Of a DNA stretch of 42,545 nt, positions 1-42,545 are shown in pieces. A program made the translations under genes and the position numbers. Positions within the stretch are counted from its first letter, which is position 1. Each line of letters begins with the position of its first letter. Source of the DNA: an uncultured Erysipelotrichaceae bacterium (GTDB lineage Bacteria; Bacillota_I; Bacilli_A; RF39; UBA660); assembly GCA_902797275.1 (NCBI GenBank), contig CADBSI010000024.1, positions 1 to 42,545 of the forward strand, in the 5' to 3' direction. The notes beneath the pieces are model-generated. The model was given only the letters and a program-made list of their open reading frames with translations, did not search any database and was not told the DNA's origin.

Positions 1-250
1 AGTTATAAATTAGCATATTATATAAAGCTAGAAAATCATAAAATTTAATATTATAATCATTCATAAAAAATTCCTTTCTATTTCTTATATATGTAAAAAT
101 TTTAAAATTTTTACAGGAAATATTATTTTACTAGTTTTATTTCTTTTGTCAAGTAGAAAAATTTAAAAAATATAAATTATTACTATAATTTTTTTAAACT
201 TTATGGTATGATATTATCATGATGGGGTGTTAGGCTAAAAAGGAGTTATT

Positions 251-1954
251 ATGGATGATGCAAAAAAATTAATTATTATATCATCATGTATATTATTGAT
301 AATAATAATAGTAGTCATAATTATCATATTAAATAAAAACAAAAAGAAACAGATGCGAAAGAAAATAAATAATTTAGATGTAATTAAAAATGATGTATTG
401 TCATTACCATTATTATCAGAAATAGAAAAAGTATCTAGTTTAACTAAAGGAGAACAATTAGAAGAAAAAATAAATAATTATAAAAAGGTTTATGAAGATT
501 TAAAAAATAATTCTTTTAAAAAAATTGAAGATATGATTTTAGAATTAGATTTTCTTGTTCAAGAAAAACCAAAAGATTTTAATTATAAATATTCTTTAAT
601 TGAGTTAGAATTATATAAAAATCGTTATTTAATAAATCATATTTTAGAAGAACTTAAAGAATTAACATCATATGAAGATAAGTATCGTGGTTTAATTGTT
701 AAATTAAAAAATAAATATCGAATAATTAACAGAGAATACGAAAGTAATAAAGATTTATATGGTGTATTAACTGATACTATAGATATGCAATTTGAAAATA
801 TTGAAAAAAGATTTCAAGACTTTGAAATTGTTATAAATGAAAATTTATATAATGAAGTTGTATTAGTAGTACGTTCTCTTGAAAATATGATTGATCATAT
901 GGGAGCAATTATTTTAGAACTACCTGATATTTTAGTTTTATTAAATGATTTAATACCATCAAGAATAAAAGAATTAGAAGTATTAAGAACTAGTATTCAA
1001 GAAGAAGGCTTTACTTTAACTTTTATGAATCTTGATTATAACTTAGCAGAGATAGAAAAAATAGAAAATGATATTGTAGATAGATCTAAAGTATTAAATA
1101 TTGATAATAGTTTAATAGAATTAAAAACTATTTTAGAATTTTTAGATTCTTTATTTAAAGATATAGAAAAAGAAAAAGTTTATAAAAAAGACTTTGATGC
1201 TTCTTCTTATTCATTTGATCAAAGACTTAGTAATTTAAAAAATACCTTAAGAGATATTTATAAACAATTAGATGATATTAAAGTAATGTATGGTTTAAAT
1301 GATGAAGATTTAAAAGATTTAGAAACTATTAGTCTTAATTATAATGATTTAGTAAAAGAATATAAAGCTTTGATTAGAAAAGTTAAAAAACAAGAATTTT
1401 CTTATGGTAAAATAAATGTTTATTTAAATGAATTATCTGGTAATTTAAAATTATTAGAAGATAATTTAGATTTAACTTTAAAGAATTTAGGTAGTATGCA
1501 AGATGATGAAGAAAGAGCAAGAGATCAATTAGAAGAAGTTCAAGAATTGCTTAAAATATGTAAAAGACAAATACAAAGTGTTAAAATACCAGTTGTTGCT
1601 AATAATTATTTTGTTGAATTAAGCGAAGCCAATGAAGCTATTTTAGAAATAATTAAAGAACTTGCTAAGAAACCAATTGTAATTAAAACTTTAAATACTA
1701 GAGTTGATACAGCTAGAGATTTAGTTTTTAAACTTTATAATACTACTAAAAATATTATAAAAAATGCTTATATTTCTGAAAATTTAATTGTTTATGCTAA
1801 TAGATATCGTAGTTCTTCAAGTGATGTTATGAAAAATTTAAATAAAGCTGAAGTAATGTTTTATAAAGGTAATTATGAAGGATCATTAAAATTAGTATTA
1901 GATTTATTAGATAAATTAGAACCTGGTTTTAAAACTAAGATAAATAGTATATAA
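251..1954 (+). CDS. ezrA: Septation ring formation regulator EzrA
   Basis: 567 aa. A single N-terminal TM anchor (IIISSCILLIIIIVVIIIIL) is followed by about 530 aa of charged coiled-coil sequence. AGGAG RBS upstream. Sits next to iscS-thiI-SASP, as ezrA neighbours nifZ-thiI-sspB in Bacillus. Confidence 0.75.
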   Translation: MDDAKKLIIISSCILLIIIIVVIIIILNKNKKKQMRKKINNLDVIKNDVLSLPLLSEIEKVSSLTKGEQLEEKINNYKKVYEDLKNNSFKKIEDMILELDFLVQEKPKDFNYKYSLIELELYKNRYLINHILEELKELTSYEDKYRGLIVKLKNKYRIINREYESNKDLYGVLTDTIDMQFENIEKRFQDFEIVINENLYNEVVLVVRSLENMIDHMGAIILELPDILVLLNDLIPSRIKELEVLRTSIQEEGFTLTFMNLDYNLAEIEKIENDIVDRSKVLNIDNSLIELKTILEFLDSLFKDIEKEKVYKKDFDASSYSFDQRLSNLKNTLRDIYKQLDDIKVMYGLNDEDLKDLETISLNYNDLVKEYKALIRKVKKQEFSYGKINVYLNELSGNLKLLEDNLDLTLKNLGSMQDDEERARDQLEEVQELLKICKRQIQSVKIPVVANNYFVELSEANEAILEIIKELAKKPIVIKTLNTRVDTARDLVFKLYNTTKNIIKNAYISENLIVYANRYRSSSSDVMKNLNKAEVMFYKGNYEGSLKLVLDLLDKLEPGFKTKINSI

Positions 1955-1979
1955 GAGTTGTTTTTACAATTCTTTTTTT
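1953..1979 (+). terminator. Weak intrinsic terminator after ezrA
   Basis: AAGAGTTG (1953-1960) pairs with CAATTCTT (1967-1974), including one G-T pair, and runs into a T-tract. The stem is AT-rich, so the hairpin is weak. Confidence 0.4.
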
Positions 1980-1985
1980 AAATAC

Positions 1986-2014
1986 TTGATTATTTTTAAT
2001 TAATTTGGTATTAT
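1986..2014 (+). promoter_or_regulatory. Candidate sigma-A promoter for iscS-thiI
   Basis: TTGATT (1986-1991), 17-nt spacer, TATTAT (2009-2014), about 25 nt before the iscS ATG. Confidence 0.35.
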
Positions 2015-2038
2015 TTTGGAAGTAAAAAGAGGTGTTTT

Positions 2039-3172
2039 ATGGTTTATTTAGATTATAGTGCTACTACTTTAGTTAATGATGATGTTTTAAATACTTTTAC
2101 CAAAGTTAGTAAAGAATTTCCTGGTAATGCTAATTCTTTACATGATTTAGGTCTTAAAAGTCGAGATTTAATGAAATCATCAGTTAAACAAATAGCTGAT
2201 TTATTAAATGTATTTGAAGATGAAATAATTTTAACAAGTGGAGCAAGTGAAGCTAATAACTTAGCTTTAAAAGGAATTGCTTTTAAATATAAAAATCGGG
2301 GTAAACATATAATAAGTACAAAACTAGAACATTCAAGTGTTTTAAATACTTTAAATTATTTAGAAACTCTTGGTTATGAAATTGATTATTTGGAAATATT
2401 ACCAGATGGAAAAATTGATTTAAATGATTTAAAAAAGAAAATTAGAGATGATACTATTTTAGTTAGTATAAGTCAAGTAAACTCAGAGATTGGAATAATT
2501 CAAGATATAGATTTAATTGGAAAAATTTTAAAAGAATATAAAAAAATTATTTTTCATGTTGATGGAACTCAAGCTGTTGGTAAAATTAAAGTTAATTTAG
2601 CAAGTGTTGATTTATATTCCTTTTCAGGTCATAAAATATATGGTTTAGATGGAGTAGGATGTCTAGTTAAAAAAAGAGGTATTGAATTAACACCTCTTAT
2701 TCATGGGGGAAAAAGTCAAACAATATATAGAAGTGGAACACCTTGTGTTGCTTTGTATGCAAGTTTAGCTAAAGCTTTAAGACTTGTTTTAACTGATTTT
2801 AATGAAAAATATAATCATGTAAAAGAATTAAATGAATATTTAAAAGATAAATTACAAGAAATAGATGGAGTTATAATAAATAGTAATAGTAATTGTGTTT
2901 ATCATATTGTTAATTTAAGTGTTTTAGGAATAAAACCTGAAACTATGCTACATGCTTTAGCTAGTAAAGATATTTATATTTCAACTAAAACCGCTTGTAG
3001 TGATGATGCTAGTTTATCTTTAAGTGTTTTAGAATTTACTAAAAATAAAGATTTAGCTAAAAGTAGTATAAGAATTAGTTTATCTTATTTAACTACAAAA
3101 GAAGAAATAGATTATTTTTTAACTGTATTTAAAGAAAAAATAAATGAATTAAGATTTAAGAAAGGGGAATAA
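2039..3172 (+). CDS. iscS: Cysteine desulfurase (class V aminotransferase, NifZ/IscS type, ThiI partner)
   Basis: 377 aa. PLP-lysine motif FSGHKIYG, late active-site Cys (KTACSDD). GAGGTG RBS. Lies directly upstream of thiI. Confidence 0.85.
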   Translation: MVYLDYSATTLVNDDVLNTFTKVSKEFPGNANSLHDLGLKSRDLMKSSVKQIADLLNVFEDEIILTSGASEANNLALKGIAFKYKNRGKHIISTKLEHSSVLNTLNYLETLGYEIDYLEILPDGKIDLNDLKKKIRDDTILVSISQVNSEIGIIQDIDLIGKILKEYKKIIFHVDGTQAVGKIKVNLASVDLYSFSGHKIYGLDGVGCLVKKRGIELTPLIHGGKSQTIYRSGTPCVALYASLAKALRLVLTDFNEKYNHVKELNEYLKDKLQEIDGVIINSNSNCVYHIVNLSVLGIKPETMLHALASKDIYISTKTACSDDASLSLSVLEFTKNKDLAKSSIRISLSYLTTKEEIDYFLTVFKEKINELRFKKGE

Positions 3173-3177
3173 TAAAG

Positions 3178-4377
3178 ATGAATAGAATAATTTTAATAAA
3201 GTATGGTGAATTAACAACTAAAAAAAGTAATAGAAAGTTTTTTATTAATACTTTATATAATAATATTATAAAAAAATGTAAAGATTTAAATGTTATAATT
3301 TCTAAAGATATATCAAGAATGTATATAGAATATGAAAGTTTAGATGAAGAGTTAGTAATTAAAAGAATAGGGGAGGTATTTGGTATTCATGCATATTCAA
3401 TTGCTTATAAGACTTTAACTAATTTAGATAGTATTAAAAGTACTATTAGAGAGATTATAGAAGATTTAGATAAAGATAAAAAATATACATTTAAGGTTGA
3501 AACCAAAAGAAGTTATAAAAAATTTTTAATGAATTCTATGGAATGTAATGATGAATTTGGAAGTTTCATTTTAAAAAATTATAAAAATTTTAAGGTAGAT
3601 GTACATAATCCATCTTTAACTTTTCATGTTGAAATTAGAGAGAATTATTCATATGTTTATTTAAATGAATATAAAGGTATTGGTGGTTATCCTGTTGGAA
3701 CACTTGGACATGCTATGTTGATGCTATCAGGGGGAATTGATTCTCCAGTTGCTGGGTATTTGGCTCTTAAAAGAGGAATTAAATTAGATTTAGTATATTT
3801 TGAAGCAATTCCCCATACTTCACTTGAAGCTAGAAACAAGGTTATTGAACTTTCTAAAAAGTTAAGTATATATGGTGGAGAAATGCGTTTAATAATTGTT
3901 CCTTTTACCAAACTTCAAGAAAATATTTATAAAAATGTTTCAGAGAATTACTCTATTACTATTATGCGCAGAATGATGTATCGTATTATGGAAAAACTTA
4001 CCTTACGTTTTAAAAGTTTAGCTATTATTAATGGAGAATCGGTAGGACAAGTTGCTAGTCAAACATTAACTAGTATGTCTGTTATAAATAATGTTACAAA
4101 TATTCCTGTTATTCGTCCAGTTGCTTGTCTTGATAAATTGGAAATAATTGATATAAGTAAAAAAATTGATACATATGATATAAGTATTTTACCATATGAA
4201 GATTGTTGTACTATCTTTGTACCACGTCATCCGGTTATAAATCCAGTTTTATCAGAATGTATTAAAATGGAAAGTACTTTTAATTATGAAGAAATGATAG
4301 ATGAAATACTTGCTAATTTAAATATAATTACTATTACTCCAGATATGGATAAAAATAAATATGATGATATATTATAA
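3178..4377 (+). CDS. thiI: tRNA 4-thiouridine(8) synthase / thiazole sulfur carrier ThiI
   Basis: 399 aa. PP-loop SGGIDSPVA, N-terminal THUMP-like region, correct size, and pairing with the cysteine desulfurase. Confidence 0.9.
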   Translation: MNRIILIKYGELTTKKSNRKFFINTLYNNIIKKCKDLNVIISKDISRMYIEYESLDEELVIKRIGEVFGIHAYSIAYKTLTNLDSIKSTIREIIEDLDKDKKYTFKVETKRSYKKFLMNSMECNDEFGSFILKNYKNFKVDVHNPSLTFHVEIRENYSYVYLNEYKGIGGYPVGTLGHAMLMLSGGIDSPVAGYLALKRGIKLDLVYFEAIPHTSLEARNKVIELSKKLSIYGGEMRLIIVPFTKLQENIYKNVSENYSITIMRRMMYRIMEKLTLRFKSLAIINGESVGQVASQTLTSMSVINNVTNIPVIRPVACLDKLEIIDISKKIDTYDISILPYEDCCTIFVPRHPVINPVLSECIKMESTFNYEEMIDEILANLNIITITPDMDKNKYDDIL

Positions 4378-4380
4378 TTT

Positions 4381-4417
4381 AAAATATTCTTATTAATTAT
4401 TAATGAGAATATTTTTT
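4381..4417 (+). terminator. Intrinsic terminator after thiI
   Basis: A 14-bp stem: AAAATATTCTTATT (4381-4394) pairs with AATGAGAATATTTT (4402-4415), with one G-T pair. The loop is AATTATT and a T-run follows. Confidence 0.5.
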
Positions 4418-4498
4418 AAAAAATAGGAAAAATTTACCAGTTAATAAATCGTATAAAAAGAGTAATTTGTAGCAATCTATTAGTGTGGAGGTGAAACA

Positions 4499-4717
4499 AT
4501 GAACTCAAATAAAGATGCTTTAAAGATGAGAGTTCCAGGTGCTAAACAAGCTATCGATAAAATGAAATATGAAATAGCTAGCGAATTTGGTGTTAATTTA
4601 GGACCAGATACTACATCTCGTGCTAATGGATCTGTAGGTGGAGAAATTACTAAAAGATTAGTACAAAATGGATTAAACCATATTAGTGGAAGTTATAATA
4701 CTAACCAAAACTATTAA
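4499..4717 (+). CDS. Small acid-soluble spore protein, alpha/beta type
   Basis: 72 aa with the canonical SASP blocks [10 protein letters not shown] and [28 protein letters not shown]. Position after thiI mirrors Bacillus sspB. Confidence 0.95.
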
Positions 4718-4734
4718 TTTAAACCATAAATAAG

Positions 4735-4777
4735 AAATTAGTTCCTTTAAGATTGGTTAAGGGAACTAATTTTTATT
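4735..4777 (+). terminator. Intrinsic terminator after the SASP gene
   Basis: AAATTAGTTCC (4735-4745) pairs with GGAACTAATTT (4762-4772). The stem can extend by wobble pairs and is followed by TTTTT. Confidence 0.7.
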
Positions 4778-4795
4778 ATGATTTTTTTTTGAAAT

Positions 4796-4824
4796 TTGAC
4801 AGATTAGTAAAAATATGGTATAAT
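4796..4824 (+). promoter_or_regulatory. Near-consensus sigma-A promoter with extended -10
   Basis: TTGACA (4796-4801), exact 17-nt spacer, TGgTATAAT (TG 4816-4817, TATAAT 4819-4824). Located about 45 nt upstream of the 243-aa ORF. Confidence 0.6.
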
Positions 4825-4867
4825 CAAGCCACTTATCGTATTATGGGCTTAAATAGTTGGGGGTTGT

Positions 4868-5599
4868 ATGAAAGAATTGAATTTTACTAGTCAAGATTTA
4901 AAAGAATATATAGATGAAGGTACTTTAATAAGTGATAGTGGTAGTTTTGGTTCAGTTTTTTTACACGGGAAAGATTTAATAAAACTTAAGAAAAATTTGT
5001 ATCAATTATTAAAAATTAATAGAAAAGAGGTAGCTTCATTTGTTGTTGAAGACGTTTATAGATGGGGAAAAACTCCTTTTGTTGAAAAAAAACAGATAGA
5101 AGACTTACAAGAAAAACAAAAAAATGTAAAATTAACTGAATTTGATAAAGGAATAGTTTTGGTAAATGGAACAATATGTGGTACCATCCTTGCTAATCAC
5201 ATAGAATATAAAGATTTAACATATTATGATGATTTAGACTTAATAACAATGTTAAAAATATTAGAAAATGTTTTATTAGCTCTAAAGGAGTTAGATGATA
5301 ATAAAGTAAGCCATTTAGATTTATGCAAAGGAGAAAGATTTAATCCTACTTTAAATATTTTATATAAAGGTACAGATATAAAATTATGTGATTTAAGTGG
5401 AGAATTTATTACTTATGATAATACTTTTAATCCTGCTGAAATGTATTTAGAGTATGCTAAAACTATTAATTTTCTTATTAAAAAAATAATTAAGAAAGAT
5501 AAATCTATGAAAAGTTTATTTGCAAATTTATCTTATGATGCAACATCTTATGAAGAATCACTTACACTTTTAGAAGATATTAAAAAATTAATTAAATAG
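4868..5599 (+). CDS. Minimal protein-kinase-like fold protein (RIO/Bud32-sized), function unknown
   Basis: 243 aa. Gly-rich loop SGSFGSVF followed by LIKLKK (candidate VAIK Lys). Catalytic-loop-like SHLDLCKGE..N and DFG-like IKLCDLSG. No activation-loop or APE region. GGGGG RBS. Confidence 0.4.
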   Translation: MKELNFTSQDLKEYIDEGTLISDSGSFGSVFLHGKDLIKLKKNLYQLLKINRKEVASFVVEDVYRWGKTPFVEKKQIEDLQEKQKNVKLTEFDKGIVLVNGTICGTILANHIEYKDLTYYDDLDLITMLKILENVLLALKELDDNKVSHLDLCKGERFNPTLNILYKGTDIKLCDLSGEFITYDNTFNPAEMYLEYAKTINFLIKKIIKKDKSMKSLFANLSYDATSYEESLTLLEDIKKLIK

Positions 5600-5607
5600 G
5601 AGGAATT

Positions 5608-6447
5608 ATGATTAATTTAAATGAATTTAATAGAAATAAAATAATAAAACTAATTAATGATATTCAAAATTGTAATGAGGATTATATATTATATGTTATT
5701 GATGTTGATGATGTAGTATATAATACTGAACCTGTTATGCAAAAAGTATTAATGTCAATAGATCCACGTGCAACAAAGAAATATCGTGAAAAAATAGCTA
5801 GAGAAACTTCTGAAGACTCTGCTTACGAAACTACTAAGTCATTTGCTATTTTGGATTCTATTTTAGAAGAAACTCCTTATGTTGATGAAAAGGAAAATGG
5901 TACATATCAAACAAATGTATACCCAAAAATAGATTATGAAAAAATATATGCTTTAGAAAATTTAATGCCAAATGCTGTTTTTAATATAAATGAAATGCTA
6001 AAAAATCGAAAGAAAAATGAATTCTTTATTTACTTATCTCATATTAATCCTATTAGAGAAGGTGTAATTAAAACGAGACGCTTATATGAACTTACTCCTG
6101 ATATAGATGCTGTTATGACTTTACCATATCATATTAAACCAGGTATTAAAGAAGTAAGTAGTAAAGCTGCTTTTCTAAAAAATTCTTTAGCTTTAGATAC
6201 TTTAGAAAATTGTATTTTAATAGATAACAGTAAAAGTAATGGAAGAGATTGGCGTAGCCATGGAGGAACAGATATTCGCTTTTTACCAGAAGGTCATGAT
6301 GCAAATGTGGATTTAATGGATAGAATTATGAAACTTACATATATTGATCCTTACGCTATTTGTAATAGTGTAGTTTTAATAAACTACTTAAAAACTAATC
6401 AAAATTATTGTATGGAAGAAGATACTAAAAAATTAATTAAAAGATAA
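5608..6447 (+). CDS. HAD-superfamily-like hydrolase, possibly 5'(3')-nucleotidase type; function unknown
   Basis: 279 aa. Hydrophobic run plus DVDDV (DxDxV motif I) at YVIDVDDVVYNT. Late LIDNSKSN resembles the acidic motif IV region. AGGAGG RBS 8 nt after the stop of the preceding ORF. Confidence 0.35.
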   Translation: MINLNEFNRNKIIKLINDIQNCNEDYILYVIDVDDVVYNTEPVMQKVLMSIDPRATKKYREKIARETSEDSAYETTKSFAILDSILEETPYVDEKENGTYQTNVYPKIDYEKIYALENLMPNAVFNINEMLKNRKKNEFFIYLSHINPIREGVIKTRRLYELTPDIDAVMTLPYHIKPGIKEVSSKAAFLKNSLALDTLENCILIDNSKSNGRDWRSHGGTDIRFLPEGHDANVDLMDRIMKLTYIDPYAICNSVVLINYLKTNQNYCMEEDTKKLIKR

Positions 6448-6451
6448 CAAT

Positions 6452-6480
6452 AAACCTCGTAATTGAACGAGGTTTATTTT
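6452..6480. terminator. Bidirectional intrinsic terminator
   Basis: AAACCTCGT (6452-6460), loop AATTGA, ACGAGGTTT (6467-6475). Flanked by an A-run and a T-run between convergent genes. Confidence 0.75.
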
Positions 6481-6739
6481 AGTAATAAATATTTGTATTA
6501 AAATAAGGTGGATAATAAGGCATTGGTTGATTAGGAGGAAAATATACTGGAATTGGTCCTTGATTATTATAATTTGGTCTTCCTACTAAATAACCACCAA
6601 CTCCACCTAATAAAAATGGTGCTAAAAATCCACCACCTATAAATCTATCTCCATTATTATAATAAGTTGTAGTAGGATAATTTTTATAATTCTTTTGATA
6701 ATTATTCCTATTTTGTGGTATATTATAATTAGTATACAT
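6479..6739 (-). CDS. Small Tyr/Asn/Pro/Gly-rich protein with a central glycine-zipper hydrophobic segment
   Basis: 86 aa. Good AAAGGAG RBS 7 nt upstream on the minus strand and its own terminator. Low-complexity N/Y/P ends flank GGGFLAPFLLGGVGGYLVG. Confidence 0.55.
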   Translation of the reverse strand: MYTNYNIPQNRNNYQKNYKNYPTTTYYNNGDRFIGGGFLAPFLLGGVGGYLVGRPNYNNQGPIPVYFPPNQPMPYYPPYFNTNIYY

Positions 6740-6785
6740 AAAATACTCCTTTCTCTGTATTTTATGTTAATGAAAGGATTTGTTT

Positions 6786-7883
6786 ATGGAAAGAGTTAAA
6801 AAATTAAGTGAAACAATTGTTAATCATAGTTTACAAGTTAAAAAAGGTGATAAGGTTTTAATAACTTATCAATCAAATGAATGTAATTATTTTATAAAAA
6901 CTTTAATTAAAGAAATATTAGTTCAAGGGGGAATTCCGACCGTTAAATATCTTGATCCTGAGTTTGAAAATATAATTAAAGAAAACTTAAATGATAATAT
7001 AATAGAAAATAAGAAAAATATTTTTAAATTTGAAGTCGAGGAATATGATTGTTTTATTCAAATAAGATATACTACAAGCGATTATTATGATAAGAATGTT
7101 GATAGAGATTTAAATAATAAATTAAAAGAAGAACTTAGTCCTTTTAAAGATATTGAAATTAATCAAAGAAGATGGATACTTTTAAATTATCCAAGTTATG
7201 TAGATGCTTATAAAGCTAAGACTAGTTATGAAAGTTTCTTTAATTTTGCTTTTGATACTATGACAGTTGATTATGACAAGATGCATAAGTCGATGCTACC
7301 TTTAAAAAAACTAATGGAAAACACGGATAAAGTAAGAATTACAGCACCTGGAACTGATATTACTTTTAGTATTAAAGGATTACCTGCAATTATTTGCTCA
7401 GGTGAAGCTAATATTCCAGATGGGGAAGTATTTACAGCACCTATTAAAGATAGTGTTAATGGAACAATTACTTATAATACTCCATCTCCATATAATGGTA
7501 ATATCTTTCATGATGTTAGTTTAACATTTAAAGATGGAAAAATTATTAAAGCAACATCAAGAGAAGGTGATGATGAAATAAATAAAATATTTGATACTGA
7601 TGAAGGTAGTAGATATATAGGAGAATTTTCACTTGGTTTGAATCCTATGATAATGCATCCGATTGGAGACATTTTATATGATGAAAAAATAGCAGGTAGT
7701 ATTCATTTTACTCCAGGGTCTGCTTATAAGGAATGCTATAATGGAAATGATTCTAATATTCACTGGGACATGGTTTTAATTCAAAGAAGTGATTATGGTG
7801 GTGGAAATATCTATTTTGATGATAAATTAATTCGAGAAAATGGAATATTTGTTCTTGATGAATTAAAAGATTTAAATTACTAA
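6786..7883 (+). CDS. Aminopeptidase, M29 (AmpS/PepS) family
   Basis: About 365 aa. C-terminal blocks GEFSLGLNP and EKIAGSIHFTPGSAY are typical of M29. I moved the start from the TTG at 6780 to the ATG at 6786, because the AAAGGA RBS (6773-6778) abuts the TTG. Confidence 0.8.
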   Translation: MERVKKLSETIVNHSLQVKKGDKVLITYQSNECNYFIKTLIKEILVQGGIPTVKYLDPEFENIIKENLNDNIIENKKNIFKFEVEEYDCFIQIRYTTSDYYDKNVDRDLNNKLKEELSPFKDIEINQRRWILLNYPSYVDAYKAKTSYESFFNFAFDTMTVDYDKMHKSMLPLKKLMENTDKVRITAPGTDITFSIKGLPAIICSGEANIPDGEVFTAPIKDSVNGTITYNTPSPYNGNIFHDVSLTFKDGKIIKATSREGDDEINKIFDTDEGSRYIGEFSLGLNPMIMHPIGDILYDEKIAGSIHFTPGSAYKECYNGNDSNIHWDMVLIQRSDYGGGNIYFDDKLIRENGIFVLDELKDLNY

Positions 7884-7915
7884 TATAAAAAATAAAAAAT
7901 TTATAGATAAACTTA

Positions 7916-7945
7916 TTGACTTTTATAAAAAAATGGTTATATAAT
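7916..7945 (+). promoter_or_regulatory. Sigma-A promoter of the asnS leader
   Basis: TTGACT (7916-7921), 18-nt spacer, TATAAT (7940-7945), just upstream of the T-box leader. Confidence 0.55.
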
Positions 7946-7954
7946 ATAACTAAT

Positions 7955-8172
7955 TAAAGCGTTGATGCAGAGAAGTATTATATTTAGCTCCTTTTAGAGA
8001 GTTAATGGTCGGTGAAAATTAACAGGAAGAATATAAGAATAACACTGTGGAGCATATTTCTGAAATTAGTAGGAAATATCGGTTTATAACCGTTATCAAA
8101 AAGAGATATCAGCACTGATAAGAAGAGTGGTACCGTGATTAGTCGCCTCTTTTGATCGGTGCTTTTATTTTT
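7955..8172 (+). promoter_or_regulatory. T-box leader (tRNA-Asn sensing) with terminator/antiterminator
   Basis: 5' GA/K-turn element AGCGTTGATGCAGAGAAGTA. AGAGAG box and distal-loop GGTCGGTGAAA. Candidate specifier AAC (8041-8043) followed by A. T-box sequence AGAGTGGTACCGTG (8124-8137). Terminator arms 8112-8127 and 8147-8162, then TTTTATTTTT. Confidence 0.85.
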
Positions 8173-8183
8173 AAGGAGGATGT

Positions 8184-9563
8184 ATGAAAATAGATGTAAA
8201 AGATGTCATGAATGATTTAGAAAAGTATATGGGAAAAAAAGTTGTAATAGATGGTTGGGTTAGAAATCATCGTAAACAAAAAGAATTTGGTTTTATTGAT
8301 TTTAGTGATGGAACTTGTTTTAAAAATGTTCAATTAGTTTATGATAATAAATTAGCTGATTTTGAAGAAATTACTAAAATTAAAGTTGGTTCTAGTTTAG
8401 AAGTAGAAGGTGAGGTTATTAAATCTGAAGGAAGTGGTCAAGACTTTGAAATTAAAGTTAGTAGTATCAAAGTAATTGGAGAATGTCCTGATGAATACCC
8501 AATTCAACCTAAAAGACATACAAGAGAGTTTTTAAGAGAACAAGCTTATTTAAGACCTAGAACTAATTTATTTAATGCTATTTTTCGTGTTAGAAGCATT
8601 GCTGCTTATGCAATACATAATTATTTTCAAGAAAGAGGCTATGTATATTTTCATGCTCCTTTAATTACATCAAGTGATTGCGAAGGAGCAGGTCAAATGT
8701 TTCAAGTTACAACTCTTGATTTAAATAGAGTTGCTAAATCTGGTGTAGTTGATTACTCAAAAGATTTCTTTGGTAAAACCGCAGCTCTTACTGTATCAGG
8801 TCAACTTGAAGCTGAAACATTTGCTCTTGCTTATAAAAAAGTTTATACATTTGGTCCTACTTTTAGAGCTGAAAATTCTAATACTAAAACTCATGCAAGT
8901 GAATTTTGGATGATTGAACCAGAAATTGCTTTTTGTGATTTAGAAGGTGATATGAATGTCATGGAAGATATGCTTAAATATGTAGTTAAATATGTTCTTG
9001 ATAATTGTAAAGATGAAATGAAATTCTTTGATAGCTTTGTTGAAAAAGGTTTATTAGAAAAACTAAATAAATTATTAACTAGTCATTTTACAAGAATTAG
9101 TCATCATGATGTAATAACAATTTTAAAAGAAGCAAAAGTTGATTGGGAATTCAAGCCAGAATATGGAGAAGACATAGCTAAAGAACATGAAAAATATATA
9201 ACTGAGTATTTTGATGGTCCTGTATTTATAACAAATTGGCCAAAAGATATAAAAGCTTTCTATATGAAATTAAATCCAGATAAAGAAACTGTTGCTGCAG
9301 TTGATTTAGAAGTGCCAGGAGCAGGGGAATTAATGGGTGGATCTCAAAGAGAAGAAGACTATGATAAATTAGTTAGTCGTATGAAAGAATTAGATATGGA
9401 TGCTTCATCTATGGAATGGTATTTAAATTTAAGAAAATTTGGAGGATGTCCTCATTCAGGATTTGGAATGGGCTTTGAAAGATTATTAATTTATCTAACA
9501 GGGGTTGAAAACATTCGTGATGTTATACCTTACCCAAGAACTCCAGGAAACTGTGAATACTAA
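8184..9563 (+). CDS. asnS: Asparagine--tRNA ligase
   Basis: 459 aa class IIb synthetase. N-terminal OB fold, FRAENSNTKTHASEFWMIEPE (AsnRS-type motif 2 region), GFGMGFERL motif 3. AGGAGG RBS. Confidence 0.9.
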   Translation: MKIDVKDVMNDLEKYMGKKVVIDGWVRNHRKQKEFGFIDFSDGTCFKNVQLVYDNKLADFEEITKIKVGSSLEVEGEVIKSEGSGQDFEIKVSSIKVIGECPDEYPIQPKRHTREFLREQAYLRPRTNLFNAIFRVRSIAAYAIHNYFQERGYVYFHAPLITSSDCEGAGQMFQVTTLDLNRVAKSGVVDYSKDFFGKTAALTVSGQLEAETFALAYKKVYTFGPTFRAENSNTKTHASEFWMIEPEIAFCDLEGDMNVMEDMLKYVVKYVLDNCKDEMKFFDSFVEKGLLEKLNKLLTSHFTRISHHDVITILKEAKVDWEFKPEYGEDIAKEHEKYITEYFDGPVFITNWPKDIKAFYMKLNPDKETVAAVDLEVPGAGELMGGSQREEDYDKLVSRMKELDMDASSMEWYLNLRKFGGCPHSGFGMGFERLLIYLTGVENIRDVIPYPRTPGNCEY

Positions 9564-9600
9564 AAACTAATAGTGATCTTACTCACTACTAGTTTTTTTT
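9562..9600. terminator. Bidirectional terminator between asnS and the PrsW-like gene
   Basis: AAAAACTAATAGTGA (9562-9576) pairs with TCACTACTAGTTTTT (9583-9597) with one mismatch. A T-run follows. It overlaps the stop of the minus-strand gene. Confidence 0.6.
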
Positions 9601-10356
9601 ATACCCACATGTAGGACAATAATTAAATTCAATATAACTGTTGCATCTAGGACAAATATTAGGATCAATTCTTTCTTTATCATATTTAACAGATTGCTTA
9701 ATTTTTATAATAGTTATAATAAACAAACTAATTAAAAAGATAAAATAAATAATTAAGAATAATAAATTATTAGATAATAATAAATAATCATATATTCCAT
9801 GTAAAATAGTAGGAACTATTACACTAAGAATTAAATTTTTCTTAAAAGAACCATGTAATTTAAATTTACTATTACCTAAGAAATAACCCATCATTGTTTG
9901 AAAACAAGCATGTCCAGGAATAGCTGTTAAACTTCTTAAAATAGCTGTTTGTAAAGCTTGCTCACTGCCAAGTACATAAATTACATTTTCAAAACAAGCA
10001 AATCCAAGTCCTACAAAAACACTATATAAAATAATATCATAGTATTGATCAAAATATTTACTATTATAAGATATTTTATAAATCATTAACCATTTAACTA
10101 ATTCTTCTATTAAAGCAATAAAGCAAAAACAATAAAAAATTAATTCTATGTTATTTAATTTATTAACCTCTAATAATTTAGGAAAAAATATAAGCCATAC
10201 TAACGATACAACAATAACAACAATTCCAGCTAAAATACCACTAAAAAATAATTTTTTTAGTAAACTTTTAGGTTCTTTAACTGTATCTTTATTATAGTAA
10301 TAATACCCTATTAAATAAATAGGTAAAAGTGATAAAAACAATATTAAATAATTCAT
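9589..10356 (-). CDS. PrsW-family intramembrane metalloprotease with C-terminal zinc ribbon
   Basis: 255 aa, polytopic. EELVKW, FACFEN, PGHACFQ and ILHGIYDY blocks match the PrsW pattern. C-terminal CPRC...CPTC. Confidence 0.6.
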   Translation of the reverse strand: MNYLILFLSLLPIYLIGYYYYNKDTVKEPKSLLKKLFFSGILAGIVVIVVSLVWLIFFPKLLEVNKLNNIELIFYCFCFIALIEELVKWLMIYKISYNSKYFDQYYDIILYSVFVGLGFACFENVIYVLGSEQALQTAILRSLTAIPGHACFQTMMGYFLGNSKFKLHGSFKKNLILSVIVPTILHGIYDYLLLSNNLLFLIIYFIFLISLFIITIIKIKQSVKYDKERIDPNICPRCNSYIEFNYCPTCGYKKN

Positions 10357-10407
10357 GCTAACCTCTAGAATAATAATATCATAAATTAATATTATTTTAA
10401 ATACTAA

Positions 10408-10436
10408 TTGACTTATCTAAAAAAAAGATATATACT
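10408..10436 (+). promoter_or_regulatory. Candidate sigma-A promoter
   Basis: TTGACT (10408-10413), 17-nt spacer, TATACT (10431-10436). Confidence 0.45.
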
Positions 10437-10469
10437 TAAATTATAATAAGTGTAGGGAGGCAACGATTT

Positions 10470-11738
10470 ATGGAACGTAAGATATATAATGATTTATTAA
10501 AATGGAAAAAAGATGCTTATAAACCATTACTTATATATGGATCTAAACAAGTAGGTAAGACTTATTCGGTTATTGATTTTGGTAAGAAATGTTATAAAAA
10601 TATAGTTTACTTTGATACTACTAATAATAAAGAATTATTAGATATTTTAAAAAGAGAAAAAATACCTGAAAAAATTATTTTAAAATTATCAGTTTTATCA
10701 GGTGAAACTATTTTTAAACAAGATACTTTAATTATTTTAGATAATGTTGAAGATCCTTATATAGTAAAAGCTATTAAATTATTTGGTAATGAAAATAATC
10801 TATACCATATTATCATGATAACTTCTAAAAGAGATAATTTAGCTAAGTTTAAAGGAGAAGAACTACATTTTAAAGCTATGTATCCAATGGACTTTGAAGA
10901 GTTTTTAGTTAATATTGATAAAAGACAATTAGTTGATTTTATTAAAGAATCTTATGTTAATAATACCCCTATGCCTTTTCATCAAATGGCTCTTGATCTA
11001 TACAATGATTATTTAATACTAGGAGGCTACCCTGAAGTAATAGATGCTTATATTAATAAAAGAGATTATTTAACAATTGAAAGTATTAAACAAAAAATAA
11101 TTAATTTAATTAAATCTGAAACCATATATGCAAGAAATTTAATTGATATATCAAGAACAAATGAAGTGTTAGATAGTTTACCCTTTCAACTTCTAAAAGA
11201 AAATAAAAAGTTTCAATATGGTAATATAAAAAAAGGAAGTAGAAGCAAAGACTATGAAGCAAGTATTCAATTTTTAGGTATTAATAGTTTAATTCATCGT
11301 AGTTTTAAATTAAATGATATAAAAAGTCCTTTAAGTAGTTATAAAGATATAGAAAGTTTTAAACTATACCCAAATGATGTTGGTATACTTTATACAATGC
11401 TTCATTTAAATAGAAGAAAGTTTTTAACTGATAATGAAATAAAAAGAACTTTAATAGAATGTAATGTTAGTAATACTTTAATAAATCTTGGTTATAGTAT
11501 TTATTACTATCAATCAGATGGTAAATCTGAAATAAACTTTATAATTCAAAATAGAATGGGTGAAATTATACCTATAGAAATACTTAATATGAATTTAACT
11601 AAAGCAAAAGCTTTATCAATGTTTACCTCAAAATATAAAGTAGCAAGTCCTATAAGATTAACAGAAGATAACTTTACTAAAAAGAAAAATATTAGATATA
11701 TTCCAGTATATGCAAGTTTTTGTTTAAAAGAATTATAG
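10470..11738 (+). CDS. AAA-type ATPase of the AAA_14/DUF4143 kind
   Basis: 422 aa. Walker A GSKQVGKT near the N-terminus, Walker B-like LIILDNVE. Size and layout are typical of this widespread family. GGGAGG RBS. Confidence 0.6.
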   Translation: MERKIYNDLLKWKKDAYKPLLIYGSKQVGKTYSVIDFGKKCYKNIVYFDTTNNKELLDILKREKIPEKIILKLSVLSGETIFKQDTLIILDNVEDPYIVKAIKLFGNENNLYHIIMITSKRDNLAKFKGEELHFKAMYPMDFEEFLVNIDKRQLVDFIKESYVNNTPMPFHQMALDLYNDYLILGGYPEVIDAYINKRDYLTIESIKQKIINLIKSETIYARNLIDISRTNEVLDSLPFQLLKENKKFQYGNIKKGSRSKDYEASIQFLGINSLIHRSFKLNDIKSPLSSYKDIESFKLYPNDVGILYTMLHLNRRKFLTDNEIKRTLIECNVSNTLINLGYSIYYYQSDGKSEINFIIQNRMGEIIPIEILNMNLTKAKALSMFTSKYKVASPIRLTEDNFTKKKNIRYIPVYASFCLKEL

Positions 11739-11780
11739 TATAATTTAAATATTTATAAGTAAAATAATAATGGTGATTAA

Positions 11781-12305
11781 ATGAATAAAAAAATATTATT
11801 TATAAACACGATTATTATTTTTTTATCTTTATTTTTATTTCATAATATCTATAACTTAATTCCATGTTCAATAACAGCTTTTTTGTTTCCTGTAAATGAA
11901 AGTTTATATGAACATTTAAAACTAATGGTTATATCAGAATTTATTATAGGATTAATTACTTATTTAGTATTAAAATTAAAAAAAATTAAATTTAGTAATT
12001 ATATATCAGGTTTATTAATAGGAACAATTATAACTATTATTTTATTCTTTTTAATTTATTTACCTATTTATAATCGTTTTGGAGAAAATTTAATTATAAC
12101 TATGTTAATTTATTTAATAACTTTAATAATAGGTAATATTATTTGGTATTTAATTAGTAAGAAAAATCATAATAAAGAATTAAATAATTTAAGTTTAGTA
12201 ATAATAATAGTTATTACTATAATACTAGGTTATTTAACTTATAATCCTTTAAAAACAAAATTTTTCTTTGATCCTATAAATGAAATATATGGGATAAATA
12301 AATAA
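11781..12305 (+). CDS. Uncharacterised polytopic membrane protein
   Basis: 174 aa with about 5 hydrophobic helices. GGTGA RBS. No motif I can name with confidence. Confidence 0.5.
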   Translation: MNKKILFINTIIIFLSLFLFHNIYNLIPCSITAFLFPVNESLYEHLKLMVISEFIIGLITYLVLKLKKIKFSNYISGLLIGTIITIILFFLIYLPIYNRFGENLIITMLIYLITLIIGNIIWYLISKKNHNKELNNLSLVIIIVITIILGYLTYNPLKTKFFFDPINEIYGINK

Positions 12306-12356
12306 AAAAATTAGTAAAAGTTTAAAAAAAACATATATTATTATATGGAGGCTAAT

Positions 12357-14645
12357 ATGTTTCAAAAATTTGATGAAGATACAAAAAAAGTATTAAAGAT
12401 GGCTAAATATGAAATGCAAAAATTAAAACATTCGTTTGTAGGATCAGAACATTTATTATTAAGTATATTAAGTAATAAGGATTTAGATTTAACTATAAGA
12501 CTTAATAGTTATAATATTAACTATGAGAATTTTAAAGAAACACTTATAAATTTAATAGGTGTGGGTAATAGTTTGAATTCTTATTTTATTTATACACCTC
12601 TTTTAAAAAGAATAATTGAAAATGCTATTTTAGATTCTAAAGAAGATAATAGGTTTGAAGTTAATTTAAATGATTTATTTTTATCTTTTTTAGATGAAGG
12701 AGAAGGAGTAGGTATAAGAGTATTAACTAGTTTAGGTATTAATATAGATGATTTATATCTAGATTTTATAAATATTAAACCGTGTAAAGGTAAAAGTAAA
12801 AAGAAATTATCTTTATATGAATGGGGTTATGATTTAGTTCAAAAAGCTTTAGAAAATAAAATTGATCCAGTAATAGGAAGAGATCAAGAAATAAATCGTT
12901 TAATAGAAATTTTATTAAGAAGAACTAAGAATAATCCTTTATTATTGGGAGAAGCAGGTGTTGGTAAAACGGCAATAGTAGAAGGACTTGCTTTAAAAAT
13001 AAGTAATAAAAGTGTTCCACCTCAATTATTAAATAAAAAAATAATTTCTTTATCTCTAGCAAGTTTAGTAGCCGGTACTAAATACCGAGGTGAATTTGAA
13101 GATAAAGTTAATAAAATAATTTCAGAACTTGAAGAAAATCCTGATTTAATTCTTTTTATAGATGAAATCCATTCTTTAGTAGGAGCAGGGGGTGCTGAAG
13201 GAGCAATAGATGCTGCTAATATTTTTAAACCAGCCTTAGCAAGAGGTAAATTAAAATTAATAGGTGCAACTACTCTAGCTGAATATAAAGATACTATAGA
13301 AAAAGATAAAGCCCTTGCAAGACGTTTTCAAACAGTTTTAATAAAAGAACCAAGTCTAGAAGAAACAAAAATAATTTTAAAAAAATTAAAACCAATATAT
13401 GAAAACTATCATCAAGTAATAATTAAAAATGATATAATTGATAATATAGTTAAATTAACAAATAAATATATTTATAACCGAAAAAACCCTGATAAATCAA
13501 TAGATATTCTAGATGAAGTATGTATTTATAGATCTCTTACTAAAGATAAAAAAATGCAAAAGAAAGAAAATATTTTAAAAGAATTAGATTTAACTTTAAA
13601 AGAAAAAAATAATTATTTATTAAAACATGATTTTAAAGAAGCATCTAAATGTAAAAATCAAGAATTAATATTAGAAGATAAATTAAATGAATTACAAATT
13701 AAAGAAAATGATTTAATCAAAAAAGAAGTAAGTATAAATGATGTTTTAATTGTTATTAATAAAAAAACTAATATTCCTATTTATTCTTTTAATACTAAAA
13801 ATATTTCTAAATTACAAAAGTTAGAAAAAGATTTAAATAAAGTAATAATAGGTCAAGAAGAAGCTATTAAAGTAATAGTAAAAGAAACTAAATTGTTAAA
13901 ATTTGGTTTAAAATCAAATGAAAAACCTGTATCTTATCTTTTTACAGGTTCTTCAGGAATAGGTAAAACGGAACTTGTTAAAGAATATGCAAGATTATTA
14001 AATATGCCTTTAATAAGAATAGACGGAAGTGAATATAAAGAAAATCATTCTATAAGTAAAATATTAGGTTCTCCTCCTGGATATGTCGGGTATGATAATC
14101 ACATATCTTTAATAGATGATATTAAGACTAATCCTTTTTCGATAATACTAGTAGATGAAATAGAAAAATCTTGTAATTCTTTTTTAAATTTGTTCTTACA
14201 ATTATTAGATGAAGGATTTATAACAACATCAACAGGTGAAAAAGTATATTTTAATAATTCTATTATTATATTTACTAGTAATATAACTACTAATACCTCT
14301 ATGATAGGATTTAATCAAGATAAAGAAAAAGTAATCAAAGATAAATTAACTAATATACTAAGTATAGAACTATTAAATAGAATTAATCATGTAATTCAAT
14401 TTAATAAATTAACTGAAGATAATATAAGATGTATTATAAAAAATAAAATAATGAATATAAAAAATAAATTTAAAGACTATAATATAGTAATAAATATAAG
14501 TAATAATTTTATAGACAATATTATTAAATTATCTAATTATAAAGAATATGGTGCTAGAAAAATAAATAAATTATTAGAAGAAAAAATAGATGATATAGTA
14601 ATAGATAGTATTTTAAATAATGAAAAGAAAGTTAGAATAAGTTAA
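12357..14645 (+). CDS. clpC: ATP-dependent Clp protease ATP-binding subunit ClpC
   Basis: Clp_N repeats. D1 Walker [16 protein letters not shown] and Walker B LFIDEIH. Degenerate UVR-like linker. D2 [10 protein letters not shown] and ILVDEIEK. ClpP-docking MIGF loop. Start moved to the ATG at 12357, because the GGAGG RBS lies inside the track ORF start at 12345. Confidence 0.85.
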
Positions 14646-14663
14646 AGTATATAAATAGCTAAC

Positions 14664-14692
14664 TTTACAATTTATTAATAAAGTGCTATAAT
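14664..14692 (+). promoter_or_regulatory. Candidate sigma-A promoter with extended -10
   Basis: TTTACA (14664-14669), 17-nt spacer, TGcTATAAT (TATAAT 14687-14692). Confidence 0.4.
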
Positions 14693-14715
14693 ATATAGCC
14701 AAAAGGGGGGCTATT

Positions 14716-15507
14716 ATGAATGATTATTTAATAGATTTATATTTAAAATATTATGATACTAGAGAAAAATATGAAAGGATATATAAACGTTCTTTTAATG
14801 AGTTATTAAAAGAAATAGAAACGGAGTTATCTGTTTTATCATTAAAAGAGTTATTTGATGCTTATATAAAATATTCCAGAGTAAATTATTTAAAGAATTC
14901 TTATTTAAATAGTTTATTAAATTTAATATATGAAGATATTCAATTGAAGATAAATGATAATAATCCAATTGAAATAATAGATATGCATGCTGATTTATTT
15001 AGTTCAATGTTATCACTTGAAGATAATATTCAATCTTATAAAAATATTATACGTGTTAGAACTTATAATTTAGCTGATCCGTTCTTTATTTCTAATAAAA
15101 TTGAAAAAACTAATCAAGAACAAGCAGTTTTTATTCAAGAATATAAAGATGAAATAGAAACATTTAATCAAACTTTAAAAATTTCTCAAAGTTCTTTTAA
15201 TTATTTAGATAAACTACATAACTTATTAATGGAATGTCTTGATAATAAAATAGTATCTTTGTCAACAGAAGAAAGAAATAATCTTATACGTGATATAAAT
15301 AAAAGAATTGAATTATATTTTTCTCGTATAAATTATCAAAAGAACTTGTTAAATAATAAAACAGCTTTAGAATTAGAAATACGTTTAAAAGGTTTAAATA
15401 GTTATGATATAGCAGAAAATTTTAATTTTTCTAAATTAAAAAATAAATTAGAAGTATATGAAGATTATCAAAATAGATTATTAGAACAAAGGAACAAAAG
15501 CAAATAA
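14716..15507 (+). CDS. Hypothetical helical protein; possible C-terminal HTH
   Basis: 263 aa. AAGGGGGG RBS. The C-terminal LKGLNSYDIAENFNFSKLKNKLEVY loosely resembles a sigma-70 region-4 type HTH. No other motif recognised. Confidence 0.5.
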   Translation: MNDYLIDLYLKYYDTREKYERIYKRSFNELLKEIETELSVLSLKELFDAYIKYSRVNYLKNSYLNSLLNLIYEDIQLKINDNNPIEIIDMHADLFSSMLSLEDNIQSYKNIIRVRTYNLADPFFISNKIEKTNQEQAVFIQEYKDEIETFNQTLKISQSSFNYLDKLHNLLMECLDNKIVSLSTEERNNLIRDINKRIELYFSRINYQKNLLNNKTALELEIRLKGLNSYDIAENFNFSKLKNKLEVYEDYQNRLLEQRNKSK

Positions 15508-15514
15508 ATTTACT

Positions 15515-15545
15515 AACATCACCTCATGGTGATGTTATTTTTAAA
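15515..15545 (+). terminator. Intrinsic terminator
   Basis: AACATCACC (15515-15523), loop TCAT, GGTGATGTT (15528-15536), then ATTTTT. Confidence 0.7.
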
Positions 15546-15624
15546 TTAAAAGTAGTTTTATTTCTGTATTTTAATTATATTTTTTTTGTATATTTTCTTA
15601 TTATATAAAAAAAACTGAAAGAAT

Positions 15625-15999
15625 TCAGATTTTTTCATTATTTAAAATAATTGTATATATAGTTAAACCAATTAATAGAATTGATATCATTATATAATTA
15701 TTATTATAATATGTTTGATTATTAATAATATCTAAAGTTGTATTAGTATTAGTTATTTTATATAGCATAAATGTATAAAAGTAAATACCTATGTTTAATA
15801 TATTATAAGATAAACTATTTTTATAAATATCTTTTTTAGATAAAATTGCAATTATAATAAATATAGAATAAATAATATTTATAATAAAATATATAATAGA
15901 TAAAATACTAGTTTTATATAATTTATTAATTAGTAGAAACGTGATAAATAAATAAATTGTAAAAAGAATTATTGATAAATAATATACTATTTTTTTCAT
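15625..15999 (-). CDS. Small polytopic membrane protein (about 4 TM), unknown function
   Basis: 124 aa, very hydrophobic. Its ATG overlaps the TGA stop of the upstream AAA+ gene (ATGA at 15996-15999). Confidence 0.55.
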   Translation of the reverse strand: MKKIVYYLSIILFTIYLFITFLLINKLYKTSILSIIYFIINIIYSIFIIIAILSKKDIYKNSLSYNILNIGIYFYTFMLYKITNTNTTLDIINNQTYYNNNYIMISILLIGLTIYTIILNNEKI

Positions 16000-17201
16000 G
16001 TTTCATCCTTTAATATTTGTTTAGTTTCCATTAAATAGATATCTCTAAATACTTCATTAAATCTTACGAGTTCTTTTTTTATTACATCAGGGTAGATTAA
16101 TTTAGTATTTAAAATAGCTTTTCTAACATCTCTTATGTCTACTTCTTGACGATTATCAAATGCAGCATAGGAAAAAGCTTGTTGTAAAATAGTAAGAGAA
16201 ATATCAGGGTATCTTACAGAAGTTTCATAAGTTCTTTTAAACTCACTTGTTATATCAGTTATAAAGGCCATGATGTTTTGTTTAACAAAGTCTGTATATT
16301 TTAGTTTTAAACCCATTTTCTTTTCAAATTTTGGATAAGTTCCCATCATGATTTGAATATTCATTTCTCTTGTTGGTTCTGATACTTCAACTTTTTGAAA
16401 ACGCCTTACAAATGCTTTGTCTCTTAAGATATAACGATCGTATTCATCACTTGTAGTTGCTCCTATTATTTTGATTGTACCTCGATCAATAACTGGTTTA
16501 AAAATATTAGCAAAGTCTAAGGTGTTTTCTCCATTACCAATTAAAGTATGAATTTCATCAATGAAGACCATAACTCGATCAAGATTTTTTAAATTATCTA
16601 CAACATGTTGAATTCTTAATTCTTGCGTATCAGGAATAATACCAGTTAAACTAGCACTACTTAGTTTTAAAATAGTATAATTTTTTAAAGCATCAGGAAT
16701 ATTTCCATTTTGAATTCTATAACTTAATCCTTCGACAATTGCCGTTTTACCAATACCTGGTTTACCAACTAAAATACCTGATTTTTCAGGAGTTAAAAGA
16801 ATTACAATTAATTCTTGAATTTCTTTTTCTCTTCCTATAGCAGGATTAGTTATATATTCCTTATCAGTTATATCTTCACCATATTCTAAAAGAACTTTAT
16901 AATATGGACTATTTTTTATATCTTTGCTATCATTAGAACTATCTTGTTCTTCTTGATTTTCTTCATTAGTATTGTTTTCTTCCTGAACACTATTTTCTTC
17001 TTGACTTGTTTTTTTTATTTCTTCTTTATTAGTATCATCATTAATAGTTTCTATAACTTCATCATCAAGATTATCTTCATTATCTATTACATCAATAACA
17101 GTATCAAACATATTATTTTCTTTAGTTTCATCTTCTAAAATATCCTCATTTTGATCTTCATCAATTAATTCTAAATTGTCTATATCAGTTTGATTTTCCA
17201 T
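15996..17201 (-). CDS. Single-domain Clp/Hsp100 D1-type AAA+ ATPase with acidic N-terminal tail
   Basis: 401 aa. Residues 1 to about 100 are D/E/N-rich low complexity. The rest aligns by eye to ClpC D1: [49 protein letters not shown]. There is no Clp_N, no D2 domain and no ClpP loop. AAAGGTGGTGG RBS. Confidence 0.7.
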   Translation of the reverse strand: MENQTDIDNLELIDEDQNEDILEDETKENNMFDTVIDVIDNEDNLDDEVIETINDDTNKEEIKKTSQEENSVQEENNTNEENQEEQDSSNDSKDIKNSPYYKVLLEYGEDITDKEYITNPAIGREKEIQELIVILLTPEKSGILVGKPGIGKTAIVEGLSYRIQNGNIPDALKNYTILKLSSASLTGIIPDTQELRIQHVVDNLKNLDRVMVFIDEIHTLIGNGENTLDFANIFKPVIDRGTIKIIGATTSDEYDRYILRDKAFVRRFQKVEVSEPTREMNIQIMMGTYPKFEKKMGLKLKYTDFVKQNIMAFITDITSEFKRTYETSVRYPDISLTILQQAFSYAAFDNRQEVDIRDVRKAILNTKLIYPDVIKKELVRFNEVFRDIYLMETKQILKDET

Positions 17202-17317
17202 GAGCCACCACCTTTACTAGTTTATTATAACACAATTAATAGATAATAGAAAATACTTATTTTAATTATTGATATTATTTTAAAAAATATGTATAATAAT
17301 ACCGAAGGATGTGAAAG

Positions 17318-18571
17318 ATGAAAATTGTTGCTTTAACGAAAGAAGAATTTGATAATTTTGCTTATCATCATAAATATAGTACATATTATCAAACTTCAGC
17401 TTATGCCGAAACATCTAGGTATGAAGGATTAAATACTTTTTATATAGGTTTTGTTCAAGACAATGAATTAGTTGGTGTAACCTTATTTTTACATAAAACA
17501 ATTTATTTATATTATAAATATGCATATGCTCCTCGTGGTTTTTTAATTGATTATACAGATAGTAAATTAGTTAAAAATGTAACTATGGGACTTATTAATT
17601 TATTAAAAAAACAGCATTATGCTTTTATTAAAATAGATCCACCTATTATTTGTAGTGAAAGAGATAATAAAGGTAATATTATTTATTTTAGTAATACAAT
17701 TAATCAAATATTAGATACTTTAAAGAGTAATTCTTATATTCATATGGGATTTAATAAATATTTTGAAAATTATAAACCACGTTTAAATGCTTTTGTTAAT
17801 TTAACCTATGATTTAGAAAAAATATATTCTAATATTACTAATGAAGTAAAAGAAAAAATAGAAAATAGTATTAAATCAGGTTTAGAAATTAGTCTTGATA
17901 CAACTGGTAATGTTGATGAATTATATAAATTTATTGGTACTAAAAATAAAAAGCGTCGTAAAAGATATTATCAAGGTATGTATAATAATTTTTCTCGTAA
18001 TAATGCTATAGATATATTCTTTGTTAATATTAATACTGATAAATATTTAAGTAATATGAAAAGAAATTATGATTTAGAAGCAATTAAAAATGATGAACTT
18101 GCTTCTATGGTTCAAGATATGAGTATTGCTAGTAGTCAAAAACAATTAATTTTAAATGATAAAATGAAATCAGATGAAAGACTTAATTTTTATAAAAACG
18201 AATTAATATATGCTACTAACTTATCTAGAAATCATCCTGATTATTTTACAATAGGAGCGGGATTTACTATAAAACATAATAATGGAGTAGAGTTAATAAT
18301 TGATAGTTATTTAGATGAATATTTAAAATTTAATCCAAGATATGTATTTATTTGGGAACTTATTAAAAAATATAAAAATGAAGGATTTATGTATATAAAT
18401 TTAAATGGAGTAGTAGGTAATTTTAGTAAAGATAAATTAGGTAAGTATAAGAATTTAAATGATCCTAAATTAAGTTTTAATTCAACAATAATAGAATATA
18501 TAGGAGAATTTGATTTAGTTATTAATGACAGAATATATAAAAAATATAAAGAAGAAATAGAAAAGAAATAG
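17318..18571 (+). CDS. FemAB-family peptidoglycan interpeptide-bridge aminoacyltransferase
   Basis: 417 aa. Two GNAT-like halves are separated by a helical insert. YAYAPRGF block. Size is typical of FemX/FemA/MurM. Confidence 0.7.
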   Translation: MKIVALTKEEFDNFAYHHKYSTYYQTSAYAETSRYEGLNTFYIGFVQDNELVGVTLFLHKTIYLYYKYAYAPRGFLIDYTDSKLVKNVTMGLINLLKKQHYAFIKIDPPIICSERDNKGNIIYFSNTINQILDTLKSNSYIHMGFNKYFENYKPRLNAFVNLTYDLEKIYSNITNEVKEKIENSIKSGLEISLDTTGNVDELYKFIGTKNKKRRKRYYQGMYNNFSRNNAIDIFFVNINTDKYLSNMKRNYDLEAIKNDELASMVQDMSIASSQKQLILNDKMKSDERLNFYKNELIYATNLSRNHPDYFTIGAGFTIKHNNGVELIIDSYLDEYLKFNPRYVFIWELIKKYKNEGFMYINLNGVVGNFSKDKLGKYKNLNDPKLSFNSTIIEYIGEFDLVINDRIYKKYKEEIEKK

Positions 18572-18574
18572 CCT

Positions 18575-18620
18575 AGACTGTTAACAAAGTAAATTTTGTT
18601 AATAGTCTTTTTATTTTTTT
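18575..18620 (+). terminator. Intrinsic terminator after the FemAB gene
   Basis: A 14-bp stem: AGACTGTTAACAAA (18575-18588) pairs with TTTGTTAATAGTCT (18595-18608), with one G-T pair. A long T-run follows. Confidence 0.6.
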
Positions 18621-18671
18621 AAAATTGTAGTGTAATTAAAGAGTGATAAAAATGTTTACTAATACATAAAT

Positions 18672-18715
18672 AAAATAAAAAAGACAAATAAGCAAATTTT
18701 GTTTACTCATTTGTC
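18672..18715 (-). terminator. Possible spo0A terminator
   Basis: Imperfect hairpin 18683-18696 / 18702-18715 with two mismatches. It is preceded on the plus strand by an A-run, which is a U-run on the minus strand. Confidence 0.3.
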
Positions 18716-18834
18716 AACAGTCTTAAATTATTATTTTTAAGTATCTTTTAAATTTATATATAATTATTTTCTTTGCAAAAAGTACATCTATTTTTTTATT
18801 ATCCAAGAAGATTTCATAATTACTTAATTCCTTT

Positions 18835-19599
18835 TTAACTTAAGGCATAATCAAGTCTTAACTTATCAGCAACTGTTATAATAAACTCTGAATTAGTAGG
18901 TTTAGATTTATCAATATCAACACTATAACCAAATATTTCTTGCATATAATCCCAGTTGCCTCTATTCCAACTTATTTCAATAGCATGTCTAATTGATCTT
19001 TCAACCCGAGATACGGTTGTATTAAAATTATCAGCTATCTTAGGATATAATTCTTTCGTTATTCCACTTGAAATATCTGGATGAAATAATATTTCGGTTA
19101 TTCCTTCTCTTATGTAAGAATAACCTTTAATGTGAGATGGAACTCCAAGTTCATGTAAAACTTTAGTAATTGCAATTTGTAAATTATTATGATATAAATC
19201 AATTGTTCTTGACTTAGTACTAATTGTGTTAGTACACTCAAGTATTTTCTTTTCAAGCTCTGGTAATTCAAATGGTTTAAGCATGAAATAATTAACATTT
19301 AAACTAGCAACTTTTCTTATTACCTCTTGAGTATTATAAGAAGTTAAAACAATTACTTTTGGTAAGTTTTCAATATTCTTGATATCTTCAAGAACTGATA
19401 TACCATCTTTTTTAGGCATAATTAAATCTAATAAAATAAGATCATAATTACCAAGATTTTCCTTAATTAATTTTACTCCTTCAATACCATTATTAGCAAC
19501 ATAGCTAATACTAATTACTGCGTGACTACTAAAATACTCCTTTACCATATCGACAAGTTGAACATTGTCGTCTACCATAAGTACTCTAATTTTATTCAT
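18835..19599 (-). CDS. spo0A: Sporulation master response regulator Spo0A
   Basis: 254 aa. CheY-like receiver (MVDDN..., LLDLIMPKKDG). Diagnostic Spo0A C-domain blocks GVPSHIKGYSYIREGI, ITKELYPKIADNFNTTVSRVERSIRHAIEISW, KPTNSEFI. Confidence 0.95.
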   Translation of the reverse strand: MNKIRVLMVDDNVQLVDMVKEYFSSHAVISISYVANNGIEGVKLIKENLGNYDLILLDLIMPKKDGISVLEDIKNIENLPKVIVLTSYNTQEVIRKVASLNVNYFMLKPFELPELEKKILECTNTISTKSRTIDLYHNNLQIAITKVLHELGVPSHIKGYSYIREGITEILFHPDISSGITKELYPKIADNFNTTVSRVERSIRHAIEISWNRGNWDYMQEIFGYSVDIDKSKPTNSEFIITVADKLRLDYALS

Positions 19600-19675
19600 A
19601 ATATTCCTTTCTTACTGCACGCACTACTATGATTAGATTATATAATAATCTACAAATTTTTTAAAGACCTTTTTT

Positions 19676-19692
19676 TGTCGAATTTTGTCGAT
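19676..19692. promoter_or_regulatory. Two tandem 0A-box-like heptamers upstream of spo0A
   Basis: TGTCGAA (19676-19682) and TGTCGAT (19686-19692) are direct repeats spaced 10 bp apart. They lie 77-93 bp upstream of the spo0A ATG. The second touches the tpiA stop codon. Confidence 0.5.
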
Positions 19693-20396
19693 TATTTTAT
19701 TTTACTTGTTAAATCAAGGAAACTTTTAGCATCTAGGGAAGCATTTCCTATTAAATAACCATCTAAATTACTAATTTTTTCTAGGTTACCAATATTATTT
19801 AAATTAACACTTCCACCATATAAAACTTTAATATCTAAAAGATAAGTATTTTTTAAATAACTTTTAATATATGTAATAATATTTTCAATTTCTTTAATAT
19901 CTAAAACTTTATTAGTTCCAATTGAAAAAATAGGTTCATATGCAATTATAATTTCATTATTTAAAAGAGTTATATTATTTTCTAAAGCTTCATCTAATTC
20001 GTCTTTTAAAACTTTTTTAGTTAAATTATTATTATATTCTTCTTCTGTTTCTCCTACACAGATAATTGGAATAATATTATTTTTTAAAGCAAGATTTACT
20101 TTATCACTTATATATTTACTATCATTAAAATATTTTCTTCTTTCTGAGTGTCCTATTAAAACATATTTAATATTAAAATCTAAATATTGTTTAATAGAAG
20201 TATCTCCAGTAATAGAACCTATTTCTTTAAAAGAAATATCTTGAGAACCTATATTATATTTACTAAAATAAGGAATATATAAATTACTTGGAAAAAAGAT
20301 AACATTATTAATTTTTTTATTATCTATTTCTTTTAAATAATTATCTATTTCTTTTTTAGTTAAATTCATTTTAAAATTAGCAGCAATTATTTTCAT
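19692..20396 (-). CDS. tpiA: Triose-phosphate isomerase
   Basis: 234 aa. ANFKMN, IGHSERR, AYEPIFSIGT and YGGSV blocks. The start overlaps the upstream stop (ATGA). Confidence 0.85.
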   Translation of the reverse strand: MKIIAANFKMNLTKKEIDNYLKEIDNKKINNVIFFPSNLYIPYFSKYNIGSQDISFKEIGSITGDTSIKQYLDFNIKYVLIGHSERRKYFNDSKYISDKVNLALKNNIIPIICVGETEEEYNNNLTKKVLKDELDEALENNITLLNNEIIIAYEPIFSIGTNKVLDIKEIENIITYIKSYLKNTYLLDIKVLYGGSVNLNNIGNLEKISNLDGYLIGNASLDAKSFLDLTSKIK

Positions 20397-21526
20397 TTAA
20401 GTTCTCCTTCGACTAAATTAAATAATTTTTCAACTGATTTATTCTCTTCATAATATTTTAAATTTTTATACATGTCTTTAACTATATCAGGATTATTTTT
20501 AATTTTTTTCATTACTCTAGTAAAACCAAAGGGATTATGAATCCAAATACCAAATTTATTTTTAGTTACAAATTTAGCATTATAGTTTTCTTGACCACCA
20601 TTTCCTGGTATTAAAATCATTGGTGTTTTCATTTCTAACGCTTCGGTAACTGATAATCCACCTGGTTTGGTTATCACAAGATTTGCTATATTAAGTAAAT
20701 TAGAAACATCACTTGTAAAACCTAAAACAGTTATATTTTTAATATTTTCTTCTTCAATATAATTATTTACTTTATTTTGTAATTCAACATTTTTACCAGA
20801 AACAAAGATTATATTATAATCTAAATTAAGTTTTAAAAGAGCTTTTAAATATTTAAAAGAAAAGCTAGAACCCATTGATCCTCCTCCAAAGAAAAGAATA
20901 ATTGGTTTATCGTTTGTAATATCATATTTAATTTTAACTTTATTTTTATCATCTAATTTTTTAAATTTAGATGATAAAGGTATTCCAAAGGGACAAATTT
21001 TCTTTTCATCTACACCAAATTTTAATAATTCTTGTTTTACTATATCGTTGCTAACAACGATGTAATCTTCATATTTATGATTTTGAAGCCACATACAATT
21101 AGAACTATAATCAGTTACAATAGTAATAATTTTAGTATCGGTGTGATATTTTTTATTGATACTACCCATCATTATCCCACCAAAGAAATGGGTTGCTATT
21201 AAAATATCAGGATTGTATTCTAGTAAATCACTTTGAAGTTTTTTATTTAAACATGCTTTGGTATATATTCTATATGGTTTAGTAATAATTTTGTTATCAG
21301 TTAGCTCATAACTAATAGTTGAAGGAATGCTATTTGGAATTATAAAATTAATATTAAAAATTTTAACGGTTAACCTTCCTAATAAACTAGCATAGTCCAT
21401 AACATCAATTACTTTAACCTCGTATTTATCATCTCCATGTTCTTTAAAATAATCATAAATATAGTTAGCAACAGTTTTATGACCTGATCCATATGATGCA
21501 TATGTAATTAATATTTTCTTTTTCAT
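20393..21526 (-). CDS. GT28-family diacylglycerol glycosyltransferase (UgtP/MGDG-synthase-like)
   Basis: 377 aa. N-terminal ILITYASYGSGHKTVA matches the UgtP/YpfP-type start. C-terminal GT28 region ITKPGGLSVTEALEMKTPMI. ATGA overlaps with both pgk and tpiA. Confidence 0.7.
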   Translation of the reverse strand: MKKKILITYASYGSGHKTVANYIYDYFKEHGDDKYEVKVIDVMDYASLLGRLTVKIFNINFIIPNSIPSTISYELTDNKIITKPYRIYTKACLNKKLQSDLLEYNPDILIATHFFGGIMMGSINKKYHTDTKIITIVTDYSSNCMWLQNHKYEDYIVVSNDIVKQELLKFGVDEKKICPFGIPLSSKFKKLDDKNKVKIKYDITNDKPIILFFGGGSMGSSFSFKYLKALLKLNLDYNIIFVSGKNVELQNKVNNYIEEENIKNITVLGFTSDVSNLLNIANLVITKPGGLSVTEALEMKTPMILIPGNGGQENYNAKFVTKNKFGIWIHNPFGFTRVMKKIKNNPDIVKDMYKNLKYYEENKSVEKLFNLVEGELK

Positions 21527-22671
21527 ATATTAACACCTGGTAATTCTTTTCCTTCCAAATATTCTAAAGAAGCTCCTCCACCGGTTGAAATATGCGTAAA
21601 TTTATCTTTATAACCCATATTAATAACACATGAAGCAGAGTCTCCTCCTCCAACAATGCTAGTTGCATCTAACTTACTAATAACTTCACATAAGAACTTA
21701 GTTCCTTCTTGATAAGAAGGGTTTTCATAATAACCCATTGGTCCATTCCAAAAAATAGTTTTACTTTTTTCAAGATAACTTTTAAATAATTTTTCTGTTT
21801 CTGGTCCAATATCAAGACCAATTTCTTCATCACCAATATTTTTAGTAATAGTTCTAGTTCCATCAATTTCTAAAGCAACAACATGATCAACTGGTAAAAT
21901 AATTTTCTTGATTGGAAGAGTTTTAACAAAACTAATAGCATCATCATCAACTAAAGATTTTCCAACGTTTATTCCTTTAGCCTTTAAAATTGTATAAGCC
22001 ATAGCTCCTCCGACTAAAATATAATCAGCTTTTTTACTTAAATTTTCAATGGTTTTTAATTTATCACTTAACTTAGATCCTCCTAAAATAATAATAAAAG
22101 GATGACTTGGATTATTTTTAATTTTATCAAGTTCTTCAATTTCTTTTAAAACTAAAAATCCTAAACAACTTGGTAAATGCTTACTTATTCCAACGTTAGA
22201 AGCGTGTTTTCGATGACATGTACCAAAAGCATCATTTATAAAAATATCACCTAAACTGGCCCAGTAAGAACTAAGTGTATCATCACAACTACTTTCTAAT
22301 TTACCATTCAAATCTTCAAACCTAGTATTTTCAAGTAAAACTATATCTTTATTTTTCATATTTTTAACAACATCATCTACAATTTTACCCCTCGTTTCAG
22401 GAATAAATATTACTTCTTTATTTAAAAGTTCACTTAAACGAATACTAATAGGTTTTAAAGAATATTTAACTTTATCTTCTTCCGTTTTAATTTTACCAAG
22501 ATGTGATAATAAAATAATTTTACAATTATTATCTAAACAATAATTAATAGTTTTTAAACTTTCTTTAATTCTATTATCATCAACTATAACTCCATCTTTG
22601 ATAGGAACATTAAAGTCAACTCTAATAATAACAGTTTTATTTCTTAAATTAGTTTCATCTATTCTTATCAT
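21523..22671 (-). CDS. pgk: Phosphoglycerate kinase
   Basis: 382 aa. RVDFNVP, SHLG, FGTCHR and ISTGGGASLEYLEGK blocks. AAGAGGA RBS. Confidence 0.9.
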   Translation of the reverse strand: MIRIDETNLRNKTVIIRVDFNVPIKDGVIVDDNRIKESLKTINYCLDNNCKIILLSHLGKIKTEEDKVKYSLKPISIRLSELLNKEVIFIPETRGKIVDDVVKNMKNKDIVLLENTRFEDLNGKLESSCDDTLSSYWASLGDIFINDAFGTCHRKHASNVGISKHLPSCLGFLVLKEIEELDKIKNNPSHPFIIILGGSKLSDKLKTIENLSKKADYILVGGAMAYTILKAKGINVGKSLVDDDAISFVKTLPIKKIILPVDHVVALEIDGTRTITKNIGDEEIGLDIGPETEKLFKSYLEKSKTIFWNGPMGYYENPSYQEGTKFLCEVISKLDATSIVGGGDSASCVINMGYKDKFTHISTGGGASLEYLEGKELPGVNI

Positions 22672-22861
22672 ATATCCTCTTTTCTACTTAATTATAACAT
22701 TTATTAATATTAGTAGCAATAAAACAAAAATTAATTGACAAAAAAACGTTAAAAAAACAAAAATAAATACTTAAAAATGTGTTAAAAAATGTCTAAATTT
22801 GTCTATTTTGTAAATTTACAAAAAATTAAAATAATTCGTATATATTATATTAGGAGGTAAT

Positions 22862-24379
22862 ATGAAAGACTTAATAAATGATGCTTTCTTTGATAATATA
22901 AATGGTTATAAACTAGATATTAATCAAAGAAAAATAATAACAGATAATAAAACAAATATTTTAGTAGTAGCAGGAGCAGGATCTGGTAAAACTTTAACTA
23001 TAGTTGGAAAAATAAAATATTTAATAGAAAAATTAGGTGTTAATAAAGAAGATATTTTATGTATTTCTTTTACAAATGAAACGGTTAATAGTTTAAAACA
23101 AAAATTAAATTTAGAAATAGATATTTATACATTTCATAAACTAAGTTTAGAAATATTAAAAAATAATCATGAATATTTTAAAATAACAGAAAGTGATTAT
23201 TTAGAATATATAGTAAATGAATTCTTTGAAAGTATTATATATAATACTAATTTAATTAAATATGTAATTGGTTATTTTAAATATTATATAAAAGAAGATC
23301 TAAACTATGAATTATTAAAAACTATTTATTTAAAAGAATTTATATCATATAAAAAACTAATAATTAAGTTTATTAATATGATTAAAAGTAATGATCATAA
23401 TACTTATAATTTTAAAAAATATTTAAAAAGAAATAGATATATTTTTAATTTTAAAAAACAATATAAAAACAAATGTTTTTTAGTAATACTATTTACTATA
23501 TATAAAATATATTTAGAAGAATTAAATAGTAGTTTAGAAATAGATTTTGATTTAATGATAACTAAGGCTTATTATAGTATAAAGAAAAAGGGTATGAAAA
23601 GATATTACAAATATATAATAATAGATGAATTTCAAGATACTTCAATTACTAGATATAATTTAATTAAAGCTATTCAAGAAGAGTGTGATAGTAAAATTTT
23701 TTGTGTAGGTGATGATTTTCAATCTATTTATAGGTTTTCTGGTTGTACTCTTGATTTATTTGTTAATTTTAAAAAGTATTTTCAAGATAGTAAAGTTATG
23801 TATATTAATAAAACTTATAGAAATTCTAAAGAATTAGTTTCAATTGCTTATCATTTTATTATTAAAAATAAGTATCAGTTATCCAAGAAAATTGAAACAA
23901 TTAAAAGATTAAAAAATCCAGTTAAATTAATATATTATACTAAAAGTAATTATCAATATAGATTTATAAGACTACTTGATTATTTAGATAAAATAGGTAA
24001 AAAAGAAGTTTTAATACTTGCTAGGTGTAATCATGATTTAAAAAATGCTTATGAAAATGTTGTAAATAATTGTTTTAAGTACAAGAATTTAAATTTAAAG
24101 TTTTTAACAGTTCATACATCTAAAGGTTTAGAAAGTGATACAGTTATTGTTTTAAATTTAACAGATGATGTTTTAGGTTTTCCTAATAAATTAGAAGATG
24201 ATGAGGTGTTAAAGTTATTTTTTAAAAATAAAGAAAAGTATTTATATTCTGAAGAAAGAAGACTTTTTTATGTTGCTTTAACAAGAACAAAGAATGATGT
24301 TTATTTAATGACATGTAAAAATCATGAATCAAAGTTTGTTCTTGAAATTAAGAATAAATTAGAAGTAATTGATGTTTAA
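22862..24379 (+). CDS. UvrD/Rep-superfamily (helicase IV-like) DNA helicase, compact form
   Basis: 505 aa. Walker A AGAGSGKT, motif II IIIDEFQDTS, VHTSKGLE and LFYVALTRTKN. No extra N-terminal domain is visible. AGGAGG RBS. Confidence 0.7.
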   Translation: MKDLINDAFFDNINGYKLDINQRKIITDNKTNILVVAGAGSGKTLTIVGKIKYLIEKLGVNKEDILCISFTNETVNSLKQKLNLEIDIYTFHKLSLEILKNNHEYFKITESDYLEYIVNEFFESIIYNTNLIKYVIGYFKYYIKEDLNYELLKTIYLKEFISYKKLIIKFINMIKSNDHNTYNFKKYLKRNRYIFNFKKQYKNKCFLVILFTIYKIYLEELNSSLEIDFDLMITKAYYSIKKKGMKRYYKYIIIDEFQDTSITRYNLIKAIQEECDSKIFCVGDDFQSIYRFSGCTLDLFVNFKKYFQDSKVMYINKTYRNSKELVSIAYHFIIKNKYQLSKKIETIKRLKNPVKLIYYTKSNYQYRFIRLLDYLDKIGKKEVLILARCNHDLKNAYENVVNNCFKYKNLNLKFLTVHTSKGLESDTVIVLNLTDDVLGFPNKLEDDEVLKLFFKNKEKYLYSEERRLFYVALTRTKNDVYLMTCKNHESKFVLEIKNKLEVIDV

Positions 24380-24403
24380 AATAAAATATGATAATATATT
24401 AAT

Positions 24404-25576
24404 ATGAAAAAAATTACTGTAGGTTTATTTAATGATTCGTTTTTTCCACTTACTGATGGAGTAATAATGGTAGTTGATAATTATGCAAGAAGACTATCCA
24501 ATTTTTGTAATGTAATTGTATTTGTTCCAAATTATTTATTTAGTAAATTTGATGATACAACTCTTCCGTATAAGGTAGTAAGATGTTATTCTGTGGATGT
24601 TCCGTTTCTAGATTATTCTTTACCTATACCAAAACTTGATTATAAATTTATTAGAAATCTTAATAAATATAAATTAGATATTGTGCATATTCATTCACCT
24701 TTTTCTTTAGGAGTAGCAGGACTAAAATATGCTAAACGTCATCATATACCATGTATTGCAACCATGCATTCTCAGTTTAAACAAGATTTTAAAAGGGCTT
24801 TAAAAAGTGAAATGTTAGCTAATAAATTTACTTATAGATTAATGAAAGTTTATAATAAATGTGATTTATGTTTTGCAGTTAACAAAGAAGTTGCTAGAAT
24901 TTATTTTGAAGAATATCATTATAAAACCATGCCACGAGTACTTTTAAATGCAACCGATATGGAACCAATTGAAAATAATAATAAAACTTATAAAGGGCTT
25001 GATAAAAAATATAATATAAAGTGGAACGAAAAAGTATTTTTATTTGTTGGAAGACTTAATATTTTAAAAAATATTTTATTTATAGTTGATAGTCTAAGTG
25101 TTTTAAAAAAGAAAAAGCCAAGTTTAAAATTTAAAATGTTATTTGTTGGAGTAGGACAAGATGAAGATAAATTAAAAGAAAGAATAAAAGAATTAAATCT
25201 TGAAAAAGAAGTTTTATTAGTTGGTAAAATAAAAGATCGAATAGAACTTGCAAGTATTTATAAAAGAGCTGATTTATTTTTATTTCCATCTGTATATGAT
25301 GCATCTTCACTTGTTCAAATAGAAGCAGCTAGTCAAAAAACCCCAGGAGTATTTCTAAAAAATACAGCAACTTCATCTACTATAACTGATAATGTAAATG
25401 GTTTTTTAAGTGATGAAACAGTAGGAGCTTATTCTGATAAAATAATAGAAGTAATGGAAAATAAAGGACTATATAAAAAAGTTTCTGATAATGCTTACTA
25501 TGATTTATATAGATCATGGGACAAAGCAGTTGAAGAAATATATGAGATATACAAAGATTTAATTGATAAAAAATAG
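24404..25576 (+). CDS. GT4 (group 1) glycosyltransferase, glycolipid-synthase-like
   Basis: 390 aa. N-terminal GLFNDSFFPLTDGV resembles alpha-glucosyl-DAG synthase starts. C-terminal FPSVYDASSLVQIEAASQKTP is an E-x7-E type motif. No Shine-Dalgarno sequence is visible upstream. Confidence 0.7.
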   Translation: MKKITVGLFNDSFFPLTDGVIMVVDNYARRLSNFCNVIVFVPNYLFSKFDDTTLPYKVVRCYSVDVPFLDYSLPIPKLDYKFIRNLNKYKLDIVHIHSPFSLGVAGLKYAKRHHIPCIATMHSQFKQDFKRALKSEMLANKFTYRLMKVYNKCDLCFAVNKEVARIYFEEYHYKTMPRVLLNATDMEPIENNNKTYKGLDKKYNIKWNEKVFLFVGRLNILKNILFIVDSLSVLKKKKPSLKFKMLFVGVGQDEDKLKERIKELNLEKEVLLVGKIKDRIELASIYKRADLFLFPSVYDASSLVQIEAASQKTPGVFLKNTATSSTITDNVNGFLSDETVGAYSDKIIEVMENKGLYKKVSDNAYYDLYRSWDKAVEEIYEIYKDLIDKK

Positions 25577-25655
25577 TAACATTCAGTAGCGTTCATTTCT
25601 ATATATAAATATGTATATCCATATAAGTATAAATTTTAAAAATAAATTGAAGAAT

Positions 25656-25687
25656 AGATAAGTGTAAAATTACTTGTCTTTTCTTTT
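25656..25687 (+). terminator. Possible terminator after the GT4 gene
   Basis: AGATAAGT (25656-25663) pairs with ACTTGTCT (25672-25679), with one G-T pair. TTTTCTTTT follows. Confidence 0.4.
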
Positions 25688-25719
25688 GAAATCTTTATAA
25701 TTAAATTAAGAGGTGTTGT

Positions 25720-26337
25720 ATGAATTTAAAATATTTAGGTAGATTAATTGATGAATATAAAAGGGGTTTTAATATTAGTAAGTTTAATTATTTTGATGCA
25801 AACGATTATAAGAAATTTATAATTTGGTTAGAAGATTTAAAACTAAGTAGTTTTCGATATAGGAGTTTTTTAGAAAGTAATAATATTATTAATGCTAGTA
25901 GTTCTTTAGTTGAATTTGGAAAGGGTAAGTATGATACTATTACTGATGTTAGAGATAGGGCAATTTTAATAACTGAATATGCTAGTTCTTTTTCTGATAT
26001 TGGTAAAAGATTAATTATTGATGGATGTGCATCTGATATTAAAGATAAAGTATCTATTAAATTAAATAATAATATGGGAACTTTGACTTTGCATAGACCA
26101 GATATTTTTTTAATTCAAAATCCTACTGAAAATGAATTAGAACTTGCTTATAATTTAATTAGAAATAATTATTTTGTGTGTGTTGGTGCTCATAAAAATC
26201 GGTATGAAAAGAATTATAATGAAGAATTACAAAAATTAAATGAATTAAAAATAGCCTGTAAAAATTATCTTGAAATGTGTGAAAAAACAGATCTTGAAAC
26301 TAGAAATACAGTAGTTTATACTAAAAGGCATAATTAG
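25720..26337 (+). CDS. Hypothetical protein
   Basis: 205 aa. GAGGTG RBS. No recognisable motif. Confidence 0.5.
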   Translation: MNLKYLGRLIDEYKRGFNISKFNYFDANDYKKFIIWLEDLKLSSFRYRSFLESNNIINASSSLVEFGKGKYDTITDVRDRAILITEYASSFSDIGKRLIIDGCASDIKDKVSIKLNNNMGTLTLHRPDIFLIQNPTENELELAYNLIRNNYFVCVGAHKNRYEKNYNEELQKLNELKIACKNYLEMCEKTDLETRNTVVYTKRHN

Positions 26338-26414
26338 TTATATAATTATTTTATAAAATAATGAAAAATGGTTAGAAAATCAACAAAAAATAGTATAAAA
26401 ATATCTAAAAATTG

Positions 26415-26443
26415 TTGACTTTTATAGATAGTTTTTGTATAAT
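26415..26443 (+). promoter_or_regulatory. Consensus sigma-A promoter of rplM-rpsI
   Basis: TTGACT (26415-26420), 17-nt spacer, TGtATAAT (TG 26436-26437, TATAAT 26438-26443). Confidence 0.65.
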
Positions 26444-26449
26444 CTATAT

Positions 26450-26500
26450 CGGTACATTGATTCCCGGGTAGTTTTATGGTGGGAACATAAAACTCTAGAA
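26450..26500 (+). promoter_or_regulatory. Structured 5' leader of rplM (candidate L13-type r-protein leader)
   Basis: A locally GC-richer stretch (GGTACATTGATTCCCGGGTAG) is followed by the hairpin AGTTTTATG (26470-26478), loop GTGGGAA, CATAAAACT (26486-26494). It lies between the promoter and the RBS. Confidence 0.35.
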
Positions 26501-26513
26501 AAAAGGAGAATAT

Positions 26514-26945
26514 ATGAAAAGTTTTATACAAAGAAAAGAAGATGTAGTTCGTTCTTGGTATGTTATTGATGCTAAAGACGAACCACTTGGTCGTGTTGCT
26601 ACACGTGCCGCTCATATTTTAAGAGGAAAGCATAAGGTAACTTATACACCAAATGTTGATTGTGGTGATTATGTTATAATTATTAATGCAAAGAAAGTTA
26701 ATTTAACTGGTAATAAGTTGAATGATAAAATGTATTACAATCATTCAATGTATCCAGGAGGATTAAGAGAAAGAAATGCCAAAGAAATGCGTGAAAGTTA
26801 TCCAATTGAAATGATTGAAAGAGCAGTTAAAGGAATGCTACCTCATAATCGTTTAGGAAGAGCTATGGGTAAAAAATTATTTGTTTATGAAGGTGAAACT
26901 CATCCTCATACAGCTCAAAAACCTACCCAAATAGAAGTTAGATAG
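26514..26945 (+). CDS. rplM: 50S ribosomal protein L13
   Basis: 143 aa. W-Y-VIDA start region, GRVA..A..LRGKHK, HNRLGR blocks. AGGAGA RBS. Confidence 0.95.
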
Positions 26946-26958
26946 GAGATAATAGTAT

Positions 26959-27372
26959 ATGGCAAGAGAATATATGGCTACTGGAAAAAGAAAAGGTAGT
27001 GTTGCAAAAGTTAAATTAACAAATGGAACAGGAAAAATTACTGTTAATGGTCGTGATGTACGTGAATATTTTCCATTTGAAACATTAGTAATGGATTTAG
27101 AACAACCACTAGTATTAACTAATACAAAAGAATTATTCGATGTAGAAGTAGATACTTTTGGTGGAGGATTCAGAGGTCAATCAGGAGCTATTCGTTTAGG
27201 AATTACAAGAGCTTTACTTGAATATGATGAAACTACTAGTAAAGATAGTGAAAATAGTTTAAGAAAATCTTTAAAAGCTGCTGGATTTATTACTCGTGAT
27301 CCAAGAGTTAAAGAACGTAAAAAATACGGTCTTAAAAAAGCTCGTCGTGCTCCACAATTCTCAAAACGTTAG
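26959..27372 (+). CDS. rpsI: 30S ribosomal protein S9
   Basis: 137 aa. [29 protein letters not shown], and the C-terminal [11 protein letters not shown]. Confidence 0.95.
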
Positions 27373-27387
27373 TTTTAGAATAATAAA

Positions 27388-27420
27388 CCTTGTAAACTTT
27401 ATGTTTATGAGGCTTTTTAT
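27388..27420 (+). terminator. Intrinsic terminator after rpsI
   Basis: CCTTGTAAAC (27388-27397), loop TTTAT, GTTTATGAGG (27403-27412) with two G-T pairs, then CTTTTTATTTTT. Confidence 0.6.
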
Positions 27421-27462
27421 TTTTCTTAATATTATATATAATTATTTATAGGGAGAAACAAA

Positions 27463-28293
27463 ATGAATATATTTATAATTAATCCTAAAGCAGGTAATAA
27501 AATGGGACTTGAATTAATACCAGAACTTATGAATTTACCAGATGTTTTAATTCATGTTACAAAAAATAAAGGAGAAGCTATTACTTTTTTAGATGATATA
27601 GTAAAAGAATTTCCTCATTCAATTGTTTATAGTGTAGGAGGGGATGGAACTTTAAATGAAGTTGTAAATGGAATATATGATACAGATTGTAAACTTCATA
27701 TAGTACCATTTGGTTCAGGAAATGACTATTATCGTATAGTTAAAAATATAACTGAACAAAGCGTTGATGTTGGAATGGTTAATGAAAGAAAATTTATTAA
27801 CATTGCTTCTTTGGGAGTAGATGCTGATATTGTAAACCATGTTAATCATGATCGACATATCTTTTTAAAGTATCCAAGAAATATTATAAAAACCTTGGTT
27901 CAATATGAAAAAAAAGAACTCATAGTTGATTCAGAGAAAAAATTAATAAATATTTTAGCTATTTGTAAAGGAAAATATTATGGAAATGGAGTACCTATTA
28001 ATCCTTATTATACTTTAGATGATGGAGTATTTAATTGTTTTACAGCAACAAATTTAAGTAATTTAAAAATGATAAAATGTTTTCTTGAAATATTTAAAGA
28101 AAAACATTTAGACAATAACCATGTTGAAGTATCAAGAATAAAAAATTTAAAAGTTAGTAGTAATTTTCCTATTATGTGTCAAGCTGATGGAGAGGTTTTT
28201 GAAGATACAAACTTTAATTTTCAAGTTATGCCTAAGAAATTAACAATTACTAACAGAATACCAGATAATATAAAAAGAATGATTTATCGTTAA
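27463..28293 (+). CDS. Diacylglycerol-kinase-family lipid kinase (YegS/BmrU type)
   Basis: 276 aa. INPKAG start, GGDGTLNEV motif, D-rich catalytic core. GGGAGA RBS. Confidence 0.75.
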   Translation: MNIFIINPKAGNKMGLELIPELMNLPDVLIHVTKNKGEAITFLDDIVKEFPHSIVYSVGGDGTLNEVVNGIYDTDCKLHIVPFGSGNDYYRIVKNITEQSVDVGMVNERKFINIASLGVDADIVNHVNHDRHIFLKYPRNIIKTLVQYEKKELIVDSEKKLINILAICKGKYYGNGVPINPYYTLDDGVFNCFTATNLSNLKMIKCFLEIFKEKHLDNNHVEVSRIKNLKVSSNFPIMCQADGEVFEDTNFNFQVMPKKLTITNRIPDNIKRMIYR

Positions 28294-28302
28294 TCATTCT
28301 TT
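28274..28302. terminator. Bidirectional hairpin at convergent gene ends
   Basis: A perfect 11-bp stem: AAAGAATGATT (28274-28284) pairs with AATCATTCTTT (28292-28302). It is embedded in the last codons of both convergent genes. Confidence 0.45.
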
Positions 28303-29251
28303 AATATTTTATTTTATTAATTACTTCTATATGCCAGTCTTCTCTATAACTCGCATTTAAAAGAGGAAATGTTAAACCAAATTTACTAGCATTTTCATGA
28401 GCCCATCCCATACTAGGACAATTATAATCATTTCTACCATAGCCACAAACACTACCATCACTTTGATAAAACTCCAAATCCGAAGCAATTCCAAATCCAT
28501 GTAAGGAATAACCAGGGGGAGCTGCTCTTCCTCTTGTCATGGTATTATAATATTTAACTTGGGTATTATAACTTCTACATCCTTGACCACTCATAGTTAT
28601 TTTATACCCATTTTTACTTGCTTCTTCAATAAAAGCATTTAATCTTGTATAAAAATAATTGTTATAACCAAATGGATTATTATACCTATCTCTTTCTAAA
28701 TTACTAGAACAAGTTGTACCGGAGTAAGTACTATAATTACCATACCTATATTGAGGGTAATAAAAAACTCCATCAATAACGTATACTTTATTTTGTTTAT
28801 TATAATCAGTTTCATTTAAATTAAGTGTATCTTTTTTTATTTCTTCTACTTTTGTTTCTTCATTTTCATTTTCTTTAATATTATTATTTAAAGTAATAGC
28901 ATTTTCCAAATAACCATTCTTAGTACTTAAATCAAGATCTTTGTTTTTTAAAGAATTATAAACTTTAAAATAATTTCTATAAGCTTTAGATGAATAAGAA
29001 TAACAAACATTATTATTTAAAGTATTATGTAAAATAAAAGCAAGTAAAAATATAATAAAACAAGGAAAAAATAATTTAATTTGTTTTTTTAAATAATATT
29101 TATTAATAAAACCATTTTCTTTTTTATACTTAATCAATTTAATGAAAATTTTTTCAAAATAAATAAGTGGAATAACAGTCATACAAGAAGCTATAAATAC
29201 TTTTAAATAATAAGTAAACACTAATAAATTATAATTATTACATGTAAACAT
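28301..29251 (-). CDS. Membrane-anchored M15-family (VanY/DD-carboxypeptidase-like) peptidase
   Basis: C-terminal SLHGFGIASDL and REDWHIEV (H-x-x-G-x-A-x-D and E-x-W-H metal ligands). N-terminal TM helices. Start moved to the ATG at 29251, because GGGGGA lies 5 nt upstream of it and inside the track ORF. Confidence 0.7.
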   Translation of the reverse strand: MFTCNNYNLLVFTYYLKVFIASCMTVIPLIYFEKIFIKLIKYKKENGFINKYYLKKQIKLFFPCFIIFLLAFILHNTLNNNVCYSYSSKAYRNYFKVYNSLKNKDLDLSTKNGYLENAITLNNNIKENENEETKVEEIKKDTLNLNETDYNKQNKVYVIDGVFYYPQYRYGNYSTYSGTTCSSNLERDRYNNPFGYNNYFYTRLNAFIEEASKNGYKITMSGQGCRSYNTQVKYYNTMTRGRAAPPGYSLHGFGIASDLEFYQSDGSVCGYGRNDYNCPSMGWAHENASKFGLTFPLLNASYREDWHIEVINKIKY

Positions 29252-29471
29252 ATTTCCCCCTAAATCTGGCATATTGTACCATAAAAAGAGAAAAAAAGCA
29301 AATATTTGTTATATTTTTATAATATAGTATAAAACATTTTAAAATATTTAATTATATAATGTTAGTATTAATAATTAAAATAAATAAATTTTGATTGTAA
29401 AATAGGTCTTTTTCGTTGTCAAATTAATTGTTTAAAATATTATTTTGTGTTAATATTAAGATGAGGTTTAT

Positions 29472-29921
29472 ATGAAGGAATATTTTGATTATGCAACTAT
29501 GGTTGCAAGTAAAGGGGTTTTGAATGAAGAAGGAGGACCGTTTGGTGCTGTTATAGTAAAAAATGGAAAAATAGTTGGAATTGGTAATAATAAAGTATTA
29601 TTAAAAAATGATCCAACAGCTCATGCTGAAATAACAGCTATTCGCGATGCTTGTAAAAACTTAAATACTTATGACTTAACAGGTTGTATCATTTATTCAA
29701 CTAGTGAACCATGTCCTATGTGTTTATCAGCTATTATCTGGTCAAATATTAAAGAAGTATATTATGCAACTACTAGATTAGAAGTAGCAAGAATAGGTTT
29801 TCGTGATAATTTAATCTATGATTATTTAGAAAATAAAAATAAAAATGTAATTAAAATTAAAAAAATAGAAAATAAAGATTGTAAGGAATTATTAAATAAT
29901 TATAAAAATAAAATTTATTAG
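29472..29921 (+). CDS. CDA-fold nucleobase deaminase, guanine-deaminase (GuaD)-like
   Basis: 149 aa. GGPFGAVIVKNGKIVG, zinc ligands HAE and PCPMC. Confidence 0.7.
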   Translation: MKEYFDYATMVASKGVLNEEGGPFGAVIVKNGKIVGIGNNKVLLKNDPTAHAEITAIRDACKNLNTYDLTGCIIYSTSEPCPMCLSAIIWSNIKEVYYATTRLEVARIGFRDNLIYDYLENKNKNVIKIKKIENKDCKELLNNYKNKIY

Positions 29922-29928
29922 GAGGAGT

Positions 29929-30834
29929 ATGGAAAAATTAGGAGTTAAAAAAAATAATACAAATTTATTAAAAACTAATTATGCATCTGCTTTAACTGAT
30001 ATTTATTTCAAACAAATAACTGATAATCTTGATGTAGATCAAACAGTTAAAATGAAATATACATCACGTCTTAAAGAGGCTAGTTTAGAACTTAAAAATT
30101 GTTCTAATTGTTCTTCTTTACTTGCTTGTAAAAATGCTTTAGCAGGATTTATTTTAACCCCTAAAGTTTCTAATAATGCTATTACTTTTTCTTATCAGAA
30201 ATGTAAATATAAAGAGGAATGTGAAAAAATAAATAAATATAAAAATAATGTTTATTATTTTGAAATGCCTACTTTAATTAAAAATGCTAGTTTTAAAAAT
30301 ATTTATAAAGATGATTTAAAACGTTTAGAAATAATAAAAAAAATTAAATCTTTTTATGATGATTATAGAGAAAATAAAGATTGTAAAGGAATTTATCTAA
30401 CTGGTAATTTTGGTTCAGGTAAATCTTATTTAATAGCAGCTTTATTTAATGAACTTGCTAAACAAAATTATCAAAGTGCTATTATTTATTTTCCAGAATT
30501 TTTAAGAAGTCTAAAAGCAAGTTTTAATACTAGTAGTTTATATGAAGAAAAATTTGATTATATTAAAAAAGTACCACTTTTATTAATAGATGATATAGGA
30601 GCTGAAAAGTTAACTGATTGGGCAAGAGATGAAATACTAGGAAGTATTTTACAATATAGAATGGATTTTAATTTAAAAACTTTTTTTACTTCTAACTTAA
30701 CAATAGAAGAACTTGAAAATCATCTCCAATTTACCAATGGTGTAATTGATAAAGTTAAAGCTAGAAGAATAATCGAAAGAATTAAATATTTAAGTTGTGA
30801 AATTACTTTAGTAAGTGTTAATAGAAGGAGTTAG
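29929..30834 (+). CDS. dnaI: Primosomal helicase loader DnaI (DnaC/IstB-like AAA+)
   Basis: 301 aa. N-terminal Cys cluster (CSNCSSLLACKN ... CKYKEEC). Walker A GNFGSGKSYL, Walker B LLLIDDIG. AGGAGG RBS. Confidence 0.65.
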   Translation: MEKLGVKKNNTNLLKTNYASALTDIYFKQITDNLDVDQTVKMKYTSRLKEASLELKNCSNCSSLLACKNALAGFILTPKVSNNAITFSYQKCKYKEECEKINKYKNNVYYFEMPTLIKNASFKNIYKDDLKRLEIIKKIKSFYDDYRENKDCKGIYLTGNFGSGKSYLIAALFNELAKQNYQSAIIYFPEFLRSLKASFNTSSLYEEKFDYIKKVPLLLIDDIGAEKLTDWARDEILGSILQYRMDFNLKTFFTSNLTIEELENHLQFTNGVIDKVKARRIIERIKYLSCEITLVSVNRRS

Positions 30835-30837
30835 AAT

Positions 30838-32661
30838 ATGAAAGAAAGCAATATGTTAAGATTAAAAATAATATTAAAAAGCAGTGATTACAATAACTGT
30901 CGTATGCATTTAAATCTTGATGATAATGCTTTCTTTTTATTACTTATTAATATAATAGAAGATGCAGTTATTAACTATAATCCTATAAATAACTATGAAT
31001 ATTTAACTAAAGCTAGTTCTTATTTAAAAATATCTTATGAACAACTTAGTAAAAATAAAAAAAGTCATTATCACTCTTTAATAGCAAAACTTAAAAAATT
31101 ATATAAAAAAGCCATAGGAATGGTTGATTTATATGATCAAGAATACTTTCGTAATACTAGTATTAATTTAGAAGATATTTTAAGTAGAAAAAAAGAAAAA
31201 ATAATTAATAATGTAAATGATAATTATTTATATAAATTAGTCTATGAAACAATATTTAATTTTAAAAATTTAGAATACTTAGATATTTTAATTGAAAAAG
31301 ATCCTAGTATTGTAAATGTTAGCAAAGAAACACCTATTTTTTTAGATATAATTGATACTTATTTAAAATGTTTAAAAGATAAAGATAAGAAAAACTCTTC
31401 TTATTATTTGAGAGTAATTAACAAATTTCTTGATACAAATACATTTGAACTTGATAATCAAATAAGGGAAGATATTCTAGAAACTTTAAATGATTTTATT
31501 AATTATAAAAATGGTTTAACTAAAACTGATTTAGAAGATCTTAAAAATATAATTAGTAAATTAAAAAAGCAATATGTTTTAAATAATTATAATATTAATT
31601 TAGATGAATATGAAATGAATAAAAGTGAAATGGATATTTTAGAACACTTTGAAGATATGCTTGAGAATAGAATTTATTTAAATGATTATATTATAACTAT
31701 AGATGATATAGATTCAACTGTATTAGATGATGGAATATCAATTGAAAGACTTAAAAATGGAAATATCATGTTTAAAGTTCATATAACTGATCCTTTAGGA
31801 ATGTATAGTTATAATTCAAGTATTATAACTGATGCTAAGTTAAGAACAACAACTATCTATAATATAAATCCACCTAGTCAAATGCTACCAAGTATTTTAT
31901 CAAGTAATAAGTTATCGCTTTTAAAAAATAAAAAAAGACTTGCTAAAAGTTTTTGCTTTGAATTTAGTAAAGAACATGGAATAGTTGATTTTAAAGTTTT
32001 AAATACAGTTATAAATGTAAGTAAAAGACATACGTATACAGAAATAAATGATTTATATAAAAAAGGTGGAACAACTAAAGAAGAAACAGAAATGTTAGGT
32101 TTATATGATGAAGTTTTAAAATATTTGAAAAAATTATTTAAAAATGCTAAAATTTATGAAGAATTAAAAAGAGAAAGTATTATTGGTAATAAACAAGGAA
32201 CATCTTCTTTTTCAGAAAGTTTAATTAGTTATTTAATGATGTTTACAGGTTTTAAAACAGCTGAAATGTTTCATGATTTAGGTTATCCATATGCTTATAG
32301 ATGTCATAAAATAGATGAGAAATGGCTAATTATTTTAGATGAATATATAAAAAATCCCAAAGATATAAATCAAAAGAAAATGTTAATGGATATAAAATCT
32401 AGATTTCCTAAAGCTTTCTATACTAGATTTAATCAAGGACATAAAGGTTTAGACGTATCTTACTATTCTCATATTACCAGTCCTTTAAGAAGATTTTGTG
32501 ATATTTTAAATTTATTATGTTTAGATACTTGTTATTTTAAAAAGCCAACTGATAGACAAATTTATCAATTAGAAAAAGAAATAGATACTACTTGTGATTA
32601 TATAAATATGCAAAGTAATTCAATAGATGAGTATTTAAGTAAAATAAAAGTAAAAAAATAA
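30838..32661 (+). CDS. RNB-domain (RNase II/R family) protein with a novel N-terminal region; no CSD or S1 seen
   Basis: 607 aa. RNB motif I-like TIDDIDSTVLDDGISIE and motif IV SHITSPLRRFCDILN in the C-terminal 320 aa. The first ~280 aa are helical and unassignable. The start is 4 nt after the dnaI stop, with a GAAGGAG RBS. Confidence 0.6.
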   Translation: MKESNMLRLKIILKSSDYNNCRMHLNLDDNAFFLLLINIIEDAVINYNPINNYEYLTKASSYLKISYEQLSKNKKSHYHSLIAKLKKLYKKAIGMVDLYDQEYFRNTSINLEDILSRKKEKIINNVNDNYLYKLVYETIFNFKNLEYLDILIEKDPSIVNVSKETPIFLDIIDTYLKCLKDKDKKNSSYYLRVINKFLDTNTFELDNQIREDILETLNDFINYKNGLTKTDLEDLKNIISKLKKQYVLNNYNINLDEYEMNKSEMDILEHFEDMLENRIYLNDYIITIDDIDSTVLDDGISIERLKNGNIMFKVHITDPLGMYSYNSSIITDAKLRTTTIYNINPPSQMLPSILSSNKLSLLKNKKRLAKSFCFEFSKEHGIVDFKVLNTVINVSKRHTYTEINDLYKKGGTTKEETEMLGLYDEVLKYLKKLFKNAKIYEELKRESIIGNKQGTSSFSESLISYLMMFTGFKTAEMFHDLGYPYAYRCHKIDEKWLIILDEYIKNPKDINQKKMLMDIKSRFPKAFYTRFNQGHKGLDVSYYSHITSPLRRFCDILNLLCLDTCYFKKPTDRQIYQLEKEIDTTCDYINMQSNSIDEYLSKIKVKK

Positions 32662-32734
32662 AAAAAATTTAATTTTATTGCTTTTACTTGTAATTTTAAA
32701 ATTATAGTTTATAATTAAATTAAAAGGAGAATTT

Positions 32735-33424
32735 ATGAAAGAAAATAATTTAAAAGTTTTAGTTGTTATTTTAACAATATTAGTACTTTGTTTAGGAGGT
32801 TTTATTATTTACGATAAAGTATTAAAAGATAATAATATAGAAAATAAAGATAATGATAATAAGACTGATAATGATAATGACAAAGTTGTAGTAGATGATA
32901 GTAAAATAGAAATACATAATAGTATTGATTATGATAATTGTAATCTTGATTTAACTAATTCTGTTAATCGTTTTGTTTGCTATAATGAGAAATTATTTTA
33001 TAATGAGTATGCAAATGGTATAAATGCTAAAGATTTCTTAACTACTTATTTAACTTATTTTTCTTCTAAAAGTGATACTTTAATTCATGAAGAACAAATA
33101 AATGATATTAATTGGAAAAGAAGTATTAGTAAAAGTGCAAGTAAACAGTTAATTAATAAATACTTTGGCACTTTAGAAATACCTAAGTTAGACACAAGTA
33201 ATGAAGAATTTGTTTTACAAGAAGATAATGATAACTATTATATAATAGGAAGAAGTATTGGAATGGATAACAAGATTTTAACATTTAAAGCATCTGAAAA
33301 AATAGGTGATTATGAATATAAACTTATCTTTAATATAACAGATGGTTATTCTAATAATTTTGGTACTAGAACTATGAAAATTAAATTAAATGGTAATTAC
33401 TATCAAATAAAAGAAATTAGCTAA
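32735..33424 (+). CDS. Membrane-anchored hypothetical protein
   Basis: 229 aa. N-terminal signal-anchor VLVVILTILVLCLGGFIIY followed by a D/N/K-rich linker. AAGGAG RBS. Its last four codons lie inside the left direct repeat. Confidence 0.55.
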   Translation: MKENNLKVLVVILTILVLCLGGFIIYDKVLKDNNIENKDNDNKTDNDNDKVVVDDSKIEIHNSIDYDNCNLDLTNSVNRFVCYNEKLFYNEYANGINAKDFLTTYLTYFSSKSDTLIHEEQINDINWKRSISKSASKQLINKYFGTLEIPKLDTSNEEFVLQEDNDNYYIIGRSIGMDNKILTFKASEKIGDYEYKLIFNITDGYSNNFGTRTMKIKLNGNYYQIKEIS

Positions 33425-33440
33425 GGCTAATTTTTTTGTA
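33406..33440. repeat. Left copy of the 32-nt direct repeat (also the intrinsic terminator of the 229-aa gene)
   Basis: AATAAAAGAAATTAGCTAAGGCTAATTTTTTT (33406-33437) is identical to 36926-36957. GTA follows in both copies, after one extra T on the right. Hairpin AAATTAGC-TAAG-GCTAATTT plus T7. Confidence 0.9.
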
Positions 33441-33488
33441 AAATAAAAGTAAATAATATAATAATAAAAATGTTTATTCATAAATATA

Positions 33489-33497
33489 TGATACAAT
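33489..33497 (+). promoter_or_regulatory. Extended -10 element (TGaTACAAT) in front of the cassette
   Basis: TG at 33489-33490 and TACAAT at 33492-33497. No good -35 element. About 30 nt upstream of the ATG at 33527. Confidence 0.3.
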
Positions 33498-33526
33498 GTA
33501 TATGAGAATAGGAGTTGTATAAAAAT

Positions 33527-34813
33527 ATGAATATACAAAGAATAGAAAACGTTTTAAGTCAAATAGAAGTAAATAGAAATTATAAAGATTTTACTAATTT
33601 ATTATCATTAGAAGAAAGAAAACAACTCATTTATTATATTGAAACAGATCCAACCCTTGTTTCTGAGGTTATTAATAAATTTAAGGATGATAATTTTATT
33701 ACAAATTATTTTACGGAAGAAGAAGCAGCTAATATATATAACAATGAATTTAATGAATTAAGTGAACTATCAAAAAATATAGTAATATGTAATTTGAGTT
33801 TAATTTTAGCAAAAGAGGCACTAAAAAAATATACACCAGACGTAGAAATTATTAGGCTTATTTTGAAAAAATTATCTTCCGATTCTGAAAAAATGGAATT
33901 TATTAAACCTTATCTATCTAATTTATCTGATTATGATAAATTTAGAATATATGCACGTAGTTTAGATGAAATAGATTCTAAATTATTATGCATGAAAACA
34001 TATCCTGAGTGTTATACTAGTTTTCCACTTCTTTGTAGAAATGTAAAAACTGATGAGGAGATAAAAAAAATCATTGATTTTTATCAAAAAAATTTTCAGA
34101 ATTATCACTTTGAATATGAATCACAATTTGAAGAAATTCTAGCAAGTATGTTTTCAAGCTTTAGTAATGATAACTTGAAATTACAATATTTTGATAGTAT
34201 TTTAGGTGAATCTAATAAAGCAAAAATAATTCAAAGTTTGAAAGACGATAACTTAAAATTACAATATTTAGATATTTTTTTACTTGAATTAACTAAGGTA
34301 AGAATAATTCAAAGTTTAAAAGACGATAATCTAAAATTACAATATTTAACTAAATTCTATGAAGATAATTATAAAGCGCAAATAATTTTAACCATAAATG
34401 ATTTAAAAATCAAAGTTAAGGCTTTAACATTTTTAGATAATATTACTAGTTATTGTATTCATGCTGATTGGCTTGATGATGTTGAAAATATAAATGATGA
34501 CATAAACAGGGAAATAATTAGAAAAATAGCTGAAGAAAATGCTTTAAATTATGATAACCTTTTCCAACTTTTTTTGAAATTCGGTTATGGTATTAGAACT
34601 TTAGGAAACAATTTAATAAAAATTGTTAATTTATCTCCAGATGAATTTAAAAAAATAATTCAAATACTAGATATTAAAGAATCTTCAAAGTTAACAATGA
34701 ATGATGTTAATAATTTTATTCCTACATTTTATGAAAGAGAATTTAGAATTAATAATCGTGAGGAACTTTTAATTTTTTCTAGATTACAAAACTTAATTTT
34801 GAATAAAGATTGA
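33527..34813 (+). CDS. N-terminal part of a large uncharacterised repeat protein (ends at an in-frame TGA)
   Basis: The track ORF starts at TTG 33515, but AGGAG (33510-33514) abuts it, so the ATG at 33527 is more plausible. Helical sequence with three 26-aa tandem repeats. Same reading frame as 34913-36721. Confidence 0.6.
   Translation: MNIQRIENVLSQIEVNRNYKDFTNLLSLEERKQLIYYIETDPTLVSEVINKFKDDNFITNYFTEEEAANIYNNEFNELSELSKNIVICNLSLILAKEALKKYTPDVEIIRLILKKLSSDSEKMEFIKPYLSNLSDYDKFRIYARSLDEIDSKLLCMKTYPECYTSFPLLCRNVKTDEEIKKIIDFYQKNFQNYHFEYESQFEEILASMFSSFSNDNLKLQYFDSILGESNKAKIIQSLKDDNLKLQYLDIFLLELTKVRIIQSLKDDNLKLQYLTKFYEDNYKAQIILTINDLKIKVKALTFLDNITSYCIHADWLDDVENINDDINREIIRKIAEENALNYDNLFQLFLKFGYGIRTLGNNLIKIVNLSPDEFKKIIQILDIKESSKLTMNDVNNFIPTFYEREFRINNREELLIFSRLQNLILNKD
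34166..34399 (+). repeat. Three tandem 78-bp (26-codon) in-frame coding repeats
   Basis: GATAAC/T-TTG/TTA/CTA-AAATTACAATATTT recurs at 34169, 34247 and 34325 (period 78). Segments 34225-34270 and 34303-34348 match 43/46 nt. Peptide core (I)IQSLKDDNLKLQYL. Confidence 0.85.
34811..34813 (+). other. Single in-frame TGA separating two co-framed ORFs
   Basis: 33515 and 34913 are both in frame 2 (mod 3). The 33 codons from 34814 to 34912 contain no stop and read EGIINILSKINKIVDINDILEKNNINSDTFIDN. Confidence 0.9.
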
Positions 34814-34912
34814 GAAGGAATAATAAATATTTTATCTAAAATTAATAAAATTGTTGACATAAATGATATATTAGAAAAAAATAATATTAATTCAGATACA
34901 TTTATTGATAAT

Positions 34913-36721
34913 TTGTTAGAAAATGAAAATAATGAATTTTTACTTAATGTTTTGCATGAAATAACTAATAAATATTTAAATAAAATACGAAATTTATATG
35001 TGGCAGAAAGAAAAGAAAATGCAGAAAATGAGTTGAATTTAGATTATGATTATGATAAGAACTATTTAATATCTAAATTTTTTCAAAAATATGATATTCA
35101 ATATATTTATAATTTTATTAATAGTGAAATAGATAAAAGTAAATTATTGGATGATGGGCAAAGAAAATTATTGAATAATGAATCTTTACTTATAGAATGT
35201 CTTAAATTTATGAAAGATAAAGAACATTACCCAATGGATGAATTTTCTAAAATTAAAAGTAAGCTTAGATCATTAAATGGTATCTTAAATATATTATATG
35301 AAGAGAAAAAACTTGACTTTTTAGGTAATAAAAAAGATGAAAAAGCTAAAATTATTTTAAAACCGAAAGAAGTTGTATCTAAAGATTTCTTTATTAAAAT
35401 ATTAAATGAATTAGATATTGATTTATTGAGAGATAAACTTTTATCAAATCCTGAATTATATGAAAAAATGCTTAATATCTTAAAAAAATATAAGTTTATG
35501 AATTGGTCTGATACTTTTGAAAATTTATTAAAAGCTGCTGATTTATCATTTAATGAAAGAGATATTGCTATATTAATTAATTATTTTTATAGTTTTTATT
35601 CAAAGTTAGAAGCAAAACAACAAAATGGATTAATAGAAAGTATAAGATTATCAAATATTCTTGATGAATTGAGAACTTATGGTAGTTCCTCAATAAAATA
35701 TGATTATTTATTAGGAAAAGAAGATTCAGACCTTATTATTTCTAATCCAGGTCCTAATTCAGCTAGCTTAAAGGCGGAGGAAAGATTAAAAAAAGTGCCT
35801 GAGGAAATATTAATTCAATTTAAGAGAAAATATATTACAGTTCCTCCGATGGATTTGGATGTATCATTAGAAAATGGTAAAAAGATACATGTAGATATTG
35901 GTGATATAACAAGTACAATTAATTTAACATATGGTGAAAGAACAGGTGCGTGTATGCGAATTGGTGGTGCAGGTAGTAGTTTGTTTGATTTTTGTTTAGA
36001 AAATGAAAATGGTTTTCATATTAGATTAACTAATCCTATTACTGGTAATTTTATAAGTAGAGTAAGTGGTTTTAGAAATGGTAATACTGTGTTTTTAAAT
36101 CAACTTAGATATAGTTTAGATAAAGATATATCTAATTCTGATTTAATAGGTGTAATTAGTGTAGTAGCAAGAAAAATTGTTGAATTAACTAAAGAAAGTG
36201 AATATCCTATTAAAAATGTTGTTATATCTGATGGTTATGTAATGAGTGCACGACATAATGATAGAACTACATTAAATGTTAATGATGTAAAGAAAGGATA
36301 TAGTCATTTTTATTCAGATGTAAGTAGTAGTAATGCAATTTATTTAGAAAAAAATGATGAAATAGAAGTAGGACCTGAAAAAGCAGGAAAATATGATGTT
36401 TTAAGAAAAAGAATAATATGCTATGAAAATATAAATGAAATAACTGAACAAATTCAAAAATTTAATCTTATAAATGGTTTATTAAAGGGTAAATCATTAG
36501 GTGATATATCTATAATAGATGAAAAATTTATTATTAATATTAGTAAATTATATATGGGTGAAGACTTTTTAATAGCATTTGACTTTGATGGTAATATTCT
36601 TTGGAAATTTATTTTAGAAAGAGAAGATCATTTTAAGAAAAAAGCCAACGAAGAAATTAATGTATTAATTAATTATTTAAATGAAAAAGATTTAGTTAAT
36701 AAAGGAGGAAAAGCTAGATGA
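34913..36721 (+). CDS. C-terminal part of the same large uncharacterised protein (open from 34814); no family recognised
   Basis: 602 aa from a TTG that has no Shine-Dalgarno sequence. The open frame continues upstream to the TGA at 34811. It ends in a TGA that overlaps the next ATG. The least low-complexity segment is around GERTGACMRIGGAGSS...GFHIRL. Confidence 0.6.
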   Translation: MLENENNEFLLNVLHEITNKYLNKIRNLYVAERKENAENELNLDYDYDKNYLISKFFQKYDIQYIYNFINSEIDKSKLLDDGQRKLLNNESLLIECLKFMKDKEHYPMDEFSKIKSKLRSLNGILNILYEEKKLDFLGNKKDEKAKIILKPKEVVSKDFFIKILNELDIDLLRDKLLSNPELYEKMLNILKKYKFMNWSDTFENLLKAADLSFNERDIAILINYFYSFYSKLEAKQQNGLIESIRLSNILDELRTYGSSSIKYDYLLGKEDSDLIISNPGPNSASLKAEERLKKVPEEILIQFKRKYITVPPMDLDVSLENGKKIHVDIGDITSTINLTYGERTGACMRIGGAGSSLFDFCLENENGFHIRLTNPITGNFISRVSGFRNGNTVFLNQLRYSLDKDISNSDLIGVISVVARKIVELTKESEYPIKNVVISDGYVMSARHNDRTTLNVNDVKKGYSHFYSDVSSSNAIYLEKNDEIEVGPEKAGKYDVLRKRIICYENINEITEQIQKFNLINGLLKGKSLGDISIIDEKFIINISKLYMGEDFLIAFDFDGNILWKFILEREDHFKKKANEEINVLINYLNEKDLVNKGGKAR

Positions 36722-36927
36722 AAAAAGAAGGAACAGTAAAAAAATATGATGGTTATACAGGTATCATTAATGATTATTTAGGAAAAGAGTACTTATTATT
36801 AAAAAAAGAAACATTAGAAAAAATAAATGAAAAAGATATTGTTATATTTGATCCAGAAGTTGTTATTACATCAGAAGAAGATAGAAATGTTGCTAGGTTT
36901 GTAAAGAAAAAAGTTTTAAAACCATAA
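36718..36927 (+). CDS. Small cold-shock-domain-like (OB-fold-like) protein
   Basis: 69 aa. AAGGAGG RBS 8 nt upstream. ATGA overlap with the preceding ORF. GTVKKYDGYTGIINDYLGKEYLLLKK ... IVIFDP ... ARFV follows the spacing of the CspA pattern GTVKWFN..KGFGFI...G.DVFVH...V.F. Confidence 0.45.
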   Translation: MKKEGTVKKYDGYTGIINDYLGKEYLLLKKETLEKINEKDIVIFDPEVVITSEEDRNVARFVKKKVLKP

Positions 36928-36961
36928 TAAAAGAAATTAGCTAAGGCTAATTTTTTTTGTA
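36926..36961. repeat. Right copy of the direct repeat (terminator of the cassette)
   Basis: Identical 32 nt (36926-36957), then one extra T, then GTA. It starts inside the TAA stop of the 69-aa ORF and ends 40 nt before the spoVAC ATG. Confidence 0.9.
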
Positions 36962-37001
36962 TATTTTTCTAATTTTTACTAATAATATAATTGGTGAAAA
37001 T

Positions 37002-37442
37002 ATGGAAAAAAAGTTATATGATAAATTAGTTTTAGAACATGCTCCTAAAGAGAAAAGGTTAGAAAATGCTGTTATTGCTTTTTTAATAGGAGGAGTTATG
37101 GGGGTAATAGGGGAGTTATTAGTTGAATTTTATGGTTATTATTTACACATATCAAGAAGCGATGCTTCAGTTTTTATGATTATAACTTTAATATTTTTAG
37201 CAAGTTTATTTACAGCTCTTGGTTTCTTTGATAAATGGGTTAAGTTTGCTAAGTGTGGCTTGATAATTCCAATTACCGGGTTTGCTCATTCTATGACTAG
37301 TGCTGCTATTGAATATAAAAGAGAAGGTTTTGTAACTGGACTTGGTGCTAATATGTTTAAACTTGCTGGAACAGTTATTTTATATGGAGTAGTATCAGCT
37401 TATATTTTTGGTCTTATAAGACTTATAATAGGAGGTATCTAA
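37002..37442 (+). CDS. spoVAC: Stage V sporulation protein AC
   Basis: About 146 aa from the ATG at 37002 (GGTGA RBS; the track TTG at 36957 lies in the terminator repeat). Polytopic. FLIGGVMGVIGE and ITGFAHSM blocks are typical of SpoVAC. Confidence 0.8.
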   Translation: MEKKLYDKLVLEHAPKEKRLENAVIAFLIGGVMGVIGELLVEFYGYYLHISRSDASVFMIITLIFLASLFTALGFFDKWVKFAKCGLIIPITGFAHSMTSAAIEYKREGFVTGLGANMFKLAGTVILYGVVSAYIFGLIRLIIGGI

Positions 37443-38434
37443 TGACTTTTCGCTTTGATAATGTTTATATTCGTGATGTTGCAACAGTTGTAGGTCCATA
37501 TGAAAGTAAAGGTCCTCTTTCAAAAAAGTTTGATCAAAGTTATGATGATATGTACTTTGACTGTGATTCTTTTGAAAAAGCTGAAGTAAAAATTTTATTT
37601 GATAGTATAAATATTTTATTAAATAAAGTAAAAAAAGATAAATCAGATATAGATTTATTTATTTCCGGAGATTTGCAAAATCAAATTACTGCTAGTTCCT
37701 ATGTTGCTAGAAATTTAAAACTTCCTTTTTTAGGAATATATTCAGCTTGTGCTACTAATGTAGAAGGATTGATAATTGGTTCTAATTTCTTAGAAAACCA
37801 TTTAGTAGATAATGTTTTAGTTTCTGTTAGTAGTCATAATATGGTATCAGAAAAACAATTTAGAAATCCAACAGAGTATGGGGCTCCTAAACCTAAAACA
37901 GCAACTTTTACAGCAACAGGAGGAGCAAGTTGTTTATTGACTAATAAAAGTGGAAAAGTTAAAATAACTGCTGGTACTATTGGTAAAGTTGTTGATTATA
38001 ACCAAACTAATCCTTTAGATATGGGTTCGGTTATGGCTCCTGCAGCAGCTGACGTTTTAAATACTCATTTAAATGATTTAGATAGAGATATTACCGATTA
38101 TGATTTAATTTTAACAGGTGATTTAGGAATAATCGGTAAGAATATTTTAATTGATTTCATGAAAAGTGAATATGGAATTGATATAGAAAATATTTATAAT
38201 GATTGTGGTGTTATGTTATATGATTTAGAAAAACAAAAAGATGTTTTAGCCGGTGGATCAGGTCCTGTTTGTAGTGCTTTAGTAGTATATTCAGATATTA
38301 TTAAAAAACTAGAGAAGAAGGAATTAAAAAGAGTTTTATATATTGCAACGGGAGCTTTATTTAATCCGACTTCAGTTTTTCAAAAAGAAAATATTTTAGG
38401 AATAGCTCATGCTATTAGTTTGGAGAGCATATGA
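37442..38434 (+). CDS. spoVAD: Stage V sporulation protein AD (thiolase-fold)
   Basis: 330 aa. Thiolase-like GIYSACAT with the Cys nucleophile position, GDLG, LAGGSGPVCSA. TAATG junction with spoVAC. Confidence 0.85.
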   Translation: MTFRFDNVYIRDVATVVGPYESKGPLSKKFDQSYDDMYFDCDSFEKAEVKILFDSINILLNKVKKDKSDIDLFISGDLQNQITASSYVARNLKLPFLGIYSACATNVEGLIIGSNFLENHLVDNVLVSVSSHNMVSEKQFRNPTEYGAPKPKTATFTATGGASCLLTNKSGKVKITAGTIGKVVDYNQTNPLDMGSVMAPAAADVLNTHLNDLDRDITDYDLILTGDLGIIGKNILIDFMKSEYGIDIENIYNDCGVMLYDLEKQKDVLAGGSGPVCSALVVYSDIIKKLEKKELKRVLYIATGALFNPTSVFQKENILGIAHAISLESI

Positions 38435-38781
38435 TATACATATATTCATTTTTATTTGCAGGTTTAATTTGTTTAATTGGTCAATTAATTCTTGATAATA
38501 CTAAGTTAACCCCAGGTCATATTACTAGTTTATTTGTTATAATTGGATCGTTTTTAGATATTTTTAACATTTATGATTTAATAGTTGCTCATGTTGGAGG
38601 AGGTGCTTTAGTACCAATTACATCATTTGGTCATTTATTAATTCATGGTGGTATGCAAGGTGCTATGGAAAATGGTTTTATAGGTCTTGCTATGGGAATG
38701 TTTAATTTTACAGCATCTGGTATAACTTCAGCTATTTTCTTTGCATTTATCTTTTCTTTATTCTTTAAACCAAGAGACTAA
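38431..38781 (+). CDS. spoVAE: Stage V sporulation protein AE (AEb type)
   Basis: 116 aa membrane protein homologous in pattern to SpoVAC (PITSFGHLL). ATGA overlap with spoVAD. Confidence 0.8.
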   Translation: MIYIYSFLFAGLICLIGQLILDNTKLTPGHITSLFVIIGSFLDIFNIYDLIVAHVGGGALVPITSFGHLLIHGGMQGAMENGFIGLAMGMFNFTASGITSAIFFAFIFSLFFKPRD

Positions 38782-38806
38782 AAAAAGTAATATGAATTAC
38801 TTTTTT
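38781..38806. terminator. Bidirectional terminator between spoVAE and veg
   Basis: AAAAAAGTAAT (38781-38791), loop ATGA, ATTACTTTTTT (38796-38806). Confidence 0.6.
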
Positions 38807-39014
38807 AATCAATTATTTCTAAGTTTTCAATTAGGATATCACTATAAGTAAAAGATTTAATTTTATTATCATCTGTTTTAATAGTAAATATAAAATTATA
38901 CATATCTTCAATACTACCATTAAATTCTTCTATTTGATTTCTAGCTCCATTAAATTTAAAATGTAAATTCTTACCTTTCTTACTTTCTAAATTATCTTTA
39001 ATTTTACTAATCAT
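38805..39014 (-). CDS. veg: Veg-family protein
   Basis: 69 aa. The IK..L....GK.L.FK.NG.RN...E..G.I...Y...F.I ... SF.YSDIL.E pattern follows Bacillus Veg. Position after yabG as in Bacillus. Confidence 0.65.
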   Translation of the reverse strand: MISKIKDNLESKKGKNLHFKFNGARNQIEEFNGSIEDMYNFIFTIKTDDNKIKSFTYSDILIENLEIID

Positions 39015-39784
39015 CTTGGATACCCCACATACATTGTTCCATTAGTAATAATTCCTCCAATTCCTTTAGAACCATATTTAGTTTTTTCTAATATATTAAT
39101 TAAATCAATTGGTTTAGATTTATCACTTAAAGCAACACTTGAAGCTATAATAGCAGGATCTAAGGCATGTATATTTATTCTTTTAGGACTAGAAGCAAAA
39201 TTAGCTCCTGCTTTAATTAATTCTTCATAATTAGATTGACAAGCTCCTGCAATTATTATTAATCTATTGTGATCATAATATTTTCTAGCTTCTTTAACTC
39301 CTTTAATAAAATTACTAGTATTTTTATAATTATCATTATTAGATTCATTACCAAGTTTTTTATAATAAGCATCATGACCGGTAATAACTAATATATCCGG
39401 ATTATATTCATCTAGTAATTTTTTTATATGATTACTAATATCTTCTTCTCTAGCTTTAAAACCAATTGCTTTTACATGAACTTGTTTATAAAAATCCATA
39501 CATCTTTCTAAATAATCTTCATCACCATCAATATGCAAAACTTTACCAGGTAAATAAAAATATTCATTTCGATCTAATTTAATATCAAATCTATCTAAGA
39601 AAATATCATCATCTTTTATCTTTTCTTTAGTATCAACTTTTCTTAAATCTGAAAGATCACTATCAGCAAATAATCTTATATTTATTCCTTTTAAAGTAGC
39701 AATATTATTATCAATATCAATTATTTTAAAGATAGTATCATTATTATATGAATTTCTAGTTACTAAATCACCTACATTAAACAT
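39011..39784 (-). CDS. yabG: Sporulation-specific protease YabG (peptidase U57)
   Basis: 257 aa. ILVITGHDAY and IIAGACQSNYE blocks. rsmA-yabG-veg order as in Bacillus. Confidence 0.7.
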   Translation of the reverse strand: MFNVGDLVTRNSYNNDTIFKIIDIDNNIATLKGINIRLFADSDLSDLRKVDTKEKIKDDDIFLDRFDIKLDRNEYFYLPGKVLHIDGDEDYLERCMDFYKQVHVKAIGFKAREEDISNHIKKLLDEYNPDILVITGHDAYYKKLGNESNNDNYKNTSNFIKGVKEARKYYDHNRLIIIAGACQSNYEELIKAGANFASSPKRINIHALDPAIIASSVALSDKSKPIDLINILEKTKYGSKGIGGIITNGTMYVGYPR

Positions 39785-39836
39785 ATAATCATCTCCAAAA
39801 AATTATATGTTTAAATTTTTAAAATATACAAAAAAC

Positions 39837-40628
39837 TTAAGCTAAATTATTACTTAAGTCAACAAATACTATAAGGGGTAAATCTTCTGCTCTTGTATTT
39901 AAATTAAAATTATATTTATTTAAAACTTTTTCTACTATGGTAAGATCATAATTTTTTAAATTATTTCTAATAGTTTTTCTTTTAAATTTAAAAGAATCTT
40001 TTAATAATTTATTAAAGTTATCTATATCTTTTAAATATAATAAATCTTTTTTATTAACAAGAGAAATAACTATACTATCAACATTTGGTTTTGGTATAAA
40101 ACAATTACGTGATACAATAAATTCTTTTTTTAAATCAAAATAGTAATTTAAATAAACAGTTAGTGAATTATATTCTTTCATACCTGGTTTAGCATTAAAT
40201 CTTTCTCCAACTTCTTTTTGAATCATAACAACTATTTTTTGAAATTTTAAATTACTTTCTATTATCTTTTCAATAATAGGTGTAGTAATGTAATAAGGTA
40301 AATTTGCTATTAAATATAAGTTATCATATTCATAGTTTTTTATATCTTCTTTTATATCTCTTTTTAAAAAATCATCAAATATAATATGAATATTATTATA
40401 ATCTTTTAAAGATTCATCTAAAATATTTTCTAATCTTGTATCTATTTCATAGCATAAAACATGTTTAGAAACTTTAGCTATTTCTTTAGTTAAATTACCA
40501 CTTCCAGCACCTATTTCTATTGTTAAAGAATTACCACTTACATTAGCAGTAGCTACTATATTTTCTAAGATGTTTTTATCTTGTAAAAAGTTTTGACCAA
40601 GACTTTTCTTAAAATTAAAATCGTTCAT
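39837..40628 (-). CDS. rsmA: 16S rRNA (adenine1518/1519-N6)-dimethyltransferase RsmA/KsgA
   Basis: 263 aa. KKSLGQNFL, EIGAGSGNLT and NLPYYITTPI motifs. Confidence 0.85.
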   Translation of the reverse strand: MNDFNFKKSLGQNFLQDKNILENIVATANVSGNSLTIEIGAGSGNLTKEIAKVSKHVLCYEIDTRLENILDESLKDYNNIHIIFDDFLKRDIKEDIKNYEYDNLYLIANLPYYITTPIIEKIIESNLKFQKIVVMIQKEVGERFNAKPGMKEYNSLTVYLNYYFDLKKEFIVSRNCFIPKPNVDSIVISLVNKKDLLYLKDIDNFNKLLKDSFKFKRKTIRNNLKNYDLTIVEKVLNKYNFNLNTRAEDLPLIVFVDLSNNLA

Positions 40629-40659
40629 AAATACCTCTAATTCATTATAACATCATTGT

Positions 40660-41502
40660 TTAAAGATGTCTATTTTCTTTAATGTTTTTACCATAACCTA
40701 AAACATTTCTTTTTCCATCAAATATAGTTGCATTAGGAAATAACACTTTAATAGTATCAAGTTCTTGATATAATTTAGAATCATCTCCAAGGCAAATTCC
40801 ATTTATTAACATAGGAGGAATTCCTCCTGGAATAGCTGACCAAAAATAAGTTCTACTAAATTTATCATGAAAATCACTTGAAGAAGACATTGGTAAAATT
40901 AAGTTTTCATATATATCAATTATTTCTTTAGGATATAAGGCAGTAATTTTTTCTTTTTTAGTTTTTCTAATTCTTTGATATTCAAAGAAATCTAGTTTTA
41001 ATAATTCATTCATGTAATAGTTTCTTTTATCAAAAAATAACCATATATGTGTATCACTTGTTATATACATTAAATATTTATAATAAGCATCACGGTTATT
41101 AGTCATTTTATTTTCTTCTAAACTATTAAAACGATTCAAAAAAGTACAAAAACAAGCTTCTTTTTCTTTTTCTAATTGGCCAAACCATTCACTTGCTACA
41201 AGACCAGCCATACTTATACTTTTTAAAACTTTCATGTTAGCTGGTAAAATATGAAAATAACTATTTTCATCAAAAATTACTTTATCTTCGTTTTCTAACA
41301 TTTTAAAATAGTTATCATTTTTTTCTAAGTTTGAATATATTTCAAAATAAATTCTTTCAAGTTCTATAAGAGCTTTTTTTCTATTAGATGTATAATCAAA
41401 ATGATTAATAAAACTATCTAAATAGCAATTAGCAATTAATTCTAAATTCATTCCTTGTAAATTAATAGGATTTATACTTCTTTTTATGTCATTTATGTTC
41501 AT
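40660..41502 (-). CDS. Hypothetical protein
   Basis: 280 aa. GGTGAT RBS. Only 31 nt upstream of rsmA, so probably co-transcribed. No recognisable motif. Confidence 0.5.
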   Translation of the reverse strand: MNINDIKRSINPINLQGMNLELIANCYLDSFINHFDYTSNRKKALIELERIYFEIYSNLEKNDNYFKMLENEDKVIFDENSYFHILPANMKVLKSISMAGLVASEWFGQLEKEKEACFCTFLNRFNSLEENKMTNNRDAYYKYLMYITSDTHIWLFFDKRNYYMNELLKLDFFEYQRIRKTKKEKITALYPKEIIDIYENLILPMSSSSDFHDKFSRTYFWSAIPGGIPPMLINGICLGDDSKLYQELDTIKVLFPNATIFDGKRNVLGYGKNIKENRHL

Positions 41503-41591
41503 AGTATCACCAAACTAGTTTGTATTATAACATTTTTATTTTTTTTTAACAAGACTATTCTTTTTTTTAAAATTAATAGTATAATATAAGT

Positions 41592-42395
41592 ATGAAAAAA
41601 GAAATTATATATTTAATTATTTTAGTTATATTTATTTCACTTTTTGGTTTGTTAGTTTTAAAAAAACAAGTAAAAAAGGAAAATACTAACCCTTATCAAG
41701 AATTTAATTTTTATAAAGAAAGTAATTTAGAAAGATATAAAAAATATTATTTAAATAATAATTATTCTTATAAGGATGTTGTTTTAAGAGTTAATATGAA
41801 TCTTGATAATAGTTTTTATACTAATACCAAGGAAATTAATAATTTTGATTTATTAATGCTAGTTAATAAGTATAATTATGTTAATAATAATTTTAAACCA
41901 ACTGATTTAGTTAAAGTTTCAAAATTTGCTGTTAATAATATGTATTTAAATAAAACATGTATGGAAGCTTTTATTAATTTAGCTAGTAATGCTTTAAAAG
42001 AAGGGTATAATATTCGAGCTATTTCAACTTATAGAACTTATGATTATCAAAATAATTTATATAATAATTATGCTAAAAAAGATGGAGTAGATAAAGCTGA
42101 TACATATTCGGCTCGCCCTGGCTTTTCCGAGCATCATACGGGTCTTGCTATTGATGTTGATAATATAAAAACAAATTTCAATAATTTTGAAAATACAAAT
42201 GAATTCAAATGGATGCAAGAAAATGCTTATAAATATGGTTTTATTTTAAGGTATCCAAGTGATAAAGTAGATATAACTGGTTATATGTATGAACCATGGC
42301 ATTATCGTTATGTTGGAAGAGAAATTGCTAAAATAATCAAAGAGAAAAACTTAACTTTTGAAGAATACTATTATGAATACTTAGACAAAGGATAG
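41592..42395 (+). CDS. M15B (VanY-type) D-alanyl-D-alanine carboxypeptidase, membrane anchored
   Basis: 267 aa. N-terminal TM. STYRTYDYQ, PGFSEHHTGLAIDV and EPWHYRYVG motifs. Confidence 0.8.
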   Translation: MKKEIIYLIILVIFISLFGLLVLKKQVKKENTNPYQEFNFYKESNLERYKKYYLNNNYSYKDVVLRVNMNLDNSFYTNTKEINNFDLLMLVNKYNYVNNNFKPTDLVKVSKFAVNNMYLNKTCMEAFINLASNALKEGYNIRAISTYRTYDYQNNLYNNYAKKDGVDKADTYSARPGFSEHHTGLAIDVDNIKTNFNNFENTNEFKWMQENAYKYGFILRYPSDKVDITGYMYEPWHYRYVGREIAKIIKEKNLTFEEYYYEYLDKG

Positions 42396-42430
42396 TAGTA
42401 AATAAAGAAAATTTTACATAAATATAAATA

Positions 42431-42460
42431 AAAAAAGTTTTAAAAACTTTTTTTATTTTT
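42431..42460 (+). terminator. Weak AT-rich terminator
   Basis: AAAAAAGTTT / AAACTTTTTT palindrome with a 3-nt loop, followed by a T-run. Confidence 0.35.
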
Positions 42461-42545
42461 CAGAGTGTTGACAAAGTTCAATACTCTTTTCTTAAAAAAA
42501 ATAATGTGATATAATTGATTTTGTAAGGATGCTTTATTTTATCCA

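Follow-up and report, generated by a model that had tools for sequence, protein, structure and literature searches.

Between the gene of a membrane-anchored protein and the spoVA operon, the 42.5-kb stretch of DNA analysed here (the window) carries a pair of genes which, judging from its homologues, is a widespread, unnamed and undescribed family of uncultured gut Bacilli and not a strain-specific insert. The 32-nt direct repeat on both sides of the pair is an old duplicated putative terminator, belonging to the locus rather than to the cassette. The best explanation, which we hold to be somewhat probable, is a fixed chromosomal slot with old twin terminators and a two-gene operon as its cargo. 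A perfect direct repeat that brackets genes is not necessarily the scar of an insertion; in this case it would be a long-kept duplicated terminator around a slot of changing content. The gene pair was the more useful result: the profile of its C-terminal domain gathered 694 clusters (50% identity), confined to MAGs of low-GC uncultured gut Bacilli of Erysipelotrichaceae type, with no name, no Pfam model and no solved relative. The features of the locus are collected in Table 1.

Table 1. Features of the slot and its borders, in window coordinates
Feature	Position	Strand	Basis and remarks
229-aa membrane-anchored protein gene	32735..33424	+	ORF and N-terminal hydrophobic anchor; last four codons and stop inside the left hairpin
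Left 32-nt repeat copy	33406..33437	+	Hairpin arms 33410-33421 / 33426-33437, loop TAAG, then T-run; intrinsic-terminator-like
Extended -10 element TGATACAAT	33487..33495	+	Read from the sequence; putative promoter of the large gene
Large-protein gene	33527..36721	+	One 1,064-codon frame; all-helical residues 1-770 and C-terminal alpha/beta domain; interrupted here
Three tandem 78-nt units	34141..34374	+	26-aa helical repeats, IIxSLKDDNLKLQYL; alleles differ in the number of units
In-frame TGA nonsense codon	34811..34813	+	AGA (Arg) or AAG (Lys) in relatives
GNAT-fold-like domain, residues 775-966	35849..36424	+	AlphaFold2 secondary-structure order, Foldseek matches, invariant columns
Shine-Dalgarno GGAGG of the small gene	36704..36708	+	Sequence; within the final codons of the large gene
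69-aa cold-shock-domain-like (OB-fold) gene	36718..36927	+	ATG overlaps the TGA of the large gene (ATGA)
Right 32-nt repeat copy	36926..36957	+	Hairpin arms 36927-36941 / 36946-36960; terminator-like; immediately followed by the conserved spoVA upstream region
spoVAC	37002..37442	+	Pfam PF03862, E = 5.9e-34; first of spoVAC-spoVAD-spoVAEB; right border of the slot

The gene pair and its family

The cassette had been read from the sequence alone as three ORFs, but it consists of two genes. The ORFs at 33515-34813 and 34913-36721 share a common frame with one TGA between them, and the homologues of the large protein were single proteins of 1,000-1,100 aa; one of them (P0001), intact at 1,064 aa, was 97% identical to the protein of the window. 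A sequencing error was rejected as the source of the TGA, the same codon being found in three independent assemblies (L006-L008). An alternative code, with TGA read as Trp or Gly, was also rejected: TGA serves as the stop of six other genes of the window, and all 40 Trp codons are TGG. The truncated allele was found on 4 contigs, as against many with the intact 1,064-aa form; with the gene intact in most strains, the split form is a minority allele. By comparison with these relatives, the copy in the window is inactivated, apparently by an AGA-to-TGA mutation. Disrupted copies were common, occurring in the window and at three other loci (L026, L079, and L093).

Homologues of the pair were collected at 77 loci. 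Almost all of these lie in MAGs whose label is Bacilli, Erysipelotrichaceae, Tenericutes, or Ca. Coprovivens; a few are in bins that bear another label. The co-occurrence of the large and the 69-aa ORFs, suggested earlier as a check, was confirmed, with the small ORF adjoining the large gene at about 55 of the 77 loci. The two genes overlapped by 4 nt in 20 cases and by 11 nt in 19; their order was reversed at about 7 loci, and at L073 they were fused. The C-terminal consensus of the large-protein family showed a conserved G, and the Gly-Gly at the C-terminus is conserved in the homologues because the Shine-Dalgarno sequence of the small gene overlaps those codons. Some MAGs carried 2-4 paralogues and tandem arrays, small genomes being among those with several copies. 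Scans of the cassette against Pfam, NCBIfam, PADLOC, Rfam, and for tRNAs returned nothing, and the claim that its ORFs fit no known family was borne out by this absence of any curated-family match. Literature searches gave no description of the pair. The term “undescribed accessory module” is fair for the gene pair, although this is a widespread family and no insert peculiar to one strain; the copy in the window is inactivated. No coherent defence signal and no conserved third gene were found among 132 neighbouring proteins, which were mostly of housekeeping type (efp, rpmG, mur ligases, and D-Ala-D-Ala carboxypeptidase). RNase II/R-family genes lay near the pair in several loci.

Predicted folds and possible activity

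The conservation of the large protein peaked in its C-terminal domain, which was C-terminal in the listed full-length members of the profile's clusters (1,000-2,000 aa). The N-terminal half was poorly conserved and varied in repeat number; two homologues (P0002 and P0003) had more of the 26-aa units than the allele in the window. The AlphaFold2 model of the large protein had a pLDDT of 88.5 and a pTM of 0.71. Its N-terminal half resembled MgtE_N arrays in being a stack of short helices built of 26-aa units, and 6 of 35 family members gave MgtE_N-like matches; unlike in those arrays, the matches were weak and confined to some members, and no link to Mg2+ transport was found.

Invariant in the C-terminal domain were the core GERTGACMRIGG (35933-35968) and the motifs FH, SRVSGFRNGNT, and NQLR. 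The modelled order of strands and helices, b1-a1-a2-b2-b3-b4-a3-b5-a4-b6-b7, was compatible with the GNAT topology, and the best PDB matches by Foldseek, together with several BFVD matches, were GNAT acetyltransferases, with probabilities of 0.96-1.0 but modest E values (0.02-0.2) and TM scores (0.42-0.5). Unlike members of the GNAT superfamily, neither the protein of the window nor the 35 family members matched any Acetyltransf_* Pfam model. Motif A of GNAT enzymes (Q/R-x-x-G-x-G/A), which follows strand b4 and binds the pyrophosphate of CoA, was also absent, the consensus at this place being FLNQLRxSxDxxY with no G-x-G/A. Sequence searches of the PDB with two family profiles gave noise only. 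Taken together, the models suggest that the C-terminal domain is atypical and GNAT-fold-like. The GNAT superfamily includes the tRNA-acetylating toxins TacT, AtaT, ItaT, KacT, and GmvT (PMC9177977, PMC6698736), and the likeness to these toxins would extend from the modelled strand and helix order to the best structural matches, which include GmvT, and to the coupled two-gene unit with a small partner. In the GNAT-RHH type II toxin-antitoxin systems, a toxin of about 170 aa is preceded by an upstream DUF1778/RHH antitoxin (PMC9177977), whereas here the domain ends a protein of about 1,064 aa and the partner is a cold-shock-domain (CSD)-like barrel encoded downstream.

The 69-aa protein was modelled with a pLDDT of 92.9 as five strands, in keeping with an OB-type barrel of five strands and some 70 aa, and its Foldseek matches were CspA, CspB, and the CSDs of Unr (TM 0.66-0.8, probability 1.0). 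It shares with CspA and CspB the size, the predicted barrel, and aromatic residues at the places of RNP1 and RNP2: in the alignment made here, these were occupied by Tyr10, Tyr13, and Tyr25. Tyr10 and Tyr25 were invariant, and Tyr13 was Phe in one distant homologue. The RNP1 and RNP2 motifs were not conserved as such in the 69-aa family. Unlike the Csp proteins, it gave no match to the Pfam CSD model at E <= 1, and its gene was always tied to the large gene and never free-standing. These fold assignments, atypical GNAT-like and cold-shock-like, provide a testable starting point where automated annotation leaves a blank.

The large product would be a 1,064-aa cytoplasmic protein with variable helical repeats and a highly conserved GNAT-fold-like end. 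From these models, it is possible, though doubtful, that the GNAT-like domain acts as a transferase of acyl or aminoacyl groups, with an RNA-linked or RNA-bound target, that its OB-fold partner is a binder of single-stranded nucleic acid or a gate for the enzyme, and that the repeats set the specificity. A conflict-type role was favoured over a housekeeping one because of the paralogy, the hypervariability, and the frequent inactivation; the reading is weakened because the neighbours are mostly housekeeping genes with no defence-island signal. No cassette protein resembled the anti-phage systems of PADLOC. A new conflict module in the full sense, with a helical-repeat sensor, an atypical GNAT effector acting on RNA or aminoacyl-tRNA, and a CSD-like gate, the hairpins marking a recombinase-free exchange slot, is rather improbable. 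The alternative to a conflict system, in which the pair is a vertically inherited housekeeping enzyme modifying RNA or protein together with an RNA-chaperone partner, is unlikely but deserves the same weight as the transferase proposal. It agrees with the gene neighbourhood, including the RNase genes, and with the phage, plasmid, and IMG/VR collections, in which no relatives of the C-terminal domain were found. It agrees less well with the paralogues and tandem arrays, with the variable N-terminal half, with the disrupted copies and the alleles swapped between lineages, or with a sister lineage that lacks the pair at this site.

The twin hairpins and the history of the slot

The segments 33406-33437 and 36926-36957 were identical, and the window contained no other match to the 32-mer at up to 3 mismatches; none of 100 shuffled sequences gave one. 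With one extra T in the right copy, the match extends through GTA. Both copies were predicted to form a hairpin of 12-15 bp that has TAAG as its loop and a run of 7-8 T behind it, in an A-tract/hairpin/T-tract layout, with folding energies of -11.3 and -14.5 kcal/mol (z about -4; no equally good hairpin in 200 shuffles). Neither was called by a consensus terminator scan that requires at least 3 G-C stem pairs, because the stem has only 2; both lack the G+C-rich stem of intrinsic terminators, in a genome of about 22% GC. The left copy holds the last four codons and the stop of the 229-aa gene, K-E-I-S-stop (AAA GAA ATT AGC TAA, 33410-33424), and the right copy begins inside the TAA of the 69-aa ORF (36925-36927). 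In all these points, the sequence-only reading held: a perfect repeat beyond chance, its continuation through GTA, the predicted intrinsic-terminator form, the coding end on the left, and the start inside a stop codon on the right were all recovered, and so was the resemblance of the right copy to a duplicated 3' end, with terminator, of the 229-aa gene. The 229-aa protein matched nothing in Pfam, NCBIfam, or PADLOC, and its full-length homologues formed 4 clusters only, all ending in ...NYYQIKEIS. We rejected the possibility that a paralogue of this gene was lost and left the right copy behind, since a 348-aa neighbour in L010 shared the N-terminal anchor alone and not the C-terminus. The left copy was invariant across all same-species contigs examined, and the right copy was polymorphic within the species, with five variants when T-run length is counted.

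The context of the window, with both hairpins, was also found in L014 and L010. In a third lineage, L095, the two hairpins surround a NUDIX gene that lies on the opposite strand; the homology of L095 to the window ends at 33477 and resumes at 36926. The flank identities placed L010 and L095 as sisters. Different DNA lies between the copies in L095, and therefore DNA was inserted or replaced at this junction. To that extent, the proposal of an insertion at a place where the 229-aa gene once adjoined spoVAC stood, but no empty site was found among the 10 listed places of 18 same-species contigs or in two related lineages; the comparison of relatives gave no junction of the 229-aa gene and spoVAC with a single hairpin, L095 keeping both copies. 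The cassette was present in every listed same-species contig that reached upstream of spoVAC, and also in the second lineage, and its divergence between lineages equalled that of the flanks. Beyond the hairpin core, the left and right sides showed weak homology (in L095, about 67% over 27 nt of AT-rich DNA), and this was given no weight.

In the slot explanation, which we favour, the twin hairpins would delimit a site that has a lineage-specific membrane-protein gene on one side and the spoVA operon on the other. The duplication would be old because both copies exist in three species-level lineages, and a property of the locus instead of the cargo because two of these lineages hold the pair and one a NUDIX gene. 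The left copy would end the 229-aa gene, overlapping its stop codon, and the right copy would end the cassette transcript and shield the spoVA promoter from read-through. In L095, no gene lies upstream of the right hairpin on its own strand. The copies may have stayed near-identical through the constraint of the hairpin and probably through occasional gene conversion, because the two lineages differ at a single site, where one has C in both copies and the other has T in both. The cargo would be an operon with its own extended -10 element, consisting of the large gene and the translationally coupled 69-aa CSD-like gene. The putative promoter element had been pointed out before, and its sequence was kept in L010 and L014, with a similar one, TGGTATAAT, in L020.

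The twin hairpins might alternatively be recombination substrates, serving as a recombinase-free docking site at which cargo is looped out and re-enters a single-hairpin site in a Campbell-type event, so that cargo is swapped and the copies are homogenised; we regard this as improbable. The different cargo between the same repeats in sister lineages and the concerted change of the copies (C/C or T/T) are in its favour, and recombination is evident in the region. The flanks of L021 were 98-100% identical to the window, while its large gene was 99-100% identical to the allele of L018 and L010. Because L021 carries the large-gene allele of another lineage, this indicates, from the alignments, that alleles were exchanged between lineages by homologous recombination. 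The crossover of L021, however, lay in a 21-nt shared stretch inside the large gene and not at a hairpin, the left border of the cargo swap was about 40 nt past the left hairpin, and no single-hairpin or circle junction was seen in the contigs examined. Repeats of 30-32 nt are also at the lower limit of the length that RecA-mediated recombination usually requires, or shorter. L021 may be a chimera, its source being a merged metagenome assembly, yet the 21-nt junction is too short for a join at k=77.

An accessory insertion, with the 32-nt repeat as an att or target-site duplication or a scar, had been proposed in the sequence-only reading; as a recent event it is largely refuted and very unlikely. 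In its favour are the perfect repeats at both borders, as att-type sites would give, the right copy mimicking the 3' end of the left gene, the cassette having its own promoter, and the sister lineage without the cassette at this site. Islands of the SGI1 type integrate at the 3' end of trmE or dusA, and their attL/attR repeats rebuild the end of the gene (PMC8409611). The locus is like these islands in that the flanking gene has its last codons and its stop within the repeat and that the content differs between relatives. It is unlike them in having no integrase, empty site, composition shift, or mobile copies, and in a cargo that is small (0.6-3.5 kb) and unrelated between lineages. As had been noted before, the bracketed DNA encodes no recombinase: no integrase or transposase ORF and no such Pfam or NCBIfam match occurred in or beside the cassette. 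The comparison of composition spoke against foreign DNA, with GC (0.216-0.227) and GC3 (0.09-0.12) equal to the flanks and within the range of the other genes of the window. Nor did the repeats travel with the cargo, both copies persisting around the NUDIX gene in L095. Among 61 pair loci with complete flanks, a flanking repeat (32, 30, and 27 nt) was found in two related lineages only; at the other 58, the longest was 15 nt or less, the maximum of the null distribution.

The weakest rival, that the 32-mer is a dispersed terminator-type or REP-like family so that a nearby pair is nothing special, has the generic bidirectional-terminator form in its favour and the small part of the genomes searched (about 60 kb in these lineages, where further hairpin copies were sought), but it is even less probable, with only two copies in 42.5 kb, the motif confined to these same two sites in the other fetched loci, the left copy linked to the end of one particular coding sequence, and one chance match in IMG/VR. 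This match, to a loosened hairpin pattern, lay inside a phage ORF and had no T-run. In JGI metagenome contigs, scanned twice for the hairpin, there were 0 matches, and these scans were without power on dispersal or an empty site. Compared with bidirectional intrinsic terminators, the hairpins share the A-tract, the 4-nt loop, and the 7-8 T at stop codons; they differ in the AT-rich stem with 2 G-C pairs and in standing as near-identical copies 3.5 kb apart in three lineages.

Reading frame and alleles of the large gene

The large gene and the 69-aa gene upstream of spoVAC constitute an undescribed family made of known folds, and no published description of the pair was found in the literature. 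The sequence-only reading had counted three ORFs between the two copies of a direct repeat; the ORFs themselves were present, but their number was not upheld, because the first and second share one frame and are parted by a single TGA. Homologues of the large protein were single proteins of 1,000-1,100 aa. The intact homologue P0001 (1,064 aa, 97% identical) had Arg at the position of the window's stop, where the intact allele reads AGA, and more distant relatives had Lys. The identical TGA occurred in three independent assemblies. TGA is an ordinary stop codon in this genome, and in the 90% cluster the truncated 428-aa product came from 4 contigs, as against dozens of contigs with many members of the full 1,064 aa. 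What the window carries is therefore a single gene in a nonsense form that is in the minority. The N-terminal half contained 26-aa repeat units, represented in the window by three 78-nt tandem copies; their number differed among alleles and was higher in the homologues P0002 and P0003. The allele of L010, a contig of a second lineage, lacked the first ~200 residues, which were retained in L096 of the same lineage. An imperfect 26-nt repeat was also found within the large gene, its second copy ending at an assembly breakpoint.

L021, the species-representative MAG of the window's species, was compared over its positions 1-3100 with window 34167-37000. From ~36600 rightwards, L021 matched the window at 98-100% identity; in the large gene it matched the L018/L010 allele at 99-100% and the window at just ~83%. 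The crossover lay within a 21-nt shared stretch, and a chimeric assembly join at this point is unlikely since the overlap is so short at k = 77. Two independent assemblies (L006 and L007) both broke at exactly the same position of the large gene, close to which L108, a contig from the sample of L006, restarted; these breaks probably arose because the samples contained more than one allele. Outside the gene pair, one segment showed 64% identity to L021 amid DNA otherwise 94-100% identical, and another showed 69-80% identity to the same-species contig L014, close to the end of that contig.

Positions of features in the window and in the compared loci
Feature	Contig or protein	Positions	Remark
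RNB (RNase II/R-family) gene	window	30838-32661	
229-aa gene, membrane-anchored protein	window	32735-33424	+ strand
Common N-terminal anchor	window	32735-32830	
Common N-terminal anchor	L010	6111-6215; 7198-7300	
Common N-terminal anchor	P0149-P0151		
Left repeat copy	window	33406-33437	
Large gene	window	33527-36721	+ strand
78-nt tandem copies	window	34141-34374	three copies
Tandem-unit and N-terminal variation	L010	8001-8500	
TGA codon	window	34811-34813	
Imperfect 26-nt repeat	window	34905-34930; 35985-36010	
Break of L006 and L007	window	36010	
Restart of L108	window	36056	near
L021 crossover	window	36610-36630	approximate
GGAGG/Gly-Gly region	window	36700-36721	
69-aa gene	window	36718-36927	+ strand
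Right repeat copy	window	36926-36957	
Segment divergent from L014	window	39000-39400	
Segment divergent from L021	window	41200-41600	
N6-methyltransferase and 388-aa genes	L010	13068-15756	after spoVAEB
Large protein fused to CSD-like protein	L073	4606-8985	
RNB gene	L035	2586-3455	
RNB gene	L039	2268-3137	
RNB gene	L037	43-831	
RNB gene	L069	7925-8989	

The twin repeat and the slot before spoVAC

The two 32-nt copies were identical, with no third match in the window at three or fewer mismatches and 0 in 100 shuffles. As had been read from the sequence, the match went on through GTA given one extra T on the right, the left copy encoded the end of the 229-aa gene (AAA GAA ATT AGC TAA, the final four codons and the stop), and the right copy began within the TAA of the 69-aa ORF. 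Each copy could form a hairpin with a 12-15 bp A-tract/T-tract stem, a TAAG loop and a run of 7-8 T after the stem (folding energies of -11.3 and -14.5 kcal/mol, z ~ -4). The form was terminator-like, but AT-rich, in a genome of ~22% GC; neither hairpin was called in a consensus terminator scan because the stem holds just two G-C pairs. The repeat itself is of an ordinary type; its well-conserved arrangement is what is unusual. Transcription would terminate at both hairpins, and the right one would insulate the promoter of spoVA, an operon that is forespore-specific in Bacillus.

As in the window, L014 and L010/L018, the latter being of the second lineage (~75% protein identity), had the RNB gene followed by the 229-aa gene, the large gene, the small gene and spoVAC-D-EB, and each carried both hairpins. 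The 229-aa gene was known from just three lineages. In the third, represented by L095, the gene pair was absent from the site, and between a 228-aa gene and spoVAC stood a NUDIX gene of opposite strand with a hairpin on either side; homology to the window ended at 33477 and picked up again at 36926. By flank identity, L010 and L095 grouped as sisters and the window lineage fell outside them; the pair therefore probably occupied the site already in the ancestor shared by all three and gave way to other DNA in L095. The left copy, which is also coding, did not vary within the species, and the right copy had five variants when T-run length was counted. Both copies had AGC in the window lineage and AGT in the L010 lineage, and the two copies of L095 differed at two positions. 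This pattern would fit copies kept alike by hairpin constraint and occasional gene conversion, the argument for conversion coming from a single site.

The cassette had earlier been interpreted as an insertion marked by an att or target duplication, and its arrangement is indeed similar to that of islands integrated into the 3' end of a gene, which carry attL and attR (PMC8409611). Unlike such islands, the slot had no recombinase. Among the 10 places listed of 18 same-species contigs on record, each contig long enough on that side had the cassette ahead of spoVAC, and an empty site with one hairpin abutting spoVAC was not seen. GC and GC3 of the cassette equalled those of its neighbours, without a composition shift, and its divergence between lineages equalled that of the flanks. 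The repeats did not move with the cargo: among 61 loci with complete flanks, a flanking direct repeat occurred in just three (32 nt in the window, 30 nt in L010 and 27 nt in L014), and at the others it did not exceed 15 nt, which was also the longest seen in 600 mismatched control pairs. This ties the repeat to the locus and not to the gene pair. The reading as an att or target duplication was not supported.

Two further observations were made around the slot. The N-terminal anchor MKxNNxKxLVVxLxxxxLxLGGFIIYDKVL was nearly identical in several otherwise unrelated proteins, which, from their sequences, suggests a surface-protein family sharing one leader. L010 differed from the window beyond spoVAEB: in place of veg and yabG it had genes for an N6-methyltransferase and a 388-aa protein, which may form a type I restriction-modification system.

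Folds of the two proteins and overlap of their genes

AlphaFold2 modelled the large protein with confidence (pLDDT 88.5, pTM 0.71): residues 1-770 were helical throughout, and residues 775-966 formed an alpha/beta domain with the strand/helix order of GNAT. The best PDB Foldseek matches of this domain, NatD, MsPat, PCAF/GCN5 and the GmvT toxin, were all GNAT acetyltransferases, as were several BFVD matches; their probabilities were 0.96-1.0, yet with modest E-values of 0.02-0.2 and TM of 0.42-0.5. No GNAT sequence model matched the large protein family, and the CoA-binding motif Q/RxxGxG/A was not found in its C-terminal domain, where the invariants were instead GERTGACMRIGG, FH, SRVSGFRNGNT and NQLR. 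The likeness to GNAT enzymes was in fold alone. Conservation was ~0.30 over the N-terminal repeats and reached 0.75 in the C-terminal core.

The small protein was modelled as a five-stranded barrel (pLDDT 92.9) matching the cold-shock domains of CspA, CspB and Unr (TM 0.66-0.8, probability 1.0). Tyr10 and Tyr25 were invariant, and Tyr13 was replaced by Phe in one distant homologue; in the alignment of this analysis, these three residues occupied the places of RNA-binding aromatic residues of Csp proteins. The ATG of the small gene overlapped the stop of the large gene (ATGA), and its GGAGG ribosome-binding site fell within that gene's final codons. This GGAGG encodes the conserved C-terminal Gly-Gly of the large protein, which may have been kept for translational coupling and not for its role in the protein.

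Range and possible role of the gene pair

The window comes from an Erysipelotrichaceae-type MAG. With the C-terminal part as query, more than 200 proteins were found, every one unnamed. When each species was represented by one genome, 77 loci came up; almost all of them lay in MAGs with the label Bacilli, Erysipelotrichaceae, Tenericutes or Ca. Coprovivens, and a few in bins with other labels. At 50% identity, 694 clusters among 1.84 billion proteins matched a profile built from the C-terminal domain; among the matches listed, the domain was C-terminal in full-length proteins of 1,000-2,000 aa. The suggested check of co-occurrence was positive: a homologue of the 69-aa protein directly adjoined the large gene in ~55 of the 77 loci, with an overlap of 4 nt in 20 cases and 11 nt in 19. 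The small gene lay upstream in ~7 loci (L030, L051, L061, L065, L066, L071 and L075), and in L073 the large protein continued at its C-terminus into the small CSD-like protein as one fusion. Some MAGs had 2-4 copies of the large gene, several carrying 3-4 on different contigs, and tandem arrays of two or three occurred in L044, L083, L075 and L076, with small genes in between in L083. No conserved third gene was found next to the pair, whose neighbours were mostly housekeeping genes; no defence-island signal was seen around it, and no relatives were found in phage, plasmid and IMG/VR collections.

The gene pair would act as an acyl- or aminoacyl-transferring enzyme on RNA or an RNA-bound target, in which the OB-fold partner would bind nucleic acid or gate the enzyme and the repeat array would give specificity. 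A role in conflict is a tentative and rather doubtful reading: paralogy, hypervariability, allele exchange and frequent inactivation speak for it, and the housekeeping neighbourhoods speak against it. Size, partner and gene order set the large protein apart from GNAT-RHH toxin-antitoxin pairs (PMC9177977, PMC6698736). An RNB gene was located a few genes from the large gene in the window, likewise in L010, and near it in four distant loci; the RNB protein of the window had no CSD or S1 domain in Pfam. This proximity could point to a function connected with RNA, or be old synteny.

Follow-up and report, generated by a model that had tools for sequence, protein, structure and literature searches.

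Organization of the large gene and its small partner

The locus lies on the forward strand of the window, the whole stretch of 42,545 nucleotides that was analysed. A single reading frame of 1,065 codons extends from 33527 to 36721, and translation of 33515-36721 revealed that its sole interruption is a TGA triplet at 34811-34813. Two ORFs, 33515-34813 and 34913-36721, share this frame, and the preliminary description of the sequence had proposed that they are one gene with a single in-frame TGA. Retranslation of the region between them (34814-34912) agreed with its count of 33 stop-free codons, reading EGIINILSKINKIVDINDILEKNNINSDTFIDN. The chance that a stretch of 33 codons is open, computed from the base composition of the window, is ~0.03 and close to the earlier estimate of about 1 in 20. 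The one-gene assignment is, however, settled by homology rather than by these statistics. Homologues run uninterrupted through the position of the TGA and all begin at MNIQ, matching the ATG at 33527. Judged from this comparison of sequences, the two ORFs are one gene of 1,064 sense positions and a terminal stop, preceded by a Shine-Dalgarno sequence (AGGAG, 33510-33514) located 12 nt 5' of the ATG.

The 428 codons upstream of the interruption (33527-34810) make up the beginning of an all-helical repeat region, which spans residues 1-770 in the AF2 model. They include three tandem 78-nt units (34141-34374; repeat family D1) that encode 26-aa helical repeats (..SLKDDNLKLQYL..), the copy number of which varies between species in the alignment. 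The TGA occupies codon 429. Beyond it, the remaining 635 codons and the natural TGA stop (34814-36721) are fully open and encode the rest of the helical region and a conserved C-terminal domain. No start codon with its own ribosome binding site was found in this downstream part. The annotated TTG at 34913 lacks an upstream Shine-Dalgarno sequence, as the preliminary description had remarked, and the first in-frame ATG after the premature stop, 35336, is ~175 codons downstream. This is the only site in the window where TGA joins two long open frames.

The terminal stop of the large gene overlaps (ATGA) the start codon of a 69-aa partner gene (36718-36927, same strand), homologues of which were seen next to large-gene homologues in more than 20 loci from other species and strains. 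A terminator-like hairpin with a T-run (33406-33437; repeat family D2; -10.5 kcal/mol, z = -3.5) follows the upstream 229-aa gene, and a second, identical copy of this 32-nt element (36926-36957) closes the two-gene unit. The large gene had been described as part of a repeat-bracketed cassette. The repeats are real, but they are terminator-like hairpins, and since strains that carry the intact gene have a near-identical pair as well, the hairpins have no connection with the stop. A mobile element bracketed by repeats was rejected on the same grounds. PHROG and PADLOC searches with the neighbouring genes gave no match except for a DnaC-like loader two genes upstream.

The family to which the large gene belongs comprises 707 clusters (~700 at 50% identity), and nearly all of the best 150 listed are about 1,000-1,500 aa in length. 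The loci found are in uncultured, mostly gut and rumen, Bacilli-type MAGs. The family is unannotated, and sequence comparison linked it to no entry of Pfam, NCBIfam or the PDB: Pfam and NCBIfam gave none for the large protein or for 37 diverse relatives, PHROGs and PADLOC gave none for the large protein, and PDB sequence searches with it returned nothing meaningful. The C-terminal 330-aa domain (35729-36718) is predicted, in a high-confidence model (AF2 pLDDT 93.8), to adopt a GNAT-like fold consisting of an alpha/beta core with an extra subdomain. The top PDB matches obtained with Foldseek were all GNAT acetyltransferases (E = 4e-4 to 7e-3), and the best 50 matches listed were without exception GNAT-type acetyl/acyltransferases or toxins of the GNAT fold. 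Among the matches listed, eight had E <= 1e-3, the probability was about 0.9-1.0 and TMt values were mostly about 0.4-0.59.

The predicted core superposes on GCN5, PCAF, NatD, RimI and the TacT/GmvT toxins of the GNAT superfamily, but the TM-scores on the target are modest (0.42-0.59) and are not accompanied by a sequence or profile match. A further difference from GNAT proteins is the fusion of the domain to a helical solenoid about 770 aa long. Residues that are invariant in the family include N799, G803, E804, T806, C809, R811, N853 and N858, among others, and the invariant pattern GERTGxCMRIGG...GFH...SRVSGFRNGNT.FLN.LR does not correspond to any recognised GNAT motif. The acetyl-CoA-binding motif A of GNAT proteins, Q/R-x-x-G-x-G/A, is located at the beta4-alpha3 junction. 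The sequence R811-I-G-G-A-G would fit this pattern, but strict invariance is limited to R811; G814 is nearly invariant, and some family members have another residue in place of the final Gly.

The interrupted codon in relatives and the use of TGA

The conspecific cluster has 72 members, from which 13 intact alleles were compared. Twelve are distinct alleles of the same length (96.8-98.2% identical), all uninterrupted, with Arg at the position of the stop in 11 cases and Lys in one; a further uninterrupted allele, of 1,062 aa, also has Arg. At the DNA level the codon is CGA in L045 and L046, AGA in L001 and AAA in L047-L049. A comparison of orthologues at this codon had been suggested in the preliminary description, with TGG as an example of a sense codon; sense codons were indeed found, none of them TGG. 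More distant relatives have Lys, Val, Glu or Leu at the site. None of the 13 conspecific alleles and none of the 12 more distant homologues has a stop there. In other species, 39 of the 41 loci contain a single open frame of 900-1,900 aa that is free of internal TGA; a consistent division into two genes, which the preliminary description had set against its own proposal, is not what these loci show. The window frame (3,195 nt) is equal in length to that of six conspecific loci, with zero indels and the single internal stop. Given the CGA, AGA and AAA codons of conspecifics and the Lys, Val, Glu or Leu of distant relatives, the stop is, by this alignment, a one-base substitution at a residue that varies and is not critical. 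The original change was most likely CGA to TGA (C to T at 34811), because CGA is the codon of the closest intact allele among those read.

We then considered how TGA is used. The 41 ORFs of the window end on TAA (22), TAG (11) or TGA (eight), and Trp is encoded by TGG. SpoVAD, YabG and Pgk each reach the end of the matching NCBIfam profile immediately before TGA, in agreement with the earlier statement that TGA is a genuine stop here. A reading of TGA as Trp, Gly or Sec, through an altered code or selenocysteine insertion, is therefore extremely improbable. Mollicutes decode UGA as Trp, the genome is very AT-rich (about 22% GC), and relatives carrying the large-gene family are labelled Bacilli or 'Tenericutes' MAGs, all of which would be compatible with an altered code. 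However, in addition to the three proteins that terminate on TGA at their profile ends, several ATGA-overlapping gene pairs end on TGA, and the residue in homologues is Arg or Lys rather than Trp, Gly or Cys. Genetic codes 4 and 25 were rejected, with TGA ending 8 of 41 ORFs and joining no other long frames, and for the window an altered code is already refuted. Selenocysteine recoding shares with this locus an in-frame UGA within a long ORF, but the large gene has neither a downstream SECIS-like hairpin, nor Cys/Sec homologues (the residues being R, K, V, E or L), nor a conserved UGA. Rfam gave no match for such an element, and this candidate was likewise rejected.

No RNA structure was found 3' of the stop, the region 34800-34900 folding at -7.5 kcal/mol (z = -0.16 versus shuffles). 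The Rfam search revealed no recoding element or SECIS near the stop, its sole match being a distant T-box, and no tRNA genes were found in the window, hence no nearby suppressor tRNA. Because the stop is unconserved, the residue variable and the downstream sequence unstructured, programmed read-through of the TGA is not supported. The preliminary description had listed read-through as an option; its programmed form falls away, whereas unprogrammed background leakiness of UGA may occur.

Distribution, selection and age of the TGA allele

The TGA allele is present on four near-identical contigs, compared with 13 listed intact alleles on 56 contigs, and the exact 428-aa product (P0015) is present on four contigs. 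The window shares its T base, and hence the TGA, with L002 and L003, so that the base is found in three differently named assemblies (the window, ERZ919322 and ERZ28614419). Identity among these three contigs is 99.96-100%, and they may stem from the same or related samples. An assembly or sequencing artefact, in which the real codon 429 is CGA or AGA and the gene is intact, had also been listed, and we consider it unlikely. It would be in keeping with the intact state of all other conspecific alleles and with the false splits that metagenome assemblies give in this family (scaffold N-runs interrupt L051 and L052). Moreover, the two other TGA contigs end inside the large gene and L002 has a cluster of three mismatches at 35601-35605, which together hint at strain mixtures in those samples. 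Nevertheless, the lesion is a clean substitution, neither a gap nor a homopolymer indel, and three assemblies share the identical base.

Among the intact alleles omega is 0.14-0.17 (dN/dS ~0.15), similar to that of the neighbouring RNB gene and indicative of purifying selection. Besides the stop, the window allele has five private amino-acid changes, all at variable columns. All five are downstream of the stop and none upstream (p about 0.08, non-significant), and pairs involving the window give a slightly higher C-terminal omega (0.21-0.33 versus 0.14-0.19). This trend is too weak to accept relaxed selection downstream of the stop; nor do the same 5-versus-0 and omega differences demonstrate a continuing need for the downstream part. 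The lack of decay in the rest of the gene, set against a dN/dS of ~0.15 among intact alleles, suggests that the lesion is recent.

The TGA is one base from a sense codon, the frame is otherwise intact and collinear, and the stop is confined to a sub-lineage. These comparisons point, with a probability that we put at roughly 0.8, to a genuine, strain-restricted and recent nonsense allele, that is, an ordinary knockout or polymorphism. Two further options of the preliminary description are thereby upheld: a recent nonsense mutation, given the conspecific CGA, AGA and AAA codons and the intact remainder of the frame, and strain-level variation, given the distribution over contigs. With regard to a phase-variable switch, no hypermutable tract was found at the stop, the substitution being in the non-repetitive context AAAGAT-TGA-GAAGGA; the tandem 78-nt repeats sit 440 nt upstream, in frame.

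In-frame stops in bacterial genes have been surveyed by Belinky et al. 2021 (PMC7918605), and many are argued there to persist under purifying selection. UGA is the leakiest bacterial stop, and about 6% read-through was reported for catA86-TGA in Bacillus subtilis (PMC7918605, citing Karow et al. 1998). In line with this, the UGA might be tolerated, or selected, for a low, tunable level of full-length protein beside a short isoform. Such functional or regulatory read-through is improbable here. The wholly intact downstream frame would fit it but is equally expected from a very recent mutation, the stop is limited to one near-clonal lineage, and at this position conspecifics and other species vary among ordinary sense codons (R/K/V/E/L). 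Furthermore, there is no stimulatory structure, and the alignment and AF2 model place the site in a short inter-helix loop without special conservation.

The position of the break, in a loop between two helices of the repeat solenoid in the AF2 model, also bears on a functional split, whereby the 428-aa N-terminal piece and a re-initiated C-terminal piece act as two subunits. A GAAGGA sequence (34814-34819) directly after the stop is followed by 9 nt and an in-frame ATT (34829), so that weak re-initiation could take place. However, GAAGGA simply encodes the Glu-Gly pair found in other alleles too, and the downstream part contains no canonical start with a Shine-Dalgarno sequence (the TTG at 34913 lacks one, and ATG does not occur in frame before 35336). 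A search with the C-terminal domain gave many short proteins, three of which, on long contigs, were inspected. Two reflect scaffold gaps (N-runs) and one a frameshift near an A6 run, and there is therefore no evidence for a natural two-gene form. Recurrent natural splitting of the family was rejected, and a functional split at this locus seems very improbable.

Predicted consequences and comparison with known systems

We propose that, in one strain lineage of an uncultured gut bacterium, a substitution at 34811 converted codon 429 of a conserved 1,064-codon gene to TGA. Since TGA serves as an ordinary terminator in this organism, translation would mostly end at codon 429, releasing a 428-aa helical fragment that would lack the GNAT-like domain conserved at the C-terminus. 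The 635 codons beyond the stop would be translated only via rare near-cognate decoding of UGA or chance re-initiation, and expression of the translationally coupled 69-aa partner would probably be lowered too. The allele would then be a fresh loss-of-function or strong knock-down, segregating in the species and carrying no recoding signal. By analogy with other leaky UGA codons, full-length protein might be produced at a level of, at most, a few percent, and leakiness of this order would render the allele hypomorphic rather than null. It is doubtful that the TGA allele represents a maintained low-expression state, with a trickle of full-length protein and an accumulating 428-aa fragment; if true, this would imply a different dosage of a two-gene module that is widespread in gut Bacilli.

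For annotation, the two 'genes' are to be merged into one and marked as a pseudogene or nonsense allele that contains an internal stop, rather than treated as two proteins or as a case of recoding. The stop itself is ordinary and shows only that this strain tolerates the loss, or a sharp drop, of the full-length protein. Perhaps the more useful by-product is the family, with its helical-repeat N-terminal region, its GNAT-like domain bearing an invariant Cys/Arg/Asn-rich motif, and its small partner. A natural knockout strain could help in finding what the two-gene module does.

Leaky UGA in Bacillus subtilis resembles this locus in that a Firmicute uses UGA as a stop, and background read-through would accordingly be expected to give little full-length protein. 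The codon context in the window differs, is not known to be stimulatory, and any read-through would be an unprogrammed error. In comparison with the stops surveyed by Belinky et al. 2021 (PMC7918605), the window's TGA lacks evolutionary persistence, and there is thus no basis for its maintenance by read-through. The allele instead resembles bacterial nonsense polymorphisms and recent pseudogenes, in which, as here, a stop created by a single-base change, in this case TGA, lies in an otherwise intact, selected gene of one lineage.

A single gene interrupted by one TGA

The ORF listing for positions 32000–38500 contains two plus-strand ORFs in the same frame, 33515..34813 (432 aa) and 34913..36721 (602 aa). 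When 33515–36721 was translated in one pass, a single internal stop was encountered, the TGA at 34811–34813, in agreement with the preliminary description. The 33 codons between this stop and the annotated TTG (34913) are all open and read as previously given; from the base composition of the window, the probability that a random stretch of this length is open is ~0.03, close to the earlier estimate of about 1 in 20. As also pointed out earlier, no Shine–Dalgarno sequence was found upstream of the TTG. The large gene starts at ATG 33527, preceded at 12 nt by AGGAG, and homologues all start at this position with MNIQ or MNTQ. A six-frame scan identified this as the single site in the window at which a TGA joins two long open frames.

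Homologues were sought with the fused sequence, an X being placed at the stop. The matches are single proteins of ~1,000–1,260 aa that span the whole query, including the full-length homologue P0001 (1,064 aa, 97% identical), which represents a 72-member cluster. Thirteen full-length conspecific alleles (96.8–98.2% identity) are uninterrupted and 12 of them equal the window frame in length. The family occurs at 41 loci in GTDB contigs (one genome per species), 39 of which have one open frame of ~900–1,900 aa with no internal TGA, the other two having a frame of 549 aa and a remnant of 87 aa. Searching 1.84 billion cluster representatives with a profile gave 707 family members; of the best 150 listed, nearly all are ~1,000–1,500 aa long and cover both halves. 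On sequence comparison with these conspecific and other-species homologues, 33527–36721 is one gene, as had been proposed.

Short proteins recovered with the C-terminal domain raised the possibility of natural split forms, which was rejected for the three loci inspected. Two of these relatives are broken by 10-N scaffold gaps (L051, 4912–4921; L052, 4801–4810) and in the third the reading frame shifts close to an A6 run (L050, ~4823–4836); split-looking database relatives of the family are mostly artefacts. Elsewhere in the window, at 29929–32661 (+), genes for a 301-aa DnaC/DnaI-like helicase loader and a 607-aa RNB-domain exoribonuclease share a frame and are separated only by TAG and one codon. 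Because the two products are of different families and the RNB gene starts at an ATG of its own, a split gene was rejected in favour of chance adjacency. In a 401-aa ORF within 15625–17201 (−), the match to ClpA/ClpB-type ATPases is limited to their first AAA+ module (profile positions ~98–375 of 734). A 124-aa ORF without a family match follows it with an ATGA overlap; this may represent either a short Clp-like protein or a further gene disruption.

Origin and nature of the stop

Orthologues, to which the preliminary description had looked for a sense codon at the site of the stop, do carry one. DNA alignment of six conspecific loci with the window shows collinearity (equal 3,195 nt, no indels), and codon 429 is AGA in L001, CGA in L045 and L046, and AAA in L047–L049, so that the TGA is one substitution away. 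L045 and L046 have the allele closest to the window among the six (41 differences), and the most economical origin of the TGA is a transition from C to T in this CGA codon. In the protein alignment the position is occupied by Arg in 12 conspecific alleles and Lys in one, and by Lys, Val, Glu or Leu in other species; the residue is variable, and is not Trp, Cys or Gly.

The exact 428-aa truncated product is recorded on four contigs. Besides the window, two were read, L003 (ERZ919322; 100% identical over 6,367 nt) and L002 (ERZ28614419; three clustered mismatches in 7,484 nt), and both carry the TGA. An assembly or sequencing error in a gene that is really intact has to be considered, because the TGA-bearing contigs are nearly clonal and may come from related samples; moreover, the ends of L002 and L003 within the large gene, together with the local difference in L002, point to mixed strains in those samples. 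Nevertheless, the presence of the TGA in all three contigs speaks against a random consensus error, and we regard an artefact as unlikely. The L002 mismatches (window 35601–35605; TCAAAG versus TTAATT, Ser-Lys versus Leu-Ile) lie a few bases from the end of L003, pointing to heterogeneous strains or an assembly bubble within the large gene.

TGA is a stop in this organism. It terminates 8 of 41 window ORFs (TAA 22, TAG 11), several within ATGA stop/start overlaps, and profile alignments confirm the earlier statement that it ends three known proteins: SpoVAD (3–327 of 327 positions), YabG (96–282 of 283) and Pgk (through to its own end) all finish just before their TGA. Trp is encoded by TGG, and code reassignment was rejected. 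No tRNA genes were found in the window. Selenocysteine and structure-stimulated read-through were likewise rejected: folding of the 100 nt spanning the stop and its 3′ flank is no more stable than that of shuffled sequences (−7.5 kcal/mol, z = −0.16), the site lacks Cys in homologues, and the single Rfam match at the gathering threshold is a distant T-box leader (RF00230, 134.8 bits, 7953–8153, +) upstream of a 459-aa ORF (8184..9563). Programmed read-through, one of the options originally listed, is not supported, given the absence of structure at the stop and the variability of the site.

Intact alleles are under purifying selection (Nei–Gojobori omega 0.14–0.17), similar to the adjacent RNB gene. 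Only five amino-acid changes besides the stop (I435, I838, G875, D993 and N1052) are private to the window allele when it is scored against the 12 intact alleles of equal length; all are at variable columns and most match states of other species. The five are confined to the part of the frame after the stop, with none before it (p ~0.08), and C-terminal omega is slightly higher in window-containing pairs (0.21–0.33 versus 0.14–0.19), at most a hint of relaxed selection. The rest of the frame is free of secondary stops and frameshifts, and the lesion is therefore recent. These comparisons show that the nonsense allele is strain-restricted and due to a single base, and that the gene is otherwise intact and under selection. 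Two of the original options, recent nonsense mutation and strain-level variation, therefore both hold: the allele differs by one base in a frame that is otherwise intact, conspecific alleles are intact, and the TGA is found on near-clonal contigs. In-frame stops of this kind are a known and common phenomenon.

Partner gene, flanking hairpins and expected translation

A 69-aa gene (36718–36927, +) overlaps the natural stop of the large gene (ATGA). Its homologues are direct neighbours of the large gene at over 20 loci from other species and strains (including L004–L014, L019, L026, L027, L031, L033, L041 and L051), and the pair thus makes up a conserved module. Pfam, NCBIfam and PDB sequence searches gave no match for the 69-aa protein; its GTVKKYDG..GII pattern may bear a resemblance to cold-shock/OB-fold proteins.

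The 'repeat-bracketed cassette' of the preliminary description stands in so far as an exact 32-nt repeat (AATAAAAGAAATTAGCTAAGGCTAATTTTTTT; 33406–33437 and 36926–36957, +) flanks the two-gene unit, one copy before and one after. The repeat forms a hairpin of 12 bp ahead of a T-run (−10.5 kcal/mol, z = −3.5) and is thus one terminator-like element present in duplicate, the first copy overlapping the 3′-terminal codons of the 229-aa gene upstream. Near-identical hairpins occur in conspecific strains with an intact large gene, and the repeats have no bearing on the premature stop.

Most ribosomes would terminate at the TGA (codon 429), the product being a helical fragment of 428 aa. The remaining 635 codons are without a signal for initiation: the TTG that comes first in frame after the stop lacks a Shine–Dalgarno sequence and the first in-frame ATG (35336) is ~175 codons past the stop. 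Immediately after the stop comes GAAGGA and, 9 nt on, an ATT in frame, and weak re-initiation could occur there, although this is speculation since GAAGGA merely encodes Glu-Gly found in other alleles. Background leakiness of UGA may supply a small fraction of full-length protein; read-through of ~6% is given for catA86-TGA in Bacillus subtilis (Karow et al., 1998, as cited in PMC7918605). Coupled translation of the 69-aa gene across the ATGA overlap would probably be reduced.

Structure of the encoded protein

Sequence and profile searches of Pfam, NCBIfam, PHROGs, PADLOC and PDB returned no meaningful match for the large protein. In the full-length AF2 model (pLDDT 76), residues 1–770 are all-helical repeats, followed by an alpha/beta domain; codon 429 falls in a three-residue loop between helices 416–425 and 429–442, not at a domain boundary. 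Three tandem 78-nt units (34141–34374, +; 60–73% identical) encode 26-aa helical repeats (..SLKDDNLKLQYL..), whose number ranges from ~2 to more than 10 among related species, so that the N-terminal region expands and contracts.

The invariant residues of the family gather in the C-terminal domain (N799, G803, E804, T806, C809, R811, N853 and N858; nearly invariant, H831, R845, G852 and S863), giving the motif GERTGxCMRIGG...GFH...SRVSGFRNGNT.FLN.LR. A candidate for the acetyl-CoA-binding motif A (Q/R-x-x-G-x-G/A) is R811-I-G-G-A-G, in which R811 is invariant and G814 almost so, whereas some members have another residue for the last Gly. The C-terminal 330 aa (35729–36718, +) were modelled alone from a 51-sequence alignment (pLDDT 93.8, pTM 0.90). 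The top Foldseek matches in the PDB are all GNAT-type acetyl/acyltransferases or toxins with a GNAT fold, among them NatD, GCN5, PCAF, RimI, TacT and GmvT (E 4e-4 to 7e-3, probability ~0.9–1.0, TM on target mostly 0.4–0.59). Our best guess is a helical scaffold that carries an acyltransferase. The family, ~707 clusters at 50% identity, is without annotation, and the window adds a natural knockout strain to this uncharacterised group. Compared with the GNAT enzymes, its C-terminal domain is alike in fold but falls outside them at the sequence level.
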